Assembly: GCF_017348835.2 (NCBI RefSeq)
Contig: NZ_CP071375.1
DNA length: 64,000 nucleotides
Source of the DNA: Escherichia coli
Lineage (GTDB): Bacteria > Pseudomonadota > Gammaproteobacteria > Enterobacterales > Enterobacteriaceae
Reading direction: 5' to 3' (one strand)
Part shown: piece after piece, positions 1 through 64,000 of the stretch
Layout of the letters: every line of letters begins with the position of its first letter
How positions within the stretch are numbered: position 1 is the first letter of the stretch
Translations under genes and position numbers: made by a program
The notes under the pieces: generated by a model
The model's database searches: none
Seen by the model: only the letters and a program-made list of their open reading frames with translations
Told to the model about the DNA's origin: nothing

Positions 1-1
1 G

Positions 2-1114
2 GTGGAAGGCAAACTGATCGACAAAGTGGGCCAGTTAGGCAAAAAGCTGCATACCGGGCGTAGTCGTAATGATCAGGTAGCGACTGACCTGAAACTGTGG
101 TGCAAAGATACCGTTAGTGAGTTACTGACGGCTAACCGGCAGCTGCAATCGGCGCTGGTGGAAACCGCACAAAACAATCAGGACGCGGTCATGCCAGGTT
201 ACACTCACCTGCAACGCGCCCAGCCGGTGACGTTCGCGCACTGGTGCCTGGCCTATGTTGAGATGCTGGCGCGTGATGAAAGCCGTTTGCAGGATGCGCT
301 TAAGCGTCTGGATGTCAGCCCATTAGGCTGTGGCGCGCTGGCGGGAACGGCTTATGAGATCGACCGTGAACAGTTAGCTGGCTGGCTGGGCTTTGCTTCA
401 GCGACCCGTAACAGTCTCGACAGCGTTTCTGACCGTGACCACGTGCTGGAACTGCTTTCTGCTGCCGCTATCGGCATGGTGCATCTGTCGCGTTTTGCTG
501 AAGATCTGATTTTCTTTAACACCGGCGAAGCGGGGTTTGTGGAGCTTTCTGACCGCGTGACTTCCGGTTCATCATTAATGCCGCAGAAGAAAAACCCGGA
601 TGCGCTGGAGCTGATTCGCGGTAAATGCGGTCGGGTGCAGGGTGCGTTAACCGGCATGATGATGACGCTGAAAGGTTTGCCGCTGGCTTACAACAAAGAT
701 ATGCAGGAAGACAAAGAAGGTCTGTTCGACGCGCTCGATACCTGGCTGGACTGCCTGCATATGGCGGCGCTGGTGCTGGACGGCATTCAGGTGAAACGTC
801 CACGTTGCCAGGAAGCGGCTCAGCAGGGTTACGCCAACGCCACCGAACTGGCGGATTACCTGGTGGCGAAAGGCGTACCTTTCCGCGAGGCGCACCATAT
901 CGTGGGTGAAGCGGTGGTGGAAGCCATTCGTCAGGGCAAACCGCTGGAAGATCTGCCGCTCGACGAGTTGCAGAAATTCAGCCCGGTGATTGGCGAAGAT
1001 GTCTATCCGATTTTGTCGCTGCAATCGTGCCTCGACAAGCGTGCGGCAAAAGGCGGCGTCTCACCGCAGCAGGTGGCCCAGGCGATTGCTTTTGCGCAGG
1101 CGCGGTTGGGGTAA
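2..1114 (+). CDS. argH: argininosuccinate lyase, C-terminal 370 codons (5' end outside the window)
   Basis: ORF open at the window edge; fumarate-lyase signature [12 protein letters not shown]; sits directly upstream of oxyS/oxyR as in E. coli. Confidence 0.92.
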
Positions 1115-1176
1115 GAACATTTATATGTACAAATTTGAGCCTGGCTTATCGCCGGGCTTTTTTATGGCAAAAAAAA

Positions 1177-1285
1177 GCGGATCCTGGAGATCCGCAAAAG
1201 TTCACGTTGGCTTTAGTTATTCGAGTTGAGAAACTCTCGAAACGGGCAGTGACTTCAAGGGTTAAAAGAGGTGCCGCTCCGTTTC
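1177..1285 (-). ncRNA. oxyS: OxyS small regulatory RNA (about 109 nt)
   Basis: Minus-strand sequence reads GAAACGGAGCGGCACCTCTTTTAACCC...GCGGATCTCCAGGATCCGC followed by a U-run, matching OxyS as I remember it; divergent from oxyR. Confidence 0.85.
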
Positions 1286-1380
1286 TGTGAGCAATTATCA
1301 GTCAGAATGCTTGATAGGGATAATCGTTCATTGCTATTCTACCTATCGCCATGAACTATCGTGGCGATGGAGGATGGATA
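1286..1380. promoter_or_regulatory. oxyR/oxyS divergent promoter region with expected OxyR operator
   Basis: Short intergenic space between the oxyS 5' end and the oxyR start; inferred from conserved locus organisation, exact sites not mapped. Confidence 0.5.
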
Positions 1381-2298
1381 ATGAATATTCGTGATCTTGA
1401 GTACCTGGTGGCATTGGCTGAACACCGCCATTTTCGGCGTGCGGCAGATTCCTGCCACGTTAGCCAGCCGACGCTTAGCGGGCAAATTCGTAAGCTGGAA
1501 GATGAGCTGGGCGTGATGTTGCTGGAGCGGACCAGCCGTAAAGTGTTGTTCACCCAGGCGGGAATGCTGCTGGTGGATCAGGCGCGTACCGTGCTGCGTG
1601 AGGTGAAAGTCCTTAAAGAGATGGCAAGCCAGCAGGGCGAGACGATGTCCGGACCGCTGCATATTGGTTTGATTCCCACGGTTGGACCGTACCTGCTACC
1701 GTATATTATCCCGATGCTGCACCAGACCTTTCCAAAGCTGGAAATGTATCTGCATGAAGCACAGACCCACCAGTTACTGGCGCAACTGGACAGCGGCAAA
1801 CTCGATTGCGTGATCCTCGCGCTGGTGAAAGAGAGCGAAGCATTCATTGAAGTGCCGTTGTTTGATGAGCCAATGTTGCTGGCTATCTATGAAGACCACC
1901 CGTGGGCGAACCGCGAATGCGTACCGATGGCCGATCTGGCTGGGGAAAAACTGCTGATGCTGGAAGATGGTCACTGTTTGCGCGATCAGGCAATGGGTTT
2001 CTGTTTTGAAGCCGGGGCGGATGAAGATACACACTTCCGCGCGACCAGCCTGGAAACTCTGCGCAACATGGTGGCGGCAGGTAGCGGGATCACTTTACTG
2101 CCTGCGCTGGCTGTGCCGCCGGAGCGCAAACGCGATGGGGTTGTTTATCTGCCGTGCATTAAGCCGGAACCACGCCGCACTATTGGCCTGGTTTATCGTC
2201 CTGGCTCACCGCTGCGCAGCCGCTATGAGCAGCTGGCAGAGGCCATCCGCGCAAGAATGGATGGCCATTTCGATAAAGTGTTAAAACAGGCGGTTTAA
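1381..2298 (+). CDS. oxyR: LysR-family oxidative stress regulator OxyR (305 aa)
   Basis: Protein begins [22 protein letters not shown]; the ORF-track start at 1351 is an upstream extension. Confidence 0.95.
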
Positions 2299-3681
2299 AC
2301 CGTTTAACGCAGCTACCCGATAGGCTTCCGCCATCGTCGGGTAGTTAAAGGTGGTGTTGACGAAGTACTCAATAGTGTTGCCGCCACCTTTCTGTTCCAT
2401 AATCGCCTGACCGATATGAATAATTTCGGCAGCGCGCTCGCCAAAGCAGTGAATGCCCAGAATCTCTTTTGTTTCCCGATGGAACAAAATTTTCAGCGTG
2501 CCCACGTTCATGCCGACGATTTGTGCACGTGCCAGATGTTTAAACTGGGCGCGGCCCACTTCATATGGCACTTTCATCGCGGTCAGCTGCTGTTCGGTTT
2601 TGCCCACAGAGCTGATTTCCGGGATGGTGTAAATGCCGGTAGGGATATCTTCAATCAGATGCGCGGTGGCTTCGCCTTTTACCAGCGCCTGCGCGGCAAT
2701 GCGCCCCTGGTCATAGGCCGCTGATGCCAGGCTCGGATAACCAATCACGTCGCCCACCGCGTAAACGTGCGGCTGTGCGGTCTGATACATGCTGTTGACC
2801 TTCAGCTGTCCGCGACTGTCAGTTTCCAGCCCAATGTTCTGTAACGCCAGCGAATCGGTATTACCGGTACGACCGTTGGCATAGAGCAGGCAGTCAGCTT
2901 TCAGTTTTTTACCCGACTTCAGATGCATGATCACACCGTCGTCACAGCCTTCGATCTTCTCGTACTCTTCGTTGTGGCGAATCACTACGCCACTGTTCCA
3001 GAAGTGATAGGAGAGAGAATCTGACATCTCTTGATCGAGAAATGCCAGCAGGCGATCGCGGGTGTTGATCAGATCCACTTTTACATCCATACCGCGGAAG
3101 ATCGACGCATATTCACAGCCGATCACTCCAGCACCATAGATAAGTACATGGCGCGGTTCGTGGTGCATGCTAAGAATTGAGTCGCTGTCGTAAATGCGTG
3201 GATGGGTGAAATCAACATCTGTTGGATGATATGGACGAGAGCCGCAGGCAATAACAAATTTTTCAGCGGTTAGTGTTTCAACGCTGCCGTCCGGGCAATC
3301 CAGCGCCAACGTATGCTCGTCAACAAAGCGAGCGTTCCCCTGCAATATTTCACAGTGATTACGTTCGTAAAATCCCTGACGCATGCGCGTTTGTTGATTA
3401 ATCACGTTATCGGCATGGTTAAGGATATCGGCAAAAGAAGAGCGGAGCAGTCGGGAATGGTCGCTGTATAGTGGGTTTTGATTGAATTCTATAATGCGGC
3501 TGACGGCGTGACGGAGAGCTTTCGACGGGATGGTGCCCCAGTGGGTGCAACCGCCGCCAACATTTTGATAACGCTCGATAACTGCGACGCGCGCACCTTG
3601 CTTAACCAGGCCCATTGCAGCGCCTTCGCCGCCGGGGCCGGAACCTATTACTATGGCATCGTAATCGTAGGAATGTGGCAT
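2281..3681 (-). CDS. sthA: soluble pyridine nucleotide transhydrogenase (466 aa)
   Basis: FAD/NAD-binding motif [12 protein letters not shown]; convergent with oxyR with an 18-nt overlap. Confidence 0.93.
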
Positions 3682-4010
3682 GGTAGGGCTTACCTGTTCT
3701 TATACATAAAAGCAACAGAATGGTAACATTTTATCGCGGGTAAGCCAATTGATCCCCGTCATTAATCTGGCTATAGCGTGAGCGGCCTTTGCTTTGTCTG
3801 CCTCCTTCTTAACTTATTTATTCACTATTAATCGCTTTTTCTTATGGCTGATAGTTTTATCTTGCCGAAGCGTGCTTTTTTGTTATTGTCTTTATGAAAT
3901 CTTCTTATAAAACAAATATATAAATATTTTATATTGATGGGTTATTTGTATTTATACCATCAATAAAATCCGTTAATTAGCCTGTTTATAAGTGAATAAA
4001 GGAATAGCCG

Positions 4011-5177
4011 ATGATCGAACACTATATTCGAGGGTTTGAGGAAGAACTGCGTGAGATCCGCCATCAGATCCACGAAAACCCGGAGCTGGGATTACAGGAA
4101 TTTAAAACCAGTGCTTTGGTAGCGGAAAAGCTGCGCCAGTGGGGTTATGAGGTTGAGCAAGGGCTGGCGACAACCGGCGTGGTAGCCACGTTAAAAGTGG
4201 GCGACGGAGAGAAAAGTATTGGCCTGCGGGCGGATATGGATGCGTTGCCGATTTATGAAAATAGTGGCAAGCCCTGGGCCAGTAAACATCCTGGTTTAAT
4301 GCACGCCTGCGGGCATGACGGGCATACCACCATACTGCTGGGGGCCGCGCGTTATTTTGCCGAAACCCGCCGTTTTAACGGCACGTTACGTCTTATCTTC
4401 CAGCCTGCGGAAGAGATGATTAACGGCGGTGAGATCATGGTTAAAGAGGGGCTTTTTGATCGTTTCCCCTGCGATGTCATTTTCGGCATGCATAACATGC
4501 CCGGTCTGCCGGTGGGTAAGTTTTATTTCCAGCCAGGGGCACTGATGGCGTCAATGGATCAGTTCCATATTACGGTTCGTGGTTGTGGCGGACACGGTGC
4601 GATCCCGCACAAAGCCATCGATCCGGTGCTGGTTGCCGCACATATCACTACCGCATTACAAAGCATTGTGTCGCGCAATGTCGATCCGCTGGAAGCGGCG
4701 GTAATTACCGTTGGCAGCATTGTTGCAGGGGAGGCGGCTAACGTCATTCCTGACAGTGCTGAGATGAAAATCAGCGTCCGCTCTCTTAGCCGCGATACCC
4801 GACAACTTCTTCTGACCCGTATTCCTGCTTTGGCACAGGCCCAGGCTGCCAGCTTTGGTGCTACGGCTGAGGTTACGCATGTTAACGGTACACCGGTATT
4901 AGTGAATGACGAGGAGATGGCGCGCTTCGCCTGGCAGGTGGCGTGTAAAACGTTTGGTGAAGATCGGGCCGAGTTTGGCATCAAGCCCCTGATGGGCAGT
5001 GAGGATTTCTCTTTCATGCTGGAAGCCCAACCCAAAGGCGGTTTCCTGTTATTCGGTAATGGCGATGTCGGGGAGGGTTCCTGCATGGTGCATAACCCGG
5101 GTTACGACTTCAACGATGCAAGTCTGGTCCCGGCAAGCAGCTACTGGGGCGCACTGGTAGAAGCCTGGCTGCAATAA
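4011..5177 (+). CDS. M20/M20D-family amidohydrolase (hippurate hydrolase / N-acyl-amino-acid amidohydrolase-like), 388 aa
   Basis: Metal-ligand context HACGHDGHT and overall M20D-like sequence; AT-rich upstream region; substrate cannot be told from sequence. Confidence 0.8.
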   Translation: MIEHYIRGFEEELREIRHQIHENPELGLQEFKTSALVAEKLRQWGYEVEQGLATTGVVATLKVGDGEKSIGLRADMDALPIYENSGKPWASKHPGLMHACGHDGHTTILLGAARYFAETRRFNGTLRLIFQPAEEMINGGEIMVKEGLFDRFPCDVIFGMHNMPGLPVGKFYFQPGALMASMDQFHITVRGCGGHGAIPHKAIDPVLVAAHITTALQSIVSRNVDPLEAAVITVGSIVAGEAANVIPDSAEMKISVRSLSRDTRQLLLTRIPALAQAQAASFGATAEVTHVNGTPVLVNDEEMARFAWQVACKTFGEDRAEFGIKPLMGSEDFSFMLEAQPKGGFLLFGNGDVGEGSCMVHNPGYDFNDASLVPASSYWGALVEAWLQ

Positions 5178-5220
5178 ATAAAAAAACAACACAACAACTC
5201 TTTATGGCAAGGAATATGGA

Positions 5221-6541
5221 ATGACGGCGATCGTAAATGAAAGCGTGAGTGTGAAGAAAAAGCCTAGTGGCAGGCGGGTGATTTTTGCTTCGGCGTTTGG
5301 CAATGCGCTCGAATTTTTTGATTTTGGCGTTTACAACTTTTTTGTGGTCTATATCAGTACGCTATTTTTCCCGCCCAGCGCTGATCACAATGTCGCGCTG
5401 TTACTGGCATTTGCAACGTTTGGCGTGAGTTTTTTTATGCGCCCGCTTGGTGGAATTATCGTCGGGGCCTGGGCCGATCGTTTCGGACGCAAACCCGCGA
5501 TGGTGTTCACCATTGCCCTGATGAGCCTCGGCACGTTGATGATTGGCATTGCGCCGACGTATGAAACGGCGGGCTATTGGGGAACCGCGACGCTGGTGCT
5601 AGCGCGTCTAATTCAGGGCGTTGCGGCAGGAGGCGAAGTCGGTGCCTCAATGTCTTTGTTGGTTGAATCAGCTCCGGCAAATCGTCGCGGCTTTTACAGC
5701 AGTTGGTCACTGGCGACTCAAGGCCTGGCAACAACCTTTGGTGGTGTTGTCGCTTTAGGTTTAAGTGCATGGCTGCCCTTTGCGACAGGTTCAGAAACCG
5801 TAATGGCTGAATGGGGCTGGCGTGTGCCATTTTTTATTGGCGTGTTATTAGCACCTATCGGTTGCTGGTTGCGTCTGAGCCTGGAAAATGACGTGCCTGA
5901 GCCTGCCTGTGCGCAATAAAAAAGCTGCTACCAGCGAAAGCGCGTTTTCTCTGCTCCTGCAACATAAGGCGACTATCGTTAATGGCGTTTTACTCGCTAT
6001 TGGTAGCACGGTCGCAACCTATATCTCCCTCTTTTATTACGGCACCTGGGCGGCGAAGTATCTGGCGATGCCTCAACATTATTCTCATGCAGCGATGTTA
6101 CTGGCGGGCGTTATTACGTTTGTGGGTGCGCTGCTTGTGGGGATGTTGTGCGATTCGGTCGGGCGTAAAAAGCTGATTTTAATCTCCCGTGTGATGGTGC
6201 TGATCTGTAGCTGGCCGTCATTCTGGCTGTTGGTGAATTACCCAAGCCCAGGCATGTTGCTGACGGTGGTTTTCGTGATGGTCAGCTTTACCACGCTTGG
6301 CGGTGTGCCAGTGATGTTGTTGATCTCTGAACTGTTGCCGAAACGGATTCGGGCATTGGGTTTTGCGCTGGTTTATAGCATTGGTGTGGCAATCTTTGGC
6401 GGTTTTGCTCAATATTTCGCTACGCAATCCATCGTGTTGCTGGATAGTTTGACGGCTCCGGCGTGGTATTTGGGTGGAGGCACGTTGCTGTCGATGTTGG
6501 CGTTGTTGTACGTAAAAGAACCGGCCAAAGAATTGCAGTAA
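5221..6541 (+). pseudogene. MHS-family MFS transporter (ShiA/KgtP/ProP-like) interrupted by a frameshift; two ORFs 5221-5919 and 5888-6541
   Basis: N-terminal ORF has MFS motifs (RPLGGIIVGAWADRFGRK, ARLIQGVAAGGEVG); C-terminal ORF continues the 12-TM architecture in the +1 frame; the frames overlap at 5888-5919 next to an A6 run. Confidence 0.7.
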
Positions 6542-6647
6542 ATATGTTTTATTGCGTTACCGTTCATTCACAATACTGGAGCAATCCAGTATGTTCATTC
6601 TCTGGTATAGTGCCAGCAGTACTTTTGGCAAGGATTCAGACATCGTG

Positions 6648-7295
6648 ATGGGCGTAAGAGCGCAACAAAAAGAAAAAACCCGCCGTTCGCTGGTGGAAGC
6701 CGCATTTAGCCAATTAAGTGCTGAACGCAGCTTCGCCAGCCTGAGTTTGCGTGAAGTGGCGCGTGAAGCGGGCATTGCTCCCACCTCTTTTTATCGACAT
6801 TTCCGCGACGTAGACGAACTGGGTCTGACCATGGTTGATGAGAGCGGTTTAATGCTACGCCAACTCATGCGCCAGGCGCGTCAGCGTATCGCCAAAGGCG
6901 GGAGTGTGATCCGCACCTCGGTCTCCACATTTATGGAGTTCATCGGTAATAATCCTAACGCCTTCCGGTTATTATTGCGGGAACGCTCCGGCACCTCCGC
7001 TGCGTTTCGTGCCGCCGTTGCGCGTGAAATTCAGCACTTCATTGCGGAACTTGCGGACTATCTGGAACTCGAAAACCATATGCCGCGTGCGTTTACTGAA
7101 GCGCAAGCCGAAGCAATGGTGACAATTGTCTTCAGTGCGGGTGCCGAGGCGTTGGACGTCGGCGTTGAACAACGTCGGCAATTAGAAGAGCGACTGGTAC
7201 TGCAACTGCGAATGATTTCGAAAGGGGCTTATTACTGGTATCGCCGTGAACAAGAGAAAACCGCAATTATTCCGGGAAATGTGAAGGACGAGTAA
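6648..7295 (+). CDS. fabR: TetR-family fatty-acid biosynthesis repressor FabR (215 aa; a 234-aa form would start at 6591)
   Basis: Protein [20 protein letters not shown]... with TetR HTH; ORF-track start 6552 is an upstream extension. Confidence 0.9.
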
Positions 7296-7654
7296 TGAAA
7301 CAAGCAAATCAAGATAGAGGTACGCTGCTGCTGGCGTTAGTTGCTGGCTTATCGATTAATGGTACTTTCGCAGCGCTGTTTAGCTCCATTGTGCCATTTT
7401 CTGTATTCCCGATTATTTCCCTGGTGCTGACGGTTTATTGCCTGCATCAACGTTATCTTAATCGCACTATGCCGGTAGGCTTGCCGGGTCTGGCAGCTGC
7501 CTGTTTTATTCTCGGCGTACTGCTGTACAGCACGGTAGTTCGTGCGGAATATCCGGATATCGGCTCTAACTTCTTCCCGGCAGTACTCTCCGTCATTATG
7601 GTGTTCTGGATTGGCGCGAAGATGCGTAACCGTAAGCAGGAAGTTGCTGAGTAA
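7295..7654 (+). CDS. yijD: small inner-membrane protein YijD (119 aa)
   Basis: Hydrophobic 119-aa ORF overlapping the fabR stop. Confidence 0.85.
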
Positions 7655-7662
7655 TCGGTATC

Positions 7663-7689
7663 ATGCCGGATGCTGGCGCATCCGGCATG
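7663..7689. terminator. bidirectional hairpin (REP-like) between convergent yijD and trmA
   Basis: Inverted repeat ATGCCGGATGC-TGG-CGCATCCGGCAT. Confidence 0.6.
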
Positions 7690-7693
7690 GGTT

Positions 7694-8794
7694 TTACTTC
7701 GCGGTCAGTAATACGCCGCACTCCATATGGTGCGTGTAGGGGAACTGATCAAACAGAGCCAGACGTTCGACCTTGTGCGTCTGGCTTAATGTTTCCAGAT
7801 TCTTGCATAACGTTTCCGGATTGCAGGAGATATACAGAATACGTGGATACGCCTGCACCATTTTCTCGGTTTCACTGTCCAGACCGCTGCGCGGCGGGTC
7901 GACAAAAATGGTTTCGCACTGATAGCTCTTTAAGTCGATCCCTTGCAGGCGGTTAAACTCGCGCACACCATTCATCGCCTGAGTAAATTCTTCTGCCGCC
8001 ATACGAATAATTTGTACGTTATCAATATGGTTAGCGGCAATGTTGTATTGCGCGGCAGCGACCGACGGCTTGGCGATTTCGGTGGCTAATACCCGATCAA
8101 AATTGCGCGCCAGGGCTAATGAGAAGTTACCGTTGCCGCAGTACAGCTCCAGTAAATCGCCTTTTGAGCCTTTGGTTACGTCCAGCGCCCATTCCAGCAT
8201 CTGAATATTCATCGCCGCGTTCGGCTGGGTAAAGCTGTTTTCTACCTGACGGTAGATCATCTCTTTCCCTGCGACCGGCAGACGTTCGTCGATGTAATCT
8301 TGATCCAGCGCGATTTTGGTTTTCGTTGCCCGACCAATCAGATGCACATTCAGATTCTGTGCTCGCAGTGCATCGCGCAGGGCTTCCGCTTCCTGACGCC
8401 ACTCATCATTCAGCTTTTTATGGTACAGCAAGGAAACCACCGCCTGATTACTCAGCGTGGTGAGGTAATCAATCTGGAACAACTTGTGGCGCAGAACGGG
8501 ATTATTACGCACACCCGCAATCATCGCCGTCATCAACTGGTTGATGAGTTCACTGGCGGCGGGGAAGCTATCCACGCGGATACGGCTTTTGGTTTGTTGA
8601 TCGAAAATGATGTGATACAGGTCATCGCCATCGTGCCAGATGCGGAACTCCGCACGCATCCGGTAATGACTGACCGGCGAGCGAAACACTTCCGGAACCA
8701 GGTCAGAAAACGGTGCCATCATACTTTGCAAACGTACCACTTTTTCGGCTAACTGCGCTTCATACTGTTCTGTTGGAAGGTGTTCGGGGGTCAT
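7694..8794 (-). CDS. trmA: tRNA (uracil54-C5)-methyltransferase (366 aa)
   Basis: Full-length ORF of expected size and position with SAM-methyltransferase features. Confidence 0.93.
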
Positions 8795-8921
8795 GATGTA
8801 TCCTGAAAAATTAAAGTACGCGGCGATTGTAGGGATTGCTCATCAGATGTCCAGATCTTGATGAATTCCTATTTGTGAGCTACGTCTGGACAGTAACTTG
8901 TTACAACCTGTAGCATCCACT

Positions 8922-9162
8922 TGCCGGTCCTGTGAGTTAATAGGGAATCCAGTGCGAATCTGGAGCTGACGCGCAGCGGTAAGGAAAGGTGCGATGATTG
9001 CGTTATGCGGACACTGCCATTCGGTGGGAAGTCATCATCTCTTAGTATCTTAGATACCCCTCCAAGCCCGAAGACCTGCCGGCCAACGTCGCATCTGGTT
9101 CTCATCATCGCGTAATATTGATGAAACCTGCGGCATCCTTCTTCTATTGTGGATGCTTTACA
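8922..9162 (+). promoter_or_regulatory. btuB leader containing the adenosylcobalamin (B12) riboswitch
   Basis: Leader reads GCCGGTCCTGTGAGTTAATAGGGAATCCAGTGCGAATCTGGAGCTGACGCGCAGCGGTAAGGAAAGGTGCGATGATTGCG...GCCGGCCAACGTCGCATCTGGTTC, the btuB B12 element; boundaries approximate. Confidence 0.85.
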
Positions 9163-11046
9163 ATGATTAAAAAAGCTTCGCTGCTGACGGCGTGTTCTGT
9201 CACAGCCTTTTCTGCTTGGGCACAGGATACCAGCCCGGATACTCTCGTCGTTACTGCTAACCGTTTTCAGCAGCCAGTAAATACTGTCCTTGCACCTACT
9301 GATATTGTTACCCGTGAGGATATTCAACGCTGGCAGTCGAAAGACCTCAACGATGTTATGAGTCATCTCCCCGGTGTAAATATCTCTCAAACTGGTGGAA
9401 TGGGGACGAGTTCTTCTCTTTATGTTCGTGGCACTGAATCGCGCCATGTTTTAGTGTTGATTGACGGTGTGCCGATGGCTCGTGCCGGTATCGACAATGC
9501 AATTGATATTAGCCAGTTCCCGGTATCACTTGTACAGCGTGTTGAATATATTCGTGGGCCGCGTTCTGCCGTTTATGGTTCTGGTGCCATCGGAGGTGTG
9601 GTGAACATTATTACAATGAGTAATGATGAGAAAGCTCAGATCAACGCAGGAATGGGTACAAATGGTTATCAAGCCTATGATGGGGTAATAAATAAACGTT
9701 TTGGCGATACGATGGTAACAGCAGCAGGTGCTTACCAGACGACCAAAGGTTTTAACATTCAGCCTGGCTCACCATACAGTGGTGATAGCGATCGCGATGG
9801 ATATCGCAACAAACTTTTCTGGGGGGGGCTGCAGCATAAGTTTAACGATAACTTCTCGGGGTTCTTCCGTGGTTACAGCTACACAGCTAATAATGATTAC
9901 GACCAGGGCTCGATGTATGGTTCTGCTACTGGCAACGAAGAAGCTCAGAATTACAACCAGTCCTGGGATACTGGCCTACGCTATAACTCCGGCATCTATT
10001 CGTCTCAGTTAATTGCTAACTATCAACGACTCAAGAATTATAACTACACAAATAATCTTGGTCGTTATGCGGGAGATGCCACCCTGGATGACATGGAACA
10101 GCGTTATATTCAGTGGGGTAATAGCATTGAGGTAGGGCATGGTGCAATTAGCGGCGGGATCGATTGGAAACAGGAAAAACTGACGTCCAGCAGCATTACA
10201 AAATCAGATGATTACGAACGCGATACCACCGGGTTATACCTGACTGGACAGCAACAGATTTCCAATGTGACTTTGGAAGCTTCTGGCCGAGAAGATCATG
10301 ATGAACAGTTTGGCTGGCATGGTACCTGGCAGACAGCTGCTGGCTGGGAGTTTATTGATGGCTACCAGGCAACACTTTCTTACGGTACCAGTTTTCTTTC
10401 GCCTTCTCTTGGACAGCAATACGGGGCTGCTCGCTTTGCTTCAATTTATGGTCCTGGTATTGCAGCCAACCCAAATTTGAAGCCAGAAGAATCTAAACAG
10501 TGGGAGATTGGAATTGAGGGGGTAACTGGGACTCTGGATTGGCGGCTCTCAGGATATCGTTATGAAATTCAGAACCTGATTGATTATAAAAGCATAAATA
10601 ATGTCAACCAGTACATTAATGTGAAATCAGCCACGATTAAAGGGCTGGAATGGACGGGAAATATTACAACCGGTCCTGTTGAACATCGCTTGACGTTACA
10701 ATATGTTGACCCGCGCGATGATGAAACAGATAAAGTGCTGTACCGTCGGGCAAAACAGCAGGTTAAGTACGAGTTGACTGGACAAGCTTATGGTTTCGAA
10801 TGGGACGTTTCTTACCAATATATAGGTCAACGATACGACAACGCTTATGACGAGACCTCTGGCTCATCACATACAGTTAAATTAGGCGGTGTGAGCTTGT
10901 GGGATCTTGCGGTTGCGTATCCGGTCACCTCTCACCTGACAGTTCGTGGTAAAATAGCCAACCTGTTCGACAAAGATTATGAGACAGTCTATGGCTACCA
11001 AACTGCAGGACGGGAATACACCTTGTCTGGCAGCTACACCTTCTGA
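9163..11046 (+). CDS. btuB: TonB-dependent outer-membrane vitamin B12 receptor (about 627 aa here)
   Basis: Signal peptide MIKKASLLTACSVTAFSAWA, TonB box DTLVVTA, C-terminal aromatic residue; ORF-track start 9118 is a leader extension. Confidence 0.93.
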   Translation: MIKKASLLTACSVTAFSAWAQDTSPDTLVVTANRFQQPVNTVLAPTDIVTREDIQRWQSKDLNDVMSHLPGVNISQTGGMGTSSSLYVRGTESRHVLVLIDGVPMARAGIDNAIDISQFPVSLVQRVEYIRGPRSAVYGSGAIGGVVNIITMSNDEKAQINAGMGTNGYQAYDGVINKRFGDTMVTAAGAYQTTKGFNIQPGSPYSGDSDRDGYRNKLFWGGLQHKFNDNFSGFFRGYSYTANNDYDQGSMYGSATGNEEAQNYNQSWDTGLRYNSGIYSSQLIANYQRLKNYNYTNNLGRYAGDATLDDMEQRYIQWGNSIEVGHGAISGGIDWKQEKLTSSSITKSDDYERDTTGLYLTGQQQISNVTLEASGREDHDEQFGWHGTWQTAAGWEFIDGYQATLSYGTSFLSPSLGQQYGAARFASIYGPGIAANPNLKPEESKQWEIGIEGVTGTLDWRLSGYRYEIQNLIDYKSINNVNQYINVKSATIKGLEWTGNITTGPVEHRLTLQYVDPRDDETDKVLYRRAKQQVKYELTGQAYGFEWDVSYQYIGQRYDNAYDETSGSSHTVKLGGVSLWDLAVAYPVTSHLTVRGKIANLFDKDYETVYGYQTAGREYTLSGSYTF

Positions 11047-11848
11047 ACCACGTCCCACCGTGCTGGTGTTTGACTCCGGCGTCGGTGGGTTGTCGGTCTA
11101 TGACGAGATCCGGCATCTCTTACCGGATCTCCACTACATTTATGCTTTCGATAACGTCGCTTTCCCGTATGGCGAAAAAAGCGAAGAGTTTATTGTTGAG
11201 CGAGTGGTGGCAATTGTCACCGCAGTGCAAGAACGTTATCCCCTTGCGCTGGCGGTGGTCGCTTGCAACACCGCCAGTACCGTTTCACTTCCTGCATTAC
11301 GCGAAAAGTTCGACTTCCCGGTTGTTGGTGTCGTGCCGGCGATTAAACCTGCTGCACGTCTGACGGCAAATGGCATTGTCGGATTACTGGCAACCCGCGG
11401 AACAGTTAAACGTTCTTATACTCATGAGCTGATCGCGCGATTCGCTAATGAATGCCAGATAGAAATGCTGGGCTCGGCAGAGATGGTTGAGTTGGCTGAA
11501 GCGAAGCTGCATGGCGAAGATGTTTCTCTGGATGCGCTAAAACGTATCTTGCGTCCGTGGTTAAGAATGAAAGAGCCGCCAGATACCGTTGTATTGGGTT
11601 GCACCCATTTCCCTCTACTACAAGAAGAACTGTTACAAGTGCTGCCAGAGGGAACACGGCTGGTGGATTCTGGCGCAGCGATTGCTCGCCGAACGGCCTG
11701 GTTGTTAGAACATGAAGCCCCGGATGCAAAATCTGCCGATGCGAATATTGCCTTTTGTATGGCAATGACGCCAGAAGCTGAACAATTATTGCCCGTTTTA
11801 CAGCGTTACGGCTTCGAAACGCTCGAAAAACTGGCAGTTTTAGGCTGA
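10991..11848 (+). CDS. murI: glutamate racemase (285 aa)
   Basis: Starts MATKLQDGNT inside the last 56 nt of btuB in another frame. Confidence 0.9.
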   Translation: MATKLQDGNTPCLAATPSEPRPTVLVFDSGVGGLSVYDEIRHLLPDLHYIYAFDNVAFPYGEKSEEFIVERVVAIVTAVQERYPLALAVVACNTASTVSLPALREKFDFPVVGVVPAIKPAARLTANGIVGLLATRGTVKRSYTHELIARFANECQIEMLGSAEMVELAEAKLHGEDVSLDALKRILRPWLRMKEPPDTVVLGCTHFPLLQEELLQVLPEGTRLVDSGAAIARRTAWLLEHEAPDAKSADANIAFCMAMTPEAEQLLPVLQRYGFETLEKLAVLG

Positions 11849-11869
11849 TTTGGTTGAATGTTGCGCGGT

Positions 11870-12095
11870 CAGAAAATTATTTTAAATTTCCTCTTGTCAG
11901 GCCGGAATAACTCCCTATAATGCGCCACCACTGACACGGAACAACGGCAAACACGCCGCCGGGTCAGCGGGGTTCTCCTGAGAATTCCGGCAGAGAAAGC
12001 AAAAATAAATGCTTGACTCTGTAGCGGGAAAGCGTATTATGCACACCCCGAGCCGCTGAGAAAAAGCGAAGCGGCACTGCTCTTTAACAATTTAT
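11870..12095 (+). promoter_or_regulatory. rrnB-type tandem promoters P1 and P2 with UP element and boxA antiterminator
   Basis: P1 TTGTCA (11894-11899) / TATAAT (11916-11921) with A/T-rich upstream; P2 TTGACT (12013-12018) / TATTAT (12035-12040); boxA TGCTCTTTAACAA at 12078-12090. Confidence 0.85.
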
Positions 12096-12221
12096 CAGAC
12101 AATCTGTGTGGGCACTCGAAGATACGGATTCTTAACGTCGCAAGACGAAAAATGAATACCAAGTCTCAAGAGTGAACACGTAATTCATTACGAAGTTTAA
12201 TTCTTTGAGCATCAAACTTTT

Positions 12222-13763
<1,542 letters not shown>

Positions 13764-13848
13764 CCTTAAAGAAGCGTTCTTTGTAGTGCTCACACAGATT
13801 GTCTGATAGAAAGTGAAAAGCAAGGCGTCTTGCGAAGCAGACTGATAC

Positions 13849-13924
13849 GTCCCCTTCGTCTAGAGGCCCAGGACACCGCCCTTTCACGGCGGTAACAGGG
13901 GTTCGAATCCCCTAGGGGACGCCA
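13849..13924 (+). tRNA. gltT: tRNA-Glu in the 16S-23S spacer
   Basis: GTCCCCTTCGTCTAGAGG...GGGGACGCCA, 76 nt. Confidence 0.95.
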
Positions 13925-14117
13925 CTTGCTGGTTTGTGAGTGAAAGTCACCTGCCTTAATATCTCAAAACTCATCTTCGGGTGATGTTTGAGATATTTGC
14001 TCTTTAAAAATCTGGATCAAGCTGAAAATTGAAACACTGAACAACGAGAGTTGTTCGTGAGTCTCTCAAATTTTCGCAACACGATGATGGATCGCAAGAA
14101 ACATCTTCGGGTTGTGA

Positions 14118-17020
<2,903 letters not shown>

Positions 17021-17114
17021 ACAACGCCGAAGGTGTTTTGGCGGATTGAGAGAAGATTTTCAGCCTGATACAGATTAGATTAACCGGCGGTAAGCGGGTT
17101 AATACAACAGAATT

Positions 17115-17234
17115 TGCCTGGCGGCCGTAGCGCGGTGGTCCCACCTGACCCCATGCCGAACTCAGAAGTGAAACGCCGTAGCGCCGATGGTAGTGTGGGG
17201 TCTCCCCATGCGAGAGTAGGGAACTGCCAGGCAT
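17115..17234 (+). rRNA. rrfB: 5S ribosomal RNA
   Basis: TGCCTGGCGGCCGTAGCGCGGTGG...GGAACTGCCAGGCAT, 120 nt. Confidence 0.96.
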
Positions 17235-17244
17235 CAAATAAAGC

Positions 17245-17278
17245 AGAAGGCCCGGTCGGAAGACTGGGCCTTTTTGCG
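17245..17278 (+). terminator. rho-independent terminator after 5S
   Basis: Hairpin GGCCCGGTC-GGAA-GACTGGGCC followed by TTTTTGCGTTTC. Confidence 0.75.
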
Positions 17279-17368
17279 TTTCTACAAACTCTCCCTGTCG
17301 TCATAACTACAAGCCATCCCCCCACAGATACGGTAAACTAGCCTCGTTTTTGCATCAGGAAAGCAGCT

Positions 17369-18397
17369 ATGAACCACTCCTTAAAATCCTGGAACACATT
17401 TGGCATTGATCATAATGCTCAGCACATTGTATGTGCCGAAGACGAACAACAACTACTCAATGCCTGGCAGCATGCAACCGCAGAAGGGCAACCCGTTCTT
17501 ATTCTGGGAGAAGGAAGTAATGTACTTTTTCTGGAAGACTATCGCGGCACGGTGATCATCAACCGGATCAAAGGTATCGAAATTCATGATGAACCTGATG
17601 CGTGGTATTTACATGTAGGAGCCGGAGAAAACTGGCATCGCCTGGTAAAATACACTTTGCAGGAAGGTATGCCTGGTCTGGAAAATCTGGCATTAATTCC
17701 TGGTTGTGTCGGCTCATCACCTATCCAGAATATTGGTGCTTATGGCGTAGAATTACAGCGAGTTTGCGCTTATGTTGATTGTGTTGAACTGGCGACAGGC
17801 AAGCAAGTGCGCTTAACTGCCAAAGAGTGCCGTTTTGGCTATCGCGACAGTATTTTTAAACATGAATACCAGGACCGCTTCGCCATTGTAGCCGTAGGTC
17901 TGCGTCTGCCAAAAGAGTGGCAACCTGTACTAACGTATGGTGACTTAACTCGTCTGGATCCTACAACAGTAACGCCACAGCAAGTATTTGATGCGGTGTG
18001 TCATATGCGCACCACCAAACTCCCTGATCCAAAAGTGAATGGCAATGCCGGTAGTTTCTTCAAAAACCCTGTTGTATCTGCCGAAACGGCTAAAGCATTA
18101 CTGTCACAATTTCCAACAGCACCAAATTACCCCCAGGCGGATGGTTCAGTAAAACTGGCAGCAGGTTGGCTTATCGATCAGTGCCAGCTAAAAGGGATGC
18201 AAATGGGTGGGGCTGCGGTGCACCGTCAACAGGCGTTAGTTCTCATTAATGAAGACAATGCAAAAAGCGAAGATGTGGTGCAACTGGCACACCATGTAAG
18301 ACAAAAAGTGGGTGAAAAATTTAATGTCTGGCTTGAGCCTGAAGTCCGCTTTATTGGTGCATCAGGTGAAGTGAGCGCAGTGGAGACAATTTCATGA
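17369..18397 (+). CDS. murB: UDP-N-acetylenolpyruvoylglucosamine reductase (342 aa)
   Basis: Full-length ORF; conserved rrnB-murB-birA arrangement. Confidence 0.93.
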
Positions 18398-19359
18398 AGG
18401 ATAACACCGTGCCACTGAAATTAATCGCGCTGTTAGCGAATGGCGAATTTCACTCAGGTGAGCAGTTGGGTGAAACGTTAGGAATGAGCCGGGCGGCTAT
18501 TAATAAACACATTCAGACACTGCGTGACTGGGGCGTTGATGTCTTTACCGTTCCGGGTAAAGGATACAGCCTGCCTGAGCCTATCCAGTTACTTAATGCT
18601 GAACAGATATTGGGTCAGCTGGATGGCGGTAGTGTAACTGTGCTGCCAGTGATTGACTCCACGAATCAGTACCTTCTTGATCGTATCGGAGAGCTTAAAT
18701 CGGGCGATGCCTGCGTTGCAGAATACCAGCAGGCTGGCCGTGGTCGCCGGGGTCGGAAATGGTTTTCGCCTTTTGGCGCAAACTTATATTTGTCGATGTT
18801 CTGGCGTCTGGAACAAGGCCCGGCGGCGGCGATTGGTTTAAGTCTGGTTATCGGTATCGTGATGGCGGAAGTATTACGCAAGCTGGGTGCAGATAAAGTT
18901 CGTGTTAAATGGCCTAATGACCTCTATCTGCAGGATCGCAAGCTGGCAGGCATTCTTGTGGAGCTGACTGGCAAAACCGGCGATGCGGCGCAAATAGTCA
19001 TTGGAGCCGGGATCAACATGGCAATGCGTCGTGTTGAAGAGAGTGTCATTAATCAGGGGTGGATCACGCTGCAGGAAGCGGGGATCAATCTCGATCGTAA
19101 TACGTTGGCGGCCATGCTAATACGTGAATTACGCGCGGCGCTGGAACTCTTCGAACAAGAAGGATTGGCACCTTATCTTTCGCGCTGGGAAAAGCTGGAT
19201 AATTTTATTAATCGCCCAGTGAAACTTATCATTGGTGATAAAGAAATATTTGGCATTTCACGCGGAATAGACAAACAGGGTGCTTTATTGCTTGAGCAGG
19301 ATGGAATAATAAAACCATGGATGGGCGGTGAAATATCCCTGCGTAGTGCAGAAAAATAA
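18394..19359 (+). CDS. birA: biotin-protein ligase / bio operon repressor (321 aa)
   Basis: N-terminal HTH and ligase motif GRGRRGRKW; start overlaps the murB stop (ATGA). Confidence 0.93.
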
Positions 19360-19387
19360 GAAAGGGGAGCATTAGCTCCCCTGCAAA

Positions 19388-20338
19388 TTATTTGCGTAGT
19401 CTGACCTCTTCTACCGCATGATTAGCACTTTTCGTCAGGATTAAACTGGCGCGCTCACGAGTAGGTAGAATATTTTGCTTTAAGTTCAGCCAGTTGATCT
19501 CTTTCCACAACGTCATGGCAGTCTTAATAGCTTCTTCTTTAGTTAATTTCGCGTAGTTATGAAAATAGGAATCCGGGTCTGTAAAAGCCCCTTCGCGGAA
19601 TTTCAGAAAACGGTTGATATACCATGTCTGAAGTAAGTCTTCCGGAGCATCAACATATATCGAAAAATCGACAAAATCAGAAACAAATACATGATGTGGA
19701 TCGTGTGGATAATCCATCCCGCTCTGTAAGACATTTAACCCTTCAAGAATTAAAATATCAGGTTGAACAACAGTTTTATCTCCATCCGGGATCACATCAT
19801 AAATAAGATGCGAGTAAACAGGGGCTGTAACGTTTGGCACGCCGGATTTGAGATCGGAAACAAACTTCACCAGGCGATGCATATCATACGATTCCGGGAA
19901 GCCTTTCTTCTTCATCAGACCACGTTCTTTCAGAACCTGATTAGGGTGAAGGAAGCCATCTGTAGTGATCAGTTCAACACGACGATGTTCCGGCCAACGG
20001 CTTAATAGCGCCTGCAATACACGGGCGGTTGTACTTTTCCCCACCGCGACACTGCCAGCAATACTGATAATGTAAGGAATGCGTTGCCCGTTGGTACCAA
20101 GAAACTGTTCCAGAACTGCCTGACGGCGCAGATTCGAGCTTATATAGAAGTTCAGCAAACGTGACAAAGGTAAATAGATCTCGGCAACTTCTTCTAACGA
20201 GAGATCTTCATTAATACCTTTGAGACGGGCGATCTCATCTTCCGATAACGTCATAGGTACGGAATCACGCAGAGCTGCCCACTGGTTGCGGTCAAACTGT
20301 AGGTAAGGCGTCATTAACGTTTGCTCTTTTATACTCAT
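19388..20338 (-). CDS. coaA: pantothenate kinase (316 aa)
   Basis: Starts [15 protein letters not shown]; P-loop GSVAVGKST; ORF-track start 20494 is a TTG-initiated extension. Confidence 0.92.
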
Positions 20339-20656
20339 AAGCATGTTTCTGGCGGTCATAGCTCTATCGGCAAAGCGATATTTGCCATGGCGCGTCACAG
20401 TTCTGTTGAATGGGTTAATGGGCAGGAGGGTAACACCAGATGGGGAGGAATAATAAGAAAAAATCTCTCCCAGGAAGCTATCGTTGAAAAGCAATGTGAC
20501 AGATATTCCATCTGATAAAAAGAATTATGGTTTAGCAGGAGCGCATTGTTGAGCACAATGATGTTGAAAAAGTGTGCTAATCTGCCCTCCATTCGGCTGT
20601 TTCTTCATCGTGTCGCATAAAATGTGACCAATAAAACAAATTATGCAATTTTTTAG

Positions 20657-20685
20657 TTGCATGAACTCGCATGTCTCCATAGAAT
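20657..20685 (+). promoter_or_regulatory. promoter of the thrU-tyrU-glyT-thrT-tufB operon
   Basis: TTGCAT (20657-20662), 17-bp spacer, TAGAAT (20680-20685), about 15 nt before thrU. Confidence 0.6.
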
Positions 20686-20699
20686 GCGCGCTACTGGAT

Positions 20700-20775
<76 letters not shown>

Positions 20776-20783
20776 TCAAGTCC

Positions 20784-20868
<85 letters not shown>

Positions 20869-20984
20869 ATTTCGGCCACGCGATGGCGTAGCCCGAGACG
20901 ATAAGTTCGCTTACCGGCTCGAATAAAGAGAGCTTCTCTCGATATTCAGTGCAGAATGAAAATCAGGTAGCCGAGTTCCAGGAT

Positions 20985-21059
<75 letters not shown>

Positions 21060-21065
21060 AGATGT

Positions 21066-21141
21066 GCTGATATAGCTCAGTTGGTAGAGCGCACCCTTGG
21101 TAAGGGTGAGGTCGGCAGTTCGAATCTGCCTATCAGCACCA
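21066..21141 (+). tRNA. thrT: tRNA-Thr
   Basis: GCTGATATAGCTCAGTTGG...TCAGCACCA, 76 nt. Confidence 0.95.
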
Positions 21142-21219
21142 CTTCTTTTCTCCTCCCTGTTTTTTCCTTCTGTTTATTGCATTCAACAAGTCGGGCATGT
21201 TGCCTGGTTGATGTGGTGA

Positions 21220-22440
<1,221 letters not shown>

Positions 22441-22470
22441 TTGCCGATAACATTTGACGCAATGCGCACT

Positions 22471-22498
22471 AAAAGGGCATCATTTGATGCCCTTTTTG
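22471..22498 (+). terminator. rho-independent terminator after tufB
   Basis: Hairpin GGGCATCA-TTT-GATGCCC followed by TTTTT. Confidence 0.75.
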
Positions 22499-22669
22499 CA
22501 CGCTTTCGTACCAGAACCTGGCTCATCAGTGATTTTCTTTGTCATAATCATTGCTGAGACAGGCTCTGTTGAGGGCGTATAATCCGAAAAGCTAATACGC
22601 GTTTCGATTTGGTTTGCCTCGCGATCGCGGGGTGAAAATGTTTGTAGAAAACTTCTGACAGGTTGGTTT

Positions 22670-23053
22670 ATGAGTGCGAATACCGAAGCTCAAGGAAGCG
22701 GGCGCGGCCTGGAAGCGATGAAGTGGGTCGTTGTGGTGGCATTGCTCCTGGTGGCGATTGTCGGCAACTACCTTTATCGCGACATTATGCTGCCGCTGCG
22801 TGCGCTGGCCGTAGTAATTCTGATTGCTGCAGCGGGTGGTGTCGCGCTGTTAACGACAAAAGGTAAAGCTACCGTTGCTTTTGCCCGTGAAGCGCGAACC
22901 GAAGTCCGTAAGGTCATTTGGCCGACTCGCCAGGAAACATTGCACACCACGCTTATTGTGGCTGCGGTTACCGCAGTAATGTCACTGATCCTGTGGGGAC
23001 TGGATGGTATTCTGGTTCGCCTGGTATCCTTTATCACTGGCCTGAGGTTCTGA
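22670..23053 (+). CDS. secE: preprotein translocase subunit SecE (127 aa)
   Basis: Three-TM 127-aa ORF directly upstream of nusG. Confidence 0.93.
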
Positions 23054-23054
23054 G

Positions 23055-23600
23055 ATGTCTGAAGCTCCTAAAAAGCGCTGGTACGTCGTTCAGGCGTTTT
23101 CCGGTTTTGAAGGCCGCGTAGCAACGTCGCTGCGTGAGCATATCAAATTACACAACATGGAAGATTTGTTTGGTGAAGTCATGGTACCAACCGAAGAAGT
23201 GGTTGAAATCCGTGGCGGTCAGCGTCGCAAAAGCGAACGTAAATTCTTCCCTGGCTACGTCCTCGTTCAGATGGTGATGAACGACGCGAGCTGGCACCTG
23301 GTGCGCAGCGTACCGCGTGTGATGGGCTTCATCGGCGGTACTTCCGATCGTCCTGCGCCAATCAGCGATAAAGAAGTCGATGCGATTATGAACCGCCTGC
23401 AGCAGGTTGGTGATAAGCCGCGTCCGAAAACGCTGTTTGAACCGGGTGAAATGGTCCGTGTTAATGATGGTCCGTTCGCTGACTTCAACGGTGTTGTTGA
23501 AGAAGTGGATTACGAGAAATCTCGTCTGAAAGTGTCTGTTTCTATCTTCGGTCGTGCGACCCCGGTAGAGCTGGACTTCAGCCAGGTTGAAAAAGCCTAA
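23055..23600 (+). CDS. nusG: transcription termination/antitermination factor NusG (181 aa)
   Basis: [22 protein letters not shown]; KOW region. Confidence 0.95.
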
Positions 23601-23639
23601 CCCAGCGATCAAAAAAGCGGCGATTTAATCGTTGCACAA

Positions 23640-23678
23640 GGCGCGAGATTGGAATACAATTTCGCGCCTTTTGTTTTT
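23640..23678 (+). terminator. terminator after nusG
   Basis: Imperfect hairpin GGCGCGAGATT...AATTTCGCGCC followed by TTTTGTTTTT. Confidence 0.65.
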
Positions 23679-24895
<1,217 letters not shown>

Positions 24896-25307
24896 TGCCT
24901 TTACGTGGGCGGTGATTTTGTCTACAATCTTACCCCCACGTATAATGCTTAATGCAGACGTATATCCGAGATATTCGGGTTGTGGCAAGGCGGCAACTGA
25001 GTGAGTCGCCAGGAGCATAGCTAACTATGTGACTGGTGCGAACGAAGGAAGCCAACGCCGCCACAAGCTGAATAGCGACGGATAGAAAAGATTTGTTCGT
25101 TGGAGCCTGGCCTATCCAGGCCTCCGTCGAAGACCGCAGGAGTTTCGCAAGAAACTTAATCCCCTGCGTAGACGGTGACAGAACGCTAAGATTATTCTTT
25201 TATATTCTGGCTTGTTTCTGCTCACCGTAATTAAGACGCTCTCTCCGTTTGGAGGAGTGAAGTGAGTTCCAGAGATTTTCTCTGGCAAACATCCAGGAGC
25301 AAAGCTA
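24896..25307 (+). promoter_or_regulatory. rplJL leader (about 400 nt untranslated; expected L10-(L7/L12) autoregulatory target)
   Basis: Long untranslated spacer between rplA and rplJ with no plausible coding ORF. Confidence 0.55.
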
Positions 25308-25805
25308 ATGGCTTTAAATCTTCAAGACAAACAAGCGATTGTTGCTGAAGTCAGCGAAGTAGCCAAAGGCGCGCTGTCTGCAGTAGTTGCGGATTCCCGT
25401 GGCGTAACTGTAGATAAAATGACTGAACTGCGTAAAGCAGGTCGCGAAGCTGGCGTATACATGCGTGTTGTTCGTAACACTCTGCTGCGCCGTGCTGTTG
25501 AAGGTACTCCGTTCGAGTGCCTGAAAGACGCGTTTGTTGGTCCGACCCTGATTGCATACTCTATGGAACACCCGGGCGCTGCTGCTCGTCTGTTCAAAGA
25601 GTTCGCGAAAGCGAATGCAAAATTTGAGGTCAAAGCCGCTGCCTTTGAAGGTGAGCTGATCCCGGCGTCTCAGATCGACCGCCTGGCAACTCTGCCGACC
25701 TACGAAGAAGCAATTGCACGCCTGATGGCAACCATGAAAGAAGCTTCGGCTGGCAAACTGGTTCGTACTCTGGCTGCTGTACGCGATGCGAAAGAAGCTG
25801 CTTAA
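25308..25805 (+). CDS. rplJ: ribosomal protein L10 (165 aa)
   Basis: [36 protein letters not shown]. Confidence 0.97.
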
Positions 25806-25871
25806 TCGCAGTTATCTTTTTAACGCATTCGCTTACGTATAAACTTATTCTGATATTCAGGAACAATTTAA

Positions 25872-26237
<366 letters not shown>

Positions 26238-26276
26238 GCCAACCCTTCCGGTTGCAGCCTGAGAAATCAGGCTGAT

Positions 26277-26310
26277 GGCTGGTGACTTTTTAGTCACCAG
26301 CCTTTTTGCG
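26277..26310 (+). terminator. rplL-rpoB intergenic attenuator hairpin
   Basis: GGCTGGTGACT-TTTTA-GTCACCAGCC followed by TTTTTGCG, preceded by a second hairpin CAGCCTGA-GAAA-TCAGGCTG. Confidence 0.8.
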
Positions 26311-26556
26311 CTGTAAGGCGCCAGTAGCGTTTCACACTGTTTGACTACTGCTGTGCCTTTCAATGCTTGTTTCTATCGACGACTTAATATACTGCGACAG
26401 GACGTCCGTTCTGTGTAAATCGCAATGAAATGGTTTAAGCGTGATAGCAACAGGCATTGCGGAAAGTGTTCCATTTTCCGGTCAACAAAATAGTGTTGCA
26501 CAAACTGTCCGCTCAATGGACAGATGGGTCGACTTGTCAGCGAGCTGAGGAACCCT

Positions 26557-29500
26557 ATGGTTTACTCCTATACCGAGAAAAAACGTATTCGTAAGGATTT
26601 TGGTAAACGTCCACAAGTTCTGGATGTACCTTATCTCCTTTCTATCCAGCTTGACTCGTTTCAGAAATTTATCGAGCAAGATCCTGAAGGGCAGTATGGT
26701 CTGGAAGCTGCTTTCCGTTCCGTATTCCCGATTCAGAGCTACAGCGGTAATTCCGAGCTGCAATACGTCAGCTACCGCCTTGGCGAACCGGTGTTTGACG
26801 TCCAGGAATGTCAAATCCGTGGCGTGACCTATTCCGCACCGCTGCGCGTTAAACTGCGTCTGGTGATCTATGAGCGCGAAGCGCCGGAAGGCACCGTAAA
26901 AGACATTAAAGAACAAGAAGTCTACATGGGCGAAATTCCGCTCATGACAGACAACGGTACCTTTGTTATCAACGGTACTGAGCGTGTTATCGTTTCCCAG
27001 CTGCACCGTAGTCCGGGCGTCTTCTTTGACTCCGACAAAGGTAAAACCCACTCTTCGGGTAAAGTGCTGTATAACGCGCGCATCATCCCTTACCGTGGTT
27101 CCTGGCTGGACTTCGAATTCGATCCGAAGGACAACCTGTTCGTACGTATCGACCGTCGCCGTAAACTGCCTGCGACCATCATTCTGCGCGCCCTGAACTA
27201 CACCACAGAGCAGATCCTCGACCTGTTCTTTGAAAAAGTTATCTTTGAAATCCGTGATAACAAGCTGCAGATGGAACTGGTGCCGGAACGCCTGCGTGGT
27301 GAAACCGCATCTTTTGACATCGAAGCTAACGGTAAAGTGTACGTAGAAAAAGGCCGCCGTATCACTGCGCGCCACATTCGCCAGCTGGAAAAAGACGACG
27401 TCAAACTGATCGAAGTCCCGGTTGAGTACATCGCGGGTAAAGTGGTTGCTAAAGACTATATTGATGAGTCTACCGGCGAGCTGATCTGCGCAGCGAACAT
27501 GGAGCTGAGCCTGGATCTGCTGGCTAAGCTGAGCCAGTCTGGTCACAAGCGTATCGAAACGCTGTTCACCAACGACCTGGATCACGGCCCGTATATCTCT
27601 GAAACCTTACGTGTCGACCCAACTAACGACCGTCTGAGCGCACTGGTAGAAATCTACCGCATGATGCGCCCTGGCGAGCCGCCGACTCGTGAAGCAGCTG
27701 AAAGCCTGTTCGAGAACCTGTTCTTCTCTGAAGACCGTTATGACTTGTCTGCGGTTGGTCGTATGAAGTTCAACCGTTCTCTGCTGCGCGAAGAAATCGA
27801 AGGTTCCGGTATCCTGAGCAAAGACGACATCATTGATGTTATGAAAAAGCTCATCGATATCCGTAACGGTAAAGGCGAAGTCGATGATATCGACCACCTC
27901 GGCAACCGTCGTATCCGTTCCGTTGGCGAAATGGCGGAAAACCAGTTCCGCGTTGGCCTGGTACGTGTAGAGCGTGCGGTGAAAGAGCGTCTGTCTCTGG
28001 GCGATCTGGATACCCTGATGCCTCAGGATATGATCAACGCCAAGCCGATTTCCGCAGCAGTGAAAGAGTTCTTCGGTTCCAGCCAGCTGTCTCAGTTTAT
28101 GGACCAGAACAACCCGCTGTCTGAGATTACGCACAAACGTCGTATCTCCGCACTCGGCCCAGGCGGTCTGACCCGTGAACGTGCAGGCTTCGAAGTTCGA
28201 GACGTACACCCGACTCACTACGGTCGCGTATGTCCAATCGAAACCCCTGAAGGTCCGAACATCGGTCTGATCAACTCTCTGTCCGTGTACGCACAGACTA
28301 ACGAATACGGCTTCCTTGAGACTCCGTATCGTAAAGTGACTGACGGTGTTGTAACTGACGAAATTCACTACCTGTCTGCTATCGAAGAAGGCAACTACGT
28401 TATCGCCCAGGCGAACTCCAACCTGGATGAAGAAGGCCACTTCGTAGAAGACCTGGTAACTTGCCGTAGCAAAGGCGAATCCAGCTTGTTCAGCCGCGAC
28501 CAGGTTGACTACATGGACGTATCCACCCAGCAGGTGGTATCCGTCGGTGCGTCCCTGATCCCGTTCCTGGAACACGATGACGCCAACCGTGCATTGATGG
28601 GTGCGAACATGCAACGTCAGGCCGTTCCGACTCTGCGCGCTGATAAGCCGCTGGTTGGTACTGGTATGGAACGTGCTGTTGCCGTTGACTCCGGTGTAAC
28701 TGCGGTAGCTAAACGTGGTGGTGTCGTTCAGTACGTGGATGCTTCCCGTATCGTTATCAAAGTTAACGAAGACGAGATGTATCCGGGTGAAGCAGGTATC
28801 GACATCTACAACCTGACCAAATACACCCGTTCTAACCAGAACACCTGTATCAACCAGATGCCGTGTGTGTCTCTGGGTGAACCGGTTGAACGTGGCGACG
28901 TGCTGGCAGACGGTCCGTCCACCGACCTCGGTGAACTGGCGCTTGGTCAGAACATGCGCGTAGCGTTCATGCCGTGGAATGGTTACAACTTCGAAGACTC
29001 CATCCTCGTATCCGAGCGTGTTGTTCAGGAAGACCGTTTCACCACCATCCACATTCAGGAACTGGCGTGTGTGTCCCGTGACACCAAGCTGGGGCCGGAA
29101 GAGATCACCGCTGACATCCCGAACGTGGGTGAAGCTGCGCTCTCTAAACTGGATGAATCCGGTATCGTTTACATTGGTGCGGAAGTGACCGGTGGCGACA
29201 TTCTGGTTGGTAAGGTAACGCCGAAAGGTGAAACTCAGCTGACCCCAGAAGAAAAACTGCTGCGTGCGATCTTCGGTGAGAAAGCCTCTGACGTTAAAGA
29301 CTCTTCTCTGCGCGTACCAAACGGTGTATCCGGTACGGTTATCGACGTTCAGGTCTTTACTCGCGATGGCGTAGAAAAAGACAAACGTGCGCTGGAAATC
29401 GAAGAAATGCAGCTCAAACAGGCGAAGAAAGACCTGTCTGAAGAACTGCAGATCCTCGAGGCGGGTCTGTTCAGCCGTATCCGTGCTGTGCTGGTAGCCG

Positions 29501-30585
29501 GTGGCGTTGAAGCTGAGAAGCTCGACAAACTGCCGCGCGATCGCTGGCTGGAGCTGGGCCTGACCGACGAAGAGAAACAAAATCAGCTGGAACAGCTGGC
29601 TGAGCAGTATGACGAACTGAAACACGAGTTCGAGAAGAAACTCGAAGCGAAACGCCGCAAAATCACCCAGGGCGACGATCTGGCACCGGGCGTGCTGAAG
29701 ATTGTTAAGGTATATCTGGCGGTTAAACGCCGTATCCAGCCTGGTGACAAGATGGCAGGTCGTCACGGTAACAAGGGTGTAATTTCTAAGATCAACCCGA
29801 TCGAAGATATGCCTTACGATGAAAACGGTACGCCGGTAGACATCGTACTGAACCCGCTGGGCGTACCGTCTCGTATGAACATCGGTCAGATCCTCGAAAC
29901 CCACCTGGGTATGGCTGCGAAAGGTATCGGCGACAAGATCAACGCCATGCTGAAACAGCAGCAAGAAGTCGCGAAACTGCGCGAATTCATCCAGCGTGCG
30001 TACGATCTGGGCGCTGACGTTCGTCAGAAAGTTGACCTGAGTACCTTCAGCGATGAAGAAGTTATGCGTCTGGCTGAAAACCTGCGCAAAGGTATGCCAA
30101 TCGCAACGCCGGTGTTCGACGGTGCGAAAGAAGCAGAAATTAAAGAGCTGCTGAAACTTGGCGACCTGCCGACTTCTGGTCAGATCCGCCTGTACGACGG
30201 CCGCACTGGTGAACAGTTCGAACGTCCGGTAACCGTTGGTTACATGTACATGCTGAAACTGAACCACCTGGTCGACGACAAGATGCACGCGCGTTCCACC
30301 GGTTCTTACAGCCTCGTTACTCAGCAGCCGCTGGGTGGTAAGGCACAGTTCGGTGGTCAGCGTTTCGGGGAGATGGAAGTGTGGGCGCTGGAAGCATACG
30401 GCGCAGCATACACCCTGCAGGAAATGCTCACCGTTAAGTCTGATGACGTGAACGGTCGTACTAAGATGTATAAAAACATCGTGGACGGCAACCATCAGAT
30501 GGAGCCGGGCATGCCAGAATCCTTCAACGTATTGTTGAAAGAGATTCGTTCGCTGGGTATCAACATCGAACTGGAAGACGAGTAA
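26557..30585 (+). CDS. rpoB: RNA polymerase beta subunit (1342 aa)
   Basis: Starts [17 protein letters not shown]; ORF-track start 26524 is an upstream extension. Confidence 0.98.
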
Positions 30586-30661
30586 TTCTCGCTCAAACAG
30601 GTCACTGCTGTCGGGGTAAAACCCGGCAGCGGATTGTGCTAACTCCGACGGGAGCAAATCC

Positions 30662-33600
30662 GTGAAAGATTTATTAAAGTTTCTGAAAGCGCAGACTAAA
30701 ACCGAAGAGTTTGATGCGATCAAAATTGCTCTGGCTTCGCCAGACATGATCCGTTCATGGTCTTTCGGTGAAGTTAAAAAGCCGGAAACCATCAACTACC
30801 GTACGTTCAAACCAGAACGTGACGGCCTTTTCTGCGCCCGTATCTTTGGGCCGGTAAAAGATTACGAGTGCCTGTGCGGTAAGTACAAGCGCCTGAAACA
30901 CCGTGGCGTCATCTGTGAGAAGTGCGGCGTTGAAGTGACCCAGACTAAAGTACGCCGTGAGCGTATGGGCCACATCGAACTGGCTTCCCCGACTGCGCAC
31001 ATCTGGTTCCTGAAATCGCTGCCGTCCCGTATCGGCCTGCTGCTCGATATGCCGCTGCGCGATATCGAACGCGTACTGTACTTTGAATCCTATGTGGTTA
31101 TCGAAGGCGGTATGACCAACCTGGAACGTCAGCAGATCCTGACTGAAGAGCAGTATCTGGACGCGCTGGAAGAGTTCGGTGACGAATTCGACGCGAAGAT
31201 GGGTGCGGAAGCAATCCAGGCTCTGCTGAAGAGCATGGATCTGGAGCAAGAGTGCGAACAGCTGCGTGAAGAGCTGAACGAAACCAACTCCGAAACTAAG
31301 CGTAAAAAGCTGACCAAGCGTATCAAACTGCTGGAAGCGTTCGTTCAGTCAGGTAACAAACCAGAGTGGATGATCCTGACCGTTCTGCCGGTACTGCCGC
31401 CAGATCTGCGTCCGTTGGTTCCGCTGGATGGTGGTCGTTTCGCGACTTCTGACCTGAACGATCTGTATCGTCGCGTCATTAACCGTAACAACCGTCTGAA
31501 ACGTCTGCTGGATCTGGCTGCGCCGGACATCATCGTACGTAACGAAAAACGTATGCTGCAGGAAGCGGTAGACGCCCTGCTGGATAACGGTCGTCGCGGT
31601 CGTGCGATCACCGGTTCTAACAAGCGTCCTCTGAAATCTTTGGCCGACATGATCAAAGGTAAACAGGGTCGTTTCCGTCAGAACCTGCTCGGTAAGCGTG
31701 TTGACTACTCCGGTCGTTCTGTAATCACCGTAGGTCCATACCTGCGTCTGCATCAGTGCGGTCTGCCGAAGAAAATGGCGCTGGAGCTGTTCAAACCATT
31801 CATCTACGGCAAGCTTGAACTGCGTGGTCTTGCTACCACCATTAAAGCTGCGAAGAAAATGGTTGAGCGCGAAGAAGCTGTCGTTTGGGATATCCTGGAC
31901 GAAGTTATCCGCGAACACCCGGTACTGCTGAACCGTGCACCGACTCTGCACCGTCTGGGTATCCAGGCATTTGAACCGGTACTGATCGAAGGTAAAGCTA
32001 TCCAGCTGCACCCGCTGGTTTGTGCGGCATATAACGCCGACTTCGATGGTGACCAGATGGCTGTTCACGTACCGCTGACGCTGGAAGCCCAGCTGGAAGC
32101 GCGTGCGCTGATGATGTCTACCAACAACATCCTGTCCCCGGCGAACGGCGAACCAATCATCGTTCCGTCTCAGGACGTTGTACTGGGTCTGTACTACATG
32201 ACCCGTGACTGTGTTAACGCCAAAGGCGAAGGCATGGTGCTGACTGGCCCGAAAGAAGCAGAACGTCTGTATCGCTCTGGTCTGGCTTCTCTGCATGCGC
32301 GCGTTAAAGTGCGTATCACCGAGTATGAAAAAGATGCTAACGGTGAATTAGTAGCGAAAACCAGCCTGAAAGACACGACCGTTGGCCGTGCCATTCTGTG
32401 GATGATTGTACCGAAAGGTCTGCCTTACTCCATCGTCAACCAGGCGCTGGGTAAAAAAGCAATCTCCAAAATGCTGAACACCTGCTACCGCATTCTCGGT
32501 CTGAAACCGACCGTTATTTTTGCGGACCAGATCATGTACACCGGCTTTGCATATGCAGCGCGTTCTGGTGCATCTGTTGGTATCGATGACATGGTCATCC
32601 CGGAGAAGAAACACGAAATCATCTCCGAGGCAGAAGCAGAAGTTGCTGAAATTCAGGAGCAGTTCCAGTCTGGTCTGGTAACTGCGGGCGAACGCTACAA
32701 CAAAGTTATCGATATCTGGGCTGCGGCGAACGATCGTGTATCCAAAGCGATGATGGATAACCTGCAAACTGAAACCGTTATTAACCGTGACGGTCAGGAA
32801 GAGAAGCAGGTTTCCTTCAACAGCATCTACATGATGGCCGACTCCGGTGCGCGTGGTTCTGCGGCACAGATTCGTCAGCTTGCTGGTATGCGTGGTCTGA
32901 TGGCGAAGCCGGATGGCTCCATCATCGAAACGCCAATCACCGCGAACTTCCGTGAAGGTCTGAACGTACTCCAGTACTTCATCTCCACCCACGGTGCTCG
33001 TAAAGGTCTGGCGGATACCGCACTGAAAACGGCGAACTCCGGTTACCTGACTCGTCGTCTGGTTGACGTGGCGCAGGACCTGGTGGTTACCGAAGACGAT
33101 TGTGGTACCCATGAAGGTATCATGATGACTCCGGTTATCGAGGGTGGTGACGTTAAAGAGCCGCTGCGCGATCGCGTACTGGGTCGTGTAACTGCTGAAG
33201 ACGTTCTGAAGCCGGGTACTGCTGATATCCTCGTTCCGCGCAACACGCTGCTGCACGAACAGTGGTGTGACCTGCTGGAAGAGAACTCTGTCGACGCGGT
33301 TAAAGTACGTTCTGTTGTATCTTGTGACACCGACTTTGGTGTATGTGCGCACTGCTACGGTCGTGACCTGGCGCGTGGCCACATCATCAACAAAGGTGAA
33401 GCAATCGGTGTTATCGCGGCACAGTCCATCGGTGAACCGGGTACACAGCTGACCATGCGTACGTTCCACATCGGTGGTGCGGCATCTCGTGCGGCTGCTG
33501 AATCCAGCATCCAGGTGAAAAACAAAGGTAGCATCAAGCTCAGCAACGTGAAGTCGGTTGTGAACTCCAGCGGTAAACTGGTTATCACTTCCCGTAACAC

Positions 33601-34885
33601 CGAACTGAAACTGATCGACGAATTCGGTCGTACCAAAGAAAGCTACAAAGTACCTTACGGTGCGGTACTGGCAAAAGGCGATGGCGAACAGGTTGCTGGC
33701 GGCGAAACCGTTGCAAACTGGGACCCGCACACCATGCCGGTTATCACCGAAGTAAGCGGTTTTGTACGCTTTACTGACATGATCGACGGCCAGACCATTA
33801 CTCGTCAGACCGACGAACTGACCGGTCTGTCTTCGCTGGTGGTTCTGGATTCCGCAGAACGTACCGCAGGTGGTAAAGATCTGCGTCCGGCACTGAAAAT
33901 CGTTGATGCTCAGGGTAACGACGTTCTGATCCCAGGTACCGATATGCCTGCGCAGTACTTCCTGCCGGGTAAAGCGATTGTTCAGCTGGAAGATGGCGTA
34001 CAGATCAGCTCTGGTGACACCCTGGCGCGTATTCCGCAGGAATCCGGCGGTACCAAGGACATCACCGGTGGTCTGCCGCGCGTTGCGGACCTGTTCGAAG
34101 CACGTCGTCCGAAAGAGCCGGCAATCCTGGCTGAAATCAGCGGTATCGTTTCCTTCGGTAAAGAAACCAAAGGTAAACGTCGTCTGGTTATCACCCCGGT
34201 AGACGGTAGCGATCCGTACGAAGAGATGATTCCGAAATGGCGTCAGCTCAACGTGTTCGAAGGTGAACGTGTAGAACGTGGTGACGTAATTTCCGACGGT
34301 CCGGAAGCGCCGCACGACATTCTGCGTCTGCGTGGTGTTCATGCTGTGACTCGTTACATCGTTAACGAAGTACAGGACGTATACCGTCTGCAGGGCGTTA
34401 AGATTAACGATAAACACATCGAAGTTATCGTTCGTCAGATGCTGCGTAAAGCTACCATCGTTAACGCGGGCAGCTCCGACTTCCTGGAAGGCGAACAGGT
34501 TGAATACTCTCGCGTCAAGATCGCAAACCGCGAACTGGAAGCGAACGGCAAAGTGGGTGCAACTTACTCCCGCGATCTGCTGGGTATCACCAAAGCGTCT
34601 CTGGCAACCGAGTCCTTCATCTCCGCGGCATCGTTCCAGGAGACCACTCGCGTGCTGACCGAAGCAGCCGTTGCGGGCAAACGCGACGAACTGCGCGGCC
34701 TGAAAGAGAACGTTATCGTGGGTCGTCTGATCCCGGCAGGTACCGGTTACGCGTACCACCAGGATCGTATGCGTCGCCGTGCTGCGGGTGAAGCTCCGGC
34801 TGCACCGCAGGTGACTGCAGAAGACGCATCTGCCAGCCTGGCAGAACTGCTGAACGCAGGTCTGGGCGGTTCTGATAACGAGTAA
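30662..34885 (+). CDS. rpoC: RNA polymerase beta' subunit (1407 aa)
   Basis: GTG start, [48 protein letters not shown]; catalytic NADFDGD motif. Confidence 0.98.
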
Positions 34886-34906
34886 TCGTTAATCCGCAAA
34901 TAACGT

Positions 34907-34933
34907 AAAAACCCGCTTCGGCGGGTTTTTTTA
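34907..34933 (+). terminator. rho-independent terminator of the rpoBC operon
   Basis: AAAAACCCGC-TTCG-GCGGGTTTTTTTAT. Confidence 0.9.
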
Positions 34934-35097
34934 TGGGGGGAGTTTAGGGAAAGAGCATTTGTCAGAATATTTAAGGAATTTCTGAATACTCATAATCAAT
35001 GTAGAGATGACTAATATCCTGAAACTGACTGAACTAATTGAGTCAAACTCGGCAAGGATTCGATACTATTCCTGTGTAACTTTCTTAAGGAACGAGA

Positions 35098-35627
35098 ATG
35101 AAACAGGAAGTGGAAAAGTGGCGACCTTTTGGACATCCGGATGGTGATATTCGTGATTTATCATTTCTTGATGCTCATCAGGCTGTCTACGTTCAGCATC
35201 ATGAGGGCTAGAGTATCGCTTTTGGGTTACCTACTCTCTTCACTGCTTCACAAAAGATTATGAACATCAGACGAACGAAGAAAAACAATCGTTAATGTAC
35301 CACGCGCCTAAAGAATCTCGTCCCTTCTGCCAGCACCGTTATAACTTAGCGCGCACACACTTAAAAAGAACCATTTTGGCGCTGCCAGAAAGCAATGTTA
35401 TTCATGCCGGGTATGGTAGCTATGCCGTGATTGAGGTGGACTTAGACGGAGGAGACAAGGCATTTTACTTTGTTGCGTTCAGGGCTTTCAGGGAAAAGAA
35501 AAAACTCCGTTTGCATGTAACTAGCGCTTACCCCATTTCTGAAAAACAGAAAGGTAAATCAGTGAAATTTTTCACCATTGCCTACAATTTATTGAGAAAT
35601 AAGCAGCTTCCTCAGCCCTCAAAATAA
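35098..35627 (+). pseudogene. yjaZ: htrC/yjaZ-like gene disrupted by a frameshift (N-terminal 37 codons 35098-35211; remainder open in another frame 35205-35627)
   Basis: ATG at 35098 with Shine-Dalgarno AAGGA stops at TAG 35209-35211 after 37 codons; a 140-codon frame continues to 35627 from 35205 with no start codon until 35295. Confidence 0.65.
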
Positions 35628-35628
35628 C

Positions 35629-35653
35629 AAAACCCACCTTAAGGTGGGTTTCG
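35629..35653 (+). terminator. putative terminator hairpin after yjaZ
   Basis: Palindrome CCCACCTT/AAGGTGGG followed by a short T-run. Confidence 0.45.
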
Positions 35654-35884
35654 CCAGAGATAATTCTCTGGTATTCAGAACGCCATTACCGGACTTTGCC
35701 TTGACCTTGCGAGAATCGCAGGTTGCGGGATGTCTGAATTTCTTCAGTCTGCTGCATCCTGGAAGATGAGAACATGTGTTCTTATTTTCGTCTCTATCAT
35801 AGTTGAGTATTTACTCTCTTACAATCAGATCTCTTTCATTGCTCAACAGGCGATGGCTTCAGACTTTGCATTACGGAATTTTTA

Positions 35885-36045
35885 AGAAAGGCAGGGCGAA
35901 ACGAGGAAGAAGCTTTTCGCCCTGGACAACATTCCTGCTGACGGCACTACCATAAAAAAACACAACGCTTTCAACAACCTTGCGTTTTTCATCTTCCGTA
36001 GCGGCTCGGAATAAATTTACGTTCTTACATTCCGTCTCATAGTCT
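35885..36045 (-). ncRNA. sroH: possible SroH-like small RNA in the yjaZ-thiH intergenic region / thiH 3' end
   Basis: Placed by analogy with the K-12 locus from memory; hairpin GGGCGAAA...TTTCGCCC at 35891-35925 could be its terminator on the minus strand; boundaries uncertain. Confidence 0.3.
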
Positions 36046-37170
36046 TTGCGAGGCGCGTCCCAGATAGCTGTCCCAGTCTTTCCATACCGGCTGCAAACCC
36101 TGAGCGGTTAACGCGGCAGCAACCGCTTCCGGTCTGCGATCGTCGTGCGGTGAGAACTGTTCCAGCTCGGGGTGATTGTCGGCATAGCCACCTGGCTGCG
36201 TTTTCGAAAAAGCGCTGACGTTATTAATTGCCAGCGGAATAACGCGATCGCGAAACCACGGTGATTCCCGCGTGGAGAGTGACAGTTCAATCTCCGGTGC
36301 AAGCAGTCGGAAGGCGCAGATGGTTTGCACTAACTGGCGTTCATCCATAATCGACGCAGGCTCAATGCCGCCAGTACACGGGCGCAGGCGCGGAAAGGAG
36401 ACAGAGTAACGGCTTTGCCAGTAATGCTGTTGCAGCCATAGCAAATGTTCGGCAACCATATAGCAGTCAACGCGCCAGTTGTCGGAAAGGCCAATTAGCG
36501 CGCCGAGGCCTATCTTATCAATCCCCGCACGCCCCAGCCGATCCGGCGTTTCCAGCCGCCAGAAGAAGTCCTGTTTTTTGCCTTTCAGATGATGGCGGGC
36601 ATAAGTCGCCTCGTGATATGTCTCCTGATAAACCATCACGCCATCCAGACCAAGCTGCTTTAACTCGGCGTATTCCGCCTCCGCGAGCGGTTGCACTTCT
36701 ATCTGTAGTGAAGAGAACTGTTCACGCAGGGCAGGGAGATGACGACGAAAGTAATCCATCCCCACTTTCGCCTGATGTTCACCAGTGACTAATAGCAGAT
36801 GTTCAAAGCCCATCTCCCGTATAGCGGCGCTTTCCTTGGCAATATCCGCTTCATCCAGCGTTTTGCGCTTGATGCGATTACTCATGGAAAATCCGCAGTA
36901 CGTGCAGTCGTTAGCGCAAAGATTGGAAAGATAAAGCGGGACGTAGAAACTAACTGTGTTGCCAAATCGCTGACGGGTCAGACGCTGCGCCCGTTGGGCC
37001 AGTTGTTCCAGATAGCCACTGGCGGCTGGCGATAACAGCGCCATCATATCGTCGCGGGTGAATTGCGAGGCATTTAGCGCCCGCTCTACGTCAACAGCCG
37101 TTTTGCCGTTGATACGCAGGCGGATGTCATCCCAGTCCAGTTGTCGCCAGCGATCGCTGAAGGTTTTCAT
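36037..37170 (-). CDS. thiH: 2-iminoacetate synthase, radical SAM (377 aa)
   Basis: Radical-SAM cysteine motif CANDCTYC; last gene of the thi operon. Confidence 0.92.
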
Positions 37171-37937
37171 GCCGATGCCTCCAGAAATCCAGTCAGCGGG
37201 CTGGTGGCATGAGCAAAATGACTGCGGCTGCCCGGTCCGGACTGACGTGCCAGCAGGCCTGCTTCTACCGCCAGACGAAATGCCTTCGCCATGTTGACGG
37301 GATCGTCCGCGACGGCAATCGCCGTATTCACTAACACCGCGTCGGCCCCCATTTCCAGCGCCTGCGCGGCATGGCTGGGAACGCCGATGCCAGCATCGAC
37401 AACCACCGGAACTGTGGCCTGCTGGATAATAATCTCCAGCATGGCACGGGTTTCCAGTCCCTGATTCGAGCCAATCGGCGCGCCGAGCGGCATCACCGCT
37501 GCACAGCCGACTTCTTCCAGACGTTTACACAATACCGGATCGGCCCCGCAGTAAGGCAGCACGACAAATCCCTGTTGTACCAGCGTTTCGGCGGCTTTCA
37601 GGGTTTCGATGGGATCGGGCAACAGCCAGCGGGCGTCAGGGTGAATCTCCAATTTTAGCCAGTTTGTGCCTAACGCTTCACGTGCCAGATGGGCGGCGAA
37701 AATGGCTTCTTCCGCTGTTTTCGCCCCGGAAGTATTCGGCAGCAGGGTCACACCCGCCGCGATAAGCGGTTCGAGGATAGCGTCGTTGTGCTGGCGCAAG
37801 TCGACACGTTTCATCGCCAGTGTCACCAGCTGGCTGCCGGAAGCGCGAATCGCCTCCACCATCAGTTGTGAAGAAGCGAATTTCCCGGTGCCGGTAAACA
37901 GATGTGAATCAAACGTTTTGTCCGCAATACGTAACAT
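37167..37937 (-). CDS. thiG: thiazole synthase (256 aa)
   Basis: Starts [20 protein letters not shown]; ORF-track start 38195 is an extension running through thiS in another frame. Confidence 0.92.
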
Positions 37938-37938
37938 C

Positions 37939-38139
37939 TCAACCCCCTGCAATAACCTGAAAAAGCAGGATCTGGTCGCCATCCTGCACGATATGTTGCA
38001 TCCACTGCTCACGCGGGACGATTTGATGATTAATCGCCAGAGCCGCGCCCGCTTGTCGTTGGTCGAGTTGCTCCAGTAGTTCGTGAACAGTTTGCCCGGC
38101 GCCGCACTGCATCGGTTGATCGTTAAACAGGATCTGCAT
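37939..38139 (-). CDS. thiS: sulfur-carrier protein ThiS (66 aa)
   Basis: [12 protein letters not shown]...ends in GG. Confidence 0.9.
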
Positions 38140-38878
38140 TGCTTCCTCCGCATACCGGGCAACCACTGGCGCGGCGCAACGCCAGGCTGCGCCACTGGCT
38201 CGACTTACCGTCGAACAGTCGGAGTTCTCCCGCAGGCGTCTCTATACCGCTTAATAACTTAATGGCTTCCAGTGCCTGCAAAGTGCCCATAACCCCGACC
38301 ACCGGGCCAACCACGCCCGCCGTGCGGCAGTTGCGTTCTGGCTCCTGGTTATCTGGCCACAGGCAGCGGTAACACCCCTGCTCCCAGGGCGGCGTCAGTA
38401 CCATCAACTGACCGCCAAATCCGACCGCGCTGGCGGTGATAAGCGGCGTGTTGAGTGCCACGCAGGCGGCATTAATCTCCTGGCGAGTCGCCATATTGTC
38501 GGTACAGTCGAGCACCACATCGGCTTGTGCAACCGCATCTTTTAACGCCTCACCCGTTAACCGTTGTTGTAATGCTGTCAGTTGAATATCGGGATTCAAC
38601 TGTGTCAGTCGCTGATGGCTGACCTGCGATTTCGGGCGATCGATATCTTCAGTGGTAAAGAGGATTTGTCGTTGCAGATTGCTTAAATGCACATCGTCGT
38701 CATCTGCCAGTACCAGCGTCCCGACGCCAGCGCCCGCCAGGTATAGCGCAGCAGGTGTACCCAGCCCGCCAAGACCGATAATCAGCACCTGGCTGTCGAG
38801 CAGTTTTTGCTGCCCGTCAAGAGCGATATCGTCGAGCAGGATTTGGCGGCTATAACGCATAAAGTCACGGTCATTCAT
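38123..38878 (-). CDS. thiF: ThiS adenylyltransferase (251 aa)
   Basis: Starts [15 protein letters not shown]; nucleotide-binding GLGGLG; overlaps thiS start and thiE stop. Confidence 0.92.
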
Positions 38879-39505
38879 CGCCAACTCCTGCAATTTCCAG
38901 CAACTGTGCCGTTGCCAAACGCCAGTCTGCGCCTTGAGTAATGGCGCTGACGACGGCGATACTGCCGACACCCGTTGCTATCACCGCAGGCGCGCGCGGC
39001 AGACTGATACCGCCAATCGCCACGGTGGGATAATCCGCCAGGCGCTCAACATGCCGTGCCAGCTGTTCCAGCCCCTGCGGTGCAGAAGGCATCTGTTTGG
39101 TTTGCGTCGGGAACACATGTCCCAGCGCGATATAAGAAGGGCGTGCTGCCAGCGCGACGTCGATCTCCATATCGTCATGGGTCGAAACGCCCAGCCGCAG
39201 ACCAGCCGCACGGATGGCGCTGAGATCGGTGGCTTGCAAATCTTCCTGCCCCAAATGGACGCCATACGCCTGATGCTTGATCGCCAGCCACCAGTAATCG
39301 TTGATAAACAATCGCGCGTTATAGCGGCGGCCCAGTGCAATTGCCGCCACGACATCGGCTTCCACCTCTTCATCGCGCCGATCTTTGATGCGTAGCTGGA
39401 GAGTACGTACACCTGCATCCAACAGACGTTCGATCCACTGTACGCTGTCCACCACCGGGTACAGTCCTAAACGAAAAGGTACAGGAGGAAAATCAGGCTG
39501 ATACA

Positions 39506-39506
<1 letters not shown>
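38871..39506 (-). CDS. thiE: thiamine-phosphate synthase (211 aa)
   Basis: Starts [20 protein letters not shown]; start codon overlaps the thiC stop by 1 nt. Confidence 0.92.
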
Positions 39507-41404
<1,898 letters not shown>

Positions 41405-41439
41405 TCATTCCAAAAAGTTAAGGACGTGGCTTGTCAGAC

Positions 41440-41570
41440 GACGGATGAAGCAAGAGACGATCGCCGCAAAGGCGATGCGATAGCAGATTAACTCTTGTTC
41501 CCTTCGCAGGTATTAGCCTGATCAGGTTCCGCGGATCCCGAATAAACGGTCTCAGCCAGTTAAGGCACTC
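41440..41570 (-). promoter_or_regulatory. TPP riboswitch (thi box) in the thiC leader
   Basis: Minus strand reads CTGAGACCGTTTATTCGGGATCCGCGGAACCTGATCAGGCTAATACCTGCGAAGGGAACAAG, carrying the conserved CUGAGA and ACCUGAUC...GGGAA thi-box elements; boundaries approximate. Confidence 0.8.
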
Positions 41571-41633
41571 CGACAAGAAATTAGCCCCACAAACGGGGCG
41601 TTGAATGTAAATTACGCGTTAACAGCGCAGAAC

Positions 41634-42110
41634 TCAAGCAGGATGTTTGACGCGGGCGGCGTCAAGCACCAGCAGAATCAGCTTATCTTCCAGCACAAAG
41701 CGCGCTTCCAGCGCCTCGCCGATGTCAGATAAAACCTGTTGAAACTCAAGGTAATTATCATGATCGATAGCGGTTTCCAGGCTGGAATCGTAGTAATCCA
41801 TAATCTGTTGGGTATTGGCTTCGAGTTGCGGCCAAATCTTCGCGGCGCGCGCGAGTTGCCCGTTGCCTTCCAGCTTATGAAGAATGCGCTCATAAATACT
41901 GAAATGTCCGGCAGACAAGTAATCGACCAGGCTCTGACAAAAATCATCAAGGGCTTTTTCGTTTAGCCTCATGTACGATTCTTTGCCAGGCTTAATGCCA
42001 ACCAGATTGTAGTAAGCCACGAGCAGATGCTTACGTACATGTAGCCAGCGATCAACCAGTTTGTTACTTCCTCTGACGCGCTCCGTCAGGTTATCGAGCT
42101 GGTTAAGCAT
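41634..42110 (-). CDS. rsd: regulator of sigma D, anti-sigma70 factor (158 aa)
   Basis: 158-aa ORF MLNQLDNLTERVRGSNKLVDRWLHVRKHLLVAYYNL in the conserved position. Confidence 0.9.
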   Translation of the reverse strand: MLNQLDNLTERVRGSNKLVDRWLHVRKHLLVAYYNLVGIKPGKESYMRLNEKALDDFCQSLVDYLSAGHFSIYERILHKLEGNGQLARAAKIWPQLEANTQQIMDYYDSSLETAIDHDNYLEFQQVLSDIGEALEARFVLEDKLILLVLDAARVKHPA

Positions 42111-42204
42111 GATTGACTCCGCAAGTTTGTATTCAAAAACTGCTCAGTGAGAAATGTAAAAACCATGTTAAACATGCCAGTGATGCAAAGGTAGTGCAAG
42201 AGCT

Positions 42205-42978
42205 ATGGATCGTATAATTGAAAAATTAGATCACGGCTGGTGGGTCGTCAGCCATGAACAAAAATTATGGTTGCCGAAGGGAGAATTGCCATATGGCGAA
42301 GCGGCAAATTTCGATCTTGTGGGTCAGCGCGCACTACAAATCGGCGAATGGCAGGGGGAACCTGTTTGGTTAATACAACAGCAGCGGCGTCACGATATGG
42401 GGTCGGTACGTCAGGTCATTGATCTCGATGTTGGGCTGTTTCAACTGGCCGGACGTGGCGTGCAACTGGCGGAGTTTTACCGATCGCATAAATACTGTGG
42501 TTACTGCGGGCATGAAATGTATCCAAGCAAAACCGAATGGGCGATGCTGTGCAGCCATTGCCGTGAGCGTTACTACCCGCAAATCGCCCCCTGCATTATT
42601 GTTGCCATCCGTCGCGATGATTCGATCCTCCTCGCCCAGCATACCCGCCATCGTAACGGTGTCCATACGGTACTTGCCGGATTCGTCGAAGTGGGCGAAA
42701 CCCTCGAGCAGGCGGTCGCGCGGGAAGTGATGGAAGAGAGCGGAATTAAAGTTAAAAACTTGCGTTATGTGACTTCCCAGCCGTGGCCGTTTCCTCAGTC
42801 TTTAATGACCGCGTTTATGGCGGAATATGACAGCGGCGACATCGTGATCGACCCGAAAGAATTGCTCGAGGCGAACTGGTATCGCTATGACGATTTGCCG
42901 TTACTCCCGCCGCCCGGCACCGTGGCGCGCCGTCTGATAGAAGATACGGTGGCGCTGTGTCGGGCAGAGTACGAGTGA
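42205..42978 (+). CDS. nudC: NADH pyrophosphatase, Nudix hydrolase (257 aa)
   Basis: Zinc-ribbon cysteines CGYCG...CSHCR and Nudix-box-like [22 protein letters not shown]. Confidence 0.92.
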
Positions 42979-43017
42979 TGATACACTGACCGCCTGACGC
43001 ACTAAGGAACAGCCAAA

Positions 43018-44082
43018 ATGACCGAACTTAAAAACGATCGTTATCTGCGGGCGCTGCTGCGCCAGCCCGTTGATGTCACTCCAGTATGGATGATGCGCCA
43101 GGCGGGTCGCTATCTACCGGAATATAAAGCCACGCGCGCCCAGGCGGGCGATTTTATGTCGCTGTGCAAAAACGCCGAGCTGGCGTGCGAAGTGACTTTG
43201 CAACCGCTGCGTCGCTACCCGCTGGATGCGGCGATCCTCTTTTCCGATATCCTCACCGTGCCGGACGCGATGGGGTTAGGGCTCTATTTTGAAGCCGGAG
43301 AAGGTCCGCGTTTTACCTCGCCAGTCACCTGCAAAGCCGACGTCGATAAACTGCCAATTCCGGACCCGGAAGATGAGCTGGGTTACGTGATGAGCGCGGT
43401 GCGTACCATTCGCCGCGAACTGAAAGGCGACGTTCCGCTGATTGGTTTTTCCGGCAGCCCGTGGACGCTGGCGACCTACATGGTGGAAGGCGGTAGCAGC
43501 AAAGCGTTCACCGTGATCAAAAAAATGATGTATGCCGATCCGCAGGCGCTGCACGCGCTACTCGATAAACTGGCGAAAAGCGTCACCCTATACCTGAACG
43601 CGCAGATTAAAGCCGGTGCTCAGGCAGTGATGATTTTCGACACCTGGGGCGGTGTGCTTACCGGGCGCGATTATCAACAGTTCTCGCTCTATTACATGCA
43701 TAAAATTGTTGATGGTTTACTGCGTGAAAACGACGGTCGCCGCGTACCGGTCACGCTGTTTACCAAAGGCGGCGGACAGTGGCTGGAAGCCATGGCAGAA
43801 ACCGGTTGCGATGCGCTGGGCCTCGACTGGACAACGGACATCGCCGATGCGCGCCGCCGTGTGGGCAATAAAGTCGCGTTGCAGGGTAATATGGATCCGT
43901 CGATGCTGTACGCGCCGCCTGCCCGCATTGAAGAAGAAGTAGCGACTATACTTGCAGGTTTCGGTCACGGCGAAGGTCATGTCTTTAACCTTGGTCACGG
44001 CATTCATCAGGATGTGCCGCCAGAACATGCTGGCGTGTTCGTGGAGGCAGTGCATCGATTGTCTGAACAGTATCACCGCTAA
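43018..44082 (+). CDS. hemE: uroporphyrinogen decarboxylase (354 aa)
   Basis: [36 protein letters not shown]. Confidence 0.95.
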
Positions 44083-44091
44083 GGAGCGATT

Positions 44092-44763
44092 ATGGATCTC
44101 GCGTCATTACGCGCTCAACAAATCGAACTGGCTTCTTCTGTGATCCGCGAGGATCGACTCGATAAGGATCCGCCGGATCTGATCGCCGGAGCCGATGTCG
44201 GGTTTGAGCAGGGCGGAGAAGTGACGCGAGCGGCGATGGTGCTGTTGAAACACCCCTCGCTTGAGCTGGTGGAGTATAAAGTGGCCCGCATCGCCACCAC
44301 CATGCCTTACATTCCAGGTTTTCTTTCCTTCCGCGAATATCCTGCGCTGCTGGCAGCGTGGGAGATGCTGTCACAAAAGCCGGATTTAGTGTTTGTCGAT
44401 GGTCATGGGATCTCGCATCCTCGCCGTCTTGGCGTCGCCAGCCATTTTGGTTTGCTGGTGGATGTGCCGACCATTGGCGTAGCGAAAAAACGACTATGCG
44501 GTAAATTCGAACCGCTCTCCAGCGAACCGGGCGCGCTGGCCCCACTGATGGATAAAGGCGAGCAGCTGGCCTGGGTCTGGCGCAGCAAAGCGCGCTGTAA
44601 CCCGTTGTTTATCGCTACCGGCCATCGGGTCAGCGTGGACAGCGCGCTGGCGTGGGTACAACGCTGCATGAAAGGCTATCGTCTGCCGGAGCCAACGCGC
44701 TGGGCGGACGCGGTGGCCTCGGAACGTCCGGCGTTCGTGCGCTATACAGCAAATCAGCCCTAA
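44092..44763 (+). CDS. nfi: endonuclease V (223 aa)
   Basis: 223-aa ORF downstream of hemE. Confidence 0.9.
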
Positions 44764-44805
44764 TTCAGGTAAACTGCGGATAATTTCCGTATTTGAGAAC
44801 TCAAC

Positions 44806-45396
44806 ATGTTACAAAACCCAATTCATCTGCGTCTGGAGCGCCTGGAAAGCTGGCAGCATGTCACTTTCATGGCTTGCTTATGCGAACGCATGTACCCCAA
44901 TTACGCCATGTTCTGCCAGCAAACCGGTTTTGGTGATGGGCAAATTTACCGTCGTATTCTCGATCTCATCTGGGAAACGCTGACCGTTAAAGACGCAAAA
45001 GTAAATTTCGACAGCCAACTGGAGAAATTTGAAGAAGCGATTCCTTCAGCCGACGATTTCGATCTGTACGGCGTTTATCCGGCAATCGATGCCTGCGTGG
45101 CGTTAAGTGAACTGGTCCATTCGCGTTTGAGTGGTGAAACGCTCGAACACGCGGTGGAAGTGAGTAAGACCTCCATCACGACCGTTGCGATGCTGGAAAT
45201 GACTCAGGCTGGTCGCGAAATGAGCGATGAAGAGCTCAAAGAAAACCCAGCTGTAGAGCAAGAATGGGACATTCAGTGGGAAATATTCCGACTTTTAGCT
45301 GAGTGCGAAGAACGTGATATCGAGCTGATAAAAGGCCTTAGGGCAGACCTGCGTGAGGCGGGTGAGAGCAATATTGGTATAATTTTTCAGCAATAA
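44806..45396 (+). CDS. yjaG: DUF416-family protein YjaG (196 aa)
   Basis: ORF size and position upstream of hupA. Confidence 0.85.
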   Translation: MLQNPIHLRLERLESWQHVTFMACLCERMYPNYAMFCQQTGFGDGQIYRRILDLIWETLTVKDAKVNFDSQLEKFEEAIPSADDFDLYGVYPAIDACVALSELVHSRLSGETLEHAVEVSKTSITTVAMLEMTQAGREMSDEELKENPAVEQEWDIQWEIFRLLAECEERDIELIKGLRADLREAGESNIGIIFQQ

Positions 45397-45582
45397 GACC
45401 AGAAAACGTGATTTAACGCCTGATTTGTCGTACCTGGAGTCTTCCCTTTCGCCCCCCGTCTGGTCTACATTTGGGGGGCGAAAAAAAGTGGCTATCGGTG
45501 CGTGTATGCAGGAGAGTGCTATTCTGGCATTTCCGTCGCACTCGATGCTTAGCAAGCGATAAACACATTGTAAGGATAACTT

Positions 45583-45855
45583 ATGAACAAGACTCAACTG
45601 ATTGATGTAATTGCAGAGAAAGCAGAACTGTCCAAAACCCAGGCTAAAGCTGCTCTGGAGTCCACTCTGGCTGCAATTACTGAGTCTCTGAAAGAAGGCG
45701 ATGCTGTACAACTGGTTGGTTTCGGTACCTTCAAAGTGAACCACCGCGCTGAGCGTACTGGCCGCAACCCGCAGACCGGTAAAGAAATCAAAATTGCCGC
45801 AGCTAACGTACCGGCATTTGTTTCTGGCAAGGCACTGAAAGACGCAGTTAAGTAA
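45583..45855 (+). CDS. hupA: DNA-binding protein HU-alpha (90 aa)
   Basis: [90 protein letters not shown]. Confidence 0.97.
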
Positions 45856-45861
45856 GATTGC

Positions 45862-46563
45862 GTGGCAGTGAACAGTTTTAACGAAGGGGTGGTTTCACCC
45901 CTTTTGTCTTTCTGGCGTCGATCATTGATGCTGGCCGGCGCTCTGTTTCTCACTGCCTGTAGTCACAACTCTTCACTTCCTCCCTTTACCGCCAGTGGAT
46001 TTGCTGAAGACCAGGGCGCAGTACGTATCTGGCGAAAAGACAGCGGCGATAATGTGCATCTGCTTGCCGTGTTTAGCCCGTGGCGCAGTGGCGATACCAC
46101 GACGCGAGAGTATCGCTGGCAGGGCGATAACCTCACGCTCATCAATATCAATGTTTACAGCAAACCGCCGGTGAACATTCGCGCGCGTTTTGACGATCGC
46201 GGCGATCTGAGCTTTATGCAACGTGAATCCGATGGGGAAAAGCAGCAGCTTTCTAACGATCAAATCGATTTATACCGTTATCGTGCTGATCAGATCCGCC
46301 AGATTAGCGATGCCTTACGTCAGGGGAGAGTCGTGCTGCGCCAGGGGCGCTGGCATGCGATGGAACAGACCGTGACCACCTGCGAAGGGCAAACCATTAA
46401 ACCTGATTTAGATTCGCAGGCGATAGCGCATATCGAGCGCCGCCAGAGCCGCTCTTCTGTTGATGTCAGCGTGGCATGGCTGGAAGCGCCCGAAGGTTCG
46501 CAATTACTGTTGGTGGCAAACTCTGATTTCTGTCGCTGGCAACCCAACGAGAAAACGTTCTGA
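45862..46563 (+). CDS. yjaH: DUF1481-family putative lipoprotein YjaH (233 aa)
   Basis: Lipobox-like N-terminus (LTAC) and conserved position between hupA and zraP. Confidence 0.8.
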   Translation: MAVNSFNEGVVSPLLSFWRRSLMLAGALFLTACSHNSSLPPFTASGFAEDQGAVRIWRKDSGDNVHLLAVFSPWRSGDTTTREYRWQGDNLTLININVYSKPPVNIRARFDDRGDLSFMQRESDGEKQQLSNDQIDLYRYRADQIRQISDALRQGRVVLRQGRWHAMEQTVTTCEGQTIKPDLDSQAIAHIERRQSRSSVDVSVAWLEAPEGSQLLLVANSDFCRWQPNEKTF

Positions 46564-46564
46564 T

Positions 46565-46984
46565 TTACCAGTGGCCCATACCCATATGACCGCCACCACC
46601 GCAGCCGCCGTAACCCATTCCGGTACCGCGCGGAATACCCGCTTCAGCCATCGCAATATCTCGTTTCACCCGTAACTCATCTAACGACTGACGCAAATTC
46701 TCCATCTCTTTGGCGACCGCGTTAATTTTGCTGCTATCCGGTGGGTTCGCGGCTAACAGGGCATTGTATTCATAACGCTTCGTCACCAGTTGCTGTTGCA
46801 GTGCGCTGCTTTGAGCGTAAAAGTCATTATGGATTTTCTGCCACGCTGTCTGTTGTTCGCTGGTCAAAGGCGCGGCATTTTGCTGCCACATACCGTGTCC
46901 GCCGTGAGCAAATGCAGATGTCGATCCCATCGCCATTGCTGAAAGCGCCATCATTACCAGGGCAATTTTCGTGTTCCGTTTCAT
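46565..46984 (-). CDS. zraP: periplasmic zinc-responsive chaperone ZraP (139 aa)
   Basis: Signal peptide MKRNTKIALVMMALSAMAMGSTSAFA, Gly/His-rich C-terminus; the 47-codon ORF-track extension covers the promoter and is rejected. Confidence 0.88.
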   Translation of the reverse strand: MKRNTKIALVMMALSAMAMGSTSAFAHGGHGMWQQNAAPLTSEQQTAWQKIHNDFYAQSSALQQQLVTKRYEYNALLAANPPDSSKINAVAKEMENLRQSLDELRVKRDIAMAEAGIPRGTGMGYGGCGGGGHMGMGHW

Positions 46985-47019
46985 GGTTAATCCTCCAGTG
47001 GTTGTCTTACTTCGGGTAT

Positions 47020-47035
47020 TGCATTTTCCGTGCCA
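47020..47035 (-). promoter_or_regulatory. sigma54 (-24/-12) promoter of zraP
   Basis: Minus strand reads TGGCACGGAAAATGCA, matching TGGCAC-N5-TTGCA. Confidence 0.8.
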
Positions 47036-47074
47036 ACGGTGAAACGCTGATATGACGGGCAATCTGGCGTGATA

Positions 47075-47123
47075 GGCGAGTAAAAATGACTCGCCTGCTG
47101 CGGGTGGCGAGTCATTTTTACTC
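47075..47123. promoter_or_regulatory. ZraR enhancer: paired dyad-symmetric sites between the divergent sigma54 promoters
   Basis: GGCGAGTAAAAATGACTCGCC (47075-47095) and GGCGAGTCATTTTTACTC (47106-47123) are inverted copies of one another. Confidence 0.7.
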
Positions 47124-47174
47124 ATTGAAACTTAAGTCTTTGTGTTACAGCGCAGGGTAAGCGCTGATAAAAGA

Positions 47175-47190
47175 TGGCATGATTTCTGCT
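47175..47190 (+). promoter_or_regulatory. sigma54 promoter of zraSR
   Basis: TGGCAT-GATTT-CTGCT about 30 nt upstream of the zraS start. Confidence 0.65.
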
Positions 47191-47221
47191 GTCAGAAAGG
47201 GATGAGCAGGCAAAGAAGAAG

Positions 47222-48598
47222 ATGCGTTTTATGCAATGTTCTAAAGACTCCTTCGCTAAATGGTTAAGCGCGATCCTCCCCGTAGTCATTGTTGGGCTGG
47301 TGGGGTTGTTTGCGGTAACGGTGATTCGCGATTATGGGCGCGAGACTGCCGCCGCCAGACAAACGCTGCTGGAAAAAGGCAGTGTACTTATTCGCGCTCT
47401 TGAATCCGGCTCGCGCGTCGGCATGGGGATGCGCATGCATCATGCGCAGCAGCAGGCCTTACTGGAAGAAATGGCCGGGCAGCCTGGAGTACGTTGGTTT
47501 GCGGTCACGGATGAACAAGGAACAATCGTGATGCATAGCAACTCCGGCATGGTGGGAAAACAGCTTTATTCCCCGCAGGAAATGCAGCAGTTACATCCGG
47601 GAGATGAAGAAGTGTGGCGGCGGATCGATAGCGCAGACGGCGAGCCTGTTCTGGAAATTTATCGCCAGTTTCAACCGATGTTTGCTGCTGGAATGCACCG
47701 GATGCGCCATATGCAGCAGTATGCCGCGACACCACAAGCAATTTTCATCGCTTTCGACGCCAGTAATATTGTGAGTGCCGAAGATCGTGAGCAGAGAAAC
47801 ACCCTGATTATCCTCTTCGCCCTGGCGACGGTCTTGCTGGCAAGCGTATTGTCATTCTTCTGGTATCGCCGTTATCTGCGCTCGCGCCAGCTTCTACAAG
47901 ATGAAATGAAGCGCAAAGAGAAGCTGGTGGCGCTGGGGCATCTTGCGGCAGGCGTTGCCCACGAAATCCGTAACCCACTTTCCTCGATTAAAGGACTGGC
48001 GAAATACTTTGCCGAGCGCGCGCCTGCAGGGGGAGAAGCGCATCAACTGGCGCAGGTGATGGCGAAAGAGGCCGACCGTTTAAACCGCGTGGTAAGCGAG
48101 TTGCTGGAACTGGTTAAGCCAACGCATCTGGCATTGCAGGCGGTGGATCTCAACACGCTGATTAACCACTCATTACAGCTGGTAAGCCAGGATGCAAACA
48201 GCCGGGAGATCCAGTTACGCTTTACCGCCAACGACACATTACCGGAAATTCAGGCCGATCCGGACAGGCTGACTCAGGTCCTGTTGAATCTCTATCTCAA
48301 TGCTATTCAGGCGATTGGTCAGCATGGCGTGATTAGCGTGACGGCCTGCGAAAGCGGCGCGGGCGTGAAAATCAGCGTTACCGACAGCGGTAAGGGAATT
48401 GCGGCAGATCAGCTTGAAGCCATCTTCACTCCGTACTTCACCACCAAAGCCGAAGGCACCGGATTGGGGCTGGCGGTCGTGCATAATATTGTTGAACAAC
48501 ACGGTGGTACAATTCAGGTCGCAAGCCAGAAGGGAAAAGGCTCAACGTTCACCCTCTGGCTTCCGGTCAATATTACGCGTAAGGACCCACAAGGATGA
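47222..48598 (+). CDS. zraS: sensor histidine kinase ZraS (458 aa as called)
   Basis: N-terminal TM and periplasmic region, H-box GHLAAGVAHEIRNPL, ATPase G-boxes. Confidence 0.9.
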   Translation: MRFMQCSKDSFAKWLSAILPVVIVGLVGLFAVTVIRDYGRETAAARQTLLEKGSVLIRALESGSRVGMGMRMHHAQQQALLEEMAGQPGVRWFAVTDEQGTIVMHSNSGMVGKQLYSPQEMQQLHPGDEEVWRRIDSADGEPVLEIYRQFQPMFAAGMHRMRHMQQYAATPQAIFIAFDASNIVSAEDREQRNTLIILFALATVLLASVLSFFWYRRYLRSRQLLQDEMKRKEKLVALGHLAAGVAHEIRNPLSSIKGLAKYFAERAPAGGEAHQLAQVMAKEADRLNRVVSELLELVKPTHLALQAVDLNTLINHSLQLVSQDANSREIQLRFTANDTLPEIQADPDRLTQVLLNLYLNAIQAIGQHGVISVTACESGAGVKISVTDSGKGIAADQLEAIFTPYFTTKAEGTGLGLAVVHNIVEQHGGTIQVASQKGKGSTFTLWLPVNITRKDPQG

Positions 48599-49920
48599 CG
48601 CACGATAATATCGATATTCTGGTGGTGGATGATGACATTAGCCACTGCACTATTTTGCAGGCTTTACTGCGCGGCTGGGGCTATAACGTCGCGCTGGCGA
48701 ACAGCGGGCGACAGGCGCTGGAGCAGGTGCGGGAACAGGTTTTTGATCTTGTGCTTTGCGATGTGCGAATGGCGGAGATGGACGGCATCGCCACGCTGAA
48801 AGAGATCAAAGCGTTAAACCCGGCGATTCCGGTACTGATTATGACCGCGTACTCCAGCGTCGAGACGGCGGTAGAAGCGTTGAAAACCGGGGCGCTGGAT
48901 TATCTCATCAAGCCGCTGGATTTCGATAACCTACAGGCGACGCTGGAAAAGGCGCTCGCGCATACGCACAGTATTGATGCTGAAACACCTGCGGTGACTG
49001 CCAGCCAGTTCGGTATGGTCGGTAAAAGCCCGGCGATGCAACACCTGCTCAGTGAAATCGCCCTCGTCGCGCCATCGGAAGCCACGGTGCTGATCCACGG
49101 CGATTCCGGCACCGGTAAAGAGCTGGTCGCCAGGGCGATTCACGCCAGTAGCGCACGTAGCGAAAAACCGCTGGTAACGCTCAACTGTGCGGCACTCAAC
49201 GAATCCTTGCTGGAATCTGAATTGTTCGGTCACGAAAAAGGGGCGTTTACCGGAGCCGATAAACGCCGGGAAGGGCGCTTTGTTGAGGCGGACGGCGGCA
49301 CGCTGTTTCTCGATGAAATTGGCGATATCTCGCCGATGATGCAGGTGCGTCTGCTGCGTGCGATTCAGGAGCGCGAAGTTCAGCGTGTCGGTAGCAACCA
49401 GACTATCTCGGTTGATGTCCGGCTGATTGCGGCGACCCATCGCGATCTTGCCGCAGAGGTGAATGCCGGGCGTTTTCGCCAGGATCTCTACTATCGCCTG
49501 AATGTGGTGGCGATTGAAGTACCATCGCTGCGGCAACGGCGGGAAGATATCCCTCTGCTGGCTGGCCATTTTCTGCAGCGCTTTGCCGAGCGTAATCGCA
49601 AGGCGGTAAAAGGCTTTACGCCACAGGCGATGGATTTGCTGATCCACTACGACTGGCCGGGAAATATTCGTGAACTGGAAAATGCGGTGGAACGGGCGGT
49701 GGTGCTGCTGACCGGGGAATATATTTCCGAACGCGAGCTGCCGCTGGCGATTGCCGGTACGCCGATCCCGCTGGGGCAAAGTCAGGATATTCAGCCGCTG
49801 GTGGAAGTCGAAAAAGAAGTGATTCTGGCGGCACTGGAGAAAACGGGCGGCAACAAAACCGAAGCCGCCCGTCAGTTAGGGATCACGCGCAAAACGCTAT
49901 TGGCAAAACTGTCGCGTTAG
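48595..49920 (+). CDS. zraR: sigma54-dependent response regulator ZraR (441 aa)
   Basis: Receiver domain, AAA+ Walker [15 protein letters not shown] sigma54-contact motif, C-terminal HTH. Confidence 0.93.
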
Positions 49921-51206
49921 TTCTGCTCGCGTTCGATGGCGCGCCAGCCGATATCTTTCCGGCAGAAGCAGTCGTCCCAGTGGATATCGGTCATTAAGTC
50001 ATAGGCGCGTTTCTGCGCTTCTGCTACGGTATGACCCAGCGCGGTGACGCACAGTACGCGCCCGCCGCTGGTCACTACCTGCTCGTCATCCGCCAGTTTT
50101 GTGCCCGCGTGGAACACTTTGCCGCCTGCCACTTCTTCCAGCGGCAGGCCGTGGATCACATCACCGGTGCGGTAATCACCCGGATATCCACCCGCAGCCA
50201 TCACCACGCCGAGAGAAGCGCGTTCATCCCACTCGGATGTTTTCTCGTCCAGCTTGCCTTCACAGGCTGCCAGGCAGAGTTCAACCAGATCGGACTTCAT
50301 GCGCAGCATAATCGGCTGGGTTTCTGGATCGCCAAAGCGGCAGTTAAATTCGATAACCTTCGGATTGCCCTGTTTGTCGATCATCAGACCCGCGTAGAGA
50401 AAACCGGTGTAGGTGTTGCCTTCCGCCGCCATGCCTTTCACGGTTGGCCAGATAATACGTTCCATGGTGCGCTGATGAACTTCATCGGTTACTACCGGCG
50501 CGGGGGAGTAAGCGCCCATCCCGCCGGTGTTTGGTCCGGTATCTTTATCGCCTACGCGTTTGTGATCCTGGCTGGTGGCCATCGGCAATACATGCTCGCC
50601 GTCCACCATCACGATAAAGCTCGCTTCTTCGCCATCGAGGAACTCTTCGATAACGATGCGATGACCCGCGTCGCCAAAAGCGTTGCCCGCCAGCATATCG
50701 TGAACAGCCGCTTCCGCTTCTTCCAGCGTCATCGCCACGATAACGCCTTTCCCGGCAGCCAGACCGTCAGCTTTAATGACGATTGGCGCGCCTTTCTCAC
50801 GCAGATACGCCAGCGCAGGTTCTACCTCGGTGAAGTTCTGGTATTCCGCCGTAGGGATCTTATGGCGGGCCAGGAAATCTTTGGTAAACGCTTTTGAGCC
50901 TTCCAGTTGGGCCGCACCTGCGGTTGGGCCGAAGATTTTCAGCCCGGCGGCGCGGAAGGTATCGACCACGCCTTTCACCAGCGGCGCTTCCGGGCCGACG
51001 ATGGTCAGATCAATCTTTTCGTTTTGTGCGAAATCCAACAGCGCCGGGATATCGGTCACGCCGATAGCAACGTTTTGCAGCGCGGGTTCCAGCGCAGTGC
51101 CTGCATTACCCGGAGCAACAAAAACAGTCTCAACCAGCGGCGACTGGGCCGCTTTCCAGGCCAGCGCGTGCTCGCGCCCGCCGTTACCAATCACTAATAC
51201 TTTCAT
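49917..51206 (-). CDS. purD: phosphoribosylamine-glycine ligase (429 aa)
   Basis: MKVLVIGNGGREHALAWKAAQSP; 4-nt convergent overlap with zraR. Confidence 0.95.
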   Translation of the reverse strand: MKVLVIGNGGREHALAWKAAQSPLVETVFVAPGNAGTALEPALQNVAIGVTDIPALLDFAQNEKIDLTIVGPEAPLVKGVVDTFRAAGLKIFGPTAGAAQLEGSKAFTKDFLARHKIPTAEYQNFTEVEPALAYLREKGAPIVIKADGLAAGKGVIVAMTLEEAEAAVHDMLAGNAFGDAGHRIVIEEFLDGEEASFIVMVDGEHVLPMATSQDHKRVGDKDTGPNTGGMGAYSPAPVVTDEVHQRTMERIIWPTVKGMAAEGNTYTGFLYAGLMIDKQGNPKVIEFNCRFGDPETQPIMLRMKSDLVELCLAACEGKLDEKTSEWDERASLGVVMAAGGYPGDYRTGDVIHGLPLEEVAGGKVFHAGTKLADDEQVVTSGGRVLCVTALGHTVAEAQKRAYDLMTDIHWDDCFCRKDIGWRAIEREQN

Positions 51207-51217
51207 CTATTGCTCCA

Positions 51218-52807
51218 TTAATGGCGGAAGTGGCGCATGTCGGTGAAGAGCATCGCAATACCGTGCTCGTCGGCGGCGGCAATCACTTCGTCATCACGGA
51301 TGGAACCGCCAGGCTGGATTACGCAGGTCACGCCCGCAGCGGCGGCGGCATCAATACCGTCGCGGAACGGGAAGAACGCGTCAGAAGCCATCGAGGAACC
51401 TTTCACTTCCAGGCCTTCATCGGCAGCTTTAATACCGGCGATTTTCGCGGAGTACACGCGGCTCATCTGGCCCGCGCCAATACCGATGGTCATATTGTTT
51501 TTGGCATAGACGATAGCATTGGATTTCACGAACTTCGCCACTTTCCAGCAGAACAGCGCATCACGCAGTTCCTGTTCGGTCGGCTGACGTTGGGTGACGA
51601 CGCGCAGTTCTTCCGCACCGACCATCCCCAGGTCACGATCCTGAACCAGCAGACCGCCGTTCACGCGTTTGAAATCAAGACCCGGAACACGCTCGCCCCA
51701 CTGACCGCAGGTCAGAACGCGTACGTTCTGCTTGGCGGCGGTGATTTTCAGGGCTTCTTCGCTGGCGGAAGGCGCAATAATCACTTCGACAAACTGACGA
51801 GAAATGATGGCCTGTGCGGTTTCCGCATCCAGCTCGCGGTTAAAGGCAATGATGCCGCCGAATGCGGAGGTTGGGTCGGTTTTGTACGCGCGATCGTAAG
51901 CATCAAGAATGGAATTGCCGATAGCCACGCCGCAAGGGTTGGCGTGCTTCACAATCACACATGCCGGCTCGGCGAACTCTTTCACGCACTCCAGCGCCGC
52001 ATCGGTATCGGCGATGTTGTTATAAGAGAGGGCTTTACCCTGAACCTGGGTTGCGGTAGCAACGGAGGCCTCTTTCACATTCTCTTCTATATAGAAGGCA
52101 GCCTGCTGGTGGCTGTTCTCGCCGTAACGCATATCCTGCTTCTTAATGAAGTTCAGGTTCAGCGTGCGTGGGAAGCGACCGGCGGCTTCTTTGCTTTCAC
52201 CGTGGTAAGCCGGAACCATGCTGCCGAAGTAGTTGGCAATCATGCTGTCGTAGGCGGCAGTGTGTTCGAAGGCTTTGATGGCGAGGTCGAAACGGGTTGC
52301 AAGCGTCAGCGATCCTTCGTTGTCATCCATCTCTTTAATAATGGCGTCGTAGTCGCTGCTCTTCACCACGATTGCGACATCTTTATGGTTCTTGGCGGCG
52401 GAGCGCACCATCGTTGGGCCGCCGATATCGATGTTCTCAACCGCATCTTCCAGCGAGCAACCTTCACGGGCCACGGTCTGGGCGAACGGATACAGGTTAA
52501 CAACCACCATATCGATAGGCTGGATCTGATGTTCTTCCATAATGGCATCGTCCTGGCCGCGACGGCCCAGAATGCCACCATGTACTTTCGGATGCAGGGT
52601 CTTCACGCGTCCATCCATCATCTCTGGGAAACCGGTGTAATCGGAAACTTCGGTTACCGGCAGACCTTTTTCTGCTAACAGACGGGCAGTGCCCCCTGTA
52701 GACAGCAGCTCCACACCGCGTGCGGAAAGTGCCTGGGCGAATTCGACGATACCGGCTTTGTCAGAAACACTGAGCAGAGCGCGGCGGACTGGACGACGTT
52801 GTTGCAT
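51218..52807 (-). CDS. purH: bifunctional AICAR transformylase / IMP cyclohydrolase (529 aa)
   Basis: [41 protein letters not shown]. Confidence 0.95.
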
Positions 52808-52914
52808 GGTAAATCCCCTGGATTTGACTATTACAGAGAGCGTTAGCTGAATTTTTCGCGAAAAACTCAGCTAACGCCCCTAACGGGGCATCCTTATTTT
52901 TCGCTCGCATTGTA

Positions 52915-52930
52915 ACGAAAACGTTTGCGC
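52915..52930 (-). promoter_or_regulatory. PurR operator (pur box) of purHD
   Basis: Minus strand GCGCAAACGTTTTCGT, 14/16 match to ACGCAAACGTTTTCTT. Confidence 0.7.
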
Positions 52931-53101
52931 AACGCTCGCGAATTTTTCTCTTTCAATGGTGATCACAATTTTGACAGTGGTTACCGTGGGAAAAATACAG
53001 AAATTACATTGATGATTGTGGATAACTCTGTGCGTAAAAAGGTATAAAGCGGGCTTTTGCTGGGGAATGCAGCAGTCAGTCATTTTTCAGCAATTTTTCT
53101 A

Positions 53102-53290
53102 TTGCGGCCTGCGGAGAACTCCCTATAATGCGCCTCCATCGACACGGCGGATGTGAATCACTTCACACAAACAGCCGGTTCGGTTGAAGAGAAAAATCCT
53201 GAAATTCAGGGTTGACTCTGAAAGAGGAAAGCGTAATATACGCCACCTCGCGACAGTGCGCTAAAGCGCGTCGCAACTGCTCTTTAACAA
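53102..53290 (+). promoter_or_regulatory. rrnE-type promoters P1 and P2 with boxA
   Basis: P1 TTGCGG (53102-53107) / TATAAT (53124-53129); P2 TTGACT (53212-53217) / TAATAT (53234-53239); boxA TGCTCTTTAACAA at 53278-53290. Confidence 0.8.
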
Positions 53291-53421
53291 TTTATCAGAC
53301 AATCTGTGTGGGCACTCGAAGATACGGATTCTTAACGTCGCAAGACGAAAAATGAATACCAAGTCTCAAGAGTGAACACGTAATTCATTACGAAGTTTAA
53401 TTCTTTGAGCATCAAACTTTT

Positions 53422-54963
<1,542 letters not shown>

Positions 54964-55048
54964 CCTTAAAGAAGCGTTCTTTGTAGTGCTCACACAGATT
55001 GTCTGATAGAAAGTGAAAAGCAAGGCGTCTTGCGAAGCAGACTGATAC

Positions 55049-55124
55049 GTCCCCTTCGTCTAGAGGCCCAGGACACCGCCCTTTCACGGCGGTAACAGGG
55101 GTTCGAATCCCCTAGGGGACGCCA
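55049..55124 (+). tRNA. gltV: tRNA-Glu in the 16S-23S spacer
   Basis: Same 76-nt tRNA-Glu sequence as at 13849-13924. Confidence 0.95.
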
Positions 55125-55308
55125 CTTGCTGGTTTGTGAGTGAAAGTCACCTGCCTTGATATCTCAAAACTCATCTTCGGGTGATGTTTGAGATATTTGC
55201 TCTTTAAAAATCTGGATCAAGCTGAAAATTGAAACACTGAACAATGAAAGTTGTTCGTGAGTCTCTCAAATTTTCGCAACTCTGAAGTGAAACATCTTCG
55301 GGTTGTGA

Positions 55309-58211
<2,903 letters not shown>

Positions 58212-58305
58212 ACAACGCCGAAGGTGTTTTGGCGGATTGAGAGAAGATTTTCAGCCTGATACAGATTAGATTAACCGGCGGTAAGCGGGTTAATACGACA
58301 GAATT

Positions 58306-58425
58306 TGCCTGGCGGCAGTAGCGCGGTGGTCCCACCTGACCCCATGCCGAACTCAGAAGTGAAACGCCGTAGCGCCGATGGTAGTGTGGGGTCTCCCCAT
58401 GCGAGAGTAGGGAACTGCCAGGCAT
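58306..58425 (+). rRNA. rrfE: 5S ribosomal RNA, second copy
   Basis: TGCCTGGCGGCAGTAGCGCGGTGG...GGAACTGCCAGGCAT, 120 nt; differs from the first copy at one position (GGCAGTAG vs GGCCGTAG). Confidence 0.96.
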
Positions 58426-58435
58426 CAAATTAGAA

Positions 58436-58466
58436 AAACCCCGGTCCATAAGGCCGGGGTTTTTTG
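58436..58466 (+). terminator. rho-independent terminator after 5S
   Basis: AAAAACCCCGG-TCCATAA-GGCCGGGGTTTTTTGC. Confidence 0.85.
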
Positions 58467-58499
58467 CATATCAATTATTTGCATGATGAAGGGAATCTC

Positions 58500-58883
58500 A
58501 TGTCAGTTCTGTATATCCAAATTCGTCGTAATCAAATTACTGTTCGCGATCTTGAAAGCAAACGTGAAGTGTCAGGAGACGCTGCCTTCAGTAACCAGCG
58601 CCTGTTAATCGCCAATTTCTTTGTTGCAGAAAAAGTTCTGCAAGATCTTGTTCTGCAACTCCACCCACGTTCAACCTGGCATTCTTTTTTGCCAGCAAAA
58701 CGTATGGATATTGTTGTGAGCGCGCTGGAAATGAATGAGGGCGGTTTGTCACAGGTTGAGGAACGCATTCTACATGAAGTGGTCGCTGGGGCAACGTTAA
58801 TGAAATATCGCCAGTTCCACATCCATGCGCAATCAGCGGTACTCAGTGATAGTGCGGTCATGGCAATGCTTAAGCAGAAATAA
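58500..58883 (+). CDS. yjaA: YjaA stress-response protein (127 aa)
   Basis: Starts MSVLYIQIRRNQITVRDLE; ORF-track start 58464 lies inside the rrn terminator and is rejected. Confidence 0.85.
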   Translation: MSVLYIQIRRNQITVRDLESKREVSGDAAFSNQRLLIANFFVAEKVLQDLVLQLHPRSTWHSFLPAKRMDIVVSALEMNEGGLSQVEERILHEVVAGATLMKYRQFHIHAQSAVLSDSAVMAMLKQK

Positions 58884-58946
58884 TCGTGTCACCATTGGTG
58901 GGTACGAAACCTGAAGTTCAGCCCACCGGGATGAGAAAAAAATCAC

Positions 58947-59390
58947 CTACGCCCCCACATACGCCAGATTCAGCAACGGATACGGTTTCCCCAAATCGTC
59001 CACCTCAGAGCGTCCCGTAACCTTAAAACCCACCTTCTTATAGAACCCAACCGCCTGCTCATTTTGCTCATTAACGTTGGTTGTCAGTTCCGGTGCCATC
59101 GAGAGCGCATGCTCCACCAGCATCCGACCCACGCCGCAGCCGCGCACATCAGGATCGATAAACAGCGCATCCATATGCTGCCCACTTAACAACATAAACC
59201 CAACCGGCTGATCCCGTTCATTAACCGCGACCCACAACGGTGCTTCCGGCAGAAAGGAACGAACCAGCTCTTCCAGCTCGGCCCGATACTCTGCTGATAA
59301 AAAATCGTGAGTGGCATCGACAGAACGACACCAAATCGCAACGAGTTCCTCCCCTTCCTCATGCCGTGAGCGGCGAATACTAATAACCAT
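58947..59390 (-). CDS. yjaB: GNAT-family N-acetyltransferase YjaB (147 aa)
   Basis: GNAT acetyl-CoA-binding motif in a 147-aa ORF divergent from metA. Confidence 0.88.
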   Translation of the reverse strand: MVISIRRSRHEEGEELVAIWCRSVDATHDFLSAEYRAELEELVRSFLPEAPLWVAVNERDQPVGFMLLSGQHMDALFIDPDVRGCGVGRMLVEHALSMAPELTTNVNEQNEQAVGFYKKVGFKVTGRSEVDDLGKPYPLLNLAYVGA

Positions 59391-59503
59391 TTTCTCTCCT
59401 TTTCGTCATTCTTATATTCTAACGTAGCCTTTTCCTTGAAACTTTCTCACCTTCAACATGCAGGCTCGACATTGGCAAATTTTCTGGTTATCTTCAGCTA
59501 TCT

Positions 59504-59527
59504 GGATGTCTAAACGTATAAGCGTAT
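59504..59527 (+). promoter_or_regulatory. probable MetJ operator (tandem met boxes) upstream of metA
   Basis: Three contiguous 8-bp units GGATGTCT AAACGTAT AAGCGTAT resembling AGACGTCT, 20-40 nt before the metA start. Confidence 0.5.
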
Positions 59528-59546
59528 GTGGTGAGGTAATCAGGTT

Positions 59547-60476
59547 ATGCCGATTCGTGTGCCGGACGAGCTGCCCGCCGTCAATTTCTTGCGTGAAGAA
59601 AACGTCTTTGTGATGACAACTTCTCGTGCGTCTGGTCAGGAAATTCGTCCACTTAAGGTTCTGATCCTTAACCTGATGCCGAAGAAGATTGAAACTGAAA
59701 ATCAATTTCTGCGCCTGCTTTCAAACTCACCTTTGCAGGTCGATATTCAGCTGTTGCGCATCGATTCCCGTGAATCGCGCAACACGCCCGCAGAGCATCT
59801 GAACAACTTCTACTGTAACTTTGAAGATATTCAGGAACAGAACTTTGACGGTCTGATTGTAACCGGTGCGCCGCTGGGCCTGGTGGAGTTTAATGATGTC
59901 GCTTACTGGCCGCAGATCAAACAGGTGCTGGAGTGGTCGAAAGATCACGTCACCTCGACGCTGTTTGTCTGCTGGGCGGTACAGGCCGCGCTCAATATCC
60001 TCTACGGCATTCCTAAGCAAACTCGCACCGACAAACTCTCTGGCGTTTACGAGCATCATATTCTCCATCCTCATGCGCTTCTGACGCGTGGCTTTGATGA
60101 TTCATTCCTGGCACCACATTCGCGCTATGCTGACTTTCCGGCAGCGTTGATTCGTGATTATACCGATCTGGAAATTCTGGCAGAGACAGAAGAAGGAGAT
60201 GCGTATCTGTTTGCCAGCAAAGACAAGCGTATCGCCTTTGTGACGGGGCATCCGGAATACGACGCACATACGCTGGCGCAGGAATATTTCCGCGATGAGG
60301 AAGCCGGACTAAAACCGGATGTACCGTATAACTATTTTCCGCACAACGATCCGCAAAACAAACCGCGAGCGAGCTGGCGTAGTCACGGTAATTTGCTATT
60401 TACCAACTGGCTCAACTATTACGTCTACCAGATCACGCCATACGATCTGCGCCGTATGAATCCAACGCTGGATTAA
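59547..60476 (+). CDS. metA: homoserine O-succinyltransferase (309 aa)
   Basis: [45 protein letters not shown]. Confidence 0.95.
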
Positions 60477-60482
60477 TCCTTA

Positions 60483-60510
60483 CAGCTCCCGAAACTTCAT
60501 TCGGGAGCTG
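60483..60510. terminator. bidirectional terminator hairpin shared by metA and the convergent dehydratase operon
   Basis: CAGCTCCCGAA-ACTTCA-TTCGGGAGCTG, 11-bp stem. Confidence 0.8.
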
Positions 60511-60516
60511 TCTCTG

Positions 60517-61704
60517 TCAGGCCATCCGACAAGCTACTGGTGAATAATCGAAGGCTTTATAGGTCAGAACAAACTCTTTATGCCCCAGCCGCTCTGCGCT
60601 ACAAAGTTTACCGCTGCTGACTTCCTCAATGCAGTGCAACATATCGCTTGCGACATCATCAAGCGATGCACCTTCACTGATAATCCTGCCAGCATTAATA
60701 TCCATATCATCCGCCATATTGGCCCAGGTTTGTGGGTTGTTACAGACTTTAATCACTGGCGCAATTACGGAGCCGATCACTGAACCTCGTCCGGTGGTAA
60801 ACAAAATCATATGACATCCGGTAGCGATAAGTTCCATCGCTTCTGATGAGTCATTGATGTTGGGATAGCCGAAACGCGCTTCGCCGTCGGGAACCACATC
60901 CATCAGATACAGACCAGGGTAAGGGGCATGTTCTGTCGGGAGTAAAACGCCCTGAATAGGGCTATCGCCTGACTTTGTATAGGCACCCAGCGATTTTTCT
61001 TCTTGCGTGGTTAACCCGCCGACGGCGTTACCGTTAGAAAAACTGCCTAAACCCATTGTCGCGTAATAGCGTTTAGCTTTATCCATTGCTGCATCAATCG
61101 CCTCTCTGGCCGCAGGTGTCGCCGCTCGCGCCATCATGTGGCCTTCACAACCAATCAACTCGCCGCTCTCTTCAAAAATGCAGGTCGCGCCTTGTGCGAG
61201 GAGTCGATCAAACGCGCGACCTACGGCAGGATTGCCCGTAATGCCGCTGGTGCCGTCGGAACCGCCGCAAATCGTACCAATAACTAAATCACTGAACGCA
61301 ATCGGGCGAACCGCCACCTGCTTAATTTGCGCCAGCATCTCTGTGACACAAACTTTGCCCCGTTTGATGGTTTCTGTAGTTCCCTTATTTTCCTGGATAA
61401 CCAGCTTATGGCATGGGCGACCACTGGCGATGACATCTTCATAAAGTTTATCGCGATCAAAGTTTTCGCAGCCGAGGGCGATAATCAACACCGCACCAAC
61501 ATTGGGATGGGTCGCCAGTCCTTTTACCAGTCGGTAGCCGTAGTCCGTGGGGTAACAGCCGGAAAAACCAAAATACTGCACGTCTTCATTTGTGAAAGAC
61601 TCAGCGATCGCTTTGGCAACGTGGCTGGCGCATTCCACCATAAAGATGACTTGTACGCTGTTACGTATACCGACTCTGCCATCTTGTCTCATGTAACCCT
61701 GCAT
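60517..61704 (-). CDS. UxaA/GarD-family sugar-acid dehydratase, large catalytic subunit (395 aa)
   Basis: Resembles the C-terminal catalytic domain of altronate/galactarate dehydratases; start codon overlaps the stop of the upstream SAF-domain ORF. Confidence 0.75.
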   Translation of the reverse strand: MQGYMRQDGRVGIRNSVQVIFMVECASHVAKAIAESFTNEDVQYFGFSGCYPTDYGYRLVKGLATHPNVGAVLIIALGCENFDRDKLYEDVIASGRPCHKLVIQENKGTTETIKRGKVCVTEMLAQIKQVAVRPIAFSDLVIGTICGGSDGTSGITGNPAVGRAFDRLLAQGATCIFEESGELIGCEGHMMARAATPAAREAIDAAMDKAKRYYATMGLGSFSNGNAVGGLTTQEEKSLGAYTKSGDSPIQGVLLPTEHAPYPGLYLMDVVPDGEARFGYPNINDSSEAMELIATGCHMILFTTGRGSVIGSVIAPVIKVCNNPQTWANMADDMDINAGRIISEGASLDDVASDMLHCIEEVSSGKLCSAERLGHKEFVLTYKAFDYSPVACRMA

Positions 61705-62024
61705 CAGGCCTCTCCTGCTGGCTCATAGCCCGCATTATCATGGTGGAATACGGCGATATAATCGCTGTTCAGGTTATGGGAATGGATATGCTCGCCAATA
61801 GGGATAGCCTGACTGGCAGAGCCAATGCCTGCGCCATATTTACGAACTTTATCGCCCTGACATAACGTTTCGATTGCCAGCTTATGCCCAAGAGCAACGT
61901 AGCTTTGTGCCACAAATTCACCACCGTCATAGTGGACGCGATCGCCTTGCTGAATATCTTCCAGGGCGACAACGCAGTTATCGAGTTTGTGTAATAGCAG
62001 AGCGCGTTTATTCATGTTCACCAA
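61704..62024 (-). CDS. UxaA/GarD-family dehydratase small subunit, SAF-domain protein (106 aa)
   Basis: 106-aa ORF resembling the N-terminal SAF domain of UxaA-family dehydratases, immediately upstream of and coupled to the large subunit. Confidence 0.65.
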   Translation of the reverse strand: MVNMNKRALLLHKLDNCVVALEDIQQGDRVHYDGGEFVAQSYVALGHKLAIETLCQGDKVRKYGAGIGSASQAIPIGEHIHSHNLNSDYIAVFHHDNAGYEPAGEA

Positions 62025-62071
62025 CTCTCCTGGTTGTGGGGATACAGGCGACCCACAGGCCGCCCGACTGT

Positions 62072-62836
62072 TTAGAAACCGATCAGCGCGCCGCCATCGA
62101 CAATCAGAACCTGACCGCTAACGAAACCGGCAGCATCAGAAGCCAGATAGGTTGCAGCCCAGCCGATATCTTCTGGTTTGCCGAATTTTTTCATCGGTGT
62201 ACGACCAAGAATTTTATTTTTACGCTCATCGTCACCCTCAATGGCTTTGCGCAGCATTGGCGTATCAATCCAGCCCGGAGCGACGCCGTTAACGCGGATC
62301 CCTGCGCCAGAAAGTTCGGTTGCCATGCCATGAATCAGCCCGAGGTAGGCAGACTTCGCGGCAGCATAGCCGGTGACATAAGGTTGACCGAGGAACGATG
62401 TCATTGAGGCGGTAAAAAGCACACAGGCATTGCCATGCTGTTTCATATGAGGGACCAGCGAGCGAGTCAGAGCGAACGCGCCAACGACATGGACATCAAG
62501 AACCGATTCAAAATCAGCGACGCTCATCTCTTCGATCGGTTTTTTACAGTGATTTCCGGCGTTATTGACCAGAATATCGATCTGATTATGCTGGCTCAGA
62601 AGGCCGTCTACCCAACTTTCCGTCTCGTCAGTGTGGGCCACATTGAACTGGCTCCAGGATGCATTTGGCCCCAGCGACTCGGCAGCGTTTTTGGCAGCTT
62701 CGCCATTGAGATCGGCAATGATGACTTTTGCGCCACAGGCGATCATGCATTTAGCCATTGCATAGCCCAGGCCACTGGCGGAACCGGTGATCAGGGCAGT
62801 TTTATTTTCCAGTGAAAAGGGGTTATTCATCGTCAT
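62072..62836 (-). CDS. short-chain dehydrogenase/reductase (gluconate 5-dehydrogenase / KduD-like), 254 aa
   Basis: Rossmann motif TGSASGLGYA, NNAG motif, catalytic YAAAK. Confidence 0.85.
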   Translation of the reverse strand: MTMNNPFSLENKTALITGSASGLGYAMAKCMIACGAKVIIADLNGEAAKNAAESLGPNASWSQFNVAHTDETESWVDGLLSQHNQIDILVNNAGNHCKKPIEEMSVADFESVLDVHVVGAFALTRSLVPHMKQHGNACVLFTASMTSFLGQPYVTGYAAAKSAYLGLIHGMATELSGAGIRVNGVAPGWIDTPMLRKAIEGDDERKNKILGRTPMKKFGKPEDIGWAATYLASDAAGFVSGQVLIVDGGALIGF

Positions 62837-62861
62837 GATTTTTTTCTCGTCAGATAAAGGG

Positions 62862-63875
62862 TTAGAGGTCGATTAAAATTTTGGTGAATGCGCCGGGATC
62901 GGCGGCCCAGTCGCTGAACGCCCGATCGGCAGTATCAATCGGGTAGTGCGCGGAAATAATTAGCTCAATGGGGTAGCACTGCTTTTCCATTAAAGAGAGA
63001 ACTGCTCTGAAATCGGCAACGGTGGCGTTGCGGGAACCACGGATATCCAGCTCTTTCATGAGGAAGCGCGCGCTCTCATAATTCACCGGTTTTTTCGCAT
63101 AGCCGACGTACACCACGCGCCCGCAGAAGGCAGCCAGCTCGACTGCCTGCTCGATGGTTTTATCCAGGCCAATGGCTTCAATCACCACCGCAGGACCGCG
63201 GTCTTCGTTCAGTTTCGCCAGGATCTCAGCAACATTTTCGCGTGCGCTGTTGATATACCTTTCGGCACCACATGCCTTCGCTACCGCCTGCTTACGATCG
63301 TCGATATCAATGGCTACCACGCGACCGCCCATCGCGTTAGCTGCTGCAATAGCGCCAAGACCAATCACGCCGCAGCCCATAACGACGACCCATTCGCCAA
63401 CATTGATTTGCGCCCGGCGCGCAGCGTGAAGACCAACGGCTAATGGTTCGACTAACGCCAGTTCGTCACTGGAAAGGGAATTACAGACAATGACTTTATT
63501 GGCCGGAATAGACAGCAGCGGCACCATACCGCCCTGGCGCTGAACGCCAAGAGTCTGGTTGTTTTTACAGGCATTCGGGCGACCGCTCAGACAGGAACTG
63601 CAATGACCGCATTCGGTACAGGGCAGAACAACAACACGATCGCCTTCCAGAATATGTTTAACCTGGCTGCCTGTTTGCAGGATCTTGCCGCCGATTTCAT
63701 GACCGGGAATGCAAGGATACTGCGTGAGGGGATTTAGCCCGCGCCAGGTATTTAAATCTGAACCGCATAAACCAACTCGTTCAACACGAATTAATACATG
63801 GTCGGCTGGGCAATCAGGTTCGGCGATATCAATAAATCGCGTTACGGAACCTTTATCAATGGCTAACGCTTTCAT
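62862..63875 (-). CDS. Zn-dependent medium-chain dehydrogenase (sorbitol / L-idonate dehydrogenase-like), about 337 aa
   Basis: Catalytic Zn ligands (GLCGSDL...GHEIGG) and structural Zn cysteines (CTECGHCSSC); likely start MKALAIDKG at 63875, ORF-track start 63956 is an extension. Confidence 0.82.
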   Translation of the reverse strand: MKALAIDKGSVTRFIDIAEPDCPADHVLIRVERVGLCGSDLNTWRGLNPLTQYPCIPGHEIGGKILQTGSQVKHILEGDRVVVLPCTECGHCSSCLSGRPNACKNNQTLGVQRQGGMVPLLSIPANKVIVCNSLSSDELALVEPLAVGLHAARRAQINVGEWVVVMGCGVIGLGAIAAANAMGGRVVAIDIDDRKQAVAKACGAERYINSARENVAEILAKLNEDRGPAVVIEAIGLDKTIEQAVELAAFCGRVVYVGYAKKPVNYESARFLMKELDIRGSRNATVADFRAVLSLMEKQCYPIELIISAHYPIDTADRAFSDWAADPGAFTKILIDL

Positions 63876-63888
63876 ATAAAAACCTTTT

Positions 63889-64000
63889 TTAAAGTGAATC
63901 GGATGAAATAACAGAATCGGTATTTTTAATATTTCTCTTAATAGGTTTAACGCCAAAGGCTACCCCAAGAGCGCCGATTACCCCAATGGCACCCGCAAGA
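63889..64000 (-). CDS. 3' end (last 36 codons) of a membrane protein, probably the operon's transporter; 5' end outside the window
   Basis: Minus-strand frame open to the window edge, ending ...LAGAIGVIGALGVAFGVKPIKRNIKNTDSVISSDSL-stop, 14 nt upstream of the dehydrogenase start. Confidence 0.5.
   Translation of the reverse strand, partial: LAGAIGVIGALGVAFGVKPIKRNIKNTDSVISSDSL

Follow-up and report, generated by a model that had tools for sequence, protein, structure and literature searches.

A long hairpin maintained by compensatory change in the predicted purHD leader of Escherichia coli and its relatives

The purH upstream region

The 64,000-nucleotide stretch of Escherichia coli DNA analysed here, which we call the window, carries purH on its minus strand, divergent from the 16S rRNA gene rrsE. 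Between the purH start codon and the PurR box of the purHD promoter, both of which lie where a first-pass annotation of the same DNA had placed them, are two overlapping dyads (Table 1). The larger had been described in that annotation as a 38-nt near-perfect palindrome with 17-nt arms, a CGCG centre and one mismatch, and our inverted-repeat search returned exactly this, reading GCGTTAGCTGAATTTTTCGCGAAAAACTCAGCTAACGC; equivalently, the arms can be taken as 19 nt long, 95% complementary and without a spacer. On the purH-sense (minus-strand) RNA the single mismatch is a G.U wobble, and on the plus strand it is A.C. The palindrome ranks top among the short-range inverted repeats of the window, being both the longest and the most perfect, and its 19-nt arm, with up to three mismatches allowed, matches within the window only at the palindrome's own two arms (0.06 matches expected). 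The runner-up, at 22461-22506 (22-nt arms, 82% complementary, AATGCGCACTAAAAGGGCATCA / TGATGCCCTTTTTGCACGCTTT), is probably a terminator. A second hairpin had been reported to follow the palindrome immediately. It is indeed present, as GCCCCTAACGGGGC, of the form GCCCC-N4-GGGGC, but rather than following the palindrome it shares 2 nt with it.

Table 1. Features between the purH start codon and the PurR operator in the window
Feature	Position	Strand	Basis or remark
purH start codon	52805..52807	-	ORF 51218..52807 and RefSeq purH annotation
Small hairpin AAAUCC-AGG-GGAUUU around the Shine-Dalgarno sequence AGGGGA (52814-52819)	52811..52825	-	predicted fold
Invariant UCU	52837..52839	-	can pair with GGG 52878-52880, which extends the long stem to 20 bp with loss of hairpin 1
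Long stem-loop (the 38-nt palindrome), 17 bp and CGCG loop, about +26 to +63	52840..52877	-	fold and covariation
Hairpin 1, GCCCC-GUUA-GGGGC, about +14 to +27	52876..52889	-	conserved GC-rich hairpin
A-rich single-stranded 5' segment, ending AAGGAU	52890..52900	-	unpaired in predicted folds
Putative transcription start	52901..52902	-	7 nt 3' of the -10 hexamer; 5' UTR of about 95 nt
Putative -10 hexamer of the purHD promoter, TACAAT	52909..52914	-	adjoins the PurR box directly
PurR operator (PurR box) of purHD, ACGAAAACGTTTGCGC	52915..52930	-	identical 16-mer given as the purH-purD PurR site in PMC3159470

The putative -10 hexamer was missed by a simple sigma-70 scan because the -35 is poor. 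It reads TACAAT, TAAAAT or TAGAAT in Enterobacterales and TATAAT in Aggregatibacter, and the layout of PurR box and hexamer is kept in the Enterobacterales purH loci fetched, with the exception of Yersinia thracica, which has no PurR box within 300 nt. Since both dyads lie 3' of the PurR box and the hexamer, we infer that they are transcribed, at approximately +14 to +63. The earlier suggestion that the palindrome could belong to the purHD 5' leader is thus supported by promoter anatomy, from which the start itself is taken, purH not being listed in the transcription start site (TSS) datasets examined.

Within this leader, the segment 5' of hairpin 1 is variable except for an (A/C)AAGGAU motif found in many Enterobacteriaceae and in Pantoea. 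The Shine-Dalgarno hairpin is kept in Escherichia, Citrobacter and the Enterobacter group, with a varying loop base; it is absent from the leaders of Pantoea, Serratia and Yersinia, where CAAAGCCAAGGGAUAAAACC is found instead. GGA motifs lie on both sides of the hairpins on the minus strand, as (A/C)AAGGAUG at 52890-52895 and as AGGGGAU at the Shine-Dalgarno sequence, and the first of these we take to resemble the CsrA SELEX consensus, which is ACARGGAUG. A CsrA-regulated leader is recognised by at least two GGA motifs, one of them at the Shine-Dalgarno sequence, and by demonstrated CsrA binding; we found no paper that ties CsrA to E. coli purH. A leader peptide was considered and rejected: the sole AUG of the leader opens AUG-CCC-CGU-UAG and, as judged by eye, is unspaced from its GGA, and an AUG-UAA in the 3' arm occurs in Erwiniaceae only. 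The leaders of Yersinia nurmii (L031), with 293 nt from PurR box to ATG, and of Y. thracica (L037) are far longer, and both have additional sequence between promoter and hairpin 1.

Copy number and tests of identity

The 181 bases around the palindrome were found in 5419 of 5426 complete E. coli genomes, upstream of purH and divergent from a 16S rRNA gene, and the 61-nt palindrome region is at least 99% identical in 5332 of those 5419. In the one variant genome that was aligned, which has two differences from MG1655, one change lies in the loop and the other in the single-stranded segment upstream, and the window differs from both MG1655 and this variant by one base near the putative start, outside the stems.

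The first-pass annotation had also raised the possibility of a REP-like element. REP (BIME) sequences are expected as many dispersed copies that share a consensus. The 61-nt query matched a median of two places per genome across the 5419 genomes, which we read as one palindrome matching on both strands and hence as a single-copy element; the arm is unique in the window, and MG1655 has no repeat feature annotated at the palindrome. The element is therefore not REP-like, and copy number together with the MG1655 annotation rules that possibility out.

A cmscan search of 52000-54000, with E-values up to 10, returned no Rfam family at the leader, the ZTP (pfl) riboswitch and the purD motif included, and the sole match on the hairpin was a chance one to mir-725 (23.8 bits against a gathering score of 76). 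On the plus strand, 53069-53300, which takes in the promoter and leader of rrnE, matches the Yersinia sRNA Ysr197 below threshold (118 bits; gathering score, 167), and this family may be no more than an rrn leader. The 9-mer AGCTAACGC of the hairpin's 3' arm has five matches in the window against 0.43 expected, among them one in rrsE (54281-54289) and others at 13081-13089 (+) and 63334-63342 (-). Mimicry of 16S rRNA through the shared AGCUAACGC (rrsE 54281, plus 13081 and 63334) was considered and set aside as a 9-mer coincidence. Our search of the literature (RNase III maps, Term-seq, TSS maps, p19 dsRNA capture, CsrA and the PurR regulon) found nothing on the purHD leader.

For a sense-strand intrinsic terminator we looked for at least five U in eight nucleotides after a G+C-rich stem. 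The tail of the E. coli group, UCUCUGUA, has four in eight, and a terminator scan made no call on the minus strand at the long hairpin. A borderline five or six U in eight is seen in most Serratia, Pantoea, Erwinia and Rahnella leaders, and the long hairpin is at best a weak terminator. On the plus strand, GCCCCTAACGGGGC followed by ATCCTTATTT was flagged as a terminator in E. coli, but the T-run is gone in Citrobacter, Serratia and Pantoea, and this candidate too was rejected. A transcription attenuator or pause site, at which the long hairpin and a U-rich tract would halt a fraction of the polymerases before purH, is consistent with the invariant UCU and the U/A-rich tract that follow the hairpin, and with the U-richer tails of the four genera just named. 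However, the E. coli-group tail has only its four U, its proximal triplet is UCU and not UUU, the stems are long and A/U-rich, unlike those of typical intrinsic terminators, and to the missing minus-strand call can be added the absence of purH from the Term-seq supplementary files of PMC7815308 that were examined. We regard attenuation as improbable.

Conservation and covariation

Eighty purH loci, with one genome per species, formed the comparative sample. A hairpin on the same base (GCGUUA-S-CUGA ... UCA-S-S-UAACGC) occurs in 39 purH leaders, which come from Enterobacteriaceae, Erwiniaceae (Pantoea, Erwinia) and Yersiniaceae (Serratia, Yersinia, Rahnella), and from Brenneria in degenerate form. 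Mangrovibacter has a long hairpin whose sequence is different already at the base, with UCU again after it; the base was fitted by eye, and this hairpin was excluded from the covariation counts. The long hairpin of Tatumella is unrelated. Among the purH loci fetched, the motif is absent from Photorhabdus, Budvicia, Edwardsiella, Rosenbergiella and Acerihabitans, and also from Vibrio, Aeromonas, Pasteurellaceae and Orbaceae. A covariance model (R1, built on 18 leaders) found matches restricted to purH leaders, both in the window and in all the loci.

The hairpin spans 38 to 102 nt, with a tip that ranges from 4 nt to more than 60 nt and is free in both sequence and length, and the orthologous hairpins fold in every case (z from -2.5 to -14.5; Brenneria, -0.4). 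Expanded tips were seen in Yersiniaceae and Erwiniaceae (L031, L033, L035, L036, L037, L039, L040, L041) and consist of one or two CUCUAUAUAGAG-like palindromic units, with the 5' arm consistently pyrimidine-rich and the 3' arm purine-rich. Photorhabdus caribbeanensis (L044), which lacks the hairpin motif, has an inserted segment, …GAATCCCTGGGAGCATAGCGAACTATGTGACCAGGGTGAGTGCAGCCAACAAAGAGGCAACTTGAAAG…, approximately 100-200 nt upstream of purH; this segment is missing from P. cinerea (L047), and it presumably resembles an ERIC/IRU repeat. Pantoea and Tatumella likewise have a divergent 16S rRNA gene on the upstream side of purH (L026, 1-571; L034, 1-580), and the contigs of Enterobacterales mostly stop 150-700 nt upstream of this gene; the association of purH with rrn is therefore conserved across the order.

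Base pairs were counted after the 16 basal positions of each arm had been aligned without gaps, with arm constructs of the 39 leaders as input, since covariance-model alignment was contaminated by the palindrome's reverse-strand self-hits. Across these 16 pairs, 87.5% of cells are paired, compared with 78.8% in shuffles, and changes on both sides occur in 10 of the 16. The covariation score was 0.298, as against 0.148 in shuffles, and was reached by none of 500; in all, none of the 500 shuffles reached the observed value for four of the five measures, and one did so for further pair types. When the partner was slid by 1-3 columns as a control, 30-41% of cells were paired. Individual positions illustrate the pattern: pair 7 occurs as GC (14), CG (10), UA (3) and UG (2), and pair 12 as AU (15), GU (12) and GC (3), while Yersinia thracica has a fully compensated 28-bp form of the hairpin. 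Pair 8 has a conserved C that is mismatched in 18 of 30 distinct sequences, and pair 10 is a G.G in Erwiniaceae; both pairs are Watson-Crick in E. coli. The basal 11-13 bp of the long stem are near-invariant in sequence. Across the orthologues, compensatory changes preserve the pairing of the long stem, and the check that the first-pass annotation had proposed, conservation of the dyad with compensatory changes, thus came out in its favour.

These counts bear directly on the idea that the palindrome is a neutral leftover, either a decaying insertion or a chance repeat that does nothing. The tip of the hairpin expands and contracts freely, as such a relic might; yet changes on both sides keep its arms paired across four families, and within E. 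coli the element, taken over 61 nt, is invariant to the extent given above. We therefore consider neutrality most improbable.

Hairpin 1 has an equivalent in 37 of 40 species (defined as at least three predicted pairs and -2 kcal/mol or lower). It usually has 4-6 pairs and is GC-rich, the changes in its stem include CCUC/GAGG and CCCG/CGGG, and it adjoins the long hairpin or overlaps it by 0-2 nt.

RNA or DNA, and which strand

On the purH-sense strand, G.U pairs number 26 as against 14 A.C, and the sense fold is the more stable one in approximately 31 of 41 species, the antisense fold being better in approximately 10 (Serratia, Rahnella, Brenneria and others). This is a modest bias, in large part inherited. 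A sense RNA is argued for more strongly by the position of the element 3' of a conserved promoter, and by the variable arm distance, the bulges and the large loops of the orthologues. Because the distance between them varies, the conserved arms are united only by folding.

At the DNA level, the palindrome might be a cruciform that absorbs negative supercoiling between the purHD and rrnE promoters, or a palindrome bound by a LacI-family protein such as RbsR or Cra. The E. coli sequence is a near-perfect repeat around an A/T-rich centre, and either DNA strand can fold (-16 to -18 kcal/mol, z of about -5); GCTGAA in the arms has what we take to be a likeness to a Cra half-site. The divergent synteny of purH and 16S rRNA, kept in Pantoea and Tatumella too, also fits such an element, as does the repression of purHD by RbsR that PMC5601083 attributes to Shimada 2013. 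An operator of this family (PurR, RbsR or Cra) needs a palindrome of 16-20 bp with a fixed half-site spacing around a central CG, whereas here the spans vary from 38 to 102 nt and the arms are 4 nt to more than 60 nt apart; the variable spacing therefore excludes a transcription-factor operator. The remark of the first-pass annotation that the arms are too long for such a site accordingly holds, and spacing between species adds to it. LacI-family operators read AAAC|GTTT, and the central TTTTCG|CGAAAA is opposite in polarity. The PurR box itself, which sits 38 bp upstream of the palindrome, is the better RbsR-like site. Moreover, the bulges, large loops and G.U pairs of the orthologues would be intolerable for a cruciform or for a dimeric DNA-binding protein. 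A function in the DNA is thus very improbable.

Predicted folds and the junction between the helices

The E. coli leader RNA folds with z = -4.4 relative to shuffled controls, and the long hairpin by itself reaches -22.5 kcal/mol (z = -6.1), in keeping with the very stable stem-loop that had been anticipated for this leader. For the region from -14 to +3, predicted accessibility was 0.51 in the wild type; deleting the hairpin gave 0.50 (not significant) and shuffling it gave 0.46. As predicted accessibility is equal whether the hairpin is present or deleted, we rejected a direct occlusion of the ribosome-binding site. The leader module is predicted to fold autonomously and to leave the ribosome-binding site as accessible as it would be without the hairpin.

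The two helices meet at a run of G residues. The long stem is followed on its 3' side by UCU in 39 of 39 sequences and preceded on its 5' side by GGG in 33 of 36. RNAalifold favours the GGG/UCU extension, and so a 20-bp long stem, over hairpin 1. Partition-function folds gave mean values of 0.44 for the extension, 0.37 for hairpin 1 and 0.93 for the core of the long stem. These models suggest a conserved bistable junction in which the G-run would pair either with the CCC of hairpin 1 or with UCU. The extension pairs never vary, and for that reason carry no covariation evidence. Flannigan et al. reportedly noted in 1990 that the 5' end of the purHD mRNA has two dyads, of which the formation of one prevents that of the other; these are probably the same two overlapping dyads that we describe. 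If so, that account fits the present anatomy, and the dyads were noticed long ago and never characterised; our literature search found no analysis of their function, conservation or covariation.

Mutually exclusive helices invite the reading that the leader is a regulatory switch or binding site, in which the stem base and the bistable GGG junction are recognised by a protein, a small RNA or a metabolite independently of PurR. Several observations point this way: the stem base and UCU are invariant over four families while the tip is free, the alternative helices are near-isoenergetic in most species, the dyads are reportedly exclusive in the 1990 account, and the conserved C of position 8 is often mismatched, with a G.G at pair 10 in Erwiniaceae. 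On the other hand, we know of no candidate partner for the purHD leader, the Rfam search matched no model, a plain helix with a free tip is atypical as a ligand pocket, pairs 8 and 10 are ordinary in E. coli, and the invariant extension pairs are silent on covariation. We consider recognition of this kind rather unlikely. A more specific version, that the purHD leader is an unrecognised regulatory RNA switch, with two exclusive helices that share the G-run and are toggled by a purine-pathway signal, is a speculation to which we give little credence; the toggling signal may be ZMP/ZTP, the nucleotide pool or a dedicated RNA-binding protein. Were it true, the consumption of AICAR would be under PurR-independent, post-transcriptional control in a lineage without a ZTP riboswitch.

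Discussion

We consider it very probable that the palindrome upstream of purH is a selected leader RNA structure. With less than even confidence, we suggest further that both dyads form an evolutionarily maintained RNA module in the 5' UTR of purHD, one that would set the fate of the mRNA in cis; this proposal builds on a putative start, a presumed RNA strand and a presumed decay barrier. As to mechanism, a structural barrier to 5'-end-dependent decay is possible, and we put it forward tentatively. The GC hairpin of 5 bp, adjoining a long stem-loop of 17 bp (20 bp when extended), would stand as a stable barrier that separates the single-stranded 5' end from the translation-initiation region. 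Acting in cis and after PurR-controlled initiation, the module would restrict 5'-end-dependent endonuclease attack by RNase E, and in this way it would most likely fix the fate of the purHD mRNA.

Stabilisers of the classical 5' type lie no more than a few nucleotides from the 5' end. If the putative start is correct, approximately 13 nt precede hairpin 1, which counts against reading the module as a stabiliser of the classical kind. Moreover, the near-invariance of the basal 11-13 bp and of UCU exceeds what a steric barrier needs and hints at a specific partner or at an alternative pairing.

The purHD operon is a textbook example of PurR regulation, usually presented as controlled by transcription alone. 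The preservation of a leader structure by compensation, from Escherichia as far as Yersinia and Pantoea, implies that there is a second layer, a post-transcriptional one. PurH consumes AICAR (ZMP), a signalling metabolite that other bacteria sense by a riboswitch before purH. Even if the hairpin were a mere stability determinant, it would offer a clean single-copy element with which to test the effect of 5'-UTR structure on mRNA lifetime in E. coli, and those who engineer purH should keep or remove it deliberately.

The element is unannotated, and its kind is familiar: that of a conserved 5'-UTR stem-loop. Like a REP (BIME) sequence, it is an imperfect intergenic palindrome of about 35-40 nt; unlike one, it is single-copy and without the REP consensus, belongs to a predicted 5' leader where a REP sequence would sit at a 3' end, and has orthologues in several genera. 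With the ZTP (pfl) riboswitch of other bacteria it shares the form of a structured leader before purH, in a lineage without that known riboswitch, and it differs in having no similarity to the Rfam model and no pseudoknot or conserved loop, being a plain helix with a variable tip.

RNase III cuts the leaders of pnp, rnc and adhE, triggering decay or activating translation. Like those substrates, the purHD stem, placed by prediction in the 5' UTR ahead of the ribosome-binding site, is long, near-perfect double-stranded RNA, and we have weighed the possibility that RNase III cuts the extended 20-bp stem and takes away the 5' part of the leader, leading to decay or to activation of translation. 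The helix is conserved while the sequence above it varies freely, and it reaches 28-34 pairs in some species, against the approximately 22 bp that RNase III is reported to accommodate (PMC6212723). Known substrates have about 22 bp or more, however, and the 17-20 bp of the E. coli-type stem fall below the canonical two turns; many orthologues, in addition, are mismatched at pairs 8 and 10 and interrupted by large internal loops. In the part of the RNase III map of PMC5371410 examined, the purHD leader is not listed and the sole site reported in the purH-rrsE spacer is an rRNA-leader site, 4207874, a weak argument in that purH is repressed in rich medium. Processing by RNase III is unlikely in our view, though the invariance of the stem base and of UCU, taken with the bistable junction, makes it, like a switch or a specific partner, worth keeping in mind.

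The barrier that we favour has its closest parallel in the 5'-UTR stabilising stem-loops of enterobacterial mRNAs, of which the ompA leader hairpins are an example, and in structural obstacles to RNase E access. The purHD leader differs from these in the unpaired stretch before its first hairpin and in the conserved sequence of its stem base and 3' UCU. Like them, it has a hairpin, predicted to be stable and autonomous, between the putative 5' end and the ribosome-binding site, and what is conserved in the hairpin is its structure and not the sequence of its tip.

Follow-up and report, generated by a model that had tools for sequence, protein, structure and literature searches.

A 6,487-bp accessory island is inserted between metA and aceB in this Escherichia coli DNA, and the sequences of its products suggest that it is most likely a catabolic unit for a sugar acid such as L-galactonate. 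It is organized as a six-gene catabolic operon plus a divergent gene for a putative GntR/FCD repressor, and the window, i.e., the whole stretch of 64,000 nucleotides analyzed, contains the promoter-distal half. As judged by sequence comparison, what is new is an uncharacterised enzyme set for a pathway of known type, in which non-orthologous enzymes would stand in for those known at the reduction, dehydration, and final steps.

Organization and distribution of the island

In K-12, aceBAK lies directly 3' of metA. When the DNA was compared with K-12 by blastn, homology ended 2 nt past the metA stop codon, the island started at window position 60479, and homology was picked up again at position 26490 of the PE164 locus (L001). 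The insertion had swapped out 18 bp of the K-12 metA–aceB spacer. The features in this region were the following:

59547-60476, plus strand: metA, intact
60479..64000, no strand assigned: part of the accessory island inside the window (blastn vs K-12)
60482..60511, no strand assigned: perfect hairpin with a 12-bp stem between the convergent metA and dehydratase genes (RNA fold)
60517..61704, minus strand: 395-aa catalytic (large) subunit of the split sugar-acid dehydratase, UxaA/GarD family (Pfam GD_AH_second 2.8e-28, GD_AH_C 3.8e-78)
61704..62015, minus strand: small SAF-domain dehydratase subunit, 103 aa (Pfam SAF 2.4e-6)
62072..62836, minus strand: classical short-chain dehydrogenase/reductase (SDR), 254 aa (Pfam adh_short_C2 6e-57)
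62862..63875, minus strand: Zn-dependent medium-chain dehydrogenase (Zn-ADH), 337 aa (Pfam ADH_N 2e-25, ADH_zinc_N 8e-28)
63889..64000, minus strand: 3' end of an MFS transporter gene, last ~37 codons of 432 aa (full gene, PE164 L001 23413-24711)

All island genes inside the window were intact and formed a minus-strand run after metA. The initial annotation had described a minus-strand operon convergent on metA, inserted there unlike in K-12, and every gene was found where it had been placed. The four genes and the membrane-protein 3' end that it listed also held, the latter being the end of the MFS gene, but the real unit is longer. The window truncates it; in the near-identical strain PE164, it goes on through the missing part of the MFS gene to an RraA-family gene and the divergent GntR/FCD regulator gene, beyond which lies aceB. 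Read from the promoter, the operon order is thus RraA-like, MFS, Zn-ADH, SDR, dehydratase small subunit, and dehydratase large subunit. Extrapolation from PE164 put the island end at about window-equivalent position 66965, and the native metA terminator is now located 3' of the regulator gene.

The synteny analysis of the metA–aceB junction detected the insert, at an identity of at least 85%, in 2 of 5,426 complete E. coli genomes, both of pig origin; the other 5,424 were without it, and the genes were absent from this site in K-12-like genomes. E. coli PE164 and F2_81 both carried the island with 100% identity. A related, paralogous island, ~75% identical, was present between gltA and abrB in another 661 of the 5,426 genomes, and this one carries a TRAP transporter in place of the MFS protein.

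Predicted functions of the island products

The MFS transporter belongs to the D-galactonate/anion:cation-symporter subfamily (NCBIfam TIGR00893, 333 bits vs the cut-off of 395) and showed 33% identity to GarP and 30% to LgoT. Because of this subfamily and the TRAP transporter of the paralogous island, the substrate is predicted to be an acid, and a polyol is unlikely; the range of hexonate, hexuronate, or polyol proposed initially is thus narrowed to sugar acids.

The Zn-ADH had the catalytic residues Cys37 and His58-Glu59, a GxGxxG motif at residue 167, and the structural-zinc pattern C89-x2-C92-x2-C95-x7-C103. Its nearest E. coli homolog was the L-galactonate 5-dehydrogenase LgoD (35% identity, 169 bits), followed by RspB (29.5%, 139 bits) and IdnD (27%, 104 bits), and the top PDB match was RspB (4ilk, E 6e-39). 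It is therefore proposed as an L-aldonate (L-galactonate) 5-dehydrogenase. The SDR contained TGxxxGxG at residue 17, NNAG at 91, YxxxK at 157, and an Asp within the stretch IIADLNG near residue 40, and its cofactor is probably NAD(H). Among the E. coli homologs tested, the top match was IdnO, the 5-keto-D-gluconate 5-reductase (37.5% identity), with KduD at 32%, and the PDB matches included gluconate 5-dehydrogenases (~1e-38 to 1e-41). We propose this protein as a 5-keto-aldonate (D-tagaturonate) reductase.

The genes for the dehydratase subunits overlap as TGATG, the TGA stop of the small subunit lying over the ATG of the large one, and this overlap translationally couples them. The large subunit was 30% identical to E. 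coli UxaA and 29% to GarD, and the small one aligned to the UxaA N-terminus with 40% identity over 78 aa. Domain searches bore out the earlier calls of a two-piece UxaA/GarD-family dehydratase (SAF, GD_AH_second, GD_AH_C), an SDR oxidoreductase (adh_short_C2), and a Zn-dependent dehydrogenase (ADH_N, ADH_zinc_N). The same architecture, a ~100-aa SAF subunit and a ~400-aa subunit, is found in SuyAB, and the two-subunit enzyme could be read as a sulfolactate sulfo-lyase, with the two dehydrogenases racemising or oxidising sulfolactate or 2,3-dihydroxypropanesulfonate (DHPS). Dehydrogenase pairs and TRAP or MFS importers also occur in sulfonate pathways, and E. coli degrading sulfoquinovose excretes DHPS. 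We consider desulfonation very improbable. Genes for a sulfite exporter, a sulfite dehydrogenase, or proteins of the ComC/SlcC/HpsN type were absent from the island and the relatives examined, and the genomic contexts mostly featured uronate isomerases, genes related to pectin, and a cluster of the L-fucose type. The name sulfo-lyase did not occur among the 120 best dehydratase homologs, and the RraA-like protein would be left without a role.

This RraA-like protein (PF03737, 1.5e-32) aligned to the HMG/CHA aldolase 3noj (E 2e-11), and its G106, R128, and D129 matched G101, R123, and D124 of 3noj, which have been described as essential (PMC5065237). Residues G106, G107, R128, D129, and E132 were invariant in nine orthologs, and the protein retains Arg-Asp-x2-Glu, the motif used for catalysis by class II pyruvate aldolases. 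Its scores were far below the NCBIfam equivalog cut-offs (76.8 vs 179 and 72.5 vs 304.5 bits). The protein probably acts as the final aldolase of the pathway. The family also includes a 2-keto-3-deoxyglucarate dehydratase/decarboxylase (PMC8563752), so aldol cleavage is not the sole chemistry of this fold.

Proposed pathway

In our best model, the MFS anion symporter would take up an L-aldonate, most likely L-galactonate, which the Zn-ADH would oxidise at C5 to D-tagaturonate. The SDR would then reduce the ketone with the opposite stereochemistry, giving D-altronate, and the two enzymes together would carry out a net redox-neutral C5 epimerisation, comparable to that of the IdnD/IdnO pair. The split dehydratase would convert D-altronate into 2-keto-3-deoxygluconate (KDG), and the RraA-family protein would cleave KDG directly into pyruvate and D-glyceraldehyde; such a cleavage, if true, bypasses KdgK/Eda. 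The chemistry that leads from L-galactonate by way of tagaturonate and altronate to KDG is established (PMC12632266; PMC5507952). The identity of the island enzymes to any characterised enzyme was at most 37.5%, and the whole model from L-galactonate to pyruvate and glyceraldehyde, with all its substrates and reactions predicted, has in our judgment an even chance of being correct.

This reading agrees with the earlier suggestion that two dehydrogenases and a dehydratase lead to a 2-keto-3-deoxy sugar acid. Such an acid would be formed as an intermediate, but since the operon includes a putative RraA-family aldolase, the end of the pathway is probably pyruvate. The substrate had been called not deducible; L-galactonate is now the leading candidate, still as a prediction. 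K-12 encodes lgoD, uxaA, kdgK, and eda, as well as uxaB; extrapolating from this gene content, E. coli with the island would probably have two routes, a redundancy that counts against the model.

Genomic context of the module in other bacteria

The combination of RraA-like, SDR, SAF, and GD_AH proteins was found in all seven dehydratase relatives sampled (64-91% identity). Of the 80 best RraA-like loci, 17 had it as well, including those of Sodalis, Citrobacter, Pedobacter, Prevotella, and Succinivibrionaceae. Thus, the RraA-like protein, the SDR, and the split dehydratase are a recurring module across phyla. The module SDRs of Sodalis, Propionivibrio, and the E. coli paralog were 77-81% identical to that of the island, the value being 77% for a UxaC-containing cluster. 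The feeder of the module was either a uronate isomerase or, where the transporter was not of the hexuronate-binding type, the Zn-ADH. UxaC in locus L005 and a Bh0493-type uronate isomerase in L011 accompanied binding proteins resembling the solved TRAP proteins 4n15, 4n8y, and 4mhf, which we take to be of the hexuronate type. UxaC was also present in L025 and L032, and L010, with another binding protein, also had a Bh0493-type isomerase (PDB 2q08, E 5e-155). The Zn-ADH was found only alongside a 4ovt-type binding protein or the island-type MFS. In Sodalis RH16, the same MFS (80% identity) occurs without the Zn-ADH, which counts against the model. Within 9 kb of the RraA-like gene, no UxaB/UxuB-type reductase was detected in the 80 best loci, which leaves the SDR as the only candidate keto-uronate reductase. 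We infer that both feeders converge on a 5-keto-uronate, and that the SDR thereby would have the same role everywhere.

Three unrelated dehydratase families occurred near the RraA-like gene in these 80 loci: the split UxaA in 17, UxuA-type mannonate dehydratases in 23, and enolase-superfamily proteins in 5. The UxuA type adjoined it in a cluster of 12 loci (representative, 514 bits). KdgK was nearby in 2 of the 80 loci and Eda in 3, never in those containing a dehydratase.

[quoted passage not shown] Galactarate dehydratase was the only NCBIfam and PDB match of the dehydratase (GarD 6u7l, E 5e-32), the SDR was above the cut-off of the "glucose 1-dehydrogenase" subfamily (222 vs 215 bits), the RraA-family dehydratase/decarboxylase mentioned above is known, HMG/CHA aldolase acts on di- and tricarboxylic acids (PMC5065237), and Dak, hydroxypyruvate-isomerase-like, and NAD_binding_2-family (tartronate-semialdehyde-reductase-like) genes were near the module in L011. 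Even so, this route seems improbable. The uronate isomerases of the sister clusters would serve no purpose, and the RraA-like gene adjoins bona fide UxuA, an enzyme that yields KDG rather than a keto-deoxy-aldarate. With 174 bits against UxaA and 129 bits against GarD, the dehydratase was slightly nearer to UxaA, its score against the GarD equivalog was below the cut-off (167.6 vs 730.85 bits), and the island has neither a 2-oxoglutarate-semialdehyde dehydrogenase nor a GarR/GarK-type gene.

A Sphingopyxis homolog, 60% identical to the large subunit, lies in a cluster of known L-fucose layout, with an aldo-keto reductase, a lactonase, an SDR, a RhaM mutarotase, an FAH-family hydrolase, and a lactate-dehydrogenase-like gene, and the C. 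jejuni fucose locus has two genes annotated as UxaA family hydrolases, cj0482 and cj0483. By analogy, this suggests that the dehydratase could use L-fuconate or L-galactonate directly, without epimerisation. In such a non-phosphorylative route, comparable to the C. jejuni, Veillonella, and fungal pathways, the imported aldonate would be dehydrated to 2-keto-3-deoxy-L-fuconate or 2-keto-3-deoxy-L-galactonate. It could end with the RraA-like protein as an aldolase giving pyruvate and L-lactaldehyde or L-glyceraldehyde, the aldehyde being processed by the dehydrogenases, or with C4 oxidation by the SDR and hydrolysis of the 2,4-diketo acid by the RraA-like protein to pyruvate and L-lactate or L-glycerate. 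The C. jejuni fucose pathway terminates in an aldolase, proteins of the D-altronate dehydratase family are assigned to L-fucose, L-galactose, and D-arabinose pathways in the title of Watanabe 2019, FAH-RraA fusion proteins form an NCBIfam family (NF009399), and the need for a kinase-independent cleavage enzyme is also accounted for. Moreover, the binding protein of the paralogous island was 67% identical to Oant_3902 (4ovt), whose ligand we take to be L-fuconate, that of 4o8m presumably being L-galactonate. We nevertheless regard direct dehydration as unlikely, albeit with an appreciable chance. The Zn-ADH would have no clear role, nor would the SDR in the aldolase version, and the pairing of orthologous modules with uronate isomerases, with no other reductase nearby, would not be explained. 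The island SDR shared 34% identity with the Sphingopyxis SDR, not more than with IdnO, and no L-KDF dehydrogenase structure was among its best PDB matches. As for the module itself, in the metagenomic locus L012 it adjoins full-length UxaA-family, mannitol-dehydrogenase-family (UxaB/UxuB-type), and PfkB-family kinase genes, which hints, against our model, that it acts on a different stereoisomer.

Comparison with known systems

The L-galactonate pathway of E. coli comprises LgoT/LgoR/LgoD, followed by UxaB, UxaA, KdgK, and Eda; the characterised LguD/LguC/LguB route of Luteolibacter and the predicted Lgo/Lfo loci of Halomonas are further comparators. As in Lgo-type routes, the island combines a transporter for acids with a regulator of the GntR type, a Zn-dependent putative aldonate dehydrogenase, a predicted keto-uronate reductase, and a UxaA-family dehydratase that would give KDG. 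In contrast to the Lgo pathway, the reductase is an SDR and not the mannitol-dehydrogenase-family UxaB, the dehydratase is divided between two polypeptides and has just 30% identity to UxaA, the KdgK/Eda link gives way to an RraA-family gene, all the genes are in one operon, and the Zn-ADH is not an LgoD ortholog. Compared with the canonical hexuronate isomerase pathway (UxaC, UxaB/UxuB, UxaA/UxuA, KdgK, Eda), which the sister clusters resemble in having UxaC or a Bh0493-type isomerase, two of them with the hexuronate-type TRAP look-alikes, the island has the Zn-ADH in the place of the isomerase, and its reductase, dehydratase, and last step are non-orthologous replacements.

The gene pair mirrors idnD-idnO of E. 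coli L-idonate catabolism, where a gene for a Zn-dependent L-aldonate 5-dehydrogenase is followed by that for a 254-aa SDR 5-keto-aldonate reductase, and the two enzymes epimerise C5. However, the Zn-ADH was only 27% identical to IdnD, gluconate kinase is absent from the island, and the pathway goes on with a dehydratase that would be unsuited to D-gluconate. The C. jejuni L-fucose/D-arabinose locus shares a two-gene UxaA-family dehydratase (Cj0482/Cj0483), a kinase-free sugar-acid pathway, and an aldolase end, but there the starting compound is the neutral sugar, handled by a sugar 1-dehydrogenase and a lactonase. A class I aldolase of the DHDPS type and an aldehyde dehydrogenase are used in that locus, which has neither a Zn-ADH nor an RraA-family gene. 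The L-fuconate/D-arabinonate dehydratases of the D-altronate dehydratase family, reportedly described by Watanabe et al. in 2019, are a further comparator for the split dehydratase. [quoted passage not shown]

Intergenic hairpin and putative regulatory palindrome

The hairpin between metA and the dehydratase genes had a dG of -23.3 and -23.4 kcal/mol on the plus and minus strands (z -5.0 and -4.8), and none of 200 shuffles was as stable. It had been described as a strong bidirectional terminator, and the stable fold was indeed found on both strands; however, neither side is flanked by a T-run, and a consensus terminator scan did not call it, so its role as a terminator is putative. It may serve both transcripts, either as a factor-independent terminator or by stabilising the mRNA. 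At the same position of L018, a ~82%-identical locus, what may be a shorter hairpin, different in sequence and with TTTT after it, was read by eye.

Lastly, a 33-bp palindrome, AACCTATAAACCTGT-TTG-ACAGGTTTATAGGTT, was found 52-84 nt 5' of the RraA start. It was conserved in L018 and L019, its core was retained in two Sodalis loci and, apart from one change, in the paralogous island as well, and it is probably the binding site of the GntR/FCD regulator.

Gene Layout Next to metA

Within the window, metA is followed by a hairpin, by four minus-strand genes that are all intact, and by the 3' end of a transporter gene, the rest of which was seen in E. coli PE164. The features are as follows.

59547-60476, plus strand: metA (gene call)
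60482-60511, folded on both strands: hairpin with a perfect 12-bp stem, starting six bases 3' of metA
60517-61704, minus strand: large dehydratase subunit, 395 aa (GD_AH_second, 2.8e-28; GD_AH_C, 3.8e-78)
61704-62015, minus strand: small dehydratase subunit, 103 aa (SAF, 2.4e-6)
62072-62836, minus strand: classical SDR, 254 aa (domain call)
62862-63875, minus strand: Zn-dependent medium-chain dehydrogenase (Zn-ADH), 337 aa (domain call)
Last ~112 bases of the window, minus strand: 3' end of the transporter gene

The two dehydratase genes are translationally coupled, with the stop codon of the small-subunit gene overlapping the start codon of the large-subunit gene in the sequence TGATG. The hairpin had been described in the initial annotation as a strong bidirectional terminator. 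It is indeed very stable, with a folding energy of about -23 kcal/mol and a z-score of about -5 on either strand, but no T-run was found on either side of it and a consensus terminator scan made no call there; the terminator role is thus plausible rather than observed.

Alignment with K-12 showed an insert of 6,487 bp that begins at window position 60479, two bases past the metA stop codon, and replaces 18 bp of the K-12 spacer. Both junctions are precise, and the native metA terminator is now placed just past the regulator gene. With the genes intact and the insert exact against K-12, the operon that had been claimed beside metA was confirmed. The part of this island that runs past the window end was read from the matching PE164 locus (L001), which is 99.93% identical to the window over 23.5 kb. 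There, the upstream part of the operon encodes a 432-aa MFS transporter and a 228-aa RraA-family protein, and a gene for a GntR/FCD regulator is divergent from the operon and followed by aceB.

Distribution and Origin of the Island

The 3.5-kb island segment inside the window was found at 100% identity in PE164 and F2_81, both pig-derived complete E. coli chromosomes, and at megablast sensitivity it was missing in the remaining 5,424 of the 5,426 complete E. coli genomes. The plasmids of PLSDB gave no copy, only distant and partial matches on alpha-proteobacterial megaplasmids, and plasmid carriage was rejected. Inspection of the junctions by eye and by annotation revealed no integrase, IS element, or direct or flanking repeats.

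The GC content of the island is 0.479, compared with 0.53 for aceBAK. Its ~500-bp flanks are 93.7% (window 60001-60478) and 94.9% (L001 26490-27000) identical to K-12; identity recovers within about 2 kb, and away from the island the window is 98-99.8% identical to K-12. On the latter values, a cryptic-clade origin of the strain was rejected, and the host is an ordinary E. coli. The lowered identity of the flanks suggests that the island came from a diverged donor by homologous recombination, or that it is an old polymorphism since worn down by recombination, and these stretches look like a recombination scar or a co-transferred flank. The patchy distribution, the sharp boundaries at a conserved site, and the atypical flanks and composition are those of a horizontally acquired island. 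Moreover, the island occurs beside metA, in an equivalent position, in two metagenomic contigs (L018 and L019) at about 82% nucleotide identity, and the metA of L018 is equally diverged (83%), indicating that this arrangement is old in some other lineage.

Other differences from K-12 were seen in the window and in PE164. Window 3800-6550 is an insertion in the sthA-fabR interval, with an M20-family amidohydrolase gene at 4011-5177 (TIGR01891, 359 bits) and a metabolite/H+ symporter MFS gene that appears broken into two ORFs, 5221-5919 and 5888-6541, possibly through a frameshift. Two segments, 9000-10600 and 47000-48000, are only about 81% identical to K-12 amid DNA of 98-99% identity; gene order in K-12 and PE164 places them in the btuB region and in or near zraS, and they look like divergent alleles, presumably brought in through recombination. 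Past the window, at L001 41783-43524, the position after pepE that rluF occupies in K-12 is taken in PE164 by L-sorbose genes (sorE and a sorbose-family PTS IID component); this accessory carbohydrate locus is about 15 kb from the island.

The Divergent Regulator and a Candidate Operator

The regulator contains a GntR winged-helix domain (6.5e-13) and a C-terminal FCD domain (3e-22), and it has the further attributes of a GntR/FCD regulator, i.e., a divergent gene and a palindromic candidate operator. The latter is a perfect 15+15-bp palindrome with a 3-nt centre, AACCTATAAACCTGT-TTG-ACAGGTTTATAGGTT, located past the window end.

L001 25517-25549 (window-equivalent about 65993-66025): 33-bp palindrome, 52-84 nt upstream of the RraA-like start codon

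The palindrome is identical in L018 and L019, the two loci of ~82% identity, though the intergenic sequence around it matches at only about 75%. Two Sodalis loci retain the palindrome core, AAACCTGT-N3-ACAGG, which has one change in a related E. coli island between gltA and abrB. Little came of a regex scan for GntR boxes of the generic GT-N-AC type, and the candidate came from the alignment of related loci only; the conserved palindrome is a likely GntR operator.

Family Assignment of the Dehydratase, SDR and Zn-ADH

The three domains of the UxaA/GarD family, SAF, GD_AH_second and GD_AH_C, are all present and spread over the two dehydratase genes. Against the GarD model TIGR03248, with a cut-off of 730.85 bits, the large subunit scored 167.6 and the small one 29.3, and the identity of the dehydratase is 29% to GarD and 30% to UxaA. 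By these comparisons, it is a UxaA/GarD family member that is neither GarD nor UxaA.

In the SDR, we found the TGxxxGxG, NNAG and YxxxK motifs, and an Asp closes its second beta strand; its closest homolog among the E. coli proteins tested is IdnO, the 5-keto-D-gluconate 5-reductase (37.5% identity), and gluconate 5-dehydrogenases are among its best PDB matches. In the Zn-ADH, catalytic Cys, His and Glu residues are present, as are a GxGxxG motif and a structural zinc site of the pattern C-x2-C-x2-C-x7-C; the best E. coli match of this enzyme is LgoD, the L-galactonate 5-dehydrogenase (35% over 300 aa, 169 bits), followed by RspB (29.5%) and IdnD (27%). The Zn-ADH-then-SDR pair has the same layout as idnD-idnO, which serve the C5 epimerisation of L-idonate. 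With Pfam domains found in both dehydratase pieces, the SDR and the Zn-ADH, and the expected motifs in the latter two, every domain call of the initial annotation was right.

A Paralog at gltA-abrB and a Conserved Gene Module

A more sensitive search of the 5,426 complete genomes detected a paralog of the island, with 68.5% nucleotide identity, as one copy in each of 661 further E. coli genomes (about 12%).

L002/L003 6137-13942 (MS6198 and IMT16316; outside the window): RraA-like gene, Zn-ADH, SDR, split UxaA, TRAP DctPQM and divergent GntR

It is located between gltA and abrB, its gene order is unlike that of the island, and TRAP DctPQM takes the place of the MFS transporter. Protein identities to the island are 75% for the large subunit, 62% for the small subunit, 80% for the SDR, 75% for the Zn-ADH and 77% for the RraA-like protein. 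This version is also present in E. albertii and E. whittamii. In FXCREC145, the matched region aligned as two pieces, and an ISApl1-family transposase is annotated inside it.

Homologs of the large subunit are widespread and, as in the island and its paralog, carry only generic annotations. In seven of seven sampled contexts, with large subunits of 64-91% identity, we found the RraA-like gene, the SDR, the SAF subunit and the large subunit (hereafter, the module) together with an acid transporter, and in most of them also a GntR regulator. The enzyme that feeds the module differs. In Propionivibrio (L005) it is UxaC, a canonical uronate isomerase that shares 47% identity with its E. coli counterpart, and the TRAP binding protein closely resembles the solved hexuronate-type proteins 4n15, 4ln5, 4n8y and 4mhf (E down to 1e-116), which we take to be binders of D-glucuronate or D-galacturonate. 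Two further loci, L010 and L011, have a gene of 416 aa adjoining the module (L010 10437-11687; L011 9341-10594) for which no Pfam annotation is recorded; its product is clearly orthologous to the Bh0493-type uronate isomerase (PDB 2q08, E 5e-155), and this annotation gap had hidden a key pathway enzyme. The binding protein of L011 is 83% identical to that of L005, and that of L010 is different. Among the sampled loci, the Zn-ADH was only found with the island-type MFS or with a TRAP system having another type of binding protein.

The earlier reading of a sugar-acid-type catabolic operon was supported and sharpened, and we are close to certain that the island is an acid-sugar catabolic operon. 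A polyol substrate was rejected on the transporter families. We also considered a SuyAB-type (R)-sulfolactate sulfo-lyase, whose two-subunit architecture fits and nothing else does: the neighbourhoods are uronate or fucose related and no sulfonate- or sulfite-related gene was found in the island or the sampled relatives, so desulfonation was rejected on genomic context.

In Sphingopyxis (L007/L008 6811-8004), an Amidohydro_2 lactonase of an L-fucose-type cluster carries the SAF "small subunit" as a C-terminal fusion, giving a protein of 397 aa with 41% identity to the island SAF protein over 82 aa. Such a fusion would physically join the lactonase and dehydratase steps.

The RraA-Family Protein

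The RraA-like protein belongs to PF03737 (1.5e-32). It scored 76.8 bits against the HMG/CHA aldolase model NF006731 (cut-off 179), 72.5 against TIGR02798 (304.5), and 49.6 against the RNase E regulator RraA model NF006875 (136), values that place it in a distinct subfamily. When aligned to the P. putida HMG/CHA aldolase 3noj, its G106, R128 and D129 fall on G101, R123 and D124, of which the first lines the pyruvate pocket, the second stabilises the enolate of pyruvate and the third is a metal ligand (PMC5065237). A Glu three residues past the Asp is placed like that of yeast Yer010c, and G106, G107, R128, D129 and E132 are invariant in nine orthologs. The protein thus has the fold, the catalytic Arg, the metal-binding Asp and the further acidic ligand of a class II pyruvate aldolase, and these aligned, invariant residues make it look capable of catalysing cleavage of the C3-C4 bond in a 4-substituted 2-oxo acid.

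We then collected 402 loci with RraA-like relatives, one genome per species, that span Enterobacterales, Bacteroidota, Rhizobiales and other groups, and clustered the neighbours for the best 80 of the 402. The counts are given in the following table.

Neighbours of the RraA-like gene in the best 80 of 402 loci
Split UxaA dehydratase (full module): 17
SDR: 54
UxuA-type mannonate dehydratases: 23
Shorter UxuA-like protein: 37
Enolase-superfamily protein: 5
KduI: 4
Eda: 3
KdgK: 2
UxaB/UxuB homolog within 9 kb: none

In 12 loci, from Rhizobiales and relatives, the gene directly upstream of the RraA-like one belongs to a single UxuA-type cluster, whose representative scored 514 bits against a cut-off of 191. 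The RraA-like gene is, hence, associated with three unrelated dehydratase families, and KdgK and Eda, the usual kinase and aldolase for 2-keto-3-deoxygluconate (KDG), were never found in the dehydratase-containing loci. Because the neighbouring dehydratase would make KDG or a close analogue and the usual kinase and aldolase are missing, we propose, by guilt by association, that the RraA-like protein is a kinase-independent KDG aldolase. It may, alternatively, be a beta-diketone hydrolase. A full-text literature search found no paper on an RraA-type KDG aldolase and no experimental characterisation of the RraA-like, SDR and split-UxaA module.

The RraA family also includes a 2-keto-3-deoxyglucarate dehydratase/decarboxylase (PMC8563752). 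An oxidative route to galactarate would fit this known decarboxylase as well as GarD being the only PDB and NCBIfam match of the dehydratase; we rank it low, given that uronate isomerases occur in the sister clusters and that UxuA is another partner of the RraA-like gene.

Proposed Pathway

The substrates of the UxaA family are aldonates with the D-altronate configuration at C2-C4, which is shared by L-galactonate, L-fuconate, D-arabinonate and galactarate. L-galactonate and D-altronate are epimers at C5, and uronate isomerases and LgoD/IdnD-like aldonate 5-dehydrogenases both yield a 5-keto-aldonate. The title of Watanabe et al. 2019 is consistent with UxaA-family substrates of D-altronate configuration.

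In the pathway that we prefer, D-tagaturonate would be formed from D-galacturonate by the isomerase or from L-galactonate by the Zn-ADH, the SDR would reduce it to D-altronate, the split UxaA-type dehydratase would convert D-altronate to KDG, and the RraA-family protein would cleave KDG to pyruvate and D-glyceraldehyde, without KdgK and Eda. The conversion of L-galactonate to KDG by way of D-tagaturonate and D-altronate is an established route of E. coli and Luteolibacter (PMC12632266), and the same route has been predicted for Halomonas loci (PMC5507952), which resemble the module clusters, with a non-orthologous reductase and a TRAP transporter. K-12 already encodes an L-galactonate route, and the island would probably be redundant in its host, which weakens the preferred model.

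The reductase step was assigned as follows. UxaB, the mannitol-dehydrogenase-family tagaturonate reductase, is absent from the island, where an SDR is found instead, and neither UxaB nor UxuB homologs are listed in Propionivibrio. The SDR is 77-81% identical between isomerase-type and ADH-type clusters, so a single function is economical to assume, and it is the only reductase available in the module clusters; on this economical assumption, it would be a tagaturonate, possibly also fructuronate, reductase. A KduI/KduD-type role was rejected, with an identity to KduD of only 32% and KduI near so few of the best 80 loci.

The TRAP binding protein of the paralog was modelled confidently (pLDDT 97), and the model superposes on 4ovt (Oant_3902; 67% identity, TM 0.98) and on 4o8m (43% identity). 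We take these to be complexes with L-fuconate and L-galactonate, respectively, both reportedly from Vetting et al. 2015. Leyn et al. [quoted passage not shown] The contig of the closest homolog, P0121, is just 1.4 kb long.

In the main rival model, L-fuconate or L-galactonate is dehydrated directly, and the product is then split by aldol or hydrolytic cleavage. Such a route is used by the C. jejuni fucose locus, whose dehydratase is likewise split, and a Sphingopyxis cluster of that kind holds a 60%-identical homolog of the dehydratase; it also accounts for the need of a kinase-free cleavage enzyme. It leaves both the Zn-ADH and the link to uronate isomerases without explanation. Two contexts also weaken the preferred L-galactonate model: in L012, full-length UxaA-family, mannitol-dehydrogenase-family and PfkB kinase genes adjoin the module, and Sodalis RH16 has the same MFS as the island, without the Zn-ADH.

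Taken together, this is a genuine, very rare accessory island of E. coli; it encodes a complete and regulated pathway for a sugar acid, most parts of which are non-orthologous. The two dehydrogenases probably epimerise an aldonate before dehydration. As for the more specific predictions, that L-galactonate is the substrate and that an RraA-type aldolase carries out the final step, we regard them as about evenly balanced between right and wrong. The generalisation, in which the RraA-like KDG aldolase, the SDR and the split UxaA would form a self-contained, KdgK/Eda-free module taking hexuronates (with an isomerase) or L-aldonates (with the Zn-ADH) to pyruvate and glyceraldehyde, is put forward tentatively, as a shade less probable than not.

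L-galactonate and hexuronates are provided by pectin, plant ascorbate metabolism and L-galactose-containing glycans, and accessory sugar-acid pathways are known contributors to niche partitioning of gut E. coli. If the model is true, a large RraA subfamily, as a rule misannotated as "ribonuclease regulator" or "menaquinone methyltransferase", would gain a role in catabolism, the SDR and the split dehydratase would be non-orthologous replacements for UxaB and UxaA, and hexuronate and L-galactonate pathways would have a kinase-free end; about 12% of E. coli genomes, through the paralog, and the rare metA island would then hold an unrecognised non-phosphorylative sugar-acid branch. If it is false, the island would keep its value as a clean and rare marker of strains, placed at a conserved locus and so far seen in pig-associated isolates only.

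Other Contexts of the RraA-Like Gene

In marine Flavobacteriia (L027 and L034) and about 25 other Bacteroidota loci (within L027-L100), the RraA-like gene is part of SusC/SusD polysaccharide-utilisation loci. Its neighbours in Flavobacteriia encode a sugar-porter MFS, a beta-propeller lactonase, an IdnO-like SDR, a UxuA-like protein, two CaiB-type CoA-transferases and an enoyl-CoA hydratase, and these loci look like a different, uncharacterised pathway, possibly for a deoxy sugar. The RraA-like protein also matched NCBIfam NF009399 (PRK12764), a family of 501 aa in which a fumarylacetoacetate-hydrolase domain is fused to an RraA-like domain; this fusion hints at a functional link between two pyruvate-forming folds.

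Follow-up and report, generated by a model that had tools for sequence, protein, structure and literature searches.

A two-gene UxaA/GarD-superfamily dehydratase in an accessory island of Escherichia coli, probably the small and large subunits of one heteromeric enzyme

The 64,000-nucleotide stretch of Escherichia coli DNA analyzed here (contig NZ_CP071375.1; hereafter, the window) carries near its end two adjacent open reading frames (ORFs) that together resemble the altronate and galactarate dehydratases UxaA and GarD, each of which is a single polypeptide. The question is whether the pair encodes a genuine two-subunit enzyme or the pieces of a broken gene. Judging from sequence comparisons, the two ORFs very probably represent the small and large subunits of one heteromeric UxaA/GarD-superfamily dehydratase, divided at an ancient split in an interdomain linker. 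The preliminary description of this locus had likewise preferred a functional, translationally coupled pair to a decayed gene, and this preference is strengthened by purifying selection on both ORFs, their full set of domains and conserved residues, the position of the split in a linker, and a gene order conserved across species, as detailed below.

The two ORFs and the TGATG sequence joining them on the minus strand, as originally described, were borne out exactly by the ORF listing and the minus-strand sequence (Table 1). A single base is common to the TGA of the small ORF (61706-61704) and the ATG of the large ORF (61704-61702), the two ORFs occupy different reading frames, and the minus-strand sequence contains an AGGAG Shine-Dalgarno motif 7 nt 5' of the large-ORF ATG, within the end of the small ORF. 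Given that the start codon of the large subunit shares a base with the small-subunit stop and is preceded, inside the small gene, by a Shine-Dalgarno motif of its own, both subunits would probably be translated, in a coupled manner, from one mRNA. The small ORF extends to a TTG at 62024 (106 aa), whereas the RefSeq/PGAP start is the ATG at 62015; RefSeq entries exist for both the small (WP_053883796.1) and the large (WP_170942571.1) protein, each named "UxaA family hydrolase". The hairpin that directly follows the stop codon of the large subunit, in the gap between the dehydratase gene and the convergently oriented metA, may serve as a bidirectional terminator and is devoid of a U-tract on the minus strand. 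Scans of positions 60300-64000 for promoter and terminator consensus sequences returned matches no more common than in shuffled sequence, and are thus uninformative with respect to operon structure.

Table 1. Coordinates of the dehydratase genes and neighboring features in the window.
Feature	Coordinates	Strand	Description
Small subunit gene	61704..62015	-	103 aa from ATG at 62015; SAF / beta-clip domain
Large (catalytic) subunit gene	60517..61704	-	ATG start, 395 aa; GD_AH_second and GD_AH_C domains
TGATG stop/start overlap	61702..61706	-	Joins the small and large ORFs
Perfect 12-bp hairpin	60482..60511	-	dG -23.4 kcal/mol, z -4.8 (strand folding)
SDR-family oxidoreductase	62072..62836	-	Directly upstream of the small subunit gene, same operon
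Zn-dependent alcohol dehydrogenase	62862..63875	-	35% identical to E. coli L-galactonate 5-dehydrogenase LgoD
MFS transporter, 3' end	63889..64000	-	33% identical to GarP, 30% to LgoT

Together, the two products possess the same three domains in the same order as UxaA and GarD. The small ORF matches the Pfam family SAF (E 6.8e-07), while the large ORF matches GD_AH_second (1.4e-28, profile positions 1-135 of 136) and GD_AH_C (2.7e-78, positions 2-239 of 242); the summed length is 103 + 395 = 498 aa, compared with 495 aa for E. coli UxaA. The small subunit corresponds to UxaA residues ~6-83 (40% identity; 32% to GarD), followed by a disordered tail of ~20 aa, and its top PDB sequence match is the UxaA fragment 1-84 (3k3s, E 5e-14). 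The large subunit aligns with UxaA residues 108-488 (30% identity) and GarD residues 120-500 (29%), or 124-504 in a further comparison. The check by alignment with UxaA and GarD that had been suggested at the outset thus left only the linker uncovered from end to end: no domain is lost, and the conserved residues are all retained. The split site is the disordered flexible linker between the N-terminal domain and the remainder of the single-chain enzymes.

Active-site residues are argued here from conservation only. In an alignment of 23 large subunits, Cys25, Cys50, and Cys79 are invariant and Cys146 is conserved in at least 90% of sequences, and this pattern holds with the fused homologs added. 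Four cysteines conserved throughout the superfamily (Cys134/173/208/276 of C785_RS13685) are the proposed iron ligands (PMC6336799); the four cysteines observed here are probably their equivalents, as judged by motif context in the UxaA/GarD alignment, of which C785_RS13685 itself was not a part. In the small subunit, D12, G43-H44-K45 (GHK), and H78-x-H80-N81 (HxHN) are conserved in both split and fused forms. The pair would be expected to dehydrate a sugar acid, in a metal-dependent reaction, to a 2-keto-3-deoxy acid.

The AlphaFold2 model of the pair (pLDDT 89.8, pTM 0.80) is disordered only at residues 86-99 (pLDDT <50), just before the 103/104 junction, and at the C-terminus. The predicted fold superposes on GarD 6u7l (Foldseek E 1.7e-34, TM 0.73/about 0.80, 515 columns), and the modeled N-terminal domain on 3k3s (TM 0.93, rmsd 1.4). 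The docking of the small subunit in this model is partly imposed by homology and provides no independent test, since the input was one concatenated chain with fused homologs in the alignment. Conserved adjacency, coupling, and the conserved small-subunit residues lend indirect support to a physical association of both products; they would then probably assemble into a GarD-like three-domain architecture, in which the small subunit would complete the enzyme through its GHK and HxHN residues.

The breadth of the split form was assessed through the large subunit. When the 103-aa small subunit was used as the query in a word-indexed search, only three matches were obtained, since it is too short and too divergent for the index; small subunits were therefore surveyed via large-subunit loci. 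Of the 80 species-representative genomes surveyed, which come from many phyla, 79 have an SAF ORF as the immediate upstream neighbor of the large-subunit gene on the same strand, with stop and start overlapping or close together; a short stop/start overlap is permitted in 56 of these 79 small-then-large pairs. The surveyed split relatives belong to Proteobacteria, Verrucomicrobia, Planctomycetes, Bacteroidetes, Clostridia, and Chloroflexi. The usual layout of this heteromeric branch, a SAF gene of ~90-115 aa followed on the same strand by a large-subunit gene of ~390-415 aa, is also the layout observed here. The SAF domain is missing from 118 of the 120 closest protein clusters, and among the best 150 50%-identity representatives there are 78 full-length large subunits without SAF vs. 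30 fused proteins. In the tree, the split relatives group in a single clade that is separate from UxaA and GarD, and the large subunit studied here branches outside both. The split is ancient and very widespread, and is the norm in a large, old clade, not a local feature of this E. coli genome. It is not novel either, since the layout has already been described and named in databases, and both ORFs are already present in RefSeq.

The SAF module is encountered as a stand-alone protein, joined to the catalytic part, or attached to an upstream lactonase or aldo-keto reductase (AKR), and thus tolerates different partners. In-frame fusions to upstream enzymes were observed for a lactonase in Sphingopyxis and an aldo-keto reductase in Sphingobium. 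Only L004, L030, and L035 were retained as genuine upstream SAF fusions; other long stop-to-stop frames preceding SAF domains (L070, L071, L085, L062, L017, and L020) were rejected as arginine-rich nonsense read-through frames from high-GC genomes.

This variety of contexts is what favors the idea that the SAF protein is not obligate, the large protein working alone and the small one being an accessory, scaffold, or regulatory module. We consider this improbable, given the retention of the SAF gene beside the large-subunit gene in all but one of the surveyed genomes, the conservation of GHK and HxHN across split and fused enzymes, and the description of the related sulfo-lyase SuyAB as heteromeric (PMC6336799).

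Still less credible is a recent fission or decay, in which a once-fused uxaA-like gene was broken and one or both pieces are becoming pseudogenes. The single-chain nature of the canonical E. coli UxaA and GarD and the rarity of the island in this species would fit such an event. However, the split is common to nearly all species-level relatives in a clade of its own, and both ORFs are under strong purifying selection (dN/dS of 0.19 for the small and 0.05 for the large ORF, relative to the 90%-identical ortholog L089). Moreover, a single nonsense mutation would not yield two different frames, a Shine-Dalgarno motif, and a precise overlap. The gene-fission option left open in the preliminary description is effectively refuted already.

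A sequencing or assembly error, i.e., an artefactual frameshift cutting one continuous ORF, has a negligible probability: the pair has the same sequence (100% identity) in two complete, independently assembled E. coli genomes, the same stop/start arrangement is found in orthologs from other genera and metagenomes, and the T(G/A)ATG junction with its 1-nt overlap is kept in four orthologous operons (L089, L090, L091, and L008), a repetition due neither to chance nor to sequencing error.

The initial statement that characterized members of the family are single polypeptides holds for UxaA and GarD and is incomplete otherwise. (2R)-sulfolactate sulfo-lyase SuyAB is a biochemically characterized heteromer whose small and large subunits are equivalent to the N-terminal and C-terminal portions of UxaA, SuyB being devoid of the four conserved cysteines (PMC6336799). 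The same paper proposes that L-fuconate dehydratase of Paraburkholderia mimosarum (A19U_RS0100650/0100655) is heteromeric as well. In contrast to SuyB, the large subunit described here keeps the cysteines, and the island contains sugar-acid-type genes only, with no sulfonate-metabolism genes; a SuyAB-like sulfo-lyase function was rejected on both grounds.

The proposed L-fuconate dehydratase type shares the arrangement of a ~100-aa SAF gene followed by a ~400-aa large gene, there often with an ATGA overlap, and large subunits from clusters encoding AKR, lactonase, short-chain dehydrogenase (SDR), and FAH-family proteins are 53-59% identical to the one studied here, with the same cysteines and in the same clade. 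Cluster genes of the L-fucose route, namely L-fucose dehydrogenase (AKR), lactonase (Amidohydro_2), KDF 4-dehydrogenase, and FAH, occur in about 31-37 of the 80 relatives, whereas none of the four was found in the island, which instead encodes an RraA-like protein, a different SDR, and a Zn-dependent alcohol dehydrogenase (Zn-ADH). Given this different gene context, the substrate probably differs from that of L-fuconate dehydratase. By description, the same domain-boundary split exists in Campylobacter jejuni, where Cj0482 (88 aa) and Cj0483 (389 aa), annotated as "altronate hydrolase N-terminus / C-terminus", are fucose-induced members of an L-fucose utilization cluster proposed to convert L-fuconate to 2-keto-3-deoxy-L-fuconate, albeit with different partners (a DapA-like aldolase, an amidohydrolase, and an aldehyde dehydrogenase). 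The report that Cj0483 is not essential for fucose metabolism in a knockout counts against the two-subunit reading.

Neither ORF qualifies as GarD by the NCBIfam equivalog TIGR03248 (167.6 bits for the large and 29.5 for the small ORF vs. a cutoff of 730.85). The KEGG ortholog K16850 and the JGI product name, both "altronate dehydratase large subunit", are labels for exactly this split architecture, with K16849 presumably being the small-subunit partner; close homologs of the large subunit carry the JGI name, and one paper gives K16850 this name. We found no experimental basis for the altronate substrate in these labels.

The pair constitutes the last genes of an accessory island located between metA and aceB, which was detected in 2 of 5,426 complete E. 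coli genomes. This rare metabolic island of pig-associated E. coli was probably acquired horizontally. Its gene order is GntR regulator, RraA-like protein, MFS transporter, Zn-ADH, SDR, small subunit, and large subunit; the rest of the MFS gene, the RraA-like gene, and the divergent GntR/FCD regulator lie past the end of the window and were seen in L001. In all "type B" relatives, the SDR occurs together with both the RraA-like gene and the split dehydratase, while the Zn-ADH is swapped for a UxaC homolog or missing in some related operons, as in Sodalis (RraA, MFS, SDR, and split dehydratase, no Zn-ADH). The "RD" residues of the RraA-like protein align with those of the HMG/CHA aldolase 3noj.

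This context suggests that the pair supplies the dehydrating enzyme of an accessory operon for sugar-acid catabolism. The route that we prefer, with low confidence, would begin with import of a hexonate, which the LgoD-like Zn-ADH would oxidize to a keto-uronate; the SDR would reduce the latter to an altronate-type acid, the split enzyme would dehydrate it to a 2-keto-3-deoxy acid, and the RraA-like protein, as a metal-dependent lyase, would cleave the product to pyruvate and an aldehyde. The alternation of Zn-ADH and UxaC in related operons is better explained by a common keto-uronate intermediate. The role of the RraA-like protein in this route is a guess; one member of its family, FlDet, is a keto-deoxy-glucarate dehydratase/decarboxylase, and a literature search for a link between RraA and altronate returned nothing. 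The nearest relatives with an interpretable context come from L-fucose-type clusters, not from altronate pathways. A galactarate route to keto-deoxy-glucarate with an RraA-like decarboxylating dehydratase, following the FlDet precedent, was ranked low, given the lack of an aldehyde dehydrogenase and the occurrence of UxaC homologs in related operons.

A possible, though doubtful, alternative for the same two functional genes is a "Watanabe-type" route, in which the dehydratase would act first on the imported acid (a 6-deoxyhexonate, hexonate, or pentonate of the L-fuconate, L-galactonate, or D-arabinonate type), the SDR would oxidize the 2-keto-3-deoxy product at C4, and the RraA-like protein would replace the FAH-family hydrolase in converting the 2,4-diketo acid to pyruvate and a hydroxy acid, the Zn-ADH being peripheral. 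Beyond the orthologs (72-74% identical), the nearest relatives of the large subunit, at 55-59% identity, are indeed those from the AKR, lactonase, SDR, and FAH clusters of the non-phosphorylative L-fucose type, and a dehydrogenase-hydrolase fate of keto-deoxy acids accompanies the proposed heteromeric L-fuconate dehydratase (PMC6336799). FAH is absent where RraA and the island-type SDR are present, which fits non-orthologous replacement, and the Sodalis operon manages without Zn-ADH. On the other hand, the island SDR is distant from the SDR of the fucose clusters (about 110 bits), and the Zn-ADH/UxaC alternation speaks for the keto-uronate. We also know of no RraA-family enzyme for which hydrolysis of a 2,4-diketo acid has been demonstrated.

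The RraA-like protein, the SDR, and the split dehydratase, a conserved core with swappable front ends (Zn-ADH, UxaC, or AKR plus lactonase) and transporters (MFS or TRAP), may constitute an uncharacterized sugar-acid route distributed from Clostridia to Enterobacterales, in which a metal-dependent lyase of the RraA family would take the place of Eda, DapA-like, or FAH enzymes in the last, C-C-cleaving step. The joint reading of such a route with the SAF subunit as a docking module is put forward tentatively; if the SAF subunit does act in this way, its fusions to lactonase and aldo-keto reductase would mark a physical complex of consecutive pathway enzymes. The only mildly new points are the operon itself and the SAF fusions to upstream enzymes elsewhere. 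For genome annotation, a "broken-looking" uxaA of this kind is the normal two-subunit form and not a pseudogene (cf. the confusion over Cj0482/Cj0483), and identification of the substrate would add one sugar-acid route and a new activity of the RraA-like family.

The two minus-strand ORFs sharing a TGATG stop/start overlap were borne out by the sequence and the ORF coordinates, and the Pfam domains of each product confirmed the separation of SAF and catalytic parts (table below), with GD_AH_second and GD_AH_C both essentially full length. The small-ORF stop (TGA) and the large-ORF start (ATG) have the A at 61704 in common, and an AGGAG lies within the small ORF, 7 nt 5' of that ATG. The start of the small ORF is ambiguous (TTG at 62024, 106 aa; GTG at 62021; ATG at 62015, 103 aa). 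We favor the ATG at 62015, as orthologs are 103-105 aa long; it is the RefSeq (PGAP) choice and has an AGGAGA 10 nt upstream. Both ORFs already carry the RefSeq name "UxaA family hydrolase".

Coordinates of the split dehydratase genes and associated features (L001, locus with the complete island)
Feature	Coordinates	Strand	Description
Small ORF	61704..62024	minus	TTG start, 106 aa; SAF (Pfam)
Large ORF	60517..61704	minus	ATG start, 395 aa; GD_AH_second + GD_AH_C (Pfam)
Stop/start overlap TGATG	61702-61706	minus	read as ...GAG GCC TGA TGC AGG...
12-bp perfect hairpin	60482-60511		between convergent metA and large-subunit genes, after large-subunit stop
Seven-gene island	L001:12118-18566; window 60517-64000 and beyond		between metA and aceB
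RraA-like gene	L001:16856-17542		outside window

Alignment to E. coli UxaA and GarD accounted for all domains, the inter-domain linker being the sole stretch without a counterpart in the two pieces. The small product spans the N-terminal domain, at 40% identity over UxaA residues 6-83; the large product aligns from UxaA residue 108 (GarD residue 120) through to the end, and the summed length (103 + 395 = 498 aa) compares with 495 aa for UxaA. Cys25, Cys50, and Cys79 show no variation among 23 aligned large subunits, and at least 90% of these keep Cys146. By motif context (VxC, GC, LGCE, and CGGSD), these are probably the four cysteines conserved in the superfamily and proposed as iron ligands (Watanabe et al.; PMC6336799). 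In paired small-plus-large sequences aligned with fused homologs, small-subunit residues D12, H44, K45, G74, H78, H80, and N81 are invariant or nearly so, and the SAF piece thus retains residues that are conserved and presumably functional. The concatenated small and large chains were modeled with AlphaFold2 (52-row alignment), giving a mean pLDDT of 89.8 and a pTM of 0.80, with confidence below 50 confined to residues 86-99, the small-subunit tail before the junction, and the extreme C-terminus. The model matched GarD (crystal structure 6u7l; 515 columns, TM 0.73/0.80) and, in its N-domain, the UxaA fragment 3k3s (TM 0.93); because the chain was concatenated and the alignment contained fused homologs, the placement of the small subunit is no independent test of complex formation. 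The end-to-end alignment and the low-confidence residues 86-99 place the split in a predicted disordered linker, with nothing removed.

The split form proved to be widespread. GTDB was scanned at one genome per species with a large-subunit profile, and a SAF-domain HMM was run on six-frame ORFs of the best 80 loci. A same-strand SAF ORF is located directly upstream of the large subunit in 79 of these 80, whereas one, from an actinomycete MAG, has a fused gene. The junction allows an ATGA-type 4-nt overlap in 41 loci and a 1-nt overlap in 2; other short overlaps (8-20 nt) occur in 13, gaps of 0-30 nt in 14, and gaps of >30 nt in 9. The hosts include Alpha-, Beta-, and Gammaproteobacteria, Verrucomicrobia, Planctomycetes, Bacteroidetes, Chloroflexi, Acidobacteria, and Clostridia. 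SAF is absent from 118 of the 120 closest 90%-identity protein clusters, nearly all 392-414 aa long. The best 150 50%-identity representatives, drawn from a library of 1.84 billion proteins, comprise 78 full-length large subunits without SAF, 30 SAF-fused proteins, and 35 fragments. In a neighbor-joining tree, the split forms cluster apart from UxaA and GarD.

Compared with the orthologous operon of a metagenome contig (L089; ~85-90% amino-acid identity), the small gene has a dN/dS of 0.19 and the large gene one of 0.05; the other four island genes lie at 0.02-0.05. L089, a metagenome locus (L090), Sodalis (L091), and Escherichia albertii (L008) all retain the one-base T(G/A)ATG overlap, with a purine-rich stretch before it; the Propionivibrio junction differs, having a 21-nt gap. 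Selection, the kept junction, the 79/80 survey, and the breadth of split forms rule out both a local fission or decay and a sequencing error, and support the preference of the preliminary description for a functional pair over a decayed gene. Judged from these comparisons, the split is an old, stable architecture.

The SAF domain is also found attached to other partners. In Sphingopyxis (L004:6811-8004), the upstream lactonase carries it in frame at its C-terminus (397 aa; Amidohydro_2 at residues 18-288, followed by clear SAF sequence), and this fusion ORF retains a 4-nt overlap with the start of the large subunit; in two Sphingobium species (L030:6736-8001; L035), the protein with the in-frame C-terminal SAF is the upstream aldo-keto reductase. 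Such fusions may point to consecutive enzymes forming a physical complex. Within the otherwise split clade, a small number of relatives are encoded by one fused gene of 531-560 aa (P0043, at L006:65-1660; P0052; P0125; L069), in which SAF is joined to the catalytic part via long Pro/Ala-rich linkers. The ~50-aa linker of P0043 resembles translated sequence that once lay between the genes or in their overlap, suggesting a secondary re-fusion. SAF therefore occurs on its own, joined to the catalytic part, or joined to a neighboring enzyme, which fits a domain that needs merely to be present and docked.

The window region is 100% identical in two complete E. coli chromosomes, those of pig strains PE164 and F2_81; of 5,426 complete E. 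coli genomes, these two alone contain it. In the remaining genomes, the match is limited to the last 79 bases of metA, whose 3' end is ~95% identical to most E. coli. In PE164, the split pair forms the last genes of a 6.5-kb insertion between metA and aceB, containing a divergent GntR/FCD regulator gene and, on the opposite strand in order, genes for the RraA-like protein, an MFS transporter, a Zn-dependent alcohol dehydrogenase (Zn-ADH), an SDR, and the small and large ORFs. The lower G+C content (47.9% vs. 50-57% in flanking genes) suggests that this metabolic island was acquired horizontally. The hairpin (dG -23.4 kcal/mol, z -4.8), which has no U-tract on the minus strand, may be a terminator common to metA and the large-subunit gene. 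The type III secretion effector gene espL4 adjoins aceK in the same strain (L001:23639-25825).

Comparison of gene context across the 80 loci yielded two main types. Type A (about 31-37 loci) includes an aldo-keto reductase, an Amidohydro_2 lactonase, an SDR, a FAH-family hydrolase, and often a RhaM mutarotase, and represents a non-phosphorylative L-fucose-type route. Type B, which includes the window, combines an RraA-like protein, an SDR unlike that of type A, and the split dehydratase with an MFS or TRAP transporter. Its front end is a Zn-ADH in E. albertii, Rhizobium, Roseobacter, and a Rhodobacteraceae genome (the latter two with an additional aldo-keto reductase and lactonase) or a UxaC homolog in Propionivibrio, Sphingomonas mali, a Clostridium, and a proteobacterial MAG; the Sodalis locus has neither. 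Our pathway proposal builds on this alternation of the UxaC homolog (L002, L075, L081, L087) with the LgoD-like Zn-ADH (L001, L008, L025, L037, L050), both of which could feed the same keto-uronate intermediate.

The RraA-like protein keeps an Arg-Asp pair aligned with the RD of HMG/CHA aldolase 3noj, the catalytic Arg and metal-binding Asp of that aldolase; the best PDB match of the RraA-like protein is 5ir2, an entry of RraA-like sequence deposited as 'Cellulase'. The literature searched contained no RraA-family enzyme with an assigned role in a hexonate pathway. The Zn-ADH of the island shares 35% identity with E. coli L-galactonate 5-dehydrogenase LgoD, and its MFS transporter shares 30-33% with LgoT and GarP. 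D-Tagaturonate is a possible product of both L-galactonate 5-dehydrogenase and uronate isomerase, and L-galactonate catabolism proceeds via LgoD, UxaB, and UxaA (PMC5507952; PMC12632266). On these grounds we tentatively favor, with low confidence, a route in which a hexonate would be imported and converted by the Zn-ADH to a keto-uronate, by the SDR to an altronate-type acid, and by the split dehydratase to a 2-keto-3-deoxy acid, which the RraA-like lyase would split into pyruvate and an aldehyde. An order beginning with dehydration, followed by SDR oxidation at C4 and RraA-like cleavage in place of the FAH hydrolase, is the main alternative, with a fairly low probability.

The premise that characterized members are single chains holds for UxaA and GarD but is incomplete, since SuyAB (sulfolactate sulfo-lyase) is a heteromeric member of the superfamily (PMC6336799). 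Campylobacter jejuni also has a split pair, Cj0482 (88 aa) and Cj0483 (389 aa), whose annotations are altronate hydrolase N-terminus and C-terminus, respectively; both are fucose-induced, with a proposed role in L-fuconate dehydration. "Altronate dehydratase large subunit" is the name of close homologs in JGI annotation and of K16850 in KEGG-based tables. With these precedents, the pair is a new, uncharacterized member in an operon that is likewise uncharacterized, while the two-gene architecture itself is known and widespread.
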